From assembly GCA_951804945.1 (NCBI GenBank), contig OX638156.1, positions 35,464,001 through 35,528,000 on the forward strand: 64,000 nucleotides of DNA, read 5' to 3'. How positions within the stretch are numbered: position 1 is the first letter of the stretch; each line of letters begins with the position of its first letter. The notes under the pieces were generated by a model that saw nothing but the letters and a program-made list of their open reading frames with translations, ran no database searches and was not told the origin of the DNA. This DNA comes from Podarcis cretensis. Lineage: Eukaryota. A program made the translations under genes and the position numbers. Positions 1-64,000 of the stretch are shown here, piece after piece.

Positions 1-782
1 ATGAATTTTAGATGTTTTAATCTAGAGATGATTTGAAGGGTAACAGATATGGATAATTGAAGGGGAATTGAATTGATTTGAAATGGGATCTGTTGGGACC
101 TTAACTGGGATAAATGAAATGAAGAAGAGCTGGTTTTTAGTGATTTGGGGCAAATTAACTGAGGGATTTATCTGGGAAGTTAGTTGCCTTATCTCAGTAT
201 CATTCCAGGGTAACTACACTTATGTACACTTCCTTTGCAGTAAGTCCCTCTGGACTGAGCAGGCTTGCTCCACCTTCAAAGGCAAAATAAAGACAATTGA
301 ATGAGGACATTAGTGTGGGAATGTTCAGGGTGGCAGGAGAGGATATATTGCTTATTAATATCCTTCCTAACTTGAGCTAGCAAGTTCCTTTACTTAGCGG
401 AATGCATTCCCCTTTACACAGCAGAAAACTAGTTACAAACTCATGTGAGTTTCTTAAGACAATACACAATTCAATCTGGCCTTTAGCCATGGCCCCTTGA
501 ATGTTGCAAGACTATAGCTCCCAACAGTGCCAGCCAGCATGGCCAATGGCCAGGGATAATGGGAGTTGTAGTCTGAAAACATCTGGAGGGTGGTTTTGCT
601 TGTGGAGACAGAAGAAAAAGAAGGCAATTTCTGCCTTTCCCAACCTGGTGCCCTCCAGATGTTTTGGACTACAACTCCAATCAGCTCCAGTCAGCTCTGG
701 TAGCTGAGGCTGATGGAGGTCGGGGGGTCTAAAACATCTGGAGGACACCACATTGCCCAAAACTATTTTATTTAGTTATTCA

Positions 783-1040
783 GAGAGCCAGTGTGGTGTA
801 GTGGTTAAGAGCGGTGGACTTGTAATCTGGGGAACCGGGTTCGCTTCCCCGCTCCTCCACATGCAGCTGCTGGGTGACCTTGGGCTAGTCACACTTCTCT
901 GAAGTCTCTCAGCCCCACTCACCTCACAGAGTGTTTGTTGTGGGGGAGAAAGGGAAAGGAGAATGTTAGCCGCTTTGAGACTCCTTAAAGGGAGTGAAAG
1001 GCGGGATATCAAATCCAAACTCTTCTTCTTCTTCTTCTTA
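783..1040 (+). mobile_element. tRNA-derived CORE-type SINE (Squam3-like) with (CTT)n tail
   Basis: tRNA-like head with A box (TGGTGTAGTGG) and B-box-like GGGTTCGCTTCCC, CORE-like GCTGGGTGACCTTGGGCTAGTCAC, 3' tail CTCTTCTTCTTCTTCTTC. Confidence 0.85.
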
Positions 1041-1633
1041 CTCACTCTGAGATGAACCTGCTTAAGACTGGAGCAAATAGAAACAGGACAAGATTCATTA
1101 GCAGTGATTTCTCTTGTTCAGGAACAGGGATGATTGATTTTTAGTTCCTGGGCCAGAAAGTAGACATTCTAGTAAGAGAATCTATTTTATAAGTGCCATT
1201 TCAGACAAATTAGCAATTTTTTGCCAAATACTTTGTTAGAAGCTACTCCCCTGAGGGTGATGGACTGATTCCTTTAATTAGAGCTGAACATGCAAGCTGA
1301 TGCAAAGCTTGTTAATGTGGGTGGAAAGCGGGCCTCTGAGCCAGCAGGCAACAGCCTCCCAACCAAAACAGAAGGACGTCAACAGTGAGTGGTGGGTGCA
1401 GAGTCCAAGAGTGGCACCCTGCTGGAAAAATGGCCCTTTGCAAAGTGACATGGGTAAACTGACAGATTGCTGCCCCGAGGACCTTGCAATCTGGAAATGT
1501 GACAGTGGAGGAGGCAATGAAGGAAGGCAAGCAAAGTCTGGGGGAAGCAGCAGCAACCGGGAGCTAGCGGAGTTACATGCAGAGGAAGGAGCTTTGTGCA
1601 TACTGGGGAGGAGAGTTTAAAAGGAGGCATTTA

Positions 1634-2160
1634 TTTTTTAAAAAAAGATATTTATTAAAATTTTCCAATTTAATACAAAAAGAAAAACAACAGACAAAAA
1701 AGCAAAAATACACAGTTAAAACAAAACAAAACAAATATAATTCCCATTTCTTATTTCCATTACTTTATATCCCGCACCTCCTCTCACCTCCCCCTTTTGT
1801 ATTCCAATTCAAATTCTTAATTCAGCAAATCCTTATTATAACTTAATATAACTTATTTTAGCTTGTTGTTCAACCTTTACATTACAGCTGGTAACCATTT
1901 AATTTCTGTCCAACATCATTCTAACATTCGTTAATTTTGCAGTATTTCTGTAAATAGTCTTTAAATTTCCTCCAATCCTCTTCCGCCGACTCTTTTCCCT
2001 GGTCTCGGATTCTGCCGGTCATTTCTGCCAATCCCATGTAATCGATCATCTTCATCTGCCATTCCTCCAGAGTGGGTAAATCTTGTGTCTTCCAATATTT
2101 TGCGATAAGAATTCTTGCTGCAGTTGTCGCGTACATAAAGAAAGTTCTGTCCTTCTTTGG
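1634..2160 (-). mobile_element. 5'-truncated L1-clade LINE (ORF2 C-terminus plus 3' UTR)
   Basis: Minus-strand peptide AARILIAKYWKTQDLPTLEEWQMKMIDYMGLAEMT resembles L1/Tx1 ORF2 ends; AATAAA and A-rich tail near 1634-1655; perfect 16-bp TSD taaaaggaggcattta at 1618-1633 and 2161-2176. Confidence 0.85.
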
Positions 2161-2349
2161 TAAAAGGAGGCATTTAAACGGCGTCTGTTCTGGGAAGAGC
2201 CGGCAGGATCACCAAAGGGAGCAGGGCATGGCTGGGTGCCTTAGAGGGGGAGAGGGGGGAGGTGGCAACACTGTGCCACAAATTGCCCTAAGCCAGGCAG
2301 TGGGGAAGGCAGACACTCTCATCAGGGTGCCTACCTATTTCTTCCTGCT

Positions 2350-2351
<2 letters not shown>

Positions 2352-2383
<32 letters not shown>
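2352..2383. repeat. (GT)n microsatellite
   Basis: Direct dinucleotide run. Confidence 0.95.
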
Positions 2384-2386
<3 letters not shown>

Positions 2387-2450
2387 CTGATATAGCATAA
2401 GGTGCTATCAGTCTCCAGCATGCACACTCGCTCTCCCCCTCTCTCAGAAA

Positions 2451-2900
2451 TAGGGATGCATGAAAGCTGGTTTCTCTCGGGTTCTCATTTTTCTACCCTT
2501 TCACTTCAAGTCTCTGTATTTCCATATCAGTTTGCATTTTTTAAAAAAAATAAAATAAACAACCCTCATGAAAATCAACCAGCATTTTTTAGTGCCCATT
2601 TCCTCTGATATACACATTTTCCTATGCAATTTTGCATAATATACACAATTTTGCAAAGTGATTTCCTCTGAGAGAATCCATTTTTGAATCTTATTTTCTC
2701 TTACATTTTGAATGCACACTCTGTGCTGCTATATGCATTTTTGTCCACTTTGCTCAGCTGGAGAACGGCACCACAACATTTGGAGAAGTGCAAATTTCGA
2801 AGGGTGGCTGCATTTCAGTTTGCATATTGTTTGGGAAAGTGTGGATTAGGGTAGGTTCACCTTTAAATGTGAACTGCATCAAATTCCTCCACCAAACCTA
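2451..2900. mobile_element. Old non-autonomous DNA transposon (hAT-like)
   Basis: Starts TAGGGATG and ends ACCAAACCTA (degenerate inverted termini), AT-rich interior; no clean TSD. Confidence 0.4.
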
Positions 2901-5900
2901 GGGCTCAGAAGTAAAAGACAAGGCTGCTTCTACAATGCCCTACTCCCCCCCCCCCCCACGAACTCTGGAGCCTTTAAAATCTCTGTGCTTGGTGCTTTCC
3001 TCTTTTAGAAATCAACTTCTTGGGAAAGGGGTGGAGTGCGTTCTAAACCCCCCACCACCTTGGCTGCTGGCTCCAGCTACACCCACCCATGGCTTGCTGG
3101 AGGCCTAAGATTATGGTGCCCCTGGCCCCATTTGCTGCTCAGTGGTTTTCAGAGCAGTTTCCTCTGTCCTTTCGAGAACAAAAGGCCAGGCTGCCAGGGG
3201 GGCTTTGTCCTCTCAAAGTGGCAGGGGGACAAGGTGGTTCAGCATCCATCCCCATCCATCATTCCTTCCCACGGTCTCTGCATGACTCCAGGTCCAAATA
3301 AATGGCAGAGGTGGACCCAGGATTTTTGTGTGTACCTTTGTCACTAAGGCACTCTGGAGAGTGCTTTCAGTCCTTGCTAAAAAACCCATAAAGTTGGCAC
3401 GCTATTATTCTCCATGTGGGAGCCCCACAGAGAGGAGTGCAAAAAAGAATTCTCTGAATAGCAAAGTGCACAAGGAAGGCGGGAAACCCTTTTATATCCA
3501 CACCTCCACTTCCAAGAAGAAAACAAGGACCCCCACAGCCCTGAGAGGAGGAAAGAGAATGAGAGCAAGAGAGGGGTGGTCAGGTTCCAGCTCTTGAGCG
3601 AGTGAGCAAGTGAATAGAGATCAGAAAACTTAGCAACAGAACTGCAGGTCATGTTCTTACGCCTCTCATTTCTGCAGAAAAGGTCACAGCACAGGGAACA
3701 GAAAGCTGCCACGATGGCATCTTGACATTTAGAGCTTCCTGACAGGTTCCACTAAGCGATGCCTGGAAGTAGACAAAGGCAGCCCAGCCCAGTCCACTTA
3801 GCTATAGCTTCAAATGGCTGGAGGGACATCCAGGCCAGGGGCCCAGCCTAGAGGTGGTGGCACTTTGGCACAGGAGCTTGGTCTTTGCAGCCAAACTGGT
3901 GAAGAATCATCCCCACCTCGGTGTGGAATTGCCACCTGTTTCTTTGATAGCTCCAGAACTGGGCATCTCGCCATGTCTATGGAACATCTGTAAGCAGGCT
4001 CGTCGTTCAGATTGGGAAGTGGTAACTAGCAGGGCAGCAGGGCACCTCTGATTTGAGGTTCCTTTGGCTAATCTGTATTAAGCCATTGAAAAGTCCTCCC
4101 TGAATTTCCCCAGTTGGTAAGTGTGTGAGCTGATGCAGGATCCCTGGGTTCAAATCTCATCTTAAACTTCGGTGCCCTTATCTAAGGCCCTGTTTCCTCA
4201 AGTTCCCCCAGATCTGGACACTCTTCACCCTCACAGGTCTCTTGCAAGGATGACTACATATGGGAAGCACTTTGAACCCACAGCAAATGGTGTGTGTGTG
4301 TGTTCAAAATAAATGTAAGCTTTTAGGGTGCTTCCTATGGCTGCCTAGAACCATGAATGAATGCATAGTATGCCTGTTCATTTGCAGAAAAAAATGGAAA
4401 ACAAAAGGCAGGAATCTGGAGACTGCAGGCTTTGAAACCTCCAAATCTCTTGGGTGGGAGGGCTTTTGACTTCTCTCTTGGACTGCGTGGGTGCTAGTGT
4501 GTGTTCGCATGAGTGTTGTGTGTTTGTATGAATAGAGTGTGTGGGAAGGTGAAGTGCAAATGGGCGCAACGCAAGTTCCACAATGAGTGCGCCACCATCC
4601 GTGACTCTCACTTGCTGCTAAAACGCTTTTAGTATCCCTTGACCTTTCTGGAAAGGCTCTGCAGTCTTTTAGCTTTTTACAATGTCGGGGGTGCACCCTG
4701 CAGAACGGGAACAAAGTGACCTACAAACTCCTCACTGCCTGGCCTTGATACAAATTCCGCTGTGCTCCCTTGCTGCTTTTACCGTAAGTGCAGCTTAGGA
4801 AGCCCCAGAGCTCAAAGGCTCTCAACTGCAGCCAGGAAGGTTGCTGCTTTTTGGCCCTTCAGAGCGGCCAGCGGGGATGGGAGCTGAGCTCCAGTGCTGG
4901 TTGCCCTTGGGAGAGCTCAGCTGCAACAGCAGGATGCAGCTGCAGTCATGCCGAGACTGCAAGACTGTGCCCGCTTGACCTGGGAGGAGTAAGCCCCGCT
5001 GAACTCATTGGGACTTACTCAGAGTAGGCATGTGCAGGATTGTGCTGTGAATCCCTTTTGTCTGCTTTTTGCATGCCAAAGGAGCAGCTGCTAAATTGGC
5101 ACCCATCCATCTAGTGGCTGTTCAGAGAAGACTTAAGTTCTAATCCATGATTATTTATTTTTAAAAGTAATGCTTTAAAAGTAAAGCTTAAGGCAGTGAT
5201 GAGACAGCTGTAGCAGAAATGGACATGCGCATCTTATAACTAGATATGTGCTTTCTTTTTTCTTTTTCTAAGAACCTTGTATTCCTCCCGAATCCCAAAG
5301 AGTAGCTATGATCAAAAACAGTGACAGGCTCTAGGTAAGCGAATGGGCCACTTGCTAATTTCTTGCTGGTCTCCTCACACCTGCTGGGAATCTTGCAGAC
5401 CCTGTTAAGTAACAGGCTCCAAATTTACTGGCTTGCTTTTCACTTGGGATTGGGCTTTCCAATGGCAACTAAATATCTTGCTCCAGTATACGGTAATTTT
5501 GGAATTAGAGCAATGCAGTTAGTGAGAGAGAGGGGAAGAAGATACCTTCTTACTTGCTTCCCTTTGCCCACCCCCTCATGTGAGATTTCTCAAGAGAGTT
5601 TTCCTGTCTCCAGGCGAATTCACTTGTCTCTCTACATCTCAGCACCCACCCATATCTCATCCTTATGCATATTGTGAATCCCTTGTGCCTCCTTGCCCGT
5701 GTGACATTCTTATCCAGCTACTGCTGTCCCACACTTTCTCTTCACTAAATCCAGAGATCCCCTTTGCTTTGAAAATTCATATAGGAGAGCTGCATCAATT
5801 GCATATAGGGAATCTCTGGATATATGGAGGGGAAAGTTTGGGACAGTAACAGTTAGAGGGGAGCACCACATAGACGAAATCCACAGTAAGATGAGGTATG

Positions 5901-6792
5901 GAAAGCCCATAGTCTTACCTATTTCTTAGGACCATTGTGAGGCTAAATGTACACAAAACAGCCTTTGCCTGCATTCCCTCCTTTCCCTAGGGCATATTCT
6001 AATGTGTTAAACTAGTGTGTTTTTCCTAGCGCCTATCTGGTTAGGGGCTTATCTGTGCTGCATATGTAGATCCATGCACACACATGGCAGAGTCTTCATT
6101 ACCATTATTCCTGCATAATTCTTCTTTTCATTCAAAGCATGCTGCCTACATTCTCCCAATCTTTTAAGGGTTGTTGTAAGACTGGGAGGGGTCTGTGCAG
6201 GAGAAGGCTAATGGATCCAGAGGTCTTGCTGGAGTGTCTCTTAACAGTCCTGGGCAAAGTTGCCAGATGCATTATTTATTAGGGAGACTACAGGTGATGT
6301 GTTTCCATGGGAGTTAATTGTTCAGTGATTGCTTCTTGATACAGATCCACTGCTACTGGCCAGAAGCATTGCAATGCATGGCCTCTGAATACAGTACTAA
6401 GGTTCCATTTAGCTGTAAGGGCTACTAGCTATCCAGACATGTTGCCTCCACAAATTTAACTTCTGCATTTATCCAAACCACCCCAGTATGAGCAACCATC
6501 AGCTCTTCTTCAGGTGGGAGTGAGTGCCTAATAATAATACTGCCCTTCAGCAAAGGAACACAGGGTGGTTTATAACATAAAAACACAAAAATGCTCAACA
6601 TAGTAACAAAAAAAAGCAATAACCCCCCCGCAGTTTAAAAAGCCATAGATTGTTGTTATTATTTATTATGTTTTTTCTGTCAGTCAATTCCATTAGCTAA
6701 TCATGTGTGGTGTGAATAAGTCCTTCCAGCTTCCTTCTCTCTTGCTAAGCATCTTCTCCATTCATGTGATGTGAATCTCCCTCTCCTTGCAG

Positions 6793-6908
6793 ACAGCCCC
6801 TCCGCTCCAGTCAATGTCACAGTCAAGCTCCTGAAAGCCAACTCAGCTGTTGTGACCTGGGACGTCCTGGAAGAAGAGGTGGTCATAGGATTTGCCATCT
6901 CCCAGCAG
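6793..6908 (+). CDS. FNDC5: FNDC5 (irisin precursor) coding exon, start of FNIII/irisin domain
   Basis: (D)SPSAPVNVTVKLLKANSAVVTWDVLEEEVVIGFAISQQ; acceptor ctccttgcag, donor CAG|gtaggt; 116 bp. Confidence 0.97.
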
Positions 6909-7477
6909 GTAGGTGGCAAAGTCCCTTCCCGTAAAACTGGACTTTTTGCAAGATCAGAATGGAGGTTCAATAAACAGCCAGTGTTGTCTAACCTATCAGC
7001 AACTTTGTGCAGTTGAATCAGTAAAGAGGTTGTCTGGAAGCAACCTCAGATTCAGAATTGTTTCTTTGCATCTAGTCATCAGATCTTAAAATAAGAATTT
7101 AACAATGGAATCTACGTATCCTTATGAAAGTAGCACTAGTTGACAAAAAAATAAAATAAATAATATTCTGACTATCCCTGGCAAATCACAGCATTTGCTT
7201 TCAGTTCCTATTTTTAACAGATGTAAAAATAAAAGATATACACAAACCTAAATAAATTTATATGAAACCTGAACAAACTGTTACAGTAATTAAGAGGCTG
7301 ATGCAACTCACTGCCTAAAGAATTTCCTTGTCAATCAAATTTCAGAAAGATGCAATGACTCTCTCTTCCCTCCTTCCATTCAGACATTCCCCTGTCATCA
7401 GAATTTAAAGGTCTTCTGACACCTTGTCCTGTGAGCAAAAACAAGTTATTTCAAAGCAGCAAGCAAATGATTGGGAC

Positions 7478-8164
7478 CAGTGGCATAGGAAGGGGTGTGC
7501 GGTGGGGCGGTTCGCTCTGGGTGCCACAAATGAGGGAGCTGACAAACTGGAGAAAATAAGTATTTTTAAAATAAACTTATTGTAGCACCTCTCCGAGAGG
7601 TTGGCAGGGCTCCCCGGGTCCCAGATGCCTTGGGACCTTTGTCCAGCCCACAAACCAGCCGGCCAATTGGCTGTGGCTGGGGGCAGGGCAAAGGCAAGGA
7701 AAGGGCTGGTGCTGCCAAGGCCAGCTTCCTTAGCCTCCTGCCGGCAGCAGTTGGGTTTTTTGGGCCACTGCCGCGGCCTCCGCAGGCTGCTGCTTCATGT
7801 TTCAACCACCCTGATAAGAGGAGAGGAGAGTGATTAAAAGCAGTCACTAAACTGTGTCTCAGTGAGCTCTTGCAAAAACATGGGAACCAAAAGCAGCTGG
7901 GAGGCAGGTCCCTGAACCAGTGGCCTTAGCACCTGCCAACAGCGGTTGGGCTCTGGGGCGCGTGGGCACTGCAAACGACCTCCTGGGCCGCTAAGCCAAA
8001 GCTGTTTATGCTCACAATGTTTAGTAAATGAACCAGAAAATAACACTTGCGACTCTAAGTATCTTAATTTTCTTTCTTTTAATAATTTGAATGTGTGTGT
8101 GGTGGTGGGGGGGTTGATAAGGAATTTTCCGCACTGGGTGCCACCTGGCCTTGCTATGCCTCTG
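7478..8164. mobile_element. Non-autonomous hAT DNA transposon in FNDC5 intron
   Basis: TIRs cagtggcatag / ctatgcctctg; perfect 8-bp TSD attgggac at 7470-7477 and 8165-8172. Confidence 0.8.
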
Positions 8165-8261
8165 ATTGGGACAGGCTCTGGTTTAAACCATGGGACCTCC
8201 TGCTGCCATTTCTCATTTGGCCCTTTGGAATATGTGGGTGTTTTGCTTTCTCCCCCTGCAG

Positions 8262-8460
8262 AAGAAGGATGTCAGGATGCTGCGCTTCATCCAGGAGGTG
8301 AACACCACCACCCGCTCGTGCTCCCTCTGGGACCTGGAAGAGGACACCGAGTACATTGTGCACGTCCAGTCCATCAGCATCCAAGGCCAGAGTCCAGCCA
8401 GCGAACCAGTCCACTTCAAGACCCCCCGGGAAGCGGAGAAACTAGCTTCCAAAAACAAAG
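8262..8460 (+). CDS. FNDC5: FNDC5 coding exon (rest of irisin domain), GC donor
   Basis: KKDVRMLRFIQEVNTTTRSCSLWDLEEDTEYIVHVQSISIQGQSPASEPVHFKTPREAEKLASKNK; acceptor ccctgcag; 199 bp ending AAAG|gcaagt keeps frame with next exon. Confidence 0.95.
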
Positions 8461-9796
8461 GCAAGTCAGGAGGAGGCTGTGGGCCCCGGGAGGTGGGAGA
8501 CAAGGGACACTGTTTGCAGGAGGGCAGCAAAGTGGAGCTGCAAGAAGTGGCAAAGGGACCCCACTGAGCCACTGCTGTCAGCTGGGATGGAGTACCAGAA
8601 GAAGGTAAGAGCCAGCAGGAGATAATTCTCATTTTGCGCACCCTGCCTCTTCCAGGGGGAGGGTGTCCACTGCTGTGGCCCCTTCCTCCAGGGCCCTCTA
8701 GCTGGTCAGATGAACATCCTTCTTTCAGCACAGCTGGGAAGTGGAAGCAAGCAGCTGGAAGGCCTAAACTGGGGCTGTGCAACATTTGCTGCTGCTGCCA
8801 ACACCTCTGCCCAAGAGGGAATGCATCAGCCCTGCCTTGCGACCTGCCAGGCGCACGATACAGCCCTTGGGTTACTGGGCCTTTTCAAGCACCTGCCCAG
8901 CTGGAAGAAAAGGCGAATCTTCTGTGTGTGTATTGGGGGGTGGGCTCTGCATTGTGCGGATTTGTGCAAAAGGGCTAGGGAGGTATACACCCACATCAGG
9001 CACCACAGCAGCCTTTCCAGGTTTGCAAAAATCAGTTTAGTGGCTGGGAAAACAGCAGGGAGGAACAGAATAGTGGGGGGGCAGGGGTGGGGGGGGGGAC
9101 AACAACGACTGACCTAGCACCCAGCAAGGCAGAAGGGGGTAGAAGTTGCTCATCACTCAAGTGTGAGAAAACCTTGAACATTCTGAAATCCTCTGGGTTG
9201 TACCAAAATGAGGTTTACTCAGTGCAGACCCAGTAAAATGAAAGGATATGACTGACGTAGGGCCAGTAAGGGGTCTACTCTGAGTTAGGACAGGATGACC
9301 ACTTACACATCACTAAAAAAGAGGACACAGGTCTGCTTTTGTTTGTTTATACACATGTAGAAATAATAACTATGAATTAAATAGAAGCACAGCATATCTT
9401 CTCATAGCTGGGGAGACCTTGACCAGGTCCCTTGTGAGGGAGGGGCTGAGGGTGCCATGGTTTGTTTCTCCAAGCTGAGAGGTGTCTATCTAAAAAGCCT
9501 CTGCAATGCCACAGGATGCTGCTGCCTGGGGCTGATGGAAGGTGTGGTCCAAAATGCCTGGACACCACCAGGTTGGCAAAGGCTGCTATCAGAGACTCTG
9601 AGGTACATTGGGGGAAGCCACATGGTCCTCTCACCTAGGGATACCTTGCATACTTGAAAGCCGTGCTTCACAAGTCAACTCTTTGCCCAATTCTTTGCTT
9701 AGGGTAACAAAAATCTGTGAGGGTAAGTTTGGAATGGAGCTAAGGTCCGCCTGCCATCTCTCTCTCTCTCTCTCTCTCTTCCCCCATCCTGTGCAG

Positions 9797-9889
9797 ATGA
9801 GGTGACGATGAAGGAGATGGGAGAGAAAAACCAGCAGCTGCGAGCCGGGGAGATCCTCATCATTGTCGTGGTCTTGTTCATGTGGGCAG
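9797..9889 (+). CDS. FNDC5: FNDC5 coding exon (juxtamembrane and transmembrane start)
   Basis: (D)EVTMKEMGEKNQQLRAGEILIIVVVLFMWA(G); acceptor gtgcag, donor G|gtcagt. Confidence 0.96.
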
Positions 9890-10384
9890 GTCAGTAGGAG
9901 TCCCTTAAATGCATGCAAAATAAATGCATGTATTGGGGGTTTTTGGACAGAGAATTTTGTGCACACAAAAAGACCATGAAGACACATGCGCAGGTGGTCA
10001 TAACTGGGCAGTTGTTTTCACAATATCCCCGCCTGTGTGAGTTGGATGCTTTAAAAAGTACAAGAGGAGAGGCTGCTGCCCCAATTATGTTTCCAAACCG
10101 AACACAGATCAACCAGCAGAGGAAAGAGGGCAGAGGGAGGAATGAATGTGGAAGAATATGCAGTTATTTGGGTTGCATGTGCTTGGGTTTGACTATAATC
10201 AAGTATGGAGATTATTAGAATTTTACCAACTTTAGCCCAGCTTGCACACATGTATGGTTGTTATCTTTCTAGATTTTGTTTTGTTTCCAATGTGCTCTTA
10301 TCCAGCTTGTTTCCTGGGGTGGATCTAAACACAGGGGGGAAAACGCTATAAAAAAAGTCAGAAGTTAGATTGTTAAAACAAAAG

Positions 10385-11209
10385 TGTCAGAGCTGCCCAA
10401 GGTCCCAGCTCACAAAGGACCAAAGCCAGGTCGTCATTATATACAAAAGTCTTTATTGAAGTTCAGTTTCCATTCCAAAGCCGTAGCGCGCAGCTCTACA
10501 TCTTAAACCTTAGACCGCCGAAGTTCCGTCTGAATCTCCTCCCCCCTGACACCAGTTTAAGATTCTCGCCCTGCTCTACCTCTTCCTCTGCTCTCTTCTC
10601 CTCTGGGTCCTCCTGTCCGCTGGGGCATTCCCCTTTCTGGACTCTTCTGACGCTGAGTCCCCTGACTCCTCCCCCTGTCTCCGGCGGGCTTTAGGACCCG
10701 GCTCCCAATCCTTGTTCTCTGCTGCCCCGCGCGCCTGTACTTTTGAACTTGGCTCTCGCGCCAACCCAGTGACCTTCCTCCTGACCGTTGCACTGCTTCT
10801 GTCACTGCTTCCCTCTTCCGGGATGCTAGCCGGACCTGACCTCCCCTCCGTTGCCTGACTCTCCGATGGAGGCGTGGTCAGCCCTGACTCCTCTTCTCTC
10901 CCTGCTGGGGGAGACGCTACCCCCGATACCTGGGACTCTTCCCCCCCACTATGCTCAGGTGGGGAAGCTGGTCCTGATCTCCAACTGCTGCTCTGGGAGT
11001 CCCCGCTGGTCCCTTGCTTCTGGAGTGTCCCCCTTGGGACCCCCCTTGCCCTGGCCACCGGCGCCCCCTTCTGTGAATCTTCCGATTCACTGGAGAGGCT
11101 CATGGAATCTCTCGGGCCACTGTCATCTTCTCCTACGCTGCCCTCAGATTCTTCCCCTTCGCTCTCCATCTCCCCTCTTCCCTTTGCTTCTGCTCCTGAG
11201 CCCCTGACA
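10385..11209 (-). mobile_element. Solo LTR (Gypsy/ERV-like), antisense in FNDC5 intron, containing a 197-aa ORF
   Basis: TGTCA...TGACA termini; 5-bp TSD aaaag at 10380-10384 and 11210-11214; minus-strand AATAAA at 10452-10457; CpG-rich relative to flanks. Confidence 0.85.
10576..11169 (-). CDS. Hypothetical LTR-encoded low-complexity protein (acidic N-terminus, basic C-terminus)
   Basis: ATG in good context (GAGATGG) 40 nt inside the LTR; 197 codons open; ends RRTQRRREQRKR; coding status unproven. Confidence 0.4.
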   Translation of the reverse strand: MESEGEESEGSVGEDDSGPRDSMSLSSESEDSQKGAPVARARGVPRGTLQKQGTSGDSQSSSWRSGPASPPEHSGGEESQVSGVASPPAGREEESGLTTPPSESQATEGRSGPASIPEEGSSDRSSATVRRKVTGLAREPSSKVQARGAAENKDWEPGPKARRRQGEESGDSASEESRKGNAPADRRTQRRREQRKR

Positions 11210-12859
11210 AAAAGAAAAAAATATCTATGGAAAATTGCGTTTTAAAATTTCCTGCTCTCTGTCGCCATCTGGTGCACATTCAAATAGCTATTTCTTTAGC
11301 TGAGAAACAGCTGAGTCCCTAGGGATGGGACTTGTTAGGAACTGAAATAACTTCAAAATAGCCACTCGCCTCCCTGGATAGTCCCCAGTGCCACAAGACT
11401 CTTTTGCCTTTATTTGTCCCATCAGAGGCTTGTAAATTGCCAGCCAGTCAAGATTTCTCACTATGTGCCTTCTCTGAAATTCTGAAGAAGTCTAAACAGA
11501 CAAATCAAGTGTAAATTGTCACCCTGTGCCTGCCTTGCAATCCGCTCCTGTTTCTCTGTGTTATTAGTATTTTTTACTAGAGTGCCTGTTTAACTACCCC
11601 CTGTTAAAATGACAGAATTGTTAAAACAATAAATGGCCTGAAGCATTATTTGAGCATAAACCAGCAGAATGGCAGTAAGCCCCAATCCTCTTAAAATCTA
11701 CTACCAGGAATCGAGGGGCAGGGCAGGCGTGGAGAGACAAAAAGAAAACTTTCCTGTAAGCAAAACTGCTCCCTCTGTGATAGAATCATAGAACTGTAGG
11801 TGTTGATGTGTGACCAGTTTATGAGGAAACAAGGATCCACACCGTACATTCACAGCACATCTAACACACATTTAAAACACAGAACATCCCACAAAGAACC
11901 ATGGGAATTTGATAAGGAGGGAATCACAGGTCTGCAAGGGGGAACCACACTTCCCAGGTTTGAGGAAAGCGATGTGCTTTAAATGTGTGTTGAATCTAAG
12001 GTCTGCTTTTGGAATTAAGGTTAACCTGCAATACTGGGCTTTTCTTTTTAGACTTCTTAAGAGATGTCATAAGGAAAGACTACAGATGGAAGAGTTAGAG
12101 GGGCAACTCCCCACCATCCCATAATGGTTCCTGCTCTGTCAAAATAAATAAAAGTGTGCTAGTTTATAGTCTCCATAAATATTCAAGCCCCTTCTGCTAT
12201 AATTCTGCAAGTTTGCCAGCGGGTTGTTGCCAGTGTGAGTCATTTGTAAAAACAGAAGGCTTGGACGTGCGTTGAACTCATATCCTCACATTTTTACGCC
12301 CTATAAACCCAGATGTGTGGTGTAGGTGAGGAAGCCTGTACTTTCTGCACATGCCCAGAGACTCCTGTTCTTTATTGTTTCTCTTCTTCCATCTATATCG
12401 ACTGCTCTGTATATTTAGGTGTATTTGCACATATTGACATATAATTCCCCGAGCCAATGCAGAGTAGTGTCTAAGGCTGTTTCCCATACAGTCACTGTTT
12501 ACTGGTGGGATTCAGTCACATCAGGCTGCACAATTAAAACTGATCTGGAGCTCTTGTGAAACAATACCTCTCCTCCACCTGGAAAGATTGGACGGGATAA
12601 GGAACATGATAGGAAATGCACTGGAAAGAGGAGGATAACAAGGTGGATTATCATTCAATAGCTGCCGCCGCCTAATCTCTCTGCACACAAGCCAGGCTGA
12701 ATGCTCATTAAGCAGGTTGCATGGAACCGACTTAAGGGGGTGAGCGATAAGCCCCCAGTTTAAATACTGCCTTGGCCATGAACAAATTCGGTAGCCTCAG
12801 GCATCTCTCTCTCTCAACATCAGCCCACCTTCCATCTGCAGAATGGGCATAAATATAAG

Positions 12860-12987
12860 CAGTGCTTTTCTCCAGGGGATACTCAAAGGTACCGGCACTT
12901 TTCCCCATTGTTGTTAAAACGCGTGACACATACTGTAACAACTTCGTGGTGAGTACCAGCACCTATTTTTCTAGGGAAAAAGCACTG
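12860..12987. mobile_element. Short hAT-like MITE
   Basis: TIRs cagtgctttt / aaaagcactg; degenerate 8-bp TSD aatataag / aataccag. Confidence 0.65.
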
Positions 12988-13074
12988 AATACCAGGCTGT
13001 TTTACCTCCTTAGCCAAAAATAAATAAATGTTCCCTGAGCAAAACAGCTTACAAAGATCAATCATAAAAAGTCC

Positions 13075-13117
<43 letters not shown>

Positions 13118-13297
13118 TACATTTCTATCCCACCTTTCCTTCTAAGGAGCTCAAGGTGGTGGTGTCCATGGTTCTCCTTCTCCTCAATTAATTCCCACAA
13201 CAACTTTGTGAGGTAGGTTAGGCCAAGAGGTGGTGACCAGCCTAAGGTCCCTAGTGAGCTTCATGGCTGAGTGGGGATTTGAACCCTGGCCAATCTC
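13075..13297 (-). mobile_element. Older CORE-type SINE with (ATT)n tail
   Basis: (ATT)n run followed by cacaacaactttgtgaggtaggtt...ggatttgaaccc (reverse B box). Confidence 0.7.
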
Positions 13298-13413
13298 CAA
13301 GCAGCAAGAGACTCCAGGGGTGCCTGCACTTACCCAGGGTGCAATAAGGTCATTGGAGACTGCAGTGTCTTTAGGATATATGGTTTTATTTACATATATA
13401 TACAACCTGAGTA

Positions 13414-13655
13414 CAGTGGTACTTCAGGTTACATACGCTTCAGGTTACATATGCTTCAGGTTACAGACTCCGCTAACCCAGAAATATTACCTCAGGTTAA
13501 GAACTTTGCTTCAGGATGAGAACAGAAATCGTGCTCCGGCGGCGCGGGAGCAGCAGGAGGCCCCATTAGCTAAAGTGGTGCTTCAGGTTAAGAACAGTTT
13601 CAGGTTAAGTACAGACCTCCGGAACAAATTAAGTACTTAACCTGCGGTACCACTG
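13414..13655. mobile_element. Tc1/mariner (Tigger-like) MITE
   Basis: TIRs cagtggtac..ggtta / taacc..ggtaccactg; left TA intact; internal cttcaggtta repeats; same family as 42901-43125. Confidence 0.85.
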
Positions 13656-13656
13656 T

Positions 13657-13896
13657 CAAAACAAAATAAAAAAATTCCTTCCAGTAGCACCTTAAAGACC
13701 AACTAAGTTAGTTCTTGGTATGAGCTTTCGTGTGCATTCCTGTAAGACCTATTGCAGTCGTTAAGAGTCGTCAACAGGCTCATCACAGCTATCTGCCAAT
13801 CACCCAATCCCACCACCCTTCTGAGTAATACCCCTCCCCACCTTCTCACTATATAGAAGGGTCTGGTGACTTCTGTTTCAGTGTATCTGAAGAAGT
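13657..13896. mobile_element. Penelope-like element terminal fragments in inverted arrangement
   Basis: Minus-strand atgcacacGAAAgctcataccaagaactaacttagttggtctttaaggtgctactgg joined to plus-strand ...tcagtgtatCTGAAGAagtgt; matches recalled squamate Penelope pseudo-LTR ends. Confidence 0.7.
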
Positions 13897-14157
13897 GTAC
13901 AGCTTCTGGGTCATGTGGCCAGCATGACTAAGCTGCTTCTGGCGAACCAGAGCAGTGCACGGAAACGCCGTTTACCTTCCCGCTGGAGTGGTACCTATTT
14001 ATCTACTTGCACCTTGACGTGCTTTCAAACTGCTAGGTTGGCAGGAGCAGGGACCGAGCAACGGGAGCTCACCCCATCACAGGGATTCGAACCACCGACC
14101 TTCTGATCGGCAAGTCCTAGGCTCTGTGGTTTAACCCACAGCGCCACCTGCGTCCCT
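13897..14157 (-). mobile_element. Sauria SINE (3'-truncated)
   Basis: Minus strand starts GGGACGCAGGTGGCGCTGTGGGTTAAACCACAGAGCC; near-identical to copies at 16297 and 45714. Confidence 0.9.
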
Positions 14158-15245
14158 CTGTGGGTGATCTTGTGTATGAGAGACTAAAATCTCTAAGAGG
14201 AAACCTGTCAGACCAGTTTGTTTGTCAAGATGATGGCCTGGGCTGCTCAGCCAAGTGCCCATCATCTGTATCTCAACAATGAGCTCTGTTGCCATGGAGA
14301 CAAGTGGGGGGCTTTCCCCTCCCTCACTGGGCTGGATGTCACATCACCCTAGGATGAGAGGGGTAGGGTTGCATGTAACAATAAATTGGTCAGCTCGGTA
14401 AGATAGTCCAATGTGATTATTTTCATCCTCTCCCCAGTATTGCAGAGGTTGAGGACAAGAGAGAGGAAGAGGTGTTTGGACCCACAGTGCTCTCACTCCC
14501 AGTTGTAGTACAGCAACCCAGCTCCCTGCTCGCTTCACCTGTCCCTGGCATTTTGAAAGCAAGCTCTGAAGTGGCTCCTCTTCATGCCGCTTCTGCATTG
14601 CCTTCTCCTGCCAGCTGGGACTTGCCAAGCACAAGCTAATGCAAAAGGCAGCTCAGGCTTGTTTGCTTTCTGTGCTCAGCCCCCTAGCTCCATCGACAGC
14701 TGCTTTTGCCCCTTCTGCAGTATGAAACATTTATGAAAAGCAGAAACACTCTGCCAGGGAGCTTTGCAATTGCTTTCGCTGGAAGCACGGGGGAAGGAGG
14801 GCCGTTTCAGGTGAAGCAAGCAGGCCAGCAAATCAATGAGACAGCAAACGGGATAATTTACGTCCTTCTCTGGGGACGAATTTTGCCTCTCCCTTCCTAC
14901 TCTCCAGCTTCCTGGCCAAAGGACTTTCTGGTTTCTTGTAGACAAGATGTGCACAGAGGGGTACAAAACAAAGCTGTTGAACAGCCAGCCCTACAAAAGT
15001 AGCTTTGCAAGCTGACATATTCTGCAATAACTTATTAATTGCTTTATGTTGAGAGCTTAGGCAGAAGGAACAAATCTAAGGCTCCCCCTTCCATTCCTAT
15101 CAGCCTTCCATTGATTTGGTATTATAGGGGTTTCCAAATCAGATGGTCTGGCTTCCAGGCCAGCTCGCCATCACTTCAATCCAGAGCTGATAGGCATCTG
15201 CATAAATTTCATGGGCGGGAACATGCTTATTGGAGTGGAATACTT

Positions 15246-15397
15246 CCTTGGATAGCTCAGCTGGTAGAACACAAGACTCTTAATCTCAGGGTTGTGGGTT
15301 TGAGCCCCATGTTGGGCAAAAAGACTCCTGCATTGCAGGGGTTGGACCAGATGACCCTCGTGGTCCCTTCCAATGTTAGGATTCTCTGATTCTCTGA
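15246..15397 (+). mobile_element. Short SINE: tRNA-Lys(CTT)-derived head plus CR1 3' tail
   Basis: gatagctcagctggtagaacacaagactCTTaatctcagggttgtgggtttgagccccatgttgggc followed by CR1-type ggggttggaccagatgaccctcgtggtcccttccaa..(attctctg)2. Confidence 0.8.
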
Positions 15398-16296
15398 ACA
15401 CAATACTCCACTTTTGCAGGGATGTTTTGAGCTGATCCTACACAGTCTTGGTGCAACCTGGTCTTGGACTACAGCTCCCATCTGTCCTAGCATCATGTGA
15501 TGCCTGTTGGGACTGATGGGAATTGTAGGCCAAAACCTCTGACCTGATGCAGCAGGGTGAGGAAGGCTGCTCTATCACCTGAACTGAGTTGCAGGGCTGA
15601 TGATTTGGCCATGTTAATCTCTCCAAAAAAGCCTTCCTCAAAGAGGAGAACCAGCACCAAGGCCTCGGTTACAAGCACAAGGCAGCATTTCCTCTTGAAT
15701 CTAATCTTTACCAAGAGCGTAGAAATGTGTCCTCTTTTCGGAGCGTGTTACGGGGACAGAGATGGGTCATTTGCACTGCTGCCCTTTCCTGCTACAGCCG
15801 TCACATCGTGTTTGCAACGCGCAAGCAGAAAGCCTGCCAATTCAAGCACACTAAAGCACAGAGGCAGTTGTGGGAAATGCTGCCATCCCCTCCGTTTGTC
15901 ACCGGTGCCCAGCCTGGATTCTGAGATGAAGGAATTTTCCACTGCCCTCCTCTTCCCCACCACCCTTGTGTGTGTGCCCTGCCAAACAAACACCTGCTTT
16001 TTGCTTGCTAGCAGACAGGGCTGCCTTCCAGCCCCTTCGCACAAGTGACGCTCCAAAACTACTTTGCTTAAAACAGAATTGTGTAATCTTTGAGGTCAGC
16101 CAGCCCACCCTTTGACTTGCCACCTGAAATAATTCCTCAGGAGGTTATAACGTATAACAGGTAGGCAGTGGACTACAACTCCCATCATTCCCAGAAAGCA
16201 TGGCCTATAATCAGGGGTGGCTAGGAGGGCAAACATATTGGCTACTACTAGTCTATCCCGATGGGCAACTCACTGGTGCAAGCTGAGCAACTATAG

Positions 16297-16641
16297 GTAA
16301 AGGTAAAGGGACCCCTGACCATTAGGTCCAGTCGTGGCCGACTCTGGGGTTGTGGCACTCATCTCGCTTTATTGGCCGAGGGAACCGGCGTACAGCTTCC
16401 GGGTCATGTGGCCAGCATGACTAAGCCGCTTCTGGCGAACCAGAGCAGCACACGGAAATGCCGTTTACCTTCCCGCCGGAGCGGTACCTATTTATTTACT
16501 TGCACTTTGACGTGCTTTCGAACTGCTAGGTTAGCAGGAGCAGGGACCGAGCAATGGGAGCTCATGCCGTTGCGGGGATTCGAACTGCCGACCTTCTGAT
16601 TGGCAAGTCCTAGGCTCTGTGGTTTAACCCACAGGCGCCAC
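16297..16641 (-). mobile_element. Near full-length Sauria SINE
   Basis: (ACCTTT)n tail on minus strand; perfect 14-bp TSD ctgagcaactatag at 16283-16296 and 16642-16655. Confidence 0.93.
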
Positions 16642-16837
16642 CTGAGCAACTATAGATATTAGTTATTTGGAGAGCCTTTGCTGTATTATCCTTGTGGCCA
16701 TGAAGCCTCTGGTGCTATTGGTTGAGCTGCTGTGAGGCCATGGAACGTTCATATTTGCTGTGTTTTGGTTGGTTTTAATCTGCCAATAATTAACTTTATC
16801 AGAAATGTTGACAGAACCCTAAAGACTCCACAAAACA

Positions 16838-17800
16838 TTTTTTTTTCCAAATAATATTTATTCAAATTAAAAAAAAAAAAATTACGAAAAGGAACACAGA
16901 ATACAGAAACACAACATATCCAAAAGAAAAGTAAAATAAAAAGATAAAAAGCAAAAAACAGCCAAAAAGAAAAAAAGAAGAAGAAAATACAATCAAAAAA
17001 ACCAACTTTAATATAGTTCCCTTTCTTAACTTATTTCCTTGACCTCCTCATACCCCCCCTCTTTGTATTCTACTTCAAATAGATATTTCAGCAAATCCTT
17101 CATCCTTGTTTTTATCCTTATAACTTATCTTAACATACTGTAATTTTCCATTCTGTCTTTTACCAATTAACCACTTTTACTTTATTTAATCTTATTTCTC
17201 ATTTAAAACTTATATATCTGAACTTATTCTCTTAAGACGTTTCCCCTGAGATCATAGAAATTCCATTCCACGATTTTCCCATCTCTCATTAAAAGAAAAA
17301 AAGAAAGAAAAAAGATATACACTTTAGATTCCCAATTTTTCTTTCACCAACTCCCCTCCCCGGTCTCGGCCCCTACCAACAGTTCCATCAATAAAAGTCC
17401 ATCAACCCAGAGATCTTAAGTCCGAGGCTCTTAGCTCTCTTTCATGTCCCCTCTGCCGATCTTTTTGATAGTCTTTGGTGTTAAAAGACAAATCTCGGGG
17501 GAGCTCCAACCCAACAGTAGTCATATTCCTTATTAGCAAGTTTGCCAGGCTTCCATAGTTGAAGGTAGGGCCCATAGAATATTCCGAATCTTGTTTCACA
17601 CTCCTGCCAAATCCAAAGGCCCCAAAGACTCCAATCTCCACCTGGCTCAGATTCACATCCCAAAAGTTACCCGATCCCCACATAGGGTGATCTCTCCATC
17701 CCTCATTTTCCACCCCAAGCCAGGCTCTCACCTCCAAAGACTGGCTTCTCCAAAACAGCCTGAGATAGAGGGAGTGAATAGTTTCCCTCATATTCACTCC
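16838..17800 (-). mobile_element. L1-related element: L1-type 3' UTR and poly(A) with non-ORF2 upstream segment
   Basis: Poly-T plus tttatt at left end; 17030-17105 similar to L1 3' UTR at 1750-1840; 5' boundary approximate. Confidence 0.6.
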
Positions 17801-18427
17801 CTCTAATGCGGCTGATATTTTATAACACTTCCGTCACCATCATGCCTGTCCCAGTTATTTTGTTTTCAGTTGGCGGGGAGGAATAATGTTTGTTTCTTCA
17901 GTTGTGATATAAAAATATGTACAAATGCCAATAATAGACCTTGACAGAATAACACCAAAGAGACAGCCAGAGAAGGTCTAAAGCAGCCTTCGCCAACCTT
18001 GTGCCCTCCCAATGTTTTGGACTACAGTCCCCTTCAGCCCTAGCATCATATGGCTGTGCTGCTGTGGCTGCTGGGAGTTGTAGTTCAAAACATCTGGTGG
18101 GCACCAGGTTGGGGGAGATAGGTCTACATTTTTAATGAGGAGACAACTAAGGAGTGACATGGAGCATTCTGCACAAATACAGTTCCATGTAGTTAAACTT
18201 CATGTCGGATTGGGGTGAGATGGGAGCTGGCAGGCGCTACCTTTTTATTTCCAGCTGCACTCCCTTGCAGACCTTGGCCTGGTTAAGGGAGCTGAGTCAG
18301 CCACAGCTCCTTGGTCAGGGCCCCAGGCGGTTCACGGTTTGCCGCAGGAACAAATGGTGTTCAGGCGATACTCCTGGTTGCCCTTCTGGAAGGCAGAGGG
18401 ACCTGTGATGCTTTTTCTCCCCCTCAG

Positions 18428-18561
18428 GGGTGATCGCCCTGTTCTGCAGGCAGTACGACATCATCAAAGACAACGAACCAAATAACAACAAGGAGAAAAC
18501 CAAGAGCACCTCAGAAAACAGCACCCCCGAACACCAGAGCGGGGGCCTCCTGCGTAGCAAG
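18428..18561 (+). CDS. FNDC5: FNDC5 coding exon (end of TM, cytoplasmic tail)
   Basis: (G)VIALFCRQYDIIKDNEPNNNKEKTKSTSENSTPEHQSGGLLRSK; acceptor ccctcag, donor AAG|gtgaga; 134 bp. Confidence 0.97.
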
Positions 18562-19053
18562 GTGAGAAGGGCCAGGAATTGGGGAGGGAGAGGCAAGGCA
18601 ACCAACCTCTCTAAAAGTAGCCTTTGCTTTGACTGGAGCTGAAAGTCCATGTTCTGCCTCTGAACACACAACCAGCCCAGTGACAGCCATGGGCACCATG
18701 GCAGCCTCAAAAAATACCCTGGTGGCTGCCAAGGTGCCATGCCCCTCCTGGTTTTTTTTATTTTAAATTGAGTTTAAAGTTTTACTTTTAAATTGAGATG
18801 TATGCGCCTTGGGTGTGTGTGTCTGCTTCCTACTTTTTTCTCTCTGTTTAATTTGCTTGGGGCGATAGTGGCACCATGTGAGATCTCAATATCTTGTGAG
18901 ATTTCAGTGAGATCTCTCAAGATCTTTCTGGAAATCGACACCAATGTTGGCAGAGGTGGTGGAGCGAGCAGTGTGCCCACAGGGGAGCTGCTTCAGGGGT
19001 TTCTGCCACCCGAGGTGGCTCCTTTACCCTGCCTCATGGGTGAGCTGGACCTA

Positions 19054-19222
19054 CCGTATTTTTCGCTCTATAACACGCACCCGACCATAACACGCACGTA
19101 GTTTTTAGAGGAGGAAAATCCGTAGGCATGCCGCCCGTAGGCATTCGCTCCATAACACGCACAGACATTTCCCCTTACTTTCTAGGAGGAAAAAAGTGAG
19201 TGTTATGGTGCAAAAAATACAG
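19054..19222. mobile_element. Tc2/pogo-like MITE
   Basis: TIRs ccgtattttt / aaaaaatacag flanked by TA; internal ataacacgcac repeats. Confidence 0.75.
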
Positions 19223-20435
19223 TAAGTCACAGCAAAACCTTACCAGGGAGTGATCCACCCATAACAACCAGGTGATAATCAACAGCCCCCCCCCAAAAAA
19301 AATCCTGTTGGATCCTTCTCCATCTCGCTAAAGTAAAAACCAGATTTAGAATATGACTTGCAATATGTCAAGTGCATGAGGGGTTGAGACAGCCCCCTGG
19401 TTGTCACAGCAGCCATCAAGTCCTGAGCTAGCCCAGACAAGGCAGTATTGACATGGATATTGAAGACCCCCAAAGCTAGTGTCCTGGGATTCTCCACACC
19501 ACACCAGAGACCACCTCTGGCAGCTCAGTCAGGGAGGCAGCTGGGTGGACACCAGCAAGACCACTGTCCTGTCCCTGCAGCCCAACACAATATACAAACC
19601 CTCACATCCAGCTCCTAGGTGGACTGGCCAATATGTGCCAAGTCAGTTATCTCAGTTCAGTGCTTCTGTAGGCACTGGCCAGAACCCTGGAGGGGTTAAC
19701 ATTTCCCTGAGCAATCAGTTCAAAGGCTTCTGGCACCGTTTCCATTTTATTTCTGGAAAGAACAGAGCTAGAGAGACACTCAGGTTTTCAAAAACAGAAA
19801 GCGAGACTCAAGGAAGGAGCTTGGAATATCCACCAGGTAGGGTGGGGGATGCTGTCAAAGGCCAACTAAGGGTTAGGGTTTGCCTCTAATGGACCAAACT
19901 TCATAAAATCTTCTTCACCTCTACTAATTGTGGTGATGCTTCCAGCTTCCCTGTGCCGTAGCCATTTGCCCTTGCCAGCCATGACCCTGCATCAACTTTT
20001 GACAAACCTCCTTCATGTTCTGCTAACTCTGCTGTTGAAGGAATTATTCATGCCACAGTGACAGCCTCTTCAGTAGCAGAAAAAGTCACTTAAGGACACA
20101 TAAGGGCCCCCCACCATGTTGGAAAACCTCAGTGTGTTAATCAAAGGGACAATGACAATTGCACAACTCCAGGTGTTTCCAAAGGAAGTCAGGAAGGGAG
20201 ATACTTTCTCACGGCAGCTCCAAGGGGGGTCACATGAATGCCCCATTGACACAACTGGTGAGCTTCACCCAGTCTTTCTGGTCTGGTGCTAAAATGCTGA
20301 ATCAAGAGTTTTTTTATTGATGGCATTTTGCTTTGGCTTGACTGTATGTTGTAAAGCTGCCCTGGGAAAGAAAAATCTTTAGAACAGAAGGGTATAAATC
20401 TATTAACAAATAACACTTATAAGCCTTTGGAAGAG

Positions 20436-20436
<1 letters not shown>

Positions 20437-20479
<43 letters not shown>

Positions 20480-20493
20480 CCCCCCCCCCCCCC
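20437..20493. repeat. (CT)n plus poly-C tract
   Basis: Direct simple repeat. Confidence 0.9.
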
Positions 20494-20865
20494 AAGAGAG
20501 AAATAGGGGAAATGCTCCTTCAAAGATGGTGCCTGCTGAGGTGCATGCAACATCCCAAAACAAAAGAAACACATTTTCTTCAGAATTATAGTTACTAACT
20601 ATAGTGGCATTCTCCAGTTAATTTTGGACCACAACTTCCATCAGAATTGCTGGAGGGCACCAGGCTGGCAAACACTGATTTATACAGATTTAGTGTGAAA
20701 GGTGGATTGTATTTCAGATGGAAGTGAAATACACACCATCTGTTTAATCCTAGCTTCACCTCCAGCCCTCAGACTACAGATTCTCCATTTTCCCCAGGGT
20801 GTATTGACTTCACATTCCTGGGTACCTTATAATTCTCTCTTTTTCTCTCTTTCTCTCTCCTCTAG

Positions 20866-20907
20866 TTTCCAAAAAACAAGCCCTCAGTGAATATCATTGA
20901 AGCATGA
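20866..20907 (+). CDS. FNDC5: FNDC5 last coding exon FPKNKPSVNIIEA*
   Basis: Long polypyrimidine tract then ctag acceptor; phase 0 matches previous donor; matches recalled non-mammalian FNDC5 C-terminus. Confidence 0.9.
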   Translation, partial: FPKNKPSVNIIEA

Positions 20908-23900
20908 CAGCCTGATGGATGGACTCCGTTTCTCCTTCTCTGTCTCTTTCCCTCCCTCCCTCCAAGATTTGGCAACTGGGGAAGTGAAAGGTTTTCAGAG
21001 CTGTTTGAAAAGAGTTCTGTTCAGCTGCTGCAGACTGTAGCACAAGCCTTTCCTTCCATACCCTGGAGGAAAAAAACCAACAAGCCCATCTCCATGTGGG
21101 ATAGAAAAGAAACTCGGTAATGTACTGAGCTACAGTGTACTTTGAACTAGGCTGTGTCCCACACACCAACAAATGGGCATTTGCTGGTGGGGCTAGGAGG
21201 AGCGTCATCTTTCACCTTGACCGTCTGTCTCTGTCTTGTCCTGAAACATTCGTCTCTTGGGAAATGCTCCAGCTCATTCCTGGTTTGCTTTCTTCTTACC
21301 ACAGCTCAGTTTTTCAGTAGGAAATGCTATTCTGGATTCCAGACACGACTGCCTCCATCTCTTCGTGACAACGCTGGAGAACGCTCTGTCCCCTCTGACC
21401 ACAGACCAAACCAATGACTTTGGCTAGAAATCCCACCCAGACGTCTTGCCATTTGTGCTTTAAGTAGAAACAACTGTTTGCAGGCATTCAATTTTGTGTC
21501 TTTAATACAGTCTCTGGCAATCTGGTGCCTACCAGCTATTTTGGACTACAAGTCCCATCAGTCCCAGCTAGCCAACAAAGTGAGCTGTCGTCCCAAACAG
21601 CTGGTGGGCATTAGGTTAGCGAAGGCTGCTTTAAACAAAGAGACAAAGAAACCAGAAGCACACATTTTTCCACCTGGACTCTCAGGACTCCGCTAGCTGC
21701 TTATTATAAGTTACTTTGAGCAGTTGTGAGTTTCTTATTTCCCCCCAAGTTTTGGTGTACGGTATATTTAATGTTGTTTCTCCAACTGGATAACCAACAG
21801 AGAATGCAAAAAAGAAAAAAAAACCACACACACACAAAAAAACCCCTAACCCCAAATCTTCCAGTTCTGTAGAACAGCAAAGAAATCTGACGACGACTAT
21901 AGACAAGAATGGTGGAAACATCTGGTGTTTTTTCCCCAGGGTGAGCCCCATCTAGGCTGCAAACTTGTTTTGGTTTTATTCCACTTTATTGTCATGGCTT
22001 TTCCAAAGAATCCTGAGAATACTAGTTTGGTGAGGAGCTGGAGATTATACAAATTCAGAAGAACCTTGCTGAGCCAGGCCTGAGGTGTGGTCTTGGGAGT
22101 GGGGAACCTGTGGCCCTCTAGATGCTACTGACTACAACTCCCACCATCCCTGACGGATGGCCAGGCTGGCTGCAGGGGCTGATGGGATCTGCCATCAGCC
22201 AACAGGTCCCAAGTCCCTGGGCTACCTAGTTGGGAATTCATTTTCCAGTTGTGGGCAGCCCGGAGCCAATTAAGAAGCCCACAAGCAGGGCACAACTGTG
22301 GTGGTGGCCCTCCTCTCTTGCTGGCCCCTTGTAGCTAGTCCTGCCTGTGGACATGGGGGATTGATTTTATGCCTGTAAAGCTAATCACCAGTGACAGCTT
22401 GGCCCCTCCATGGATTCCCCCAGTCCTTAACTAAGGGGATGAAAGCTGGTGACCACCATTAGCAGATGCCTGGAGGGAATTATCCTCTGTGTGAAGAAGC
22501 CCTGCTTTCTTTCCCCTCTGCTAAAATCACTGTCACTTTTATTGGATGACCCTCTAGTTTTAGTGCAGGGAATTATCTGTTGCCGATGCCAAGGCCCATC
22601 ATCACCAAAATTGATAGATGTCAACTACGATTCCCAGGGGTTCCCTGGAAAACAGGAAATGGCTGTGAAACCTGTTGTAATCTGCTCTTTGGATCTGTGC
22701 TTATCAAACCATTTCTTCTTAGCCAGGCCTGATGTAATCTGCCCACAGTGTGCCAAAGCAGCTACACTTCGATCCTTGAAAACAAACAAACACACCAATT
22801 TAATTCGCATTGTGCCAAGATTGCTTGATGCAAAGTCAAGCACCTTTGTATAGGGGAGCCTCGCACCAACATGGGATGGCTGCTCTGCAAGTCATCCCAG
22901 CAACTTTGTCAGTGCAGGGGTGGATTTGGGGCTCTCAAATTTCAGTGGCACCCTGTGCAATGCTAAAATTTGGCACACCCCCCCCCCCGCCTCTTGCACT
23001 CATTTCTATGGTACTGTTGTGGCATCCCTTGAAGTGCAGTGTCCAGGGCGACTGCACTGCTTTTCAGTGCATGAGAGGCCACAGAGGCCAAAGCCTCTCA
23101 GACAGGAGCTGAAATTGGTTGGAGAGGGGAAAACTCCATGTAGAAACTCACTCCAACTAGCCAGCAAAAGCTCAAGGTGGTTCATCCTCCTTTATGGATG
23201 CTGTTGGATTTAGGGGGTGGGCTGTGGTTGTTTTTAATGGGGCTGTAAATTATGAATTTTGTCATTACTTAGCATCACTGCCTTATTGTGTCTTATCAAC
23301 GAGACTTACTTTTTTTAATCCCTTAAAAATGTCTTCTACAAAATCAAAATGTGAGAATCATCAATTTGGTTCAGTTACTTGAACCTGACCTTTCCTTTCT
23401 CAGAGCAATATTTTGGCCTCACAACAACCCTGTGAGGTAGGTTAAGCTGTGACACACCCAAGGCCTCCAAGTATCCTTCATTGCTGAGCAAGGATTTGAA
23501 TGTGATATGCACCAGGAATATGTGCATGATCAATGCATGTAGCAGGGGGAGCTAGACTAAAAAAACCAGGCACAGTTCTTGTGTGTAGGAAGCCAGACGT
23601 GTTCACCAACTGGAATTTCAAAAAACTTGCCTCATTCTGAGTTGGAGTTCTGACCCCAAACCCATCTGGTGTGCTGTAGGGTAGTCATCTCACCCACAGT
23701 ATAATAAGGGCAAGGCATATCCTAGATTCTCTTTTCCATTATTTCTTTCTTGCCCCTAGGGTTAATCAAATTGCCAGATTCCTGCCTTGGTCTTTCCAGA
23801 CAGAAAGGTGGGAGAAGTGGTGGACAATTTTCGGCAATTAATAAGTTTTTCATGGCTGAAAGTGGACAGATCTGTGCATGTGGCAATGCTGTGGAAGGTG

Positions 23901-26900
23901 ATAAGGGAGGAGCAGGAGGAAGATTCCCTTGTTGTGCTTCAGTATTAAGCCCTCTGCATGTTGCTCCAGGAAGCCTTGCATCCACGCTGGGAGAAGAGAT
24001 GGGCTTCTGATTGCTCATTCAAAATGCCAAGTTGGCTTGGTCTGAGGTTTAATTCCTCCTCTGCTGAGCTCAATAACTGGCCTATCAGGGGAGTTCGGTT
24101 CCACGGTTGGCCTGGTTCACACATAACACTAAGCCACAATTTATTAAACTATACATTATTAACCATGGTTTTTGCTTGACCATCCTAATCTTGCCAAGCA
24201 ACTTAATGATGGTCAACTACCAGCAAATCATGGGGGTTGGCTTACAAGCCTTGAATAGTTTTAACCATGGCTTTGGTGTTATGTGCATACTCAGGACCCG
24301 TCCTTAATCATGGTTTGCTTTGCCCCATCACTCAGACATGTGGCAAGTTACATGTGGCAAGTGGCAAGTTACAAAGGTGTGAGGCAAGAGCGGGTGGAAA
24401 ACATACTAAACTTTGAAGAAACAAACAAAGGATTAGTGTTTTATGTGCAAACTAGCCGGGAGGGAGGGAGAAGGGCTTGTATGCATAGTGATTACCAGAC
24501 AGAGCTGTGACTACAGGTTGGGATGCCACTGTCTTCCCTGACCCTGCTCCTGTGCATGTAACAATAACCCTGCCCACACTCCGCGTTCCCAAATTAATAA
24601 GGGATGTATTATTTCTTGGCACACTGATAAAGCCATGGAATCCATTCCACTTGCTAAATGTCTGCATGTCAGGCTCAAGGCACAGGAGACAAGGAAGAAG
24701 AAAGGAAGAAAAAGGAGTCAGTCAGACTCAGATCTCTGCTTCAGATTTTTCTTCAGTCACAAAACTCTGTGTCTGGCCTGAACAAGACACTAGCAGCTAG
24801 CTCACTATCCTTCCCCTCAACATCTAATTGGTTGCCTAGGGATAATACTGGCCTTTTAGTGGAGGATAAATCAGGAATCCCCATGTTGAGACTGTGTGCA
24901 TCACTTAATGCCCGTTTGTCAGAGGAAAGAGAGAGAGGCTGTTCTGCTCATACCCTTCTTTGGGGCTTCTTTGGGGCCTTTTGCTGGCTCACAGTGAGAG
25001 TTAGGCTGCTGGCCTGGATGGACACACCCTGGAACCATCCAGCAAGGCTCTTCAAGCCCACTTTGCAGGGTTGCTGTAAGGACTGTGGAGATAACAAGTC
25101 TGACAAAGTGCTTTGGTCTCTCTAAAGCATGGTATCAATGCTAGGTAGTGTTCCTAGAGATGATGTATCCATGATGACATGACCGCCTCCTTTTTTGCAT
25201 TGCTGTGTTTTTCCTGCTTCCAGGCCCTCCTCAGTCCCCCTCATCTCTGCCTTCACTGAGCTCAGGAAGGGCCTGCTCATCTGCAGGTGGAGAAGTCTAG
25301 TTGCTTCAGTTTCTGTCATAGTGTTAATGTGCCTCTTCAAAATTGTGTCTCTTCTCATCGGTGACTAAGTCAGCGCCTGCTCTAAAGCTTCCAACATCCA
25401 CGCAAAGCCACTTGCAACCAGCCCCTCCCATCGACTTCCACACAAGGTGCCGGCAGATGGCATCCCGCACCATCCTGGTGCTTTCCAGAGGTTTTGGACT
25501 ACAATTTCCATCATGCTGGCTGTAGAGTGCTGAGGATGCTGGGGACGCAGCTGGGCTGACAGGGGCTAATGGGAGTTGTTGTCCAGAACCACCTAATTAA
25601 CAGCTACTCACAACGTGTTGCAAAACAGAGGAAAGGCCTAACTCCCCTCAGTTCTTGCCAAAACAATGGCCGAGAGCAGATTGTCTGCCTTGTTAGACAC
25701 AGAAAGGTTGTTACCTGTGATAACAGTTTTGAGCAATAAACCATGTTTTTAAATGTACAGTGACAGGAACATCTCCTTTGAGTGTAAAGAGATCGATATT
25801 TCGAAAGGTCGCTGATCCTCAGTCTGGCCTTGTGAAAAACATGATATATTGGGGTTTGGGGTTTTTTGCATGGGGAGATGGGAGCTTTCTTAGCCAGATT
25901 TCGAAGGGTTCATTTTCTGAAATGGCAGATTCATGGGATGAGACTTTCCCAAAATAAGCACACAGTAACACCTTGTACAGGAGTTCTTCGGATCGTACAG
26001 TTTGAGTTAGCAAGTAGCAAGGGAGGCTTCCTGCAGTAAAACAAAAACAACTCCCTGCACATAGAAATGTAGCTTTTCAGGGCTAGCCTAGAACTTCGCT
26101 CTCTGATATGTTCACTTCCCACAGAGGCACAATTTTTGAGATGGGGAAGCATTTCAAACATACCCATAATCTGAACTCCATCCCGAGTGATTTATCTCCC
26201 CATGTAAGACATTCCCCACAGGTTTGATATTGCTCTAGTTATTAGGATACTACAGTTTGCTCCCATGATACTCAGCTGTTTCTCAGGCCCCACCCGCAGA
26301 GGGAGTGAAAGTAGTTTGGGACTGTGGTTTGATTTAGCACTCCATATTTGGCTGCCAAAGGAAAGCCTCCTTCCAGCTGGACTCCTGAGCAAGCAGTGGA
26401 CATTCAACCAAATTTGGCTACTTCTCTGTGCTCTATTTGTGGTACCGAGTTTCCACTGGTGTGTGTGCCCCTTGTGTTCCAAGGGCTGCACAGCGACTTC
26501 CCCGATCACATCCTTTCATGGCCATTGCCAGGTGTTGGTTGGGTCAGACAGAGGCCAGTAGAGGGCCCGCCAACAGCCATCTTAATTTCCTGCTTGTCTG
26601 CCAAAAAGGCTGCGAGCAGGGCTACAAAGCAAGAGCTCACCTCTCACTTCCTCTACACCCCAAAGGGGAGCTGGAGAAAGGGGCACAGGGTTGTGACTTC
26701 ACTCAGAGGCCCCAGAAGCTAGGAGTAGCACAAAAGAGACAAGACGCTGTCTCTGATCTTCCCAGTACCATGGCTTCCCCCCACCTCTTTTAGGACATAC
26801 TGTGGAAGGGGGAGGGCAGGATCTCCCATGGCTCATTGGGAACAGGTGAAGGCAGGAGGGGGAGAAAATAAAGAGTGGCAAGGGGGATGCTGAGGCAAAC

Positions 26901-27027
26901 CTGTGGTCCTCCAGGTGTCATTGGGCTACATCACCCATCAACCCCAGACAGCATGGCCAATGGTTAAGAATGATGGCATCTGGTCCTGCAACATCTGGTG
27001 GTCAAAGGTTAGCCACAGCAGCTAGGG

Positions 27028-27163
27028 CAGTGATGGCCAAACTTGGCCCTCCAGCTGTTTTGGGACTACAACTCCCAACATCCCTAGCTAACAGGACCAG
27101 TGGTCAGGGATGATGGGAACTGTAGTCCCAAAACAGCTGGAGGGCCAAGTTTGGCCATCACTG
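27028..27163. mobile_element. Palindromic hAT MITE
   Basis: Long TIRs cagtgatggccaaacttggccctccagctgtttt; TSD agctaggg / agctagtg. Confidence 0.88.
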
Positions 27164-30100
27164 AGCTAGTGGGTCCACTGATGGGTCTTACTTCCAGACC
27201 TCCTAGAGTATGCCCTCCATATTACAGTGTTTCCGTCCCCCTGGACAGCATAGTATGGCTTGGGAAGTCCCAATCTGGCACATCATCCACCACATGCCTT
27301 TTGGACTTCTTGTCAGGACTTCTGCACAGGTCTGACACACCTTAAAGCAGTACAGCTTCCCCTCCCACAACTAGAACCTAAAGTGGGAAAATGGATGTCG
27401 AGACTCACCTACCCTTTCCACGTTCAGCATCCAAATTGGCATCCTGCGAGTGGTAAAGTGTTGGGGTGTGCATATTATCCCCTGTAATTGCAGCCTTTTA
27501 AAATGTGCGGCAATAAATGCCATTAGCGAGAGAAGAAACAAACACAGGCTGAAAGCAATTCCACGCTTCAGAGAGATGACTGTCAAGCGATCAAAAAGCA
27601 CCCTCAGAGATCTTTAAAGCAGAGACGCAATCAGAACATGCTGTAGGATACAACAGAGCTGGCTGTATGTGGGGAGATTTCAGGAGGACAGAGATAAAAT
27701 GCATTAAAATGAGATCCAAGGTGGTACTGCATTATTTGAGAAGAGTATGGACTGAACCACAGGAATGGTTTGTAAGGGATCATGGCAGAGGACTTGCACC
27801 ATACGTGGAATGTCCCAGGTTCAGTCTCCAAGTAGAGTCTAAAGACCCCTGCCTCAAACCCTTGGGATCCGCTGTCGATTGTTGTTCGAATAAGGGTCTA
27901 TGTACCAGATTGACTACAACATAACACTCCATGGAAAATGGTAATCTCTCTCCGCTGCCCCGCATTTGTTTCCAACAATTGCCAAGCTCCAGTTCAGAAT
28001 GGACATCCAATTAAATGTCTTGGCAGGTGGAAAATCCAGATTTCAGCTGTGAGTGATTTTCTGTCCCAGTTCCAGCTGTAGTGCAAATTACATCATTAGA
28101 ATTCGCCGCCTACTTCCAGCTTTAGGAGTGCATGTGAATGCAATGAAGGAGTGAACTCGCACAATACGGGGACTTCATTTGCAAGCTGGTGCCTCATTTA
28201 CTGCTTTTAACCATCGGTTTGCAATAACTCAAAGATGCAAAGCTCAATTTTCCTGCCCAGAGAGCTGTGCTGACATGAAAGATAGACACCTCTTGTTAAC
28301 CTGTGTAGGGCCCAGTGGTGGCCAAAATGCACTTAGGATGTACACAGGGGCATTCAGTATTGCAGGTGTTCTGTGGTTCTACTCTGGCACTCATATGTGG
28401 GGACCCAAATGCTTAATTATTGTTATTATTTTATTATTTATATGACGCCCATTTGACTAGGTTGCCCCAACCACTCTGGGCAACTCCCAGCAAAATATAC
28501 TTAAGAGTACCCACACACCAAGAGTGGGCCCTGATGCACTCTCAATTGATTCAGGCTTTATGCAATTGATTCCAAAAGGACTCAAGAAGATGCTTTGCCA
28601 TACAGCACAGTAATAGCTTCACAGACTGTTTGCAGGGAGCGGGGGGGGGGGGGGGGAGAGAGACTAATTTCTAGCAATTAGACTGTGACAGTTGCCCTAG
28701 AAATATCCCAAGGTGTTTGAAAACACACACAGTCCTCCTTAGAAGCTTTTTGTCAGAGGATGACTGAAGTTCAGCACCTCTGCCTTTGTTCCTTAAAAGG
28801 ACAATTGACTTCCAGGTCTCCTCCTGCACAAGGCACTACTTGCAAAACTGTCACAGCAGTGGCAGTTTTGGGCAGAGCAACAAACTACTCTCTTTCACAC
28901 TCCCTCATTGCAATTATTTTTTCCTGCTCCTTCATCCTGTACTTTAAAAAGTCACATTACCTTTTGATATTGGAGGTAGAAAAGTCAAAACACCTTCTCT
29001 GTCTCCCCCCTTCCTCATTATGAAGGGGCATTACTTGCAAAGCTATAGTGGCTATTAGCTACCATATTAGCTATTAGCTGTCCAGCACTTTTAAAAAACA
29101 AGCTTCAGAGTTGCTCAGTGATACAAAAGGCCAGCACACCGCACACACCTACAAAGTGTCCCATGAGTTGAACCTGAAACAAAATCTTGCAGGAGGTGCT
29201 TGTCTTCAGCGTTCAAGCCAGTCTGGAACAGTGATCTTGTTCAGGCCGAGGTGCGTGGGAGGGCATGAGTCTTGGGGATTGACAACTTTAGAAGCAGGGA
29301 AGGCAAAAGGGACATTTCCCCCCTTATACCTCCCATTCCCTGGTGACGATTTACCCTTCACTCGAAACCTGTACTTGCTGGAGAGAGGTGAGTCTCATCC
29401 AAAGCTCCCTGAAGCTCTGAAAAGGATGAAAACATGCATTTCTCCTACTCCAAAGCTTCCTGTATGACAGAAAAGATCCCATCTCTTCCTCTTGCTCCTT
29501 AGCAAGCAGAGAGGGGTACAGGGAGAGGTGGGATCTTGCCTCGAAGACCGGAGTAGCAGGAACACATGCGGTTTCTTTTTTTAGCTAAAATTATTGCACA
29601 AGTGAGAGTCTGCCTGAGAGTGGTGGCGGCATTCTCTTTCTGGGGGCAGCAAGCAGTCACACTGGTGTGGTAGTGAGCAGATAACTGATGCTTGCCTCCA
29701 AATGTACAGAAATCACTACCTTATTTTTGGGAGGCTCTGTTTTGCTTCCAAATTGATATGTGATAAACCACACAGGTTCCCTCTTTAAGGGAATGATGCA
29801 GCACTGAAGGACGTTGATTTGTTCTGAGCCCATCTGTAAGACCCATTTCACAGACAGGAAGAATAATACCTCTCATTCACCCCTAAAGGTCCTCTCCATC
29901 TCTCACTACTTGAGGTCTTGGCAACTGAATGTGTAAGCTGCCACGATTACAAAACTCTTGTGTGTAATGTGAAATGAATGCTTTGCCTGTAACCCTTCAT
30001 GTCTTAATTCACCTCCAGACTTCTAAAAACGGTACAGAAACATATAACTGAGCTGCACATGCAAACCAGTCAATCACCCACTGGGAGGCAGGGAGGAAGA

Positions 30101-30379
30101 AAGAGAACACACTGCAAGATATTTCAAAGGCACAAGCATTTATAAATATTGCCACAGCATACAGTATCAAACTGCTTGGTGAAACATCAAAATGCCAAAA
30201 ATATATAAAACATTTGGTAGAGGACAAGTTCAAGATGAACAAAAAATTCTAACAAAAACAAATTATAAACTGGCCTTAACTTAAAAACTGAAATTAATAA
30301 TAATAATAATAATAATGAAGCTGACAATCAACTTTGAAGCGCAGATAAAAGACAACTTAATTTCAATGGTGAGACACTT

Positions 30380-30512
30380 CTAGCTTGGGATAGGGCTGCG
30401 CCTGAAGCGATCAGGGACACTCTCAAAACGACGGAGGTTGCGATTGTTCCTATCGACCCACTGGTCAAGGGAACATCTGTGGGCTGTATTCTTAGCTCGC
30501 TGTGCATAGTTC
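30380..30512 (-). CDS. S100PBP: S100PBP last coding exon
   Basis: (R)NYAQRAKNTAHRCSLDQWVDRNNRNLRRFESVPDRFRRSPIPS*; resembles mammalian RNYARR..YSLTQWVDRN..RFQ..PD; acceptor cctgcag. Confidence 0.9.
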
Positions 30513-30865
30513 CTGCAGGTTAGGGGTAGAACAACAATAAGTATAAATCAATGTAAAGCAAGTGCAAATGCAAAGGAGGCACCCCATCCCACCCACCCTG
30601 AATCCCATCTGTCCTTTGGAAGATTTTCTTCTACTACACTTTGCTGAATCAGTCAGTATGTAGACCAGCACTGTTTCCGACAGAGGTAAGCCAGGGGCAT
30701 CTGGGAAGCCCCCAACCAGGACACAAAAGCAATAGTCCTCCCCTGTTTCATACACCTACGACTGTGGTTGCAAATTACCATTCTGCATTTCTCTCCTATT
30801 TCAATGCTGTTTGACCCCAATGTTTGCTATTCCCACCCCCCAAACAGGTAACTGTGACTTAATGC

Positions 30866-30935
30866 ATCTGAAGAGGACTCTAGTGCACAAAAGCTTCTAA
30901 CAATTGCATCAGTCTTTAAAGTGCCACAAGACTCT
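30866..30935 (+). mobile_element. Degenerate Penelope terminal fragment
   Basis: CTGAAGA...cacaaaagctt...agtctttaaagtgccacaagactc. Confidence 0.5.
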
Positions 30936-31056
30936 TCGTTCAGCAGCTTTTTTACCTTATTGAAAACAGTTTTAAGCAAGTTATTCTGTTTCTTAAGGAG
31001 GTAAACCTGCCTCTGGGGTTCTGCTGCCCTTGCCTTCATGAAGAGTGACACAGTAC

Positions 31057-31153
31057 CTTACAGTCAGGTCTGTTGGGTGCGCAAATCTGGGTTCCCCGTA
31101 GCGGTTTTCAGCAGTCACGGTCCACATCAGCTGCTGCAACTCATTGACTTCAT
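31057..31153 (-). CDS. S100PBP: S100PBP coding exon
   Basis: (D)EVNELQQLMWTVTAENRYGEPRFAHPTDLTV(R), cf. mammalian ELCALM..WQHPSDLTTR; acceptor atttcag, donor AAG|gtactg; phases 1/2 fit neighbours. Confidence 0.9.
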
Positions 31154-33805
31154 CTGAAATTTGGCAGAGCAAGGCAATGCAACCCAGTGTGTTTGCATCA
31201 GGTACCACAGGGGTAGGTAATGCAATGCCCTCTAGATGTTGTTGGAATTCTGTTCCTATTAGCTCCAGCCACTATGGCCAATGGCTAGGGATGATGGAAG
31301 CTGCTGTAGAGGGTACCACATAGGCCACCCCTGAGGTTCAATAAAGTTAAAAGATGCATCTTTGGCACTAGCCACATTCTAGGTCAGCTTTCCCCAACTG
31401 GGTGCCCTCTGGCTCTCAACTCCAGACAGCTGAACCATGTATGGCTGAGGCTACTGGGTGCTGGTAGTCCAAAACACGTGGAGGACACCAGACTGGGGAA
31501 CACTATGCTAGGCAGTATTACACAGAGGAAATCAAATATGTAAAGATCCTATGGTGATGGTCTAAACATGCATGTTGAGATTTGGGGAAGAAATGGCTAC
31601 TGTGGAAGCACAAATTAAGTTTCCTATGAAATACTGAAACAAACTGTTATTTAGAATGGATCTTCCAAATAAGGATGAGTCATACCAACTCAGGATAAGG
31701 GAGGCCTCAGAAGTGTTCTGGACAGCAGGTTGTAGATGCACTGTTTGAAATGCCCCATTATGCTGCTAATGACCTGTAAAAGCTAATTTCCTGAGCGGAG
31801 AATTTCAGTCAGGGAAAGGCAGGAAGTAAGAAATCTTTCCACAAACCTATACCCTGCTCTTCCCTGGCTCACTGGAGCAAACAATATCTTCAACACCAGT
31901 GATGATTTAGTTGCCTAAAGGCTGTGCAGAAGCGGAGGGTGTCTAGTGTTACTTGCAAAGAGTTGCTAGCAACGGGAGTTTGCCTCCCCATCACAAGCTG
32001 GGATATTGAAATAGCTTCCAATGTTTACATTCACCAGCATTTAAAAAGCCCCATAACCGATTCAATGCACCCATGCATGAAGTAAGCCCTAACCTTTAAT
32101 GTACCCATGTTTTAAAAACCAAGTCAAGGCTCAACTGGAAGACTGGTGAGGTCACTGCCACCCCCCTACTGTCCCCAGAAGCCAGTGAAAGCTGCATGCC
32201 CAGGGTAACAACAACAGGTTAACAGGCCCAGTCAGCCACAGTCAAGTCATTCTCTGGCTGCATTCCGGCTGTGCTCTACTTCCTCCACTGTGTTCTGGCA
32301 CCACCTGCTGGCAAGAAGCAGGAATGACTTTGGCCTTGCATTGTGTTCTCACATATGTGGACACATACCATGGGAGAAGTGCAACATCTATGGTCATAAC
32401 CCAACCCGCACATACAAGAGGCAATCCTTTGTCCTTGCTTATTTTCCCAGGCTCTCTGCCAGGAGAGCCACACAGCAGCCTAAGTTCTGACTTGTAAGAG
32501 GGGCCTCTTTTAGGAGTTAAACCCATCACTCAGCTGTTTTCTGCCTGTCCTTACCAGGCAGTGGCACAAGAAAGGGTCCCCCCTCCTAGTTCCCTCTCCC
32601 ATTTAGCATTTACTGGTGCACTGTGCCACAGGGAAACTGCTCTCAAGCCATCTCCAGGCTCAAGTGCTTGGAGTGCCCCTGGACCTCCATGACAGATGCA
32701 GCCAGAAGATGGTTAAGGGTGCCTCAGGTGTTTGTTCTGCAGAGTGATCAAGGCAAAAATCACACACCAACATAAAGCCTACAGGAAAAATCAGAAGAAT
32801 GTGGGACTGTTATAGCAAAACTCAGAGCTACTTAAAGAGTCCCCTTTTTGAGCAGCAGCCAAGAGCCTTGATTCCTGCTCTGGCCTAGGATTGCCTCTCC
32901 TTCCCATGCCATACCACCAATTCTATGCCTAAAGCTACCCAAGATAATACATGTTTGTGCTAATAAACAAACAGCTTGTGCACATTACACGAAGCATTCA
33001 TGAGCAATTTTGGTGTGACGTGCCAGAACTCTGAATGTACACGTTGCATATTAATTTGAAAGGCACAGTGAAAAAAGAAAAATAGGATCCTAATTAGAGT
33101 TTTCCTTCTGCCCACGTGATTTGTCCTCAATCCATACACTGGAAGCAGCCCAGCATCTTGTTAGTATTGCATGTGCAGAGAGACAGACAGACAGACAGAC
33201 TGAATGAGTTTGGGCAAGAAGCAGCATAACTGGTCTTCCTGAAAAGGTCTCTTCATTTGCCCCCGAAGAAACCAATAAATAAACCACCATTGGAAGATAG
33301 GGGGCAGAGGGGGCTGCCTTCCTCTTTACAACTCCAGGGAGAGTGTCTCGAAGAATCTAAAGGCCAACTAGAACAACCTGTGTCCTTCCCTTGACCTCCA
33401 TCCTGCCCACCACTAATTTACAATGCAGTGCACACTGGCAGAAAGAACTGGCATCCAGCATCACAAAAGTGCTGCTGAACAAAATGGCCATATGATATTT
33501 TGGCAAGAAAGGCAAGTTGCCTGCCCCAGGAGAGTCAGGACACTGTAGCTAGAATTGGGGGGGACGGACTTATGGGATGTGGGTTCAAACCCTTGATCAG
33601 CCACAAAGACTTCTCAGACTTTCAGCTCGTTCTTAAGTAAAACTATCTCACAGAGTTTTTTGCAGTAATAAGATGAGTTAATCCCCTGAAAGCCAGGATA
33701 AGGGAAAGACATATAAATGCAATAAATAAATATGAGGGAAGGTCAGGTGAAAAACTCCTGTCTCATCCCAATTAGGTTGAGAGGCAGGTACAAAAGCAAA
33801 AATTA

Positions 33806-34385
33806 CTGTATTTTTTGCCCTATAGGACACACTTTTTCTCCTCCAAAAATGAAGGGGAAATCTGTGTGCGTCCTATGGGGTGAATGCAGGCTTTCACTGG
33901 AGCCTGGAGAGCAAGAGGGGTCGGTGCACACCAACCCCTCTCACTCTCCAGGCTTCAGGAAGCTATCGGCAAGCCTGCAGAGCCCGGCAGGAACTCCCGC
34001 GGGCTCCGAAGGCTTGTGGAAAGCTGCCTGCAGCCCGAAGCCCGGGGAGCGCGGCACTGTGCACCCCGGGCTTAGGGCAGCTATCCGCAAGCCTGCAACA
34101 CCCGGCGGGAGTTCCCACCAGGCACCGCGCTCCCCGGGCTTCGGATAGCAGCAAGCTCCAGGAGCGATGGCGAGGTTGAGCGCAACCTCGCCATCGCTCC
34201 CGGACCCCCAGCCCCGAGGCTAAAAACGAAGCCAAGACAGCGAGCGGGATCCATCCCGCTTGCTGTCATGGCTTCTTTGCTCTTTGGGGCTCAGGCGGGG
34301 GGGAAATAATTTTTTTCCTTTATTTCTCCCCCCCAAAATAAGTGCACCCTATGGGCCGGTGCGCCCTATAGGGCAAAAAATATGG
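33806..34385. mobile_element. Tc2/pogo-like non-autonomous transposon with CpG-rich interior
   Basis: TIRs ctgtattttttgccctatagg / cctatagggcaaaaaatatgg, flanking TA. Confidence 0.8.
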
Positions 34386-34542
34386 TAATTGCACAAAATT
34401 CCATGCCACCAGGTCTTCAGCTCCAGCAGAGAGAGAAGGGGGGGGGGGAACACTTTCTGAATCAACCCTTACCCAATGGCAACATTTTACGCCAGCAGAA
34501 AAAAGGAACCCCAGAAAAAGTTTGATTCCACCTCCAGCTTAC

Positions 34543-34652
34543 CTATGAGTTCAGCATTTTGAGCATGGGCAAGGACAGCATTGATGTATTTTTTCTTGCT
34601 GGACTCAAGTTTTGCCTCTTCAATGTATATCCGACTTCGGGGCCTTACAGGA
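34543..34652 (-). CDS. S100PBP: S100PBP coding exon
   Basis: PVRPRSRIYIEEAKLESSKKKYINAVLAHAQNAELI, cf. mammalian LEQQKQLYLRSVIAH; acceptor cctccag, donor TAG|gtaagc. Confidence 0.88.
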
Positions 34653-35631
34653 CTGGAGGATGGGGGAGAAAATGACAAAACTGCTAAGAATTGCAAAGCC
34701 ATCTGCTAGACAAATATGATGTGTTACTGAGAGAATTTAAGCACACTAACACTAGAGGGCATGATTTTAGAGGTTGTTCCTTACACCTTGCAATAACTAA
34801 GGGGTACTTTCAATCCATAATTTAGCATAAATATACTTTTAGCTATTGATTTTATTCATCTGGCTTTTCATAAACTTGTTTTTAACATTAAATTTTGTTT
34901 ACTATTTTAATGCATATCTTTTGGAGTCCATTTACAGGTTTAATTTACTGTTCAGCAGCACATACTTTTTAAATTGAACAAATGAAAAATTGTTCCAAGC
35001 TTGGGAGGGTATACTTTTTGAAAAATTAAATCTCCCACAATGGTTTTCACAAAAATTAAAAACCCCCATGTAAAGTTTGGTGAAAATCTGTTAAACAACA
35101 AAATTATGTGGGGAAGAGGCAATGCTTAGCTCATCTTCAAGAATAAAAAAATTATATCATAAATAAACTATTAAATAAGGCAGAATCAGTTTATACACAA
35201 GGCAGCATTACATGGATGCCATAATCTAAATAAGACACATTTCCACAACTCTCTCCATTTGCAAGATGTAAGGCATCATAAGACTGTAGGCATCATGTAC
35301 CACCAAGATCTCTTGAGAATATTAAATTCCTGGTTTTGAGGAAAGGTTTCTAGCCCTCATTACTGTCAAAGATCTCAGCAAGTGGGCAACACCTTCCATG
35401 GTTTGGAATTCCATGTTTCTGCAGGAAAACTGGAAACAGAGCATTGCAGCAGAAGGAAGAAGGGAGAAAGGTGGAAATGGAAGAATATAAACAGAACAAT
35501 CTGTGTGGTGAACAAGAAACAAGTTTGTCAAGCGGTTTCAGAACCACACTGGTTCTCCTGAAAACTTGGGACATATAAACAACACAAGAAACCCTTTCAG
35601 CAGTTAATTGTGTGCTTGCTACTATCTAGTG

Positions 35632-35767
35632 CAGGCATCCCCAAACTCGGACCTCCAGATGTTTTGGGACTACAACTCCCATCACCCCTAGCTAGCAGGA
35701 CCAGTGGTCAGGGATGATGGGAATTGTAGTCCCAAAACATCTGGTGGGCCAAGTTTGGGGATGCCTG
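35632..35767. mobile_element. Palindromic hAT MITE
   Basis: TIRs caggcatccccaaact / agtttggggatgcctg; TSD atctagtg / atctagta. Confidence 0.88.
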
Positions 35768-35790
35768 ATCTAGTACAAGGCAAAGGGATA

Positions 35791-35827
<37 letters not shown>

Positions 35828-36018
35828 ATAATTATAAATGACACATGAAAAGCCCCATCAGGCTTTAGTATTCTTGTGCACATACAAACATCAAACACAA
35901 CCCCCTCCCACCTAGGGTGCAGAGCTGCACAACAGATGCAGAGGAGAAAGCAGAGCATAGCACACCAAGACTCAAGAAAGCAAGCCTAGCTGTAGACACC
36001 AGGAAAAGCGGTGCTGAC

Positions 36019-36980
36019 CAATTTGGCTCTTTGATGCTGGGACCTTCCATATATGCCTTTCTTTGATCACCGATGGATGTGGAACAGGATGATGCAGCTT
36101 CTTCATGCAAGCCAGCAGAATCCAAATCTCCTTCAACCTCTTGAGGTAGGCTGTTTGCACTCTCTTCTCCTAGGTCATTTTGATTTAGGGAAGCCGGTTC
36201 CTTGCAGGGCCCTTCAGCTCTCTCAGGTTTTGCCATGAGCTGTCTCACTCTTTCCGAGTTATCGTCTACCACTGCCTGAGCAGCTTCTTTATCCAATATC
36301 CCAGACACATTGTCATCTTTTTGCAGATTCAAGGCAGCTGTTGCAACTGGCACAGCTTCTGGAAGAACAGAACTGTTTGAATCCAAACCAAATCCAGCTT
36401 GGTTTTGAGACCCTGTGCTCAAGTCACTCCCACTTTCTTCTGGACTTTCAGAGTCATTTCTGCAAGCACTTGAACAGACTAAAGGGTCAGCTGGAGACAG
36501 TGGCTCTGTTTTTCTAGACTCTAGATCTAGAGTACCAGAAGGTTTAGAAGATCCTAATGAACAAAAAATTCTAACATGTTCTGCATCTGGTTCAAATGCT
36601 ACGGAATTCGAGGTCTCCGAGCAGCGTGGTTGACTATCTGACAAAAGTTCATCTTCAGCTTCAGAAGTGAGTCCAGTGGAAAAGTCTGAGAGCTCCCCAT
36701 CTGAAGGATCCAGTAAGCTGTCATCTAGTATGTCATCTGTGTTGCTATTATCAGGCTGTCCATTGGTGGTCACAGAACACACTGCAGAAACTGCTATTCC
36801 ATTGCTTGATGAGGAAGGATCTGCAAGTGCACCAAAAGGCAAGCAGGAGAGTTTGTGTCTCTTTGTGTCTGGTTGCTCCTCCTCTTGAAAATCTTCGAAG
36901 GACCGCTTGCTCCTGGAAACTAAATCATTTAAGAAAGTGACTTTTAGATTTAAACGGGAGCGGAAAGTGCTACTTGCCAT
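36019..36980 (-). CDS. S100PBP: S100PBP large first coding exon
   Basis: Acidic/Ser-rich ORF with DILDDSLLDPSDGE (mammalian DGLDDSLLELSEGE); strong Kozak ATCATGG; acceptor candidates 37120 or 37052; donor TTG|gtcagc at 36019 chosen because it is phase 2 (uncertain); synteny with YARS1 and FNDC5. Confidence 0.8.
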
Positions 36981-38109
36981 GATGCTGTTTGCACTGATTC
37001 TTTCTTTCTTTCCTTTTTAAAAGTAACCCTTTGCTACCATGTTCACTCCAGACTAGAAGAAGCCAAGCAAGGGAAATCTATACTCAAGGCTTCCCTTCAG
37101 CCAAAGTGGTTCTCAGTTGCCTGTAAGAAAGAACAGGACAAAATAGAAGCTAGTTGAAGAAATCTCATGCTCTCCTTCCCCTGCAACTGCATCTGTGCTA
37201 GAAGAAATCTACTCCACTGCAATTGCTCTTCTCCTCTGAAGACTACACTACCTAACAAATGTCTCACTCAGATTCATTACAGCTGTTCTAATAAAACATT
37301 ATTTAACTCACATACAAATAAGAAAAGCTGACTAAAAAATGAAACAAAGAATTTTTCATAGAGATAGTTAAATGGTATTTTTTTTTCTTACACATACTCC
37401 AAAGTTTACATTTTATAAATGTAAATTTAAGAGCCAACATGGGCCAGTGCTAAAGAGTTGGAGATGCTAGATCAGAGATGAGTTCAAAAAGAACTCTATT
37501 TTACAATCACCTGTAAATAGGAATACTAGTTATCTACCTTTACATGGTTCTTTGAACCCTTTGCAAAATTAAGGTTTCAGCTTTAAGTACATTTATTTGA
37601 AAGCAAGTGTTACTGCTCTCTATGAGGATTGCTTCCAAGTGAGGCAAAAAAACATTGTAAGCAACTGATCAGTCACCTTGCTCTTCCCCACTCCTGCATT
37701 ATTGAGATCTAAGATACAGCTCACATCCAAACACGATTATATCGGAATTCTGGCTTGTGATTTGTTTGGAACTACTAAACCAATGTTCAGACACAACCCT
37801 AGTAGCTCCCAGTAGCACTGCAGGTGCAAGGAGGAGCAATGTTGCCTCATTTGTCTCCCTGTGCACTTGCAGACTGCATATTCACTTTTGTTTTAATACC
37901 TGATGTTAGCAGCCCTGAGCCCAGTCTTGGCCAGGGAGAGGGGGGTATAAATAAATTTTTTTATTATTATTAATTTATTATTATTAAAGTGCAAACAAGG
38001 CCACTGTCCAATAACAATCAAGTATTTTTAAAACATTAAATTGGAACAAGAAGAAAATTCAGTCACTTTCAGATTTGATACTTTTACAGTTTACAAACAC
38101 ACCAAGATA

Positions 38110-38368
38110 CCGTATTTTTTGCTCTATAAGACTCACTTTTTCCCTCCTAAAAAGTAAGGGGAAATGTGTGTGCGTCTTATGGAGCAAATGCAGGCTGCGC
38201 AGCTATCCCAGAAGCCAGAACAGCAAGAGGGATTGCTGCTTTCACTGCGCAGCGATCCTTCTTGCTGTTCTGGCTTCTGAGATTCAGAATATTTTTTTTC
38301 TTGTTTTCCTTCTCCAAAAACTAGGTGCGTCTTGTGGTCTGGTGCATCTTATAGAGCGACAAATACGG
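38110..38368. mobile_element. Tc2/pogo-like MITE
   Basis: TIRs ccgtattttttgctctataaga / tcttatagagcgacaaatacgg; TA on both sides. Confidence 0.82.
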
Positions 38369-38774
38369 TAACTTTTAACTTTGTTACAAAGGAACAGAGG
38401 AACCTGCCTTAAATGACCAGTTCAGCCAGTTTGTCCCTCAAGCTCAGTATTGTTTACTCTGGCTGGCAGAGACTCTCTAGGGAAGTCTACTTTGAGATTT
38501 AAAGTTTCCACAGCATGTACCAGGAAATCTGCACCTCACCAGCTTATGAACAAATGAGCTACTGTTACACTAATCTTTCATGTTACTTTGTATCTGTGGG
38601 CAAAACAAGATAGCAACTCTAGACTAAAATGAAGATGTGCTTTAGAATTCATTAAAGCCTGTTGGGGCAACACAACTCTGCTGAATTCTGCTATTTAGGT
38701 GATGGGAAATGACCATAATTCAGTGATAGAGCACCACCCCTTTTCTCAGCCTGGCACAGGGACCCCTTAAGGGG

Positions 38775-39170
38775 AGATGGAGCAAGCTTGTCTTCTGCTG
38801 CTCCAGAAGGCAGGACCCGAACCAACTGATTCTAATTGCAAGAAAGGAGATTCTGACTAAACGCTAAGAACTCGCGGATGGTAACAGCTGCTTGACATTG
38901 GAATGGACTGCCTGGGAAGCTGGTGGGTTTTCCTTCAATGGAGGTTTTTAAGCAGAGGTTGGGTGGCCATCCTTGCTGAGGGTTGGACTAGATCAGTGTT
39001 TCCCAACCTTGTGCCTCCAGCTGTTTTTGGACTACAATTCCCATCATCCCTTGCCACTGGTCTTGCTAGTCAGGGATGATGGGAGTTATAGTTCAAAAAC
39101 AGCTGGAGGCACAAGGTGAAACACTGGAGTAGATGACCCTTGAGACCCCTGCCAACTCTACAGATCTATG
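38775..39170 (+). mobile_element. CR1 LINE 3' fragment interrupted by a hAT MITE
   Basis: CR1-like ttccttcaatggaggtttttaagcagaggttggg...gggttggactagat[MITE]gacccttgagacccctgccaactct. Confidence 0.75.
38994..39126. mobile_element. Palindromic hAT MITE nested in CR1
   Basis: TIRs cagtgtttc / gaaacactg; TSD gactagat / gagtagat. Confidence 0.85.
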
Positions 39171-39638
39171 GCCCTTTGTGGAGAGGGTGCAGCACCTGGA
39201 AAGACGGGCTAGGGGATAATTGGGGCGGCCGCCTTAGGCACACCAGAAGCGAATCACGTCCTGGGCTACAAAAACAAACCCAACTCCTGCCTCGTTTTTT
39301 GCAGTTTCTGCAAAGCGAGGGAGTCTCCCCGCCTCCCTTCCTCGGTGCCTCCCCGCCCCTGCTCCCCACTACGGGTCTCCCCTGCACTTGGCCAGGCCGC
39401 CTCGAACCTCCTTCCTTTCCCAGAGCAGTGGCTCAGAGCGCCTCCTTGCACCGCAAGTGCAGCGGGGAGGGAGCGGAAGCCCAGACCAGCCCCCTCCCCA
39501 CTTAGTCCGCCCCCTCAAACCTTCCCAAAAGAAGAGGTCTGCATTCTACAACGTCACCCCCCAGCGGGGCCCCCTTTATTCCCGGTGAGAGGAGGGCGGC
39601 GGCGGCGGCGGAGGGAAAGAGCTGCTTCCCACACTCAC

Positions 39639-39720
39639 CCGCCGCCATCTTGACTTCCCGCAATGAGCCGGATGCGGCGCCTAAGCTCCCTGCCGTCGCT
39701 TCTCCGCCTCCTCTACTTTG
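39639..39720 (-). other. S100PBP: S100PBP putative non-coding exon 1 (5' end approximate)
   Basis: Minus strand CAAGATGGCGGCGG|gtgagt strong donor inside CpG island. Confidence 0.7.
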
Positions 39721-39859
39721 CACAAGGCTTCAAGGTCGCCGGCCGATTCATCCACCGGCCGCTCTTTCAAGCCCACTCGGAATGAGTCGAGTGAGCCAAA
39801 GGCGCAGCCGCAGTGGAAGCCCCGCCCCCTCCCTTCCAGTCTCGGGGCGGGGAAGAGGC

Positions 39860-39952
39860 CACCAGGCTGGCAAGCAGAGCGCCGAGAGCGAGGAAGCTGA
39901 TGCAACGCGGAGGCAGACCCCGGCTGGCGTGTGTCAGAGAGAGATAGGAAAG
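39860..39952 (+). other. YARS1: YARS1 putative non-coding exon 1 (5' end approximate)
   Basis: Donor GGAAAG|gtgagg in CpG island; ATG exon at 40978 has its own acceptor tttttccaatttcag. Confidence 0.65.
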
Positions 39953-41009
39953 GTGAGGGAGCGGAGGTAGGGAGGGGGGCATTGGGAGCCCCCCGGTGCC
40001 CAAGGAGGGGTAGGTGGGGGGAGGGGAGATAACGAGGGATGGCGTGGAAGGCCCCGAGTTAGTATATGGGACTCGCTGCCACCATATGGGCTGATGACTC
40101 TTTGAAGGGGATTTGAAGCGGGGTGGGGTGGGGGGGGGGACCCAGGGCCTGATTTTGCTGCTTCTTTTTCCATCTCCCTCCTCAGTTCTTTTTCCTTTCT
40201 TTCCGTTTCGTTCAGATTGCAACCCAGGGGTTAGGGCCTGCTAGCTGCCCTGAGAGACTTTTTTTTCTTTAGAGGAGAGCGGGATAAAAGCACTGCTTTA
40301 CATAATAGAGGTGATACTAATAATAAATCAGACAAATTCATGGATGAGGGTGGCAAATGATCGTGGCATTTTCAGTTGCTTTAATCGTAAATCACCTTGA
40401 GACTGATCGGGATCTATCTATAGGCTTAATTGACGCTTTCAAAGAACTCTTAATAGATTCCCGAAATAGACTTACCCTTGCAGTAGCCATTCTGTTTTTG
40501 CTGGGTAATTTTATATTCAACAGTACTTTCTACCAGTGAGCCCAGAACGGAAATTTAACTAACTGGCCTGTCATTTCCAGGATCCCCCACCTTGTTTGTT
40601 TTTGGTTGTTGTTTTTTAAGCGTATTTGATTCAAGTGGGGATCAGCAGCCTCTGCTTTACACAGGCAATATGTATGAATTCCTAGGGATTCTCTTTTACC
40701 AAGACCACCCCATTAAATAGGGGGGGGGGGACCATGCACAAAGAGGCTTCTGGTTCAGCTGTTATGTGGTGCTTTCTGATTCCCTTCTCCTGCCTTGAGG
40801 GGACATGAAATTGTATCAGACTCTGCTGGCTTGTTCTCTTCCCCTAACCTTCTGCCATTGGGAGAGGAGAAATTTGGCTTGTGTTGGGAATGCCTGGTGA
40901 GGAAGCTGGAGACCTCCTTGATGCTTACTCCTGTTTTTCTTTGATTGCCTAACATGCATTTCTTTTTCCAATTTCAGCTCATAAGGGTGGGTGAGCAACT
41001 GCTGGCACA

Positions 41010-41066
41010 ATGGGGCATGAACTGACAGCACAGGAGAAGTATCACTTGATCACCCGAAATTTGCAG
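41010..41066 (+). CDS. YARS1: YARS1 cytoplasmic tyrosyl-tRNA synthetase coding exon 1
   Basis: MGHELTAQEKYHLITRNLQ; Kozak ACAATGG; donor CAG|gtactt. Confidence 0.93.
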
Positions 41067-41434
41067 GTACTTCTGTAGGAATGGTTGAAAATGAGGCTTT
41101 TTAAAAAATATTCCACATATGGGTGCAAAAGTAGTTTGAATAAGCATCAAAGGTTTGCCCCACTCTGTTCTTCAAAATAAGTTTTTTATTACACCCCCCC
41201 CCCCAATTATTTTCTTTTGTTATAAATAAACGTAAGGATTGGGAACATTTCCTTCCTGAAATAAGCCTTTTTCCACCCCAAATTATTCACACTGGGAGCC
41301 TCTCCCGTATGAAATGCCCTAGCCTCATATCTGGATGGAATTTCTCTGGGCAGAGAATTAGAAATTTCAAAACTTGAGTGCAGTTTGTGTGAAAACAAAG
41401 CTTTGGGCTGGGCACAACACTAAGATTTCTAGGG

Positions 41435-41570
41435 CAGTGTTTCCCAACCTTGGGCCTCCAGCTGTTTTTGAACTACAATTCCCATCATCCCAGACCACTG
41501 GTCTTGCTAGCTAGGGATGATGGGAGTTGTAGGCCAAAAACATCTGGAGGCCCAAGGTTGGGAAACACTG
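41435..41570. mobile_element. Palindromic hAT MITE
   Basis: TIRs cagtgtttcccaaccttgggcctccag; perfect 8-bp TSD ttctaggg. Confidence 0.92.
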
Positions 41571-41831
41571 TTCTAGGGGACAGTCTTCTGGTGCTTGTTG
41601 CCTCCCCATTGGCACACTAGGCATATACAAATACAAAGCTATATCTGAGTTACTACAAATAAGGAATTCTGACAGCTGTGTGGGCTGGAGGACTTTTTGC
41701 TGTTGATAAAGGGGTCTGAATCCCATAGAATATCATCCAGCCATCTTTGAGTAGATCTTGATCTGCCACAGTACCTTATTCCTAATCTGGATTTTTTACA
41801 TTGTACCTTGTTGACTCATATGTCTGGTAAC

Positions 41832-42098
41832 TAAGGCTGAGCAATATCTGGTTTTCAGCATCATGATATATCACTAGCTAAACATCGCAATATACTGATA
41901 TATCACGATTTCTGAAATCAGGATGGAGCTATGTAGAGGCATTGGTTGGCTTCATGGCTTCTCCCACATTGTGATTTTTTGCATAGCACACACATCATGA
42001 TTCATGATATATTGTCAGATCAAAAATTATGAAACCGATACCACAATATGGACTTCAATCCAGTTTGGGACAATATATTGATATATCACCCAGCTCTA
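41832..42098. mobile_element. Non-autonomous hAT element
   Basis: Degenerate TIRs taaggctgagcaata / tatcacccagctcta; perfect 8-bp TSD ctggtaac; gatatatc repeats. Confidence 0.8.
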
Positions 42099-42900
42099 CT
42101 GGTAACCTGAAAATTCTGGATGATTCATAGGTCCCATGTACAAATAAGGTTTTCCAGCAAATCACAGAAGTGCTTGTCTACACTAGAAGAACTGGGTTAT
42201 TAATATCTTACTCCAGTCTTTGAAACATGTATGGTAATGAGGATTAGAAACCAGATGTCTTAACTGTTTCCTGTGGTTGTGGAGCTGGGTTGCTGTTTGA
42301 CCTTGGTTTATTGCTTTTTCACTTGGGTTTGCCACTTGTGATGGTATCTCATGAGGTTTTAATGTGTTAGCAATAGGGCTTTCCCTGCAATTTGCACTGC
42401 TACATGTCTGCTCAATCTGAGCATTAAAAGAAAGAGAGGAATGCAGAACAGGTAATGGGAAAAGCCTGTCATTTTGTTAGGATCATCTGTAGAAGCAAGC
42501 TGTTGAGTCACACAAGACTCACTTTGTAACTCCTAATTGAAAGGACAAACATTACCCAACCATAACTGCAAACTTTCCTCTACTATAATGGATGACTCCC
42601 ATATTTAAATCACTCATTGCCCAAAGCAATGCACCTGCCTCTCCTGAGAGCAAGTGATTGAATGACTGTGATACGCCCAATGTAGTGTTGGGGGCAGGAT
42701 TATCTGTCCCCAGTAGAGGCTCATTGGAAGAGGCAGTGTCAGAGAATAAGCCATGCCTACTCTATTAGTGGATCTTTTGGGCTCTCAAGAGACTTTAATT
42801 ATTTATGTTTCATGCTCTGCACTTTGAGAATTGCTGATCTAGTGCTTTACCTGCCCCCTATTGTTCAATATGATTTTATATTTTTCTACTGTGGGTGTTA

Positions 42901-43125
42901 CAGTGGTACCTCTGGTTACATACGCTTCAGGTTACAGACTCCGCTAACCCAGAAATAATACCTCGGTTAAGAACTTTGCTTCAGGGTGAGAACAGAAATT
43001 GGGCGGCGGCAGCACAGCAGCAGTGGGAGGCCTCATTAGCTAAAGTGGTGCTTCAGGTCAAGAACAGTTTCAGGTTAAGAGCAGACCTCCAGAACGAATT
43101 AAGTACGTAACCAGAGGTACCACTG
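42901..43125. mobile_element. Tc1/mariner (Tigger-like) MITE
   Basis: TIRs cagtggtacctctggttac / gtaaccagaggtaccactg; TA TSD. Confidence 0.9.
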
Positions 43126-43341
43126 TATATTGATGTTTTGAGTTATTCTGGTTTTAATATATATCATTTATTATATTTTGTAAACCACCCTAGAATCTGA
43201 TAATAAAAGGTGGAATATAAATGTTTTAAATAAAAATATATCCCCTTGCATCGCAGGGTTTTGGCTTCCCTAGCTCTCCCTTCTCGCTTGCTTCTTGCTT
43301 TTCCAGCTGAGATGCTGAACACATCTCTCGTTTGCTTGCAG

Positions 43342-43488
43342 GAAGTTCTCGGAGAGGATAAGCTGAAGGCCATCTTAAAAGAACGGGAGGTGAAGATATA
43401 CTGGGGGACAGCAACGACGGGCAAGCCTCATATAGCCTATTTTGTACCCATGACCAAAATAGCGGACTTCCTCAAGGCTGGATGTGAG
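43342..43488 (+). CDS. YARS1: YARS1 coding exon 2 (HIGH-equivalent HIAY)
   Basis: [49 protein letters not shown]; AG/GT; 147 bp. Confidence 0.98.
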
Positions 43489-43751
43489 GTGAGACTGGGC
43501 TCTGCTTTAGATTTGGTCTGTTGGCTGCTTTCAAGTAGTAATGGGGCAGTCATCCCTAGTGGGGAGGATCTGCTGCCTTTCAAAGACCTCTGGAAGGCAA
43601 TTTTCCCCTGAACGCCATTCATGCCTTCTCCAACCTGGCACCCAGCCAGCATGGCTGAATTATGTTGGGGTTGATGGGAGTTGTAGTCCAAAGTATTTAG
43701 ACAGTTCAGGATTGGGGATGGTTGATCTAGGTGTGCAGGCATTGGGTCTGA

Positions 43752-44015
<264 letters not shown>

Positions 44016-44649
44016 TAAGTTTCTCTTGAGGCAGTGTGGAGCTGCAGAACAACAAATGGGAACTTCCTTGGTCAGAGGGATTAGCATCCGTAAGAACTCC
44101 GCAGGTGGTTTTAAAGTTTTCACTTAGAAAAGTTCCTAAACCTGCTAAGGTTTAATTGGATGCCAGTTGGATGATTTGGAAGGGGAGATTTGCCAGAGTC
44201 CCATAGGTGGCTTAGGAGAAACTGAGGGTGCCGCACATTCTCTTTTAAAATGCCACATGTCTGCTGATTCTCTGAACTCATCAAGAGAGGCCCCGCTGCA
44301 TATCCCACCACTATGTGGGGCTTATTTGGTGCCTTCTCTGTTGTGCTGTCTAGGATTAGGAATGCCTTCCCCAAGAAATACTCCATCTTGATATTTAGCT
44401 CTAGACTGAATATTTTATTTGTCTGGCAGTCCTTTGGCCAATTTAATGTTGGGATTTGGATGTAAAGCATTGGGCTTGTGTGGTCCCCACTCCTCTGGCA
44501 CAGCCGCAAGGTGAAGATGGAGAGCTTTTGCTTCAGTTTTCAACTAACTGCCATAGTTAAGGCTAACCACAGTCTGACTGGGTTCAGGCATAAACTGTTC
44601 AGGTTAGTTAAAACAAAATGAGATTGTGGAAGCTCCCAAAGGGCCTCTG

Positions 44650-45400
44650 CATACTGAGTGAATGGGCAGCAGAACGTCCAATGCAGTTCAGTGCAAACTG
44701 GAGTAAAGTGATACACATTGGGGCAAAGAAATATTCATTTCATGTATGACTCATGATGCCAACCCAGCTGTGAAAAAGCTGTGAAATTCCATTCTAGGGA
44801 TCATTATGAAGGGAACTGAAAACAAAACTGCCAATAGCATAATGCAATTATACAGATCAACGGTGTGGCCACATTTGGAATAATGTGTACCGTTCTCATT
44901 GTCTCACCTCATAAAGGATATTCTAGGGTTAGAAAACTTTCAGAAAATAATCAGGGTGACTCCCCTGTGAAGAAAAGTTGTGCCAGTAAAAGGAGACGGC
45001 ATAGAGACATATAAAATTATGCATAAACGAGAGAGATGCATAGAGATTCCCCCCCCCCATCTCCACAGGGTGGGTAGAGGAGAGACAGAGACCAGATTCT
45101 CTCCCACAAGAGGCAGTCAGAGCTACCAACTTGATTAGTTTTAGGAAAGGACTGGACACATTCATGGAGGAGAAGACTGTCAGTGACTACTAACCCTGAT
45201 GGCTGTGTTCTGCCCCCACTGTCGGAGGCAGCATGCCCCCTGAATGCCAGTTGCTGGGAAACATACACAGTGTTGCTGTGCTAGGTCCCTCTTCTGGGCT
45301 CCCCACTGGGGCCTCTGTCTGGCCACTGTGAGAACAGGAAGCTGGACTAGATGGGCCCCCTTCATCCTGATCCAGCAGCCAACCTCATATTATGTCCTTA
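44650..45400 (+). mobile_element. Degenerate CR1 LINE fragments (RT region and 3' UTR)
   Basis: aaagtgatacacattggggcaaa, gtgtggccacatttggaataatgtgtac, ggactggacacattcatggagga, gctggactagatgggcc. Confidence 0.7.
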
Positions 45401-45440
45401 ACATTACATCTGATCCACCTGCAAGTGGTAAGGCTCCTAA

Positions 45441-45644
<204 letters not shown>

Positions 45645-45713
45645 TAACGTCATCATGGAGGAGGCGGGGGGAAGAGATGTGGGCTTCTTTTGCTCTTGGC
45701 TAACATAGCTCAA

Positions 45714-46023
45714 GGGACATGGGTGACGCTGTGGGTTAAACCACAGAGCCTAGGGCTTGCCAATCAGAAGGTCGGCAGTTTGAATCCCTGTGATGGGGTG
45801 AGCCCCCGTTGCTCAGTCCCTGCTCCTGCAAACCTATGAGTTTGAAAGCACATTGAAGTGCAAGTAGATAAATAGGTACCGCTCCGGCGGGAAGGTAAAT
45901 GGCGTTTCCGTGTGCTGCTCTGGTTTGCCAGAAGCGGCTTAGTCATGCTGGCCACATGGCCCAGAAGCTGTACGCCGGCTCCCTCGGTCAATAAAGTGAG
46001 ATGAGCGCCACAACCCCAAAGTC
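45714..46023 (+). mobile_element. Sauria SINE (3'-truncated)
   Basis: gggacatgggtgacgctgtgggttaaaccacagagcctaggg..., same family as 16297-16641. Confidence 0.9.
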
Positions 46024-46820
46024 ATCCTGAAGCACGTGAAATATAGTGGTACCCACTTAGGGTGAAACAAGGATCAGACAGACACAGCAATTTGGAAAAA
46101 AAGAAGGTGAGCAATAATGGACCCAGTTGGAATCCTTTCCAAAAGACTGGGACCCCGAAGCATACAAGTCCTGAGGTTATATACTTGAGCAAATCACAGA
46201 TCATGAGACAATCATGAGACAGTCACGAACGCCAGCAAAAAATAACCAATAGCGTGCATCTCCCATGCTCCTGGCCCTATGCAGAGTTCACTCCCCAACT
46301 TCTGCTTTCCATTGTCTTGTACAATGATTTACAGTCTGACCTTTTCCCTACTTCTGACAGAACAAGAAAATGAGACTCAGGGAGAGAATCTCCTGGCGCT
46401 ACCTCCCCCTATGCATTCTGCTTCATGTAGGGAGTTTTTGTGGTTTGGCCCTTCCTGTTTCGTGGACCATTTTGGCCTGGATTTGAGGGGGAGATTTGTA
46501 CCAGTGCCTTCTGATTCATGGCTTCCCTTTTCCTCTAGGGTGCAAGGATGTTACTAGGTAAAAGGTCGGTTCTGGACTTGCGGTTCCAAGCAGTTTGCAG
46601 TTAGCTTAGGCAAAAGCTTTTCTTGATTCAAATGGATTTATAAAATTACTGTAAGCCCTGTTATGTGTGAGCATATGTGAATATATTGATTACTGATAAC
46701 TGATTATATGAATAGCATAAGGGTAGCCCCCCTTTTCTTGCTTTAGTCCACGACTGGACCTAAGGGGTCCCTTTACCTACCATAGCTCAGAATGAATATC
46801 CTCACATGCCCAAGGCCATA

Positions 46821-47056
46821 CAGTGGTACCTTGGTTTATGAACTTAATCCATTCCAGAAGTCTGTTCTTAAACCAAGGCGTGCTTTCCCGTAGCAGTGCG
46901 GGACTCAATTTACAAATGGAACACACTCAACAGGAAGCGAAACATGTTCTGCTTCCATGGTAAAGTTCACAAACCAAAACACCTACTTCCGGGTTTGCAG
47001 CATTCATAATCCAAGTTGTTCATAAACTAAGCTGTTCTTAAACCAAGATACCACTG
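46821..47056. mobile_element. Tc1/mariner (Tigger-like) MITE, second family
   Basis: TIRs cagtggtaccttggttta / taaaccaagataccactg; TA TSD. Confidence 0.85.
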
Positions 47057-47331
47057 TATGTGTGTTTCCATAAGTTGTACTATTCTTCCACTTATGAAAA
47101 GGGGTGGGGAGGAAGAAAGTAAAAGATCCAGTAAGTATGGATGGTTCTATTTGTGGAGATGCCATGCCTCATGAAGGTTGGGGTGCACCTGTTTGGTGGC
47201 AGGTATTTTTATGAACATAGTTCTGAAGTCTCTTGCTATGTGAAGTATCAATTTGCCAAGATCAATATGCTTCAGGACCAGACTAGTAGAGGACCTAAGA
47301 GGATCCCAGGTGCTTGCTTCACTCACCCTGA

Positions 47332-47676
<345 letters not shown>

Positions 47677-48005
47677 TGAAGGCCCCTGGATGGTTCAGCT
47701 AGCTAAACCTGTGTTCCCTTTGATCACATGCTGCGCCCCCAGGGTAAGCTAGGTGTGGATATTTTGGGTCTTGAGGTGGAAAATGCAAAAGGCACCTCCT
47801 TTCTCTCCCTGTTTCCCCCTGGCTGGTTAACATGTGGGCAGAACCTACTAGGATATGGAAAACGTGTTGTGTAAGAACACAGTGTAAACTGCAGTCCACA
47901 GAGAAGGTATTGGGTTTCAGGGAGGCAGATAATACACTTGAACATCCCACTTTCCCTCCATCTTCAGCCTTTGTTTTAAATCCCTGAATGTTTGTTTCTC
48001 TCTAG

Positions 48006-48113
<108 letters not shown>

Positions 48114-49247
48114 TGACTCTTGCCCTTGGCAGCCAAATCCTGCAAGGAGGAGTTCTTAAAATGTGCAGGGATGCCTTGCCGACAGTCCTCGTTGGCAGGG
48201 TTCTTTTTTCTAGTCTTTGAAATATTTCAGCATTACGGAAAGGAAATAGGAAATCGGATAAAACATCCAAAAGCAATATTCTGCCTTTGGTAGTAAAAGA
48301 TTCAATTTGAAAATTAAGTAACTGGTGACCAGTTCGTCATAAAGAGATCCTAAAGCACCACCTAAGTTATTTCCTACTTGGCAGTTTTGAGCATCACACA
48401 CTGGTTGGGAGCCCAGGGGTTAAGAGGGGTGGGGAGGGAGCAGCAGGCATCTGTGTTGAGGATGCCCTGCTTGAGAAAAAACTAGGAACAGGGTGGTGAT
48501 ACAATGACTGCTGCAATCCATGCAAGATAATATCACCAAGGCAGCTATCTGTAAACAAGCAATGAATGTCCATTAAAATGACAAAAGTAGTTTCTTATCT
48601 TAAACAATAGCAGACACAGTAAATAAAGTGTTCACTTGTAATATATCAGTGGTTCAGTGCTCATTTCCTCTCTTTCCAAAATAGTTTTTATCATGAACAA
48701 TTACAAAAGCAGTAATAAAGAGTCCACTTGTGATATACAGTAGTTCAGTGCTCAGACGTTGTTCCTGTAATCCAGCGTTTTGTCGCTAAAGAGCGTAGTC
48801 ATCGAGCTGTCAAAATCAATTGTAACAGAATTGCACTGAATTATCTAGTGTCAATTGAGAAAAAACTAGAACACAATATTCCAAGGTGATGTTCACGCTT
48901 CATGGTTTTCGCAAATCCGTCTTTGCCACCTTGGTGCCTTCTGCTCTTAGATGCTTGGGACTACAATTTCCATCAGCCCCAGCCAGCACATAGATGAGAG
49001 TTATTGTCTGAAGCATCTGGAGGGCACCAGATTGGTGAAGTCTGTTGCGTTTATGTAAAAATGGAAAACCTGCTGTTCAGTTAATCCAGTTAAATCCTTT
49101 AACTCAAAAGGATTTGCTCTAGCAGATAGGTGGGCTAAAACTTGTAGCTGTGGTCCCAGGCTCTTTCCATCTCAGGATTATTCCTCCATCTGTGAAAAAC
49201 TGACTAGTCCCAGTTCACTTCTGTGGCCTGCTGTGCCTGGGAGCTAA

Positions 49248-49451
<204 letters not shown>

Positions 49452-51017
49452 TAGAGGATTTTATTATGGGGAGTAGCAGGCAACCTGATTGGCTGAAAGG
49501 TCAATCTAGAGGTGAAGGGCTGAGTCACATCCCTTCCTCTTCCACCTGTGTCCCCTCCCTGCTTACCTGAAGCCCCAAGTATGTAGCAGAGCCTGAATAT
49601 TAGGGCGTTATTTTAGGGGCTGAAACTTTTTTTTTTTTTCAAATTTCTTCAATGAGGGATTTTAAAACTCTGTTCTTGGTATAAGGAATTCAAATCTATT
49701 CTTTTTAGCTTGGTAAGTACGTTTGACAAAGAAGCACTTAAACTGTTTTTGGAAAACCAAAGAATTTTTAATTTTACCTCCTGAAAACGTCAGGTAATGT
49801 TTAATAATAATAACAGCGAGTAGATTGGCCATCATTTTTAATGATTTCTATGCAATTTTACATACATTTTATGTACCAAGCAAAACTAAATTCTATTCAT
49901 TTAACCAAAATATCTTTTGAATTCCCAAGTCGTGTTACAATATTTTAGCACCCTTCCTTTTAGCAAATTCCTTTTTTGAATTTGAAAGTTGAAAAATTCA
50001 GCATGCCCTGCTGTTTATGTCTGGCAGTTTCCCTTCTCTCCTGGCTGGGATGGAAAGGCTCCCTTTTAATCACTAAAAGGGCATTTTAGTGGCACCACAG
50101 AGGGTCTGTGTGGTGCTTGCATGCAGGCCAGTTCCTTTTCTGTGAAGGGAAGCCGTAGCATCACAGAGCTGGAGGGGACCGTGGATGCTAGCTAGTCCAC
50201 TCCCCGCTCCATACCAGAATGTCCAAGCTAGACAGATGGCCGGCCCACTTCTGCCTGAAGACCTCTTGGCCAGGGAAATCCCACCCATCCCTCTCACTCA
50301 TTGGCTCCATTGTCAAAATGCTCTTTATCCTAGCATGTTACCCAAACCCTCTCCTCCTGCAACATGAGCTCTGGCTTCTGGGCAGCAGCAAAGAACAGGC
50401 CTTTGCCTCTGCTCTGTATGTGTGAGAGAAATACACCGTAGGTGTTTGAAAGTGCTGTCGCATCCCCACTCAGTCTCCTCCAGGCTAAACATACCCAGGG
50501 TTTCTTTGCCCTTTCCTTGTAGGGCTTGTCTTCCCTGCCCATGACCATCTTCCCTACCCTCCTAAGAGCCCATACCAGTTTGTTTTCCTGAACATGAATC
50601 ATCCAGAACTGGAACGTACATGAGGGTTACCAGTCCAGCCTGACGCTTGGGGCCTCAAACCCTTTCTAGACCCGCTTATACTTGGGAGTAAGTCAGCCAG
50701 ACAGAGGATCCATTAACTTCACCATCAGCTCCTTTGAAATACCTTTTGTGGGCATGTGCCCAGGGAAGAACAGGGATTTGCCTTGCTGCTGCTACAGGGG
50801 AGGGCAGGGAAGGGAACATGACGCCCTTGGTCTTGGTCCTCCTTCGCCATCATCAGTGTATCCCCTGCAACCTGAAGGGCTTTGAAGCTTTTTTAAAAAC
50901 TGACATTTTGAGGACCTTGGATACGAACCCCCCACACCTGCAGTGTTCTTGTGACTCCTCAAATGTACACCACTCTGTTAATGCGGATCTTCAAATCTTT
51001 CTTTTTCCCCGCTGCAG

Positions 51018-51103
51018 AGTTTGTGATTCTTCGAGATGAGAAGTGGGGAGGGAATAAAACTTACACCCACTACGGAGACCTCGAGAAAGACTTTGCTGAC
51101 CAG
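51018..51103 (+). CDS. YARS1: YARS1 coding exon 8
   Basis: [29 protein letters not shown]; 86 bp. Confidence 0.97.
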
Positions 51104-51757
51104 GTGACACACTGGGATGCGGGTGGGGTAGGGAAGTGGCCAGCTGCCAGGGGTGGGGTGGGGGGCTCCTGGGGTCCTTGTTGTTGCTTTGTATGTGGGA
51201 AGAACCTCCTCGTGGAACGGCTCTGCTGGACTTGCATGAAGGGCTTGGGCTATCCTGCCAGGCAGACTCTGAGACCTGGCAGCAGTTGTGTGTTGATGGT
51301 GGGAGACCCTGACCTTTTGCTCTGCATGCCCACCTGGGGGGGGGGGTTGCATCAGAGGCCCGCAAGGGGAAGCTGAGTCACAGGGAGGGGCTCTAGACTG
51401 ACAAAGAATTGTGTTGCACATCCCCTAAAGCAACAACTCTGCAGTCGTAATGATTGCAAACCAGACATTCTCACAGAATTTGCATAGGTCAGATGTACAG
51501 AAACACTGCTGTTCTGCATAAATCAGACTCTCTGCCCCTTTTAATTTCTGTCTTACCAGCTGAGCAATATGTGGAATGTTTTTCCAGTGAAGCCCCATTG
51601 GCTTTCATTTTACACCACTCATCCATTCCACTGCCTCCTGCCCACCAGATTGTGCTTTGTGATTTGCGCCCACTGTTAGGAACGGCGCTGGGGACTGATG
51701 GGAACCCTCTAGGGAGAGCAGGACTAACTGGGTCTCCATCTTCTTCCATGGGTGCAG

Positions 51758-51893
51758 GTTGTCCACCCTGGCGACTTGAAGAACTCTGTGGAGGTGGCCT
51801 TGAACAAGCTCCTTGAGCCCATCAGAGAGAAGTTCAACAGCTCACAAATGAAGAAACTGGCCAGCTCTGCGTATCCTGATCCTTCCAAAGCAA
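51758..51893 (+). CDS. YARS1: YARS1 coding exon 9
   Basis: [45 protein letters not shown]; 136 bp. Confidence 0.97.
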
Positions 51894-52879
51894 GTAAGGG
51901 CTGAAAGGCATCTGCTGTTGGTCCATCTAGTTCAGTACTGTTGACCCTGGCTGGCAGAGGCTTTCCAGGGTTTTAAGCAGGGGGCATTCCCAGCCCTTCC
52001 TGGAGGAGATGCTGCTTGGGATTGAACCTGGGACTTCTCCATGCAAAGCAGAGGCTCCACCCCTGAGGCTCCAGAGCTTCCCACAGATGCTCCTGCACTC
52101 TCTGAGACCAAGAGCCCTGCAAGTTCTTTCTGGCAGGCTGATGCAGATGCCGGTCTGCCCCCACAAGGCTCTGCCCGGGTCTGGAAGATCTGACTTGCCT
52201 CCTTCACTGTCTGCAAAGCAATTGGACCTGCTAAGCGCCTCCCCTGTGGTGTGGCTCCTTCCTGGGTTCACTTTGATTGGCCAGACCCCATGTCTGTCTT
52301 GGTCCTTTTTGGCATACGCAAACACTGGGCATGAGTCTGGGTTGTTCTCTCTGGGTTGTTCTCTCTGAGACTCCTGCTCAGTTACTTGGGTCGTTTGCAC
52401 CACTCTGTTTCCCATGCCTTCCCGTTGCTTTAATTCTCCTCTCCATCCCATCCTCATCTCCTCTTGCTCATGCAAGAGAATACCAGCATCTTTTTTAAAA
52501 AATCAATTTTTATTGCAAGTTTCCCACATAAAATACAATAAAAGCCAAGCTAATCTAAAGAGAAAAGATTTTTTTAAAAAAAGACTAAGGAAGAAAATAA
52601 AGAGGTAAAAGTAAATAAAAAAGCCCTGTCACAACTGGATCCTACCCCATATTCTACCCACAAAAGAGTGAACCCTCCTAGGTCTGACCTGGGAGCTTCC
52701 CCCTCTTCTCCCAGCCTCACACACCAGGAGATCCTCTCTACCCTGCTTCTGTCACAGGGCCCTTCATTTCCCATCTATCAGTCTCCTGTCCAGCACCATT
52801 TTTGAGGCCTAGTCTCTCCAGGCTGCTGCCAGTCTTTGCAACTGCAGCTCTCCTAAAAACCTCCCTTCCCTGTCTGCAG

Positions 52880-52977
52880 AGCCTTCAGCGAAAGGCCCCA
52901 CGAAGAACTCTGACCCGGAGGAAGTAGTGCCATCTCGGGTGGACCTTCGTGTTGGCAGAGTGCTCAGCGTGGAGAAG
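52880..52977 (+). CDS. YARS1: YARS1 coding exon 10 (linker, start of EMAP II-like domain)
   Basis: [33 protein letters not shown]; 98 bp. Confidence 0.97.
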
Positions 52978-53191
52978 GTAAGCCTGCCAGGGGGCTTCCT
53001 AGAGGCAATTGGTTGACAGAAGGGTGCTGGCATCAGGACTCTTGAGAGCGTGTGCAGAGGTCTCCATCACACTCCCTGGGCCTCTGTACTGGGCTTGGGG
53101 TGCGTGGGAGATTGCAGGGTGCCTGCAACCCTGGAGGGGGCCATTCAACTTTTCACAACCGGGCTGTGACGCCGCCCTTCTCCCTTCGCAG

Positions 53192-53385
53192 CATCCTGAT
53201 GCCAACACACTGTACGTGGAGAAGATTGATGTGGGGGAGCCTGAGCCGCGGACGGTGGTCAGTGGCCTGGTGGAGCACGTGCCCAAAGAGGAGCTGCAGG
53301 ACAGGCTGGTGGTCTTGGTGTGCAACCTGAAGCCTCAGAAGATGCGGGGACTGGAGTCCCAGGCCATGGTGCTCTGCGCTTGCAG
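53192..53385 (+). CDS. YARS1: YARS1 coding exon 11 (EMAP II-like OB fold)
   Basis: [27 protein letters not shown]...[21 protein letters not shown]; 194 bp. Confidence 0.97.
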
Positions 53386-53565
53386 GTGTGTGCAGTGGAA
53401 GGTGGGGCAGGCAGACTTTGGCTCATGCAGAGGGGCTGCAAATGGATCCACTTATTGGGGGCATAAGCAGGCATTTGTTATCCCTTGGCTATGTTTTCCT
53501 GTTAGGCGAAGCGAGAGACCGACTGAAGCCTGCTTGCCGCTAACATGATTATCCTCTTCTTCCAG

Positions 53566-53707
53566 TGCTGGGGAGCCCTGCCAAATAGAGCCCCTGGACC
53601 CCCCGGCTGGCTCCTGCCCCGGTGAGCGGGTGTTTGTGGAGGGCTACGAAGAAGGCCAGCCTGATGAGGAGCTGAAACCCAAGAAGAAGGTCTTTGAGAA
53701 GCTGCAG
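53566..53707 (+). CDS. YARS1: YARS1 coding exon 12
   Basis: [47 protein letters not shown]; 142 bp. Confidence 0.97.
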
Positions 53708-54627
53708 GTGAGCGGGGAAGAGGCTCCTCCAAGTGGCAGGTGGCTCCATATTGGGCAGCTGAGCAACCGTGTGCCCTCCAGGTGTTTTGGGGACTACTCC
53801 TCCTGTTGGCCCCAACCAGCATGAGGCACACTGGCTTAAAGCAAAGCCAGACATTCCTTAGTCCAGGAATTGCTCTGCAATCCTAAGTGACTGCCCTTGC
53901 AGGAGGGCAGTTTCTGCCGCAGGGCAGGTAGAAAGGGCTTCAGAGCTGTGTGCTGCGCCTGCAGAGGGTCATCTCGTACTAGTAGAGAGCAGCAGATTCT
54001 GCAAAAAGGGCAAGTTGACCCTGATCTGCTTAAATATGGAGAACTGAGCCTCCCAACTGGTGCAAAATTTGGGGGCTCTGAATAAACCTATTCCTGCAAC
54101 TTATTTTCGGAAAACAAAACACTCGTGCCCTATTAGGCATTTTTAAACTGGAGGGAGAATCTAATAAATTTTTTAAAATGTAAGAATAAAAGCAGTCCCA
54201 AGCAGTTAGTAAGGGAGAGGGTGGTGTGTTGGTTAGCTTGATAGAGTATGGTTGTATGTGACTAAGGTACACAAGCCTGTGTGAACCTGGTGCCCTCCAG
54301 TTGTTTTGAACTACAACTTCCCTCAGCTGCCTGGAACTGTTGTAGTCTGGAACATCTGAAGAGCAGCAGGCCAGCCAAAGCTGATGTCAACATAGGAGGC
54401 TGTTCCTGCTGCTGCTCCTATTGTATAAAAGATTTGGTCCATCCTACTCAGTATTGCCTATGCTGGCCTACAGCAGTTCTGCAGGATTTCTGATTAGAAG
54501 GTTTTTTTGAACCTGCCAGGGATTGAACCTGGGACCTTCTGCATTGTCAAGTATTCTGCCACAGAGCTGTGGCCTCTCAGCATGACAGGACTGGAGAAAT
54601 CACCCTGCCTGTTCTTTCTCTTCTCAG

Positions 54628-54738
54628 GCAGACTTCCAGATTTCTGAGGCTTCTGTGGCCCAGTGGAAGGGGAAGAACTTAATGACCAAACTGGGGAACC
54701 TCACCTGCAAAACTCTGAAAAGCGGCAGCATCCGCTAG
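54628..54738 (+). CDS. YARS1: YARS1 last coding exon
   Basis: [36 protein letters not shown]; the 13 exons sum to 1587 nt = 528 aa plus stop. Confidence 0.96.
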
Positions 54739-55252
54739 CTGCCTCTGCCTCGCACTTTCAGCTTATGCGTGCCAGTTATTGCCCGACAAACATCCTCCAT
54801 ACTTACATTGCACTCCCAGCCATGAGATTCCAACCCAGCTGGACCTGACCCATGAAAAAATTGACATGGCTTCCATCTTTTGACATGGACAGAATGGGGA
54901 AGGGCACCTAGAAGCAGGAGGCCAGTGCAGTGAGGCCCCTCTCTCCAGGCACGTCTTATTTATACTGAGGAGGAAAGAGCCAGTGGCCTCGCCCTTCTGA
55001 CTTCTGGTGGTGACGGAAACCTCTCCAGATGTTGTAGAAGAGGAAATGCTGCTAGCACAGATCTGCCCTCTTATGATGGTTTGGTCCACATGCCTTCCAG
55101 GATGTTTGTCATACTCTGCTTAAAACAGAAGGTCTATGATGTTGAGCTCGGACTCAGGCTGGCAAAATTTGGAGAGGATCTCTTACCAGATTGGTAACGG
55201 TTAGGTCCATCAGGCATAAACACTGAATTCCAAATCATCTGTCATTTCCCCA

Positions 55253-55258
55253 AATAAA
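55253..55258 (+). terminator. YARS1: Probable YARS1 polyadenylation signal
   Basis: AATAAA ~515 nt after the stop, followed by GT/T-rich downstream sequence. Confidence 0.7.
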
Positions 55259-55799
55259 ATGGTCACACCATCTGGTTCCTGGTGCTTTTCTGTGGTAGCT
55301 GCATTCAGCCCAAGATGACTGCTTTCTAACATGCTTGGTAACAGATCAAATAGTTCTTTCTTTTTCACAGGGAAATGGCACAACATAGTAAAAACCCCAT
55401 GTAGTTCCAGTTACTGGTTATTTAACTAGCAGAGGGATGTGCATGTTTTCTGGCTAAGAGTCTTGTAGTACTTTAAATCAGACTCCCCCATCCTGGTGCC
55501 TCTAGATGTTTTAGACAATTTTGATTGGGCTGATGGGTGTTGTAGGTTAGAATATCTGCAGGTTACCAGGTTGACGAAGGCTGATAGCGTGTGTGAGAGA
55601 AGGACGTGAGGAGCTGGAGCAGCTGCCATAAAAAGCAAACCAGGAACACTTTTTTCCTGGTAGAAGTGTCCAAACTCAAGACCATCTGTCTCTACCTTTT
55701 ACCATTAATCCTTGCACAAGGGGAACATTTTGTGCATGTAGGTTATAGAAGCTTATTCCATAAGAAATATTTACTGTGGTAGCACTCGGAGACTTTGCT

Positions 55800-55805
55800 T
55801 TTATT
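55800..55805 (-). terminator. KIAA1522: Candidate KIAA1522 polyadenylation signal
   Basis: Minus-strand AATAAA ~3.55 kb after stop, convergent with YARS1 end. Confidence 0.5.
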
Positions 55806-58800
55806 GTGAGTGAGCCTGTACATGCTTAATGAGAGGGATTTGAGCAAACCTCCGTTTGCTGTAACTGGCACACTTGTATTTTTTATGCTTACGGAGGTTT
55901 GTTCTGGACTACAACCACCATTAGCTCCAGCCTGCATGATGTGCACTCATGCACTCAGCTGCAAAGTCTGTTCCCTTGGGTGGGGTAACATTGCTTGGAC
56001 TGGAATAGGCTGCAAAGCCGCCTTCCCATCCCCACCAGATGGAAGACAGAGAAACTTCTGCTTGATCAGGCAGGATGGCCGGCAAGTGGGTTGATCACTT
56101 GCGGATGGTTGCACACACTTACTGCATCTCCTCTGCCTCAGGCCTCTGGAGGGTGTGATGGTTAGACTAAGGTTACCAGGCATTCCCCTTTCCTGGGGAC
56201 AGTCCCTGGATTTACACATCAGTCCCCTGACAAAATCCATCTATTTAGTAGGAAGTTGAAAAGTGTCCTCAGATTCACTGGGTGGGGGGGGGGGAATCTG
56301 GTAACCTTAGGTTAGACCTCACTTGCCCTGGCTGCTCTTGGGATTCCTCCATTGGACCCCAGCACCTTCCGCACCCACACACTCCAGACTCTTCCCTTTT
56401 TCTTGTCGGTAATAAAATCTCTCATCCTCCCACAGCAAATATATTCACACCACAGCGAAAAGGTAAGAGAGACAGCAAGCAAGCAAGCAAGCTTTAATTT
56501 ATCTTTACAAAGACAGTCTTTAAAAATGTATTTCACCATCTTTCCCCCCCCCCTCTCATCCCTTTCTCAAAGGTAGCTCCCTCCCCCACTCCTGTTTTAC
56601 AATCATGAGGGAAAAAATCAAAAGCAAATGACCCAGGATTTTCTTCTTCTTCAAAAGTCTATATAAATCATTTGTCTAATGTTCCTAAAGAATAGAAAAC
56701 AAAGGCATTGAGGATGGGGGACAAATTCAGGTGCTTGGTGTCATTTCTAAATGCTGTACCCAGCCCCACTGGGGCACCCCCACCCCCACCAAACTCCCCT
56801 TCTGATTTGTCTGTTCTCCTGCCTTCAAAGTGCTGTGTTGGCTCTTGGCAGAACAATCTGGGAGGAGACTGCAGCCTTGGGGTAAAAGTAACTTGAGGTT
56901 CAGAGGGAAATTACGATATTCCCACCCCCACATCCCTCTTGAGGGGTGAGAAGGAAAGCCTCTTAGCTAGGCGTGAGCTCCTGACAGCTGATGTAGCCTG
57001 GAGAAGATGTTCAGGGGAGGGGGGGTCTCCAGCAGAGGAAAAGAGTGACTCCTGGGAGAGGCTCACTGCTGGGGTTTATAACATCAGGCACACATGGTCG
57101 TAAGTACAGCACCAGGAAAAGGAGGCAGGTTGGTGGGGGCAGGAGGGGGGGTTTCGGTATGGTGGCAACACACAGCTGAGTCTCCCAGTCAGGGTGCCAC
57201 CTTGCCACCTAATAATGGCCCTAGGCTTCGGGGGGTGCAAAATGAATGAACAGCCAGAAGTTTGGGGTGCCTAAAAACCATCACCTGCCATTACATTTCA
57301 GACCAGGGCTTTTCAAACACAGGCAACTATTTCAGACCATGTTGCCTGGCCAGCTCAGTGCTCTATTCCAGCCCTTTCCTAACTCATATTCTGGGTGTTT
57401 TGGATGACGATTCCCAGCAGCAGAAGCTGTTGCTCTGGCAGGGGCTGGTGGGAGTTGCCATTCCTGAACATCTGGAAGGAAGCAACTTGGCAAAGATGGC
57501 TCGGTCTACCCTGGCCAGCAACAACCATCCAATGCCCTTTTGCCATCAGAGATTATGTGCACTCAGAGCACTTACGTCACCCTACAAACCCTTTGAATGA
57601 ATTATTGTGTTCCTCAGAGGTTTAGTAGTGACCCTGGGATGCCCAGCCCTTCTTGGTAGCTTCATGTAGCAACTGGGAGTAGAGGGGTTCTGCCCTGCCC
57701 CTTGCACCGCTTGCAGTTTGCACCTTTCCGTGGCCAACATCAGGGCAACATGCCACCGACGACGAGAGGGAGGCAACCATATCCACTTCAACACACTATT
57801 TGCCTGCAGCAGGCGGTGTGCCTTGGGTGAAGCTGGACTCTGCAAGCCAGTGGGCTTCTAGCAAGGGATGCACACACACCCCTGACCCAGGCTGGCTCTC
57901 AAAGCTGCCTTAATACTTACCTGATGACCTCCTGCCATCCCTTCCCCTCCAGGAAGTTTCAAATTCACCAAAGAAAATGATACTGCCAAAGCCAGAATCA
58001 CACCACATCCACCATGCTGAATGGGAAGGAGGAGGAGAGCTTTGCTTGCCGAATGGAAGAGCCTTTGCCCACCCTACCCCACCCCGAATCACCCATTCAA
58101 TCCCCTTGCTCCAAGGTAGGATGCTCTAGGCCTGGAATGTTTTGCTGCAAAATGCCCCGGACCTTTAGCGTTTTGGCAGTGAAGAACTAAGCTCCAAGGG
58201 GCTCTGGCTGCCCCTCCCGCCAAGTCTCCCCCCCACCCCAAGCTGTTTGCTAAAGGCACCAACCAGCTAGCCCAGCACACACCTCTTGCACATGCCCTGC
58301 TAGGCAATTCAGGTCTTATGAGCCTCTCAAAAGGTTTCTCGTACCTGGACCCTCAAGGAGACGACCCGCCCTTGGGGGACAGTTCTAGGCACAAAGAAGG
58401 TAACATAAGTGGCGTCTGAAAAAGGAGAAAGAGTAGAACAATTATGTGTCCCTATTTGTGCTATGGTGGAATTATACTAGGTCCCCTCCTAGCTGTCTCC
58501 CACAGGAAGGGTGCAGCTCACCCTCCACCCAGAATCAGCTGTTGCCTGATAGGGACCAGTTTGCACCAAGGAACCCTACCTGGGCTAGCCAGGTACATCA
58601 CCACATGGCCCGTCACTACAACAGCAAGGCTAACTTGCAGGGTCCCTTCAGTGCAATCTCTTCGCAGGAGCACACAGGAGAGAAGCAGAAAGGATCTGGG
58701 CCCCAGCAGCATTTGGGAAGCCTACGCAGCTCTCCATAAACAGCCGTCCTTGCAGTCTCCAGCCTCGATTTGAGAAAGTGCTTGTTTTGTACAATTCCAG

Positions 58801-58871
58801 GGGTGCAAAAGCAGGCGATGCTCCCAACCCCACCACAAAAAGAAAAGAAGGGAGGGGGCTCTTCTGGGACG

Positions 58872-58874
<3 letters not shown>

Positions 58875-58919
<45 letters not shown>
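58875..58919. repeat. (CA)n microsatellite in KIAA1522 3' UTR
   Basis: Direct dinucleotide run. Confidence 0.95.
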
Positions 58920-58922
<3 letters not shown>

Positions 58923-59360
58923 CCTAGGTTGGTTCGACTCTGCTGGCTTCTCCTTGGGATGGGGCAGGGGGAGCAAGAAGCGCAAACTGTCCTCATTGTC
59001 CATTGTTCTTAAAAGCCATTTTCCTTATGCACAAAAAAACAACCACCCCACAATGGGAAAAGTAAAACCCCAGCTGAGAAAAGCTGCCCCATTGAGGGAG
59101 GAGGCGGCAGCAAGGAAGGGTGTTGTGCTACTTTTGTCTCTGTATGTAAAATAAAGCCGTATTACTGAAGAAAAAGTGAAACCAACACAATTTTTGCATA
59201 AATATCAAGGCCATCAGAGGCTAAGGCTGTTTTGTTTTCCTTTTCGTCGCATCCAGGACCTCCTCTGGCCTGCTCAGGTCCCTGAGATTTTTTTTTCCTG
59301 TGTATGTTAATTATTTTCAATTCCTGTATTTCAGGGGCAACCACGCTGCAGGGTCTCCCT

Positions 59361-59383
59361 TCACGCCATCTCCTCCTGTAAAT
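59361..59383 (-). CDS. KIAA1522: KIAA1522/NHSL3 last coding exon (D)LQEEMA*
   Basis: Acceptor ttttctccttgcag; phase 1 matches upstream donor; short terminal peptide as in orthologues. Confidence 0.82.
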
Positions 59384-60048
59384 CTGCAAGGAGAAAAGCA
59401 GAGGCAATGGGTTTCAGAGCTGGAATCCAGCGCCTTGCGACGGGACTGCCCACCCCCCAAGCCTACAACCCTCCCTCAACCCTCAGTTCCTCAGCTATGG
59501 AGAAAGGAAGCAAGAGAGCTATGTAGAATCAACACCAGAGACAAAAACTTAAAAGCTCTCTGCCTTGTTTGGGGGTAGGGGTAAATGCTACTAGGTGTGT
59601 TGTTTTACATATATGCGCCACCCCCAGAACATAACCCCTGTGCAAGATGAAATTGTACTATATTTTAAGATGGATAACACTGTAACAAACAGCAGTAATG
59701 CTGCACTTACATCACTGGGCAACTGTAAAACAAAATACATAATTAGATTTTTTTTAAATTCTCCAGCATAGCATTCTTTTTCCTATTACTAGGAGCCCCC
59801 AAGCAGGGCAAGATGGCAACCCACCCCCTCCTGTTATTGCCCAGAAATAAGCTGGAGACATAGTCAACATGACTGGCAGAGAAAGGGCAAGAAATCAGGG
59901 CCTGCATTGGTCAAATGGTGTGAGTGTAAAGCACCATGGTCAGTCAATAACGGTTGCCCAACAACCCCCAGGACAGACCTTCCAATATCAAGTGTGTTGC
60001 CACAGCTGAAACGGGACCATTCAATCCCCACCCTGCTCAGCCCCTTAC

Positions 60049-63000
60049 CTTGTGCTGGGGGGCTCTGCAGTGGTGTTGCAGGCCCTGCCGGGGGGCTGTC
60101 ACTGCTATCCCCAAAGAGAGCGGCCTGGTGACCAGACCCCTCACTCGTAGTCCTGTCCCCAGCCACTGGCAGGGTGGAGCTCAACTCCTCAGCTCCTGCT
60201 GGCTTGGGGCTCCGGGGAGATGGCAGCTGGCCTGGCCCTAGCGAGGGCTTCCTGGCTATGGGCGGAGGGATCTTCCGGGCCTGGGGCTTTCCTGAGCCCT
60301 GCTGGGGGAGCCCCAGGGCTGCCGTGGACCGCTGACCAGAGACGTTCATCAGTTCCGCAACCAGGTTCTTCTTCAGGTTGGCCTGGGCCTCTGGGGAGGC
60401 TGAGGTGTCGATGACCAGCTTCTTGGGGCTCTTGGCGAAGATGAAGCTGGCCGTCGAAGCCGGGGACTTGTGGTGGGGGGACACTTGGTCCTCTTTCGCC
60501 TCGCCGGTGGGAGCAGCTGCTGCAGTGGGGAAAGCCGGCAGTGTCAGCCGGTGGCCAGCCTTCCTCTCAGCCCCTCTGAGGCCTGGCGCGTCTCTGGAAG
60601 ACAGTGTGGAGGCCTTCAGGCGCACGGCATCGTGCAGGGGGTTTGAAGATGTACTGCTGTCCTTCGGGGCCCTCAAGGAGAGCGACTTGCGGACAGGCTT
60701 CTGTGGGGCAGGCTGCCCCAGCTTCCCGCTGACCCCAGTGCTTGGCCCGTTCTGCTCCGCCACGGGGTTGGCTTCCGCTGGGCTCGCAGCAGGGGCGTGG
60801 GTGTCCATGTGGACCGAGCGCAGGCGGACCATCTGCAGCAGGGAAGGGGTTACAATGGGGAGGCTGGCGTCCTCCTTTGGCGTGGAGTTGCTCTTGCTGC
60901 GAGACGCCGGCTCTTTCTTAAGCTCGGGGTGGGCGCTGGCGGCAGGCTTCTTAAGGCTGGGCTGGGCTTGGAGGCTGGAGGTTGTTGCCGCTGGGCCAGT
61001 GGGCTTCCAGTGGAGGGAAGTTTCTCCTGCCACGGGGAACTTGGGAGGTGGTGGCGGCTCTGCTTGAGGAGCTGGCAGTGGTGCGGCGTCCAGCGCCCCC
61101 TGCTGCTGGATCTTGGAGGACACTCTTGTGGAGAAGGAGGGCGAAGAGGCAGGCGCTTGGCCCTCCTCTGCAAGGGCTGCTCTTTGGTTGGCCGGCTGCT
61201 CCTTCTCCGCAGGAGCTGCCACAGTGACTTGAAGGGAGGGTGTCCCCACAGCCTGCAGCTGGGGCTCTGGCAGGGGCGGCACAAAGTAGGCCTCGTCCGG
61301 GGGAGGAAAGTCGGCCATGGAGAGGTCATGAGCGTCAGGCACGGGTGGGGGCGGAGGGGGCCACAGAGGATCCGCAGGAGCGTCCGGCACGGTCTCAGAA
61401 GGTGTAGGGGCAGCTGGGGCCTCCGGAATGGAACTGGCCTTCTTCGCTGGGGGTGGTGGCGGGTGGTAGGCTGGAGGGGGAGACGGAGGAGGCGACCCGC
61501 GACTAGCTTTCAAAAGGACAGCGGGCTGTTGGTGAGGTTGGCCCGCGGGGGCCAGGGCACTGGCAGGTTTGGGTTCCGCTAGTTGGCCCTGGGTAGGTGG
61601 AGGGGAGAAAGGAGCTGGCACCTTGGGGTGAGGAGGGATAAGGAACCTGTCCATTTTATTCAGAGTGGGGGCAGCGTTGGCAGAGGGTCCTGCTGAAGGC
61701 GGGGCCGTCCCCTCCACAGCGGCTGGATCCGAGGCAGAGGAGGACAAGGATGTCAGGGAGGAGGAGACGGAGGGCCCCGGGGATTGCAGGGAGCAGACCC
61801 GCTCCGGCTTCTTTGGTTGGGGCCTCTTCTTCCCGGAGGGCGAGGCGTGGGCCACGAGGCCCTTGGTATGGAGGGTGGGCGTGCCGCTCTGACTTGAGTA
61901 CCCGCTGGAGGGCGACATTGTGCGGCCAAAGTGGTCGGGGGAGCTGTGCTTCGAGGGGACTTCCGAAGTCTCATCCACTTGCCCCTCCTCTCGGATGGTC
62001 GGGCTCCGGTGAGAGATGTTGGGAGAGCAGGCCAGGCTGTCAGAACGGAGGCTGCTGGTCTCGCTCTGCGAGGAGGGGGAGAACACTTCGTCGTCCCCGG
62101 TTAGGCTGGGGCTCCCTAGCCGCCCCGCAGCCCACGCCTCGCTGCCTTCCCGTGGGGGCCTGCGCTCTGGCATGGGGGGCAGGCCCATCGCTCTGGGTGC
62201 CCCCTCGGCCTCCAGCTGCTGAGCCTTCTTGTGCAGGGAGTACGTCCTGCGCGGGGGTGCGGGGGCTCTCTTCATCTTCCTGAGGGAGACGCTGCGGGTG
62301 GAGGAACGGTCGCTCCGCACACTCATGCTGTCTGAGCCCTCTGCTGCACTGCCGGTGCTGTAGGCGGGGGAGGCCCGCCCGCTGCTTCCGGGGGGCCGCA
62401 CCCCAAGGAGGTGGGGGGAGGCAGGGGCGGCCTTGCCGCCGTGGCAGTTTGAGCTGGTGCCGCTCATGGAGCTGAAGGTACTGAGCTGGTCCAAGTCAGG
62501 TCTAGCCGCCACCCGGACCTGTCCGTCGGGCCTGGCCTCGCCTTTCCTGCTATCAGTGCCCCCGTGTGAGGAGATGGTGGAGGTGTTCGAAACGATGGTT
62601 TCCGTGGACTGGGAATGGCTCCAGTTGTCACTGGAGGAGGAGTGCTCGCGGCTGCGGGGGCCAGAAGGGAAGCGTCCCACCGAGCGCACAGAAGCTGGGC
62701 TGGCAGTCGAGAGGCTGCAGCGGCTCAGCGTGCGCACCTTGTTACGCGAGAGGGCGATGACGTCCACCATGGGAGGCATGACGGCGTTGGGGATGATCTT
62801 CGACAGGTAGGTACCCTGCGGAGAGATGGACATGACGGGGCCCAGCAGCTCGGGGGAGCCTGGCTGGGTGGTCATCCAGGGCACAGCCAGAGACTTGGGC
62901 CTGGCCAAGGGGGACAGCTTCGCCGCCGTCTTGCGCCCCAGGAGTGAGTCGTCGTAGTAGACGCAGTTGATGTGGCGCTGGAGGGAGCTGTCGGCCTCCA

Positions 63001-63195
63001 GGGCCTCCAGGGCCTGCAGGGAGACGCGGGCACCACCCTTGGGGATGGCGGTGGGCCGTAGTTTCCCATCAACGGTGGGGATGTGGATGGCATTGCCGTG
63101 GACCTCGCCACCATTCGAGAGGGCCGGAGGGGTCGCATCAGGTCGAACGGCAATGCTGCCCGGGCGTTTCTTTGCCTCATATCCGTTGCTCAGGC
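60049..63195 (-). CDS. KIAA1522: KIAA1522/NHSL3 large Ser/Pro-rich exon (3147 bp)
   Basis: Motifs ISPQGTYLSKIIPNAVMPPMVDVIAL, SSSSDNWSHSQSTETIVS, PAPPRRTYSLH, MSPSSGYSSQSGTPT, VTPSLLQMVRLRSV, SPASTASFIFAK; acceptor ctgcttcag, donor AAG|gtaagg; synteny. Confidence 0.93.
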
Positions 63196-64000
63196 CTGAA
63201 GCAGATAACACAAAGGAGATAAGGAATGAGGGGCCAGTGGGAAAAAACTATATAGCGCAAGCAGAAGAAATGAACTTCAGTGCTCTCAAGTCCCATAAAT
63301 GCTTCTCAGTCACCTTATTGGGTAACTGATAAGATGGAGAAGGAAGTCCCAGCGGTTGGACACCAAAACTGCATGCTGAAGCTCCTGGGTCCCACCAGCC
63401 AGGAGAAGAGAATGGGAGGAAAAGGAAGGGTCTGTCCTGGTGCTGGAAGGGTCCCAGCACCAAGTGAGCCATCAGCTCAGTGGATGACCAGGAACATGAC
63501 AACTCCCTCTCAACTTCCAGTCTCCACCTTGCAAAATATAGCATGGTGGCATCTTATGCGCAGTTAACGTGTGTCATTTAAACCTTGCACAGTTGAAGGC
63601 AGGCCGGTTCAAAATGCACATGTTAAATGCATGCAATGCAGAGAGCTTAAAAGCTCTATTGTGCCTCATTTTCACAGCACTGGAAGGGCTTTTAAGCTCT
63701 CAGCCTTGCTTGGAAGTCAAGGCCTGCTCAGCGCACAGGCTCTGGAAGGGATGCTGACACAGGAGCAGTTCCAAGTGTTTTGAGCATACACATTTTCAGA
63801 ACCCTTGGAAGCAAACCCCCGCAGTTACTAACTCACATAGTTGTGCTGCTGAGGTTTAATATTTTAACTCATTTTGCATGTTAAGAGTACAAAACATATG
63901 CTTTGCATATATTTAACCAGACATCTGTGTTTCTCGTTAGACTTCTGCCCCAAAACAGCATCCAGCTTCCTGAGTCTCTCCCTGCTCCCACATCTCATCC

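Follow-up and report, generated by a model that had tools for sequence, protein, structure and literature searches.

A solo LTR in the lacertid Podarcis cretensis carries the U3-encoded integrase tail of a self-priming chromovirus

The window analysed here, 64,000 nt of Podarcis cretensis contig OX638156.1 (positions 35,464,001 to 35,528,000), contains part of the gene for FNDC5 (irisin) and, antisense to it, a solo LTR (Table 1). Besides the exon part that matches PDB 4LSD, further FNDC5 exons lie near 9802-9890 and 18430, and the LTR is situated within a later FNDC5 intron. Elsewhere in the window host exons were recognized by translation at 35865-37016 (minus strand), 50912-53548 (plus strand) and 59864-63247 (minus strand), the first of which gave no match to Pfam; presumably they resemble S100PBP, YARS1 and KIAA1522/NHSL3, respectively. 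A first-pass annotation of this DNA had described an element bounded by TGTCA and TGACA with 5-bp target site duplications (TSDs), and its coordinates were confirmed. A genome search with the LTR yielded 3820 candidates, 40 of which were scored; all 40 are 98-100% identical to it over 825 bp, in agreement with its reading as a solo LTR. The 30 nearest copies include 24 flanked by a perfect 5-bp TSD, along with three that lie behind a polypurine tract (PPT) and one that lies ahead of a primer-binding site (PBS). These TSDs and neighbours identify the window element as a minus-strand solo LTR, its orientation being set by the PPT and PBS of full-length copies.

Table 1. Features of the solo LTR and its surroundings, in window coordinates, with the satellite-bearing loci found elsewhere in the genome
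Feature	Position	Strand	Basis
Solo LTR, 825 bp, self-priming Ty3/Gypsy chromovirus (family 1, 825-bp subfamily)	10385..11209	-	Genome copies and parent element L031
TSD, left copy, AAAAG	10380..10384		Read in sequence
TSD, right copy, AAAAG	11210..11214		Read in sequence
U3 frame, equivalent to the last 232 codons of Pol/integrase of full-length elements; premature stop in this copy	10510..11208	-	Continuity and dN/dS
197-aa ORF, from an internal non-conserved ATG to the premature stop	10576..11169	-	ORF list, copy comparison
Conserved Arg-rich C-terminal motif region (last 52 codons), shortened here by the early stop	10513..10668	-	Alignments; predicted helix and H2A-H2B contact modelled in an intact relative
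TATA-like element (TTAAA 10556-10560), within the coding frame	10555..10561	-	Position observed; function inferred
Self-primer of 11 nt, matching the PBS of full-length copies by complementarity and inferred to form the 5' end of R	10521..10531	-	Co-variation, 5 sequence variants
Polyadenylation signal AATAAA	10452..10457	-	Read in sequence
FNDC5 (irisin) exon part	8259..8402	+	PDB 4LSD, E 3.7e-27
Satellite-bearing fetched loci	L112, L103, L187, L192, L193, L198, L199, L202; C1:141.17-141.30 Mb

The minus-strand ORF highlighted by the first-pass annotation also proved to be as described, with its ATG at 11169, 40 nt inside the terminus, a stop codon at 10576-10578, a product of 197 aa and TTAAA and AATAAA at the positions reported. 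The frame is, however, already open from LTR base 2 (11208), upstream of that ATG, and is 232 codons long where copies are intact. Read from that ATG, the product is 219 aa long, 22 codons more than in the window copy, in 21 of the 30 nearest copies, which end at a stop equivalent to 10510-10512; the early 197-aa stop is common to three of the 30, the window copy included, and the frame is broken otherwise in six. In the window copy the early stop falls inside the predicted terminal helix discussed below and, given this premature stop and the antisense position in the FNDC5 intron, the copy likely makes no protein. In dinucleotide shuffles, stop-free stretches of at least 197 codons in any frame occurred in 109 of 2000 cases and of at least 232 codons in 32 of 2000; the length of the ORF is thus only marginal evidence, and it is selection and the continuity with Pol that make the case for coding. 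Pfam has no family for the LTR ORF, nor for a plus-strand ORF of 113 aa. Internal repeats were considered as the origin of the ORF and rejected, only short two-copy matches being present.

The proposal that the host element is a squamate Gypsy retrotransposon was upheld by the identification of a full-length parent, L031. This 6.7-kb copy has Gag (capsid, CCHC) and then PR-RT-RH-IN-SH3 (Pfam) between a pair of LTRs; with the TSDs of family copies, this is the organization of Ty3/Gypsy elements. The PBS of L031 is the complement of 11 nt within the LTR and has no tRNA match. A perfect 11-nt match between PBS and self-primer is present in 10 of 14 elements of the window's family (family 1) and in eight of 12 elements of a related family (family 2); within family 1, PBS and R co-vary across five sequence variants, and the fold of L031 is further evidence. 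Family 1 therefore shows the self-priming that is a described trait of the Tf1/Sushi group (PMC6317226). An IQ-TREE analysis of RT-RH-IN (a quick search on 47 of 50 rows, three short alignments having been dropped, with no named Sushi or Amn sequence included) places the family in a squamate group (SH-aLRT 97) inside the vertebrate chromovirus group (99), for which the name V-clade is in use (PMC2774666). The chromodomain segment of family 1 has no Pfam Chromo match, although it can be aligned with those chromodomains of family 2 that Pfam recognizes. We conclude that the family of the window element belongs to the Tf1/Sushi (V-clade) chromoviruses, with a chromodomain that appears degenerate.

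With respect to expression, the TATA-like word stands about 25-30 nt before the inferred transcription start (10531), which itself precedes the family stop at 10510-10512 by about 20 nt. With a start so close to its end, the frame, which spans U3, should be untranscribable from the promoter of its own LTR. Two sets of assembled contigs, guessed to be RNA, cover the LTR and internal parts with no joint among those listed, a result that is neutral as to splicing. In the overlap of Gag and Pol a GGGAAAC heptamer (L034:3164) is a likely -1 frameshift site, presumably with a likeness to the PEG10 type.

The first-pass annotation took the ORF for a candidate stand-alone accessory protein. This is not supported, because in intact elements and in Podarcis proteins the U3 frame continues that of Pol. 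The 150 best RT matches include 64 whose open frame measures exactly 1563 codons, and for 69 it is 1554 codons or longer. In all five long-frame copies among 20 that were fetched, Pol crosses first the chromodomain-like segment and then the PPT, enters the 3' LTR and ends at the LTR stop; the LTR pairs of these copies are 99.3-100% identical, and the copies belong to a sister subfamily with 759-bp LTRs and an RT that is 89% identical in DNA. In the window's own subfamily 27 PPT/3'-LTR junctions were found, three of which lack an upstream anchor. Of the 24 that were scored, 12 are in frame and five run from the chromodomain to the LTR stop; the other 12 are out of frame, with slippage, decay and assembly error being indistinguishable as causes. 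The indels that subfamily members have in common at the junction measure +18 and +3; those that break the frame are for the most part single-nucleotide changes in G runs. The tail is fused behind integrase or chromodomain in the Podarcis proteins P0002-P0007, P0010 and P0013. Taken together, it is very probable that the U3 frame is the tail of Pol, translated and selected. One gene model, P0008, a Podarcis muralis phospholipid-transporting ATPase, ends in the LTR tail motif of family 2, as the result either of an exonised LTR or of an annotation artefact.

Comparisons between subfamilies (36 non-independent pairs) bear out the suggestion that the U3 sequence is coding, in that dN/dS is lowest in the Pol frame, at 0.20-0.48, with the remaining sense frames at 0.72-4.98. 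At an assumed ts/tv of 4 the values are 0.34-0.57, with P from 5e-3 to 7e-8, in seven of seven pairs. The Pol segment just before the LTR gives 0.40-0.51, and RT 0.05-0.08. Within the last 52 codons selection is significant in six of the seven pairs and non-significant in one. Subfamily indels in the U3 frame preserve it (+3, +63 and +3), and those after the stop are mostly of 1 nt. The U3 frame is thus under purifying selection (dN/dS about 0.25-0.57), which is weak beside that on RT. Since the motif overlaps the TATA element and the self-primer, part of its conservation may operate at the DNA level; synonymous variants without the TATA-like word do exist (six of 68 and eight of 24 LTRs).

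The low-complexity, acidic-then-basic character of the product, pointed out in the first-pass annotation, recurs with the same layout in three families. The 'NLS-like end' corresponds to only the first half of a longer motif that is conserved but lost in the window copy. Family 2, the RT of which is ~69% identical to that of family 1, has LTRs of 405-435 bp and a Pfam chromodomain, is self-primed and has a Pol that enters the 3' LTR; 21 of its 24 LTR frames are open, and dN/dS is <1 in the Pol frame in 28 of 28 pairs and >1 off frame in 56 of 56. The motifs of families 1 and 2 align as RR-x3-R-x-E-x-R-x8-L-x-W, with modest hhalign values (probability 59%, E 9e-5), and the last Trp is at the same distance from the self-primer in both, although MAFFT on long sequences set the family-2 motif against a different, internal Trp. 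Family 3 (RT 52% identical) is represented by L132 (C12:54.33 Mb), in which a single Gag-Pol frame of 1544 codons proceeds 354 nt into a 652-bp LTR. There are 47 RT copies of this family at ≥80% identity, three of five long copies read through into the LTR, and eight of eight LTR frames are open through an RRSARL motif, a sequence that the window's family lacks. The acidic-patch consensus of HMGN proteins reads RRSARLSA (PMC13347269). All three tails, of 100-232 codons, are acidic first and have 9-11 Arg in their last 45 residues; those of families 1-2 do not align with that of family 3. A fourth, decayed element (L142) was also noted, in which the integrase frame likewise enters an LTR-like repeat with an acidic-then-basic frame.

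The chromodomain of 105 other related proteins is followed by a median of 17 aa; 12 of them have more than 100 aa there, and these include gene-model fusions and Podarcis copies. A profile search of 1.84 billion representatives gave six matches, four being real tails (one from Podarcis lilfordi) and two repeat artefacts, with none of the matches to the family-1/2 motif coming from a named non-lacertid; the named homologues of the tail are all from Podarcis. A PDB search with the motif profile found nothing below E 0.18, and a Protein Atlas search with the tail end gave no usable match, which says nothing on novelty or absence. At the protein level, P0035, which the tree places as sister of a Naja protein, shares the PPT-like junction, followed by a 123-aa acidic-then-Arg tail; judged from its protein sequence, it hints that the layout may extend beyond lacertids. 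The Anolis protein P0036 ends 16 aa past its chromodomain.

Modelling gives some indication of what the tail may do. AlphaFold2 predicts that residues 7-41 of the final 52 form a helix (mean pLDDT 64). In a predicted complex of the family-1 motif with the genome's own H2A-H2B the score was 0.66, the best of three controls, which were not arginine-rich, reaching 0.02; in a calibration that excludes peptides, the mark for this score was reached by 51/78 solved complexes and by 2/108 mismatched pairs (eukaryotes: 39/65 and 2/126). The runs agree in at least 57% of contacts, with partner pLDDT of at least 57. The predicted contacts are with H2A residues 58-69 and 90 and H2B residues 48-49 and 110-118, which we take to be the acidic-patch face. 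Given the possible memory of solved arginine-anchor peptides and controls that were not arginine-rich, the docking result is only a lead, and in our judgement it is evenly balanced whether the terminal helix acts as a chromatin tether at the H2A-H2B acidic patch, as these models suggest. There are precedents for both elements of the idea: foamy-virus Gag and MLV p12 have been reported to anchor to the acidic patch, and in Ty1 and Ty5 integrase itself bears the targeting domain (PMC11054761).

The explanation we favour is that the window holds a solo LTR of a young chromovirus, in which the open frame is an integrase tail filling U3, its helix being a predicted nucleosome tether that may bias insertion; taken as a whole, this is probable. 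In intact copies a single ORF spans Pol and the U3 frame, purifying selection acts on the latter, and PBS and R co-vary as an 11-nt self-primer. Genomic RNA would begin at the self-primer, ~20 nt before the stop of the frame, such that U3 would be transcribed only at the 3' end of that RNA and the tail would be translated as the end of Gag-Pol after a -1 frameshift. Reverse transcription would then duplicate the U3 frame in the two LTRs, and this would account for its passive presence in every solo LTR. The acidic, Ser/Pro-rich part is predicted to serve as a flexible spacer, with the terminal helix binding the acidic patch.

Other explanations have to be weighed against this. A stand-alone accessory protein, made from its own U3 ATG on a subgenomic RNA in the manner of MMTV sag or foamy-virus Bel, would be in keeping with the good Kozak context of the ATG (G at -3 and +4), which is kept in young subfamilies, with a product that is acidic then basic, and with the partial proteins P0011 and P0012, which begin inside the tail. 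The ATG, however, gives way to a Thr, Ala or Glu codon in four of the 13 elements matching the window copy in length that were read, the database proteins P0002, P0003 and P0013 have Thr or Leu in its place, the U3 frame of the sister family in L054 has no Met anywhere, both the frame and the selection on it extend upstream via the PPT into Pol, and the inferred transcription start lies at the end of the frame; this reading is very unlikely. An ORF arising by chance in purine-rich LTR DNA is hardly credible. The first-pass annotation had itself cautioned that such DNA gives long ORFs by chance, and as regards length the caution stands, with 5.5% of shuffles reaching 197 codons; moreover one antisense frame is nearly open (0-2 stops). 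That antisense frame, however, shares third positions with the sense frame and has stops in nine of 15 LTRs, and the frame-specific dN/dS <1, the in-frame indels, the fusion to Pol and the layout common to three families all contradict a chance origin.

The two remaining alternatives accept that the tail is made as part of Gag-Pol. It might then be released by protease as a small nuclear or chromatin protein like MLV p12, an idea to which the long low-complexity spacer between chromodomain and motif, the predicted docking and the acidic-patch anchors of MLV p12 and foamy-virus Gag (PMC11054761) lend some plausibility; but no cleavage site was identified, a cut tether would need another link to the integration complex, and the targeting domains of Ty1 and Ty5 remain on integrase (same source), so that we consider release unlikely. 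Alternatively, the tail could be tolerated read-through without a specific job, selection keeping the frame open and disordered while promoter and self-primer DNA fix its last codons. The dN/dS of the tail, which is 5-10 times that of RT, its variable length and the failure of families 1-2 to align with family 3 are compatible with this, as are the plant Bingo elements, which read into the LTR too (PMC3605345), and the 17 of 94 loosely matched other Tf1/Sushi Pol proteins (Podarcis included) that at the protein level end just past a PPT-like Gly-Gly-x-Val. Against it are the synonymous excess across the whole U3 frame, a dN well below dS in the last 45 codons of family 2 in 28 of 28 pairs, and the retention of the acidic-then-Arg layout in three families when the median tail in the 105 other proteins is so short; tolerated read-through is a lesser possibility, and a functional integrase tail is the reading we retain.

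Whether an integrase tail of this kind influences where the elements reside is less clear. Within 1 Mb of a chromosome end lie 49 of 150 family-1 RT matches vs 2.5% expected, the other 101 being interior; the corresponding counts are 6/150 for CR1, 18/150 for family-2 SH3 matches and 2/47 for family 3. Intact copies are at ends in 17 of 69 cases for family 1 and two of 39 for family 2, and broken family-1 copies are more end-biased than intact ones (32/81 vs 17/69). In the window's subfamily, none of the 36 closest LTR copies other than 3' LTRs is within 1 Mb of an end, and some end copies have common flanks or are nested. The excess of broken copies, the common flanks and the 0/36 count for window-subfamily LTRs indicate that retention and duplication contribute to the end bias. 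Because families 2 and 3 share the motif or RRSARL, and their intact copies are not crowded at ends, an acidic-patch tether alone cannot explain the bias. It is doubtful that the crowding at satellite-bearing ends is owed to the tether and not to the chromodomain or to selective retention. Purifying selection in chromosome arms has been offered as an alternative to targeting (PMC3059260). In seven of 14 sampled chromosome ends the outermost 2 kb is mostly Gypsy (L097, L098, L102, L104, L107, L108 and L111), and terminal Gypsy sequence was twice found directly beside telomere repeats.

The satellite in question is AT-rich (37% GC) with a unit of ~480-510 bp, is located near one end of 13 chromosomes and forms a higher-order repeat of ~2.5 kb on C1; a DNA search for it matched the C1 array and so maps that chromosome only. 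At the opposite ends of C1, C6, C9 and C15, 20 windows were sampled and none contained it. Seven of 40 fetched end copies adjoin the satellite, at several monomer positions, and three of these have perfect TSDs. On the 13 satellite chromosomes 31 RT matches are at the satellite end and six at the other, a count that is partly circular, since the satellite was sought at element-rich ends. As most Lacertini have acrocentric chromosomes (PMC10654178), the satellite end is the likely centromere, and the ~500-bp repeat is a candidate centromeric satellite. Two samples of it contained no CENP-B-box-like word, and no description of it was found in the open-access literature. A 502-bp repeat in L038 was rejected as an instance of it, being a different sequence. 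Insertions in L113, L123, L149 and L116, on different chromosomes, lie at or near monomer position ~86-96 with flanks ~88-90% alike, from which the recurrent position could be either an insertion hot spot or the outcome of sequence exchange between arrays.

The LTR ORF is thus a real feature that was misread as a separate gene: it is what a dead solo LTR passively retains of a selected integrase tail encoded in U3. What appeared to be an orphan LTR gene becomes a new integrase module, and a promoter region doubles as selected coding sequence in three families with RTs 52-69% alike. The open literature searched yielded no vertebrate chromovirus described as having a Pol that fills U3, although annotation in Repbase, Dfam or GyDB may exist, and the available portions of PMC3601003, PMC11011659 and PMC12159745 contain no mention of vertebrate Pol in U3. 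If the tail is a nucleosome tether, it would provide a short peptide with which to study the access of vertebrate LTR retrotransposons to chromatin and their choice of insertion sites; the family together with the satellite may then mark lacertid centromeres. For annotators there is a caution, in that many solo LTRs carry the frame passively and at least one gene model (P0008) has absorbed it.

Among known systems, the U3-encoded retroviral genes MMTV sag and lentiviral nef are alike in having coding sequence inside U3 that ends near the U3/R border. Those genes have their own start codon and a subgenomic RNA, whereas the lizard U3 frame is fused to Pol and has no conserved start of its own. 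The likeness to the Tf1/Sushi V-clade, e.g. Amn and Sushi-ichi, is closer, extending to a CCHC Gag, PR-RT-RH-IN with SH3 and a chromodomain(-like) segment after IN (PMC2774666 and PMC6317226), the lack of env, self-priming, TG..CA LTRs, a 5-bp TSD and a tree position with fish, amphibian and reptile relatives. Unlike these relatives, the lizard Pol runs at least 370 residues past the chromodomain and fills U3, and the family-1 chromodomain appears degenerate, without a Pfam match. As a short Arg-rich motif on a low-complexity chain, the tail also resembles the acidic-patch arginine anchors of HMGN, Dsup and Dot5, foamy-virus Gag and MLV p12 (PMC13347269, PMC11054761), with RRSARL present in family 3 and the family-1 helix predicted onto the same H2A-H2B face. 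It differs from them in being part of Pol/integrase and U3-encoded, in that the family-1/2 motif is not HMGN-like, and in that its binding is predicted.

The only described parallel that we found for the overall arrangement is plant CRM group A, in which the coding region enters the 3' LTR and encodes there a CR motif tied to centromere targeting (PMC3059260); beet Bingo elements also read into the LTR (PMC3605345). The Pol of the lizard element likewise extends into the 3' LTR (cf. PMC3059260, PMC3605345 and PMC6317226). In contrast to CRM elements, which are primed by tRNA-Met, the lizard element belongs to the vertebrate clade and is self-primed, and its chromodomain(-like) segment is kept upstream of the PPT, whereas that of CRM is replaced by the CR motif. 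In searches of the tail against Pfam and the PDB, no Pfam or sequence likeness to the CR motif was found. Most lizard copies (101/150) are dispersed in chromosome interiors, with enrichment at the satellite-bearing, likely centromeric ends. It is a speculative extension, to which we give little weight, that the family is a lacertid counterpart of plant CRM, recently active, with a U3-encoded nucleosome-binding tail and a preference for satellite ends or likely centromeres, and that such tails are general and overlooked in squamate chromoviruses. On the evidence of its organization, the lizard element works like CRM in layout and is not a member of CRM.
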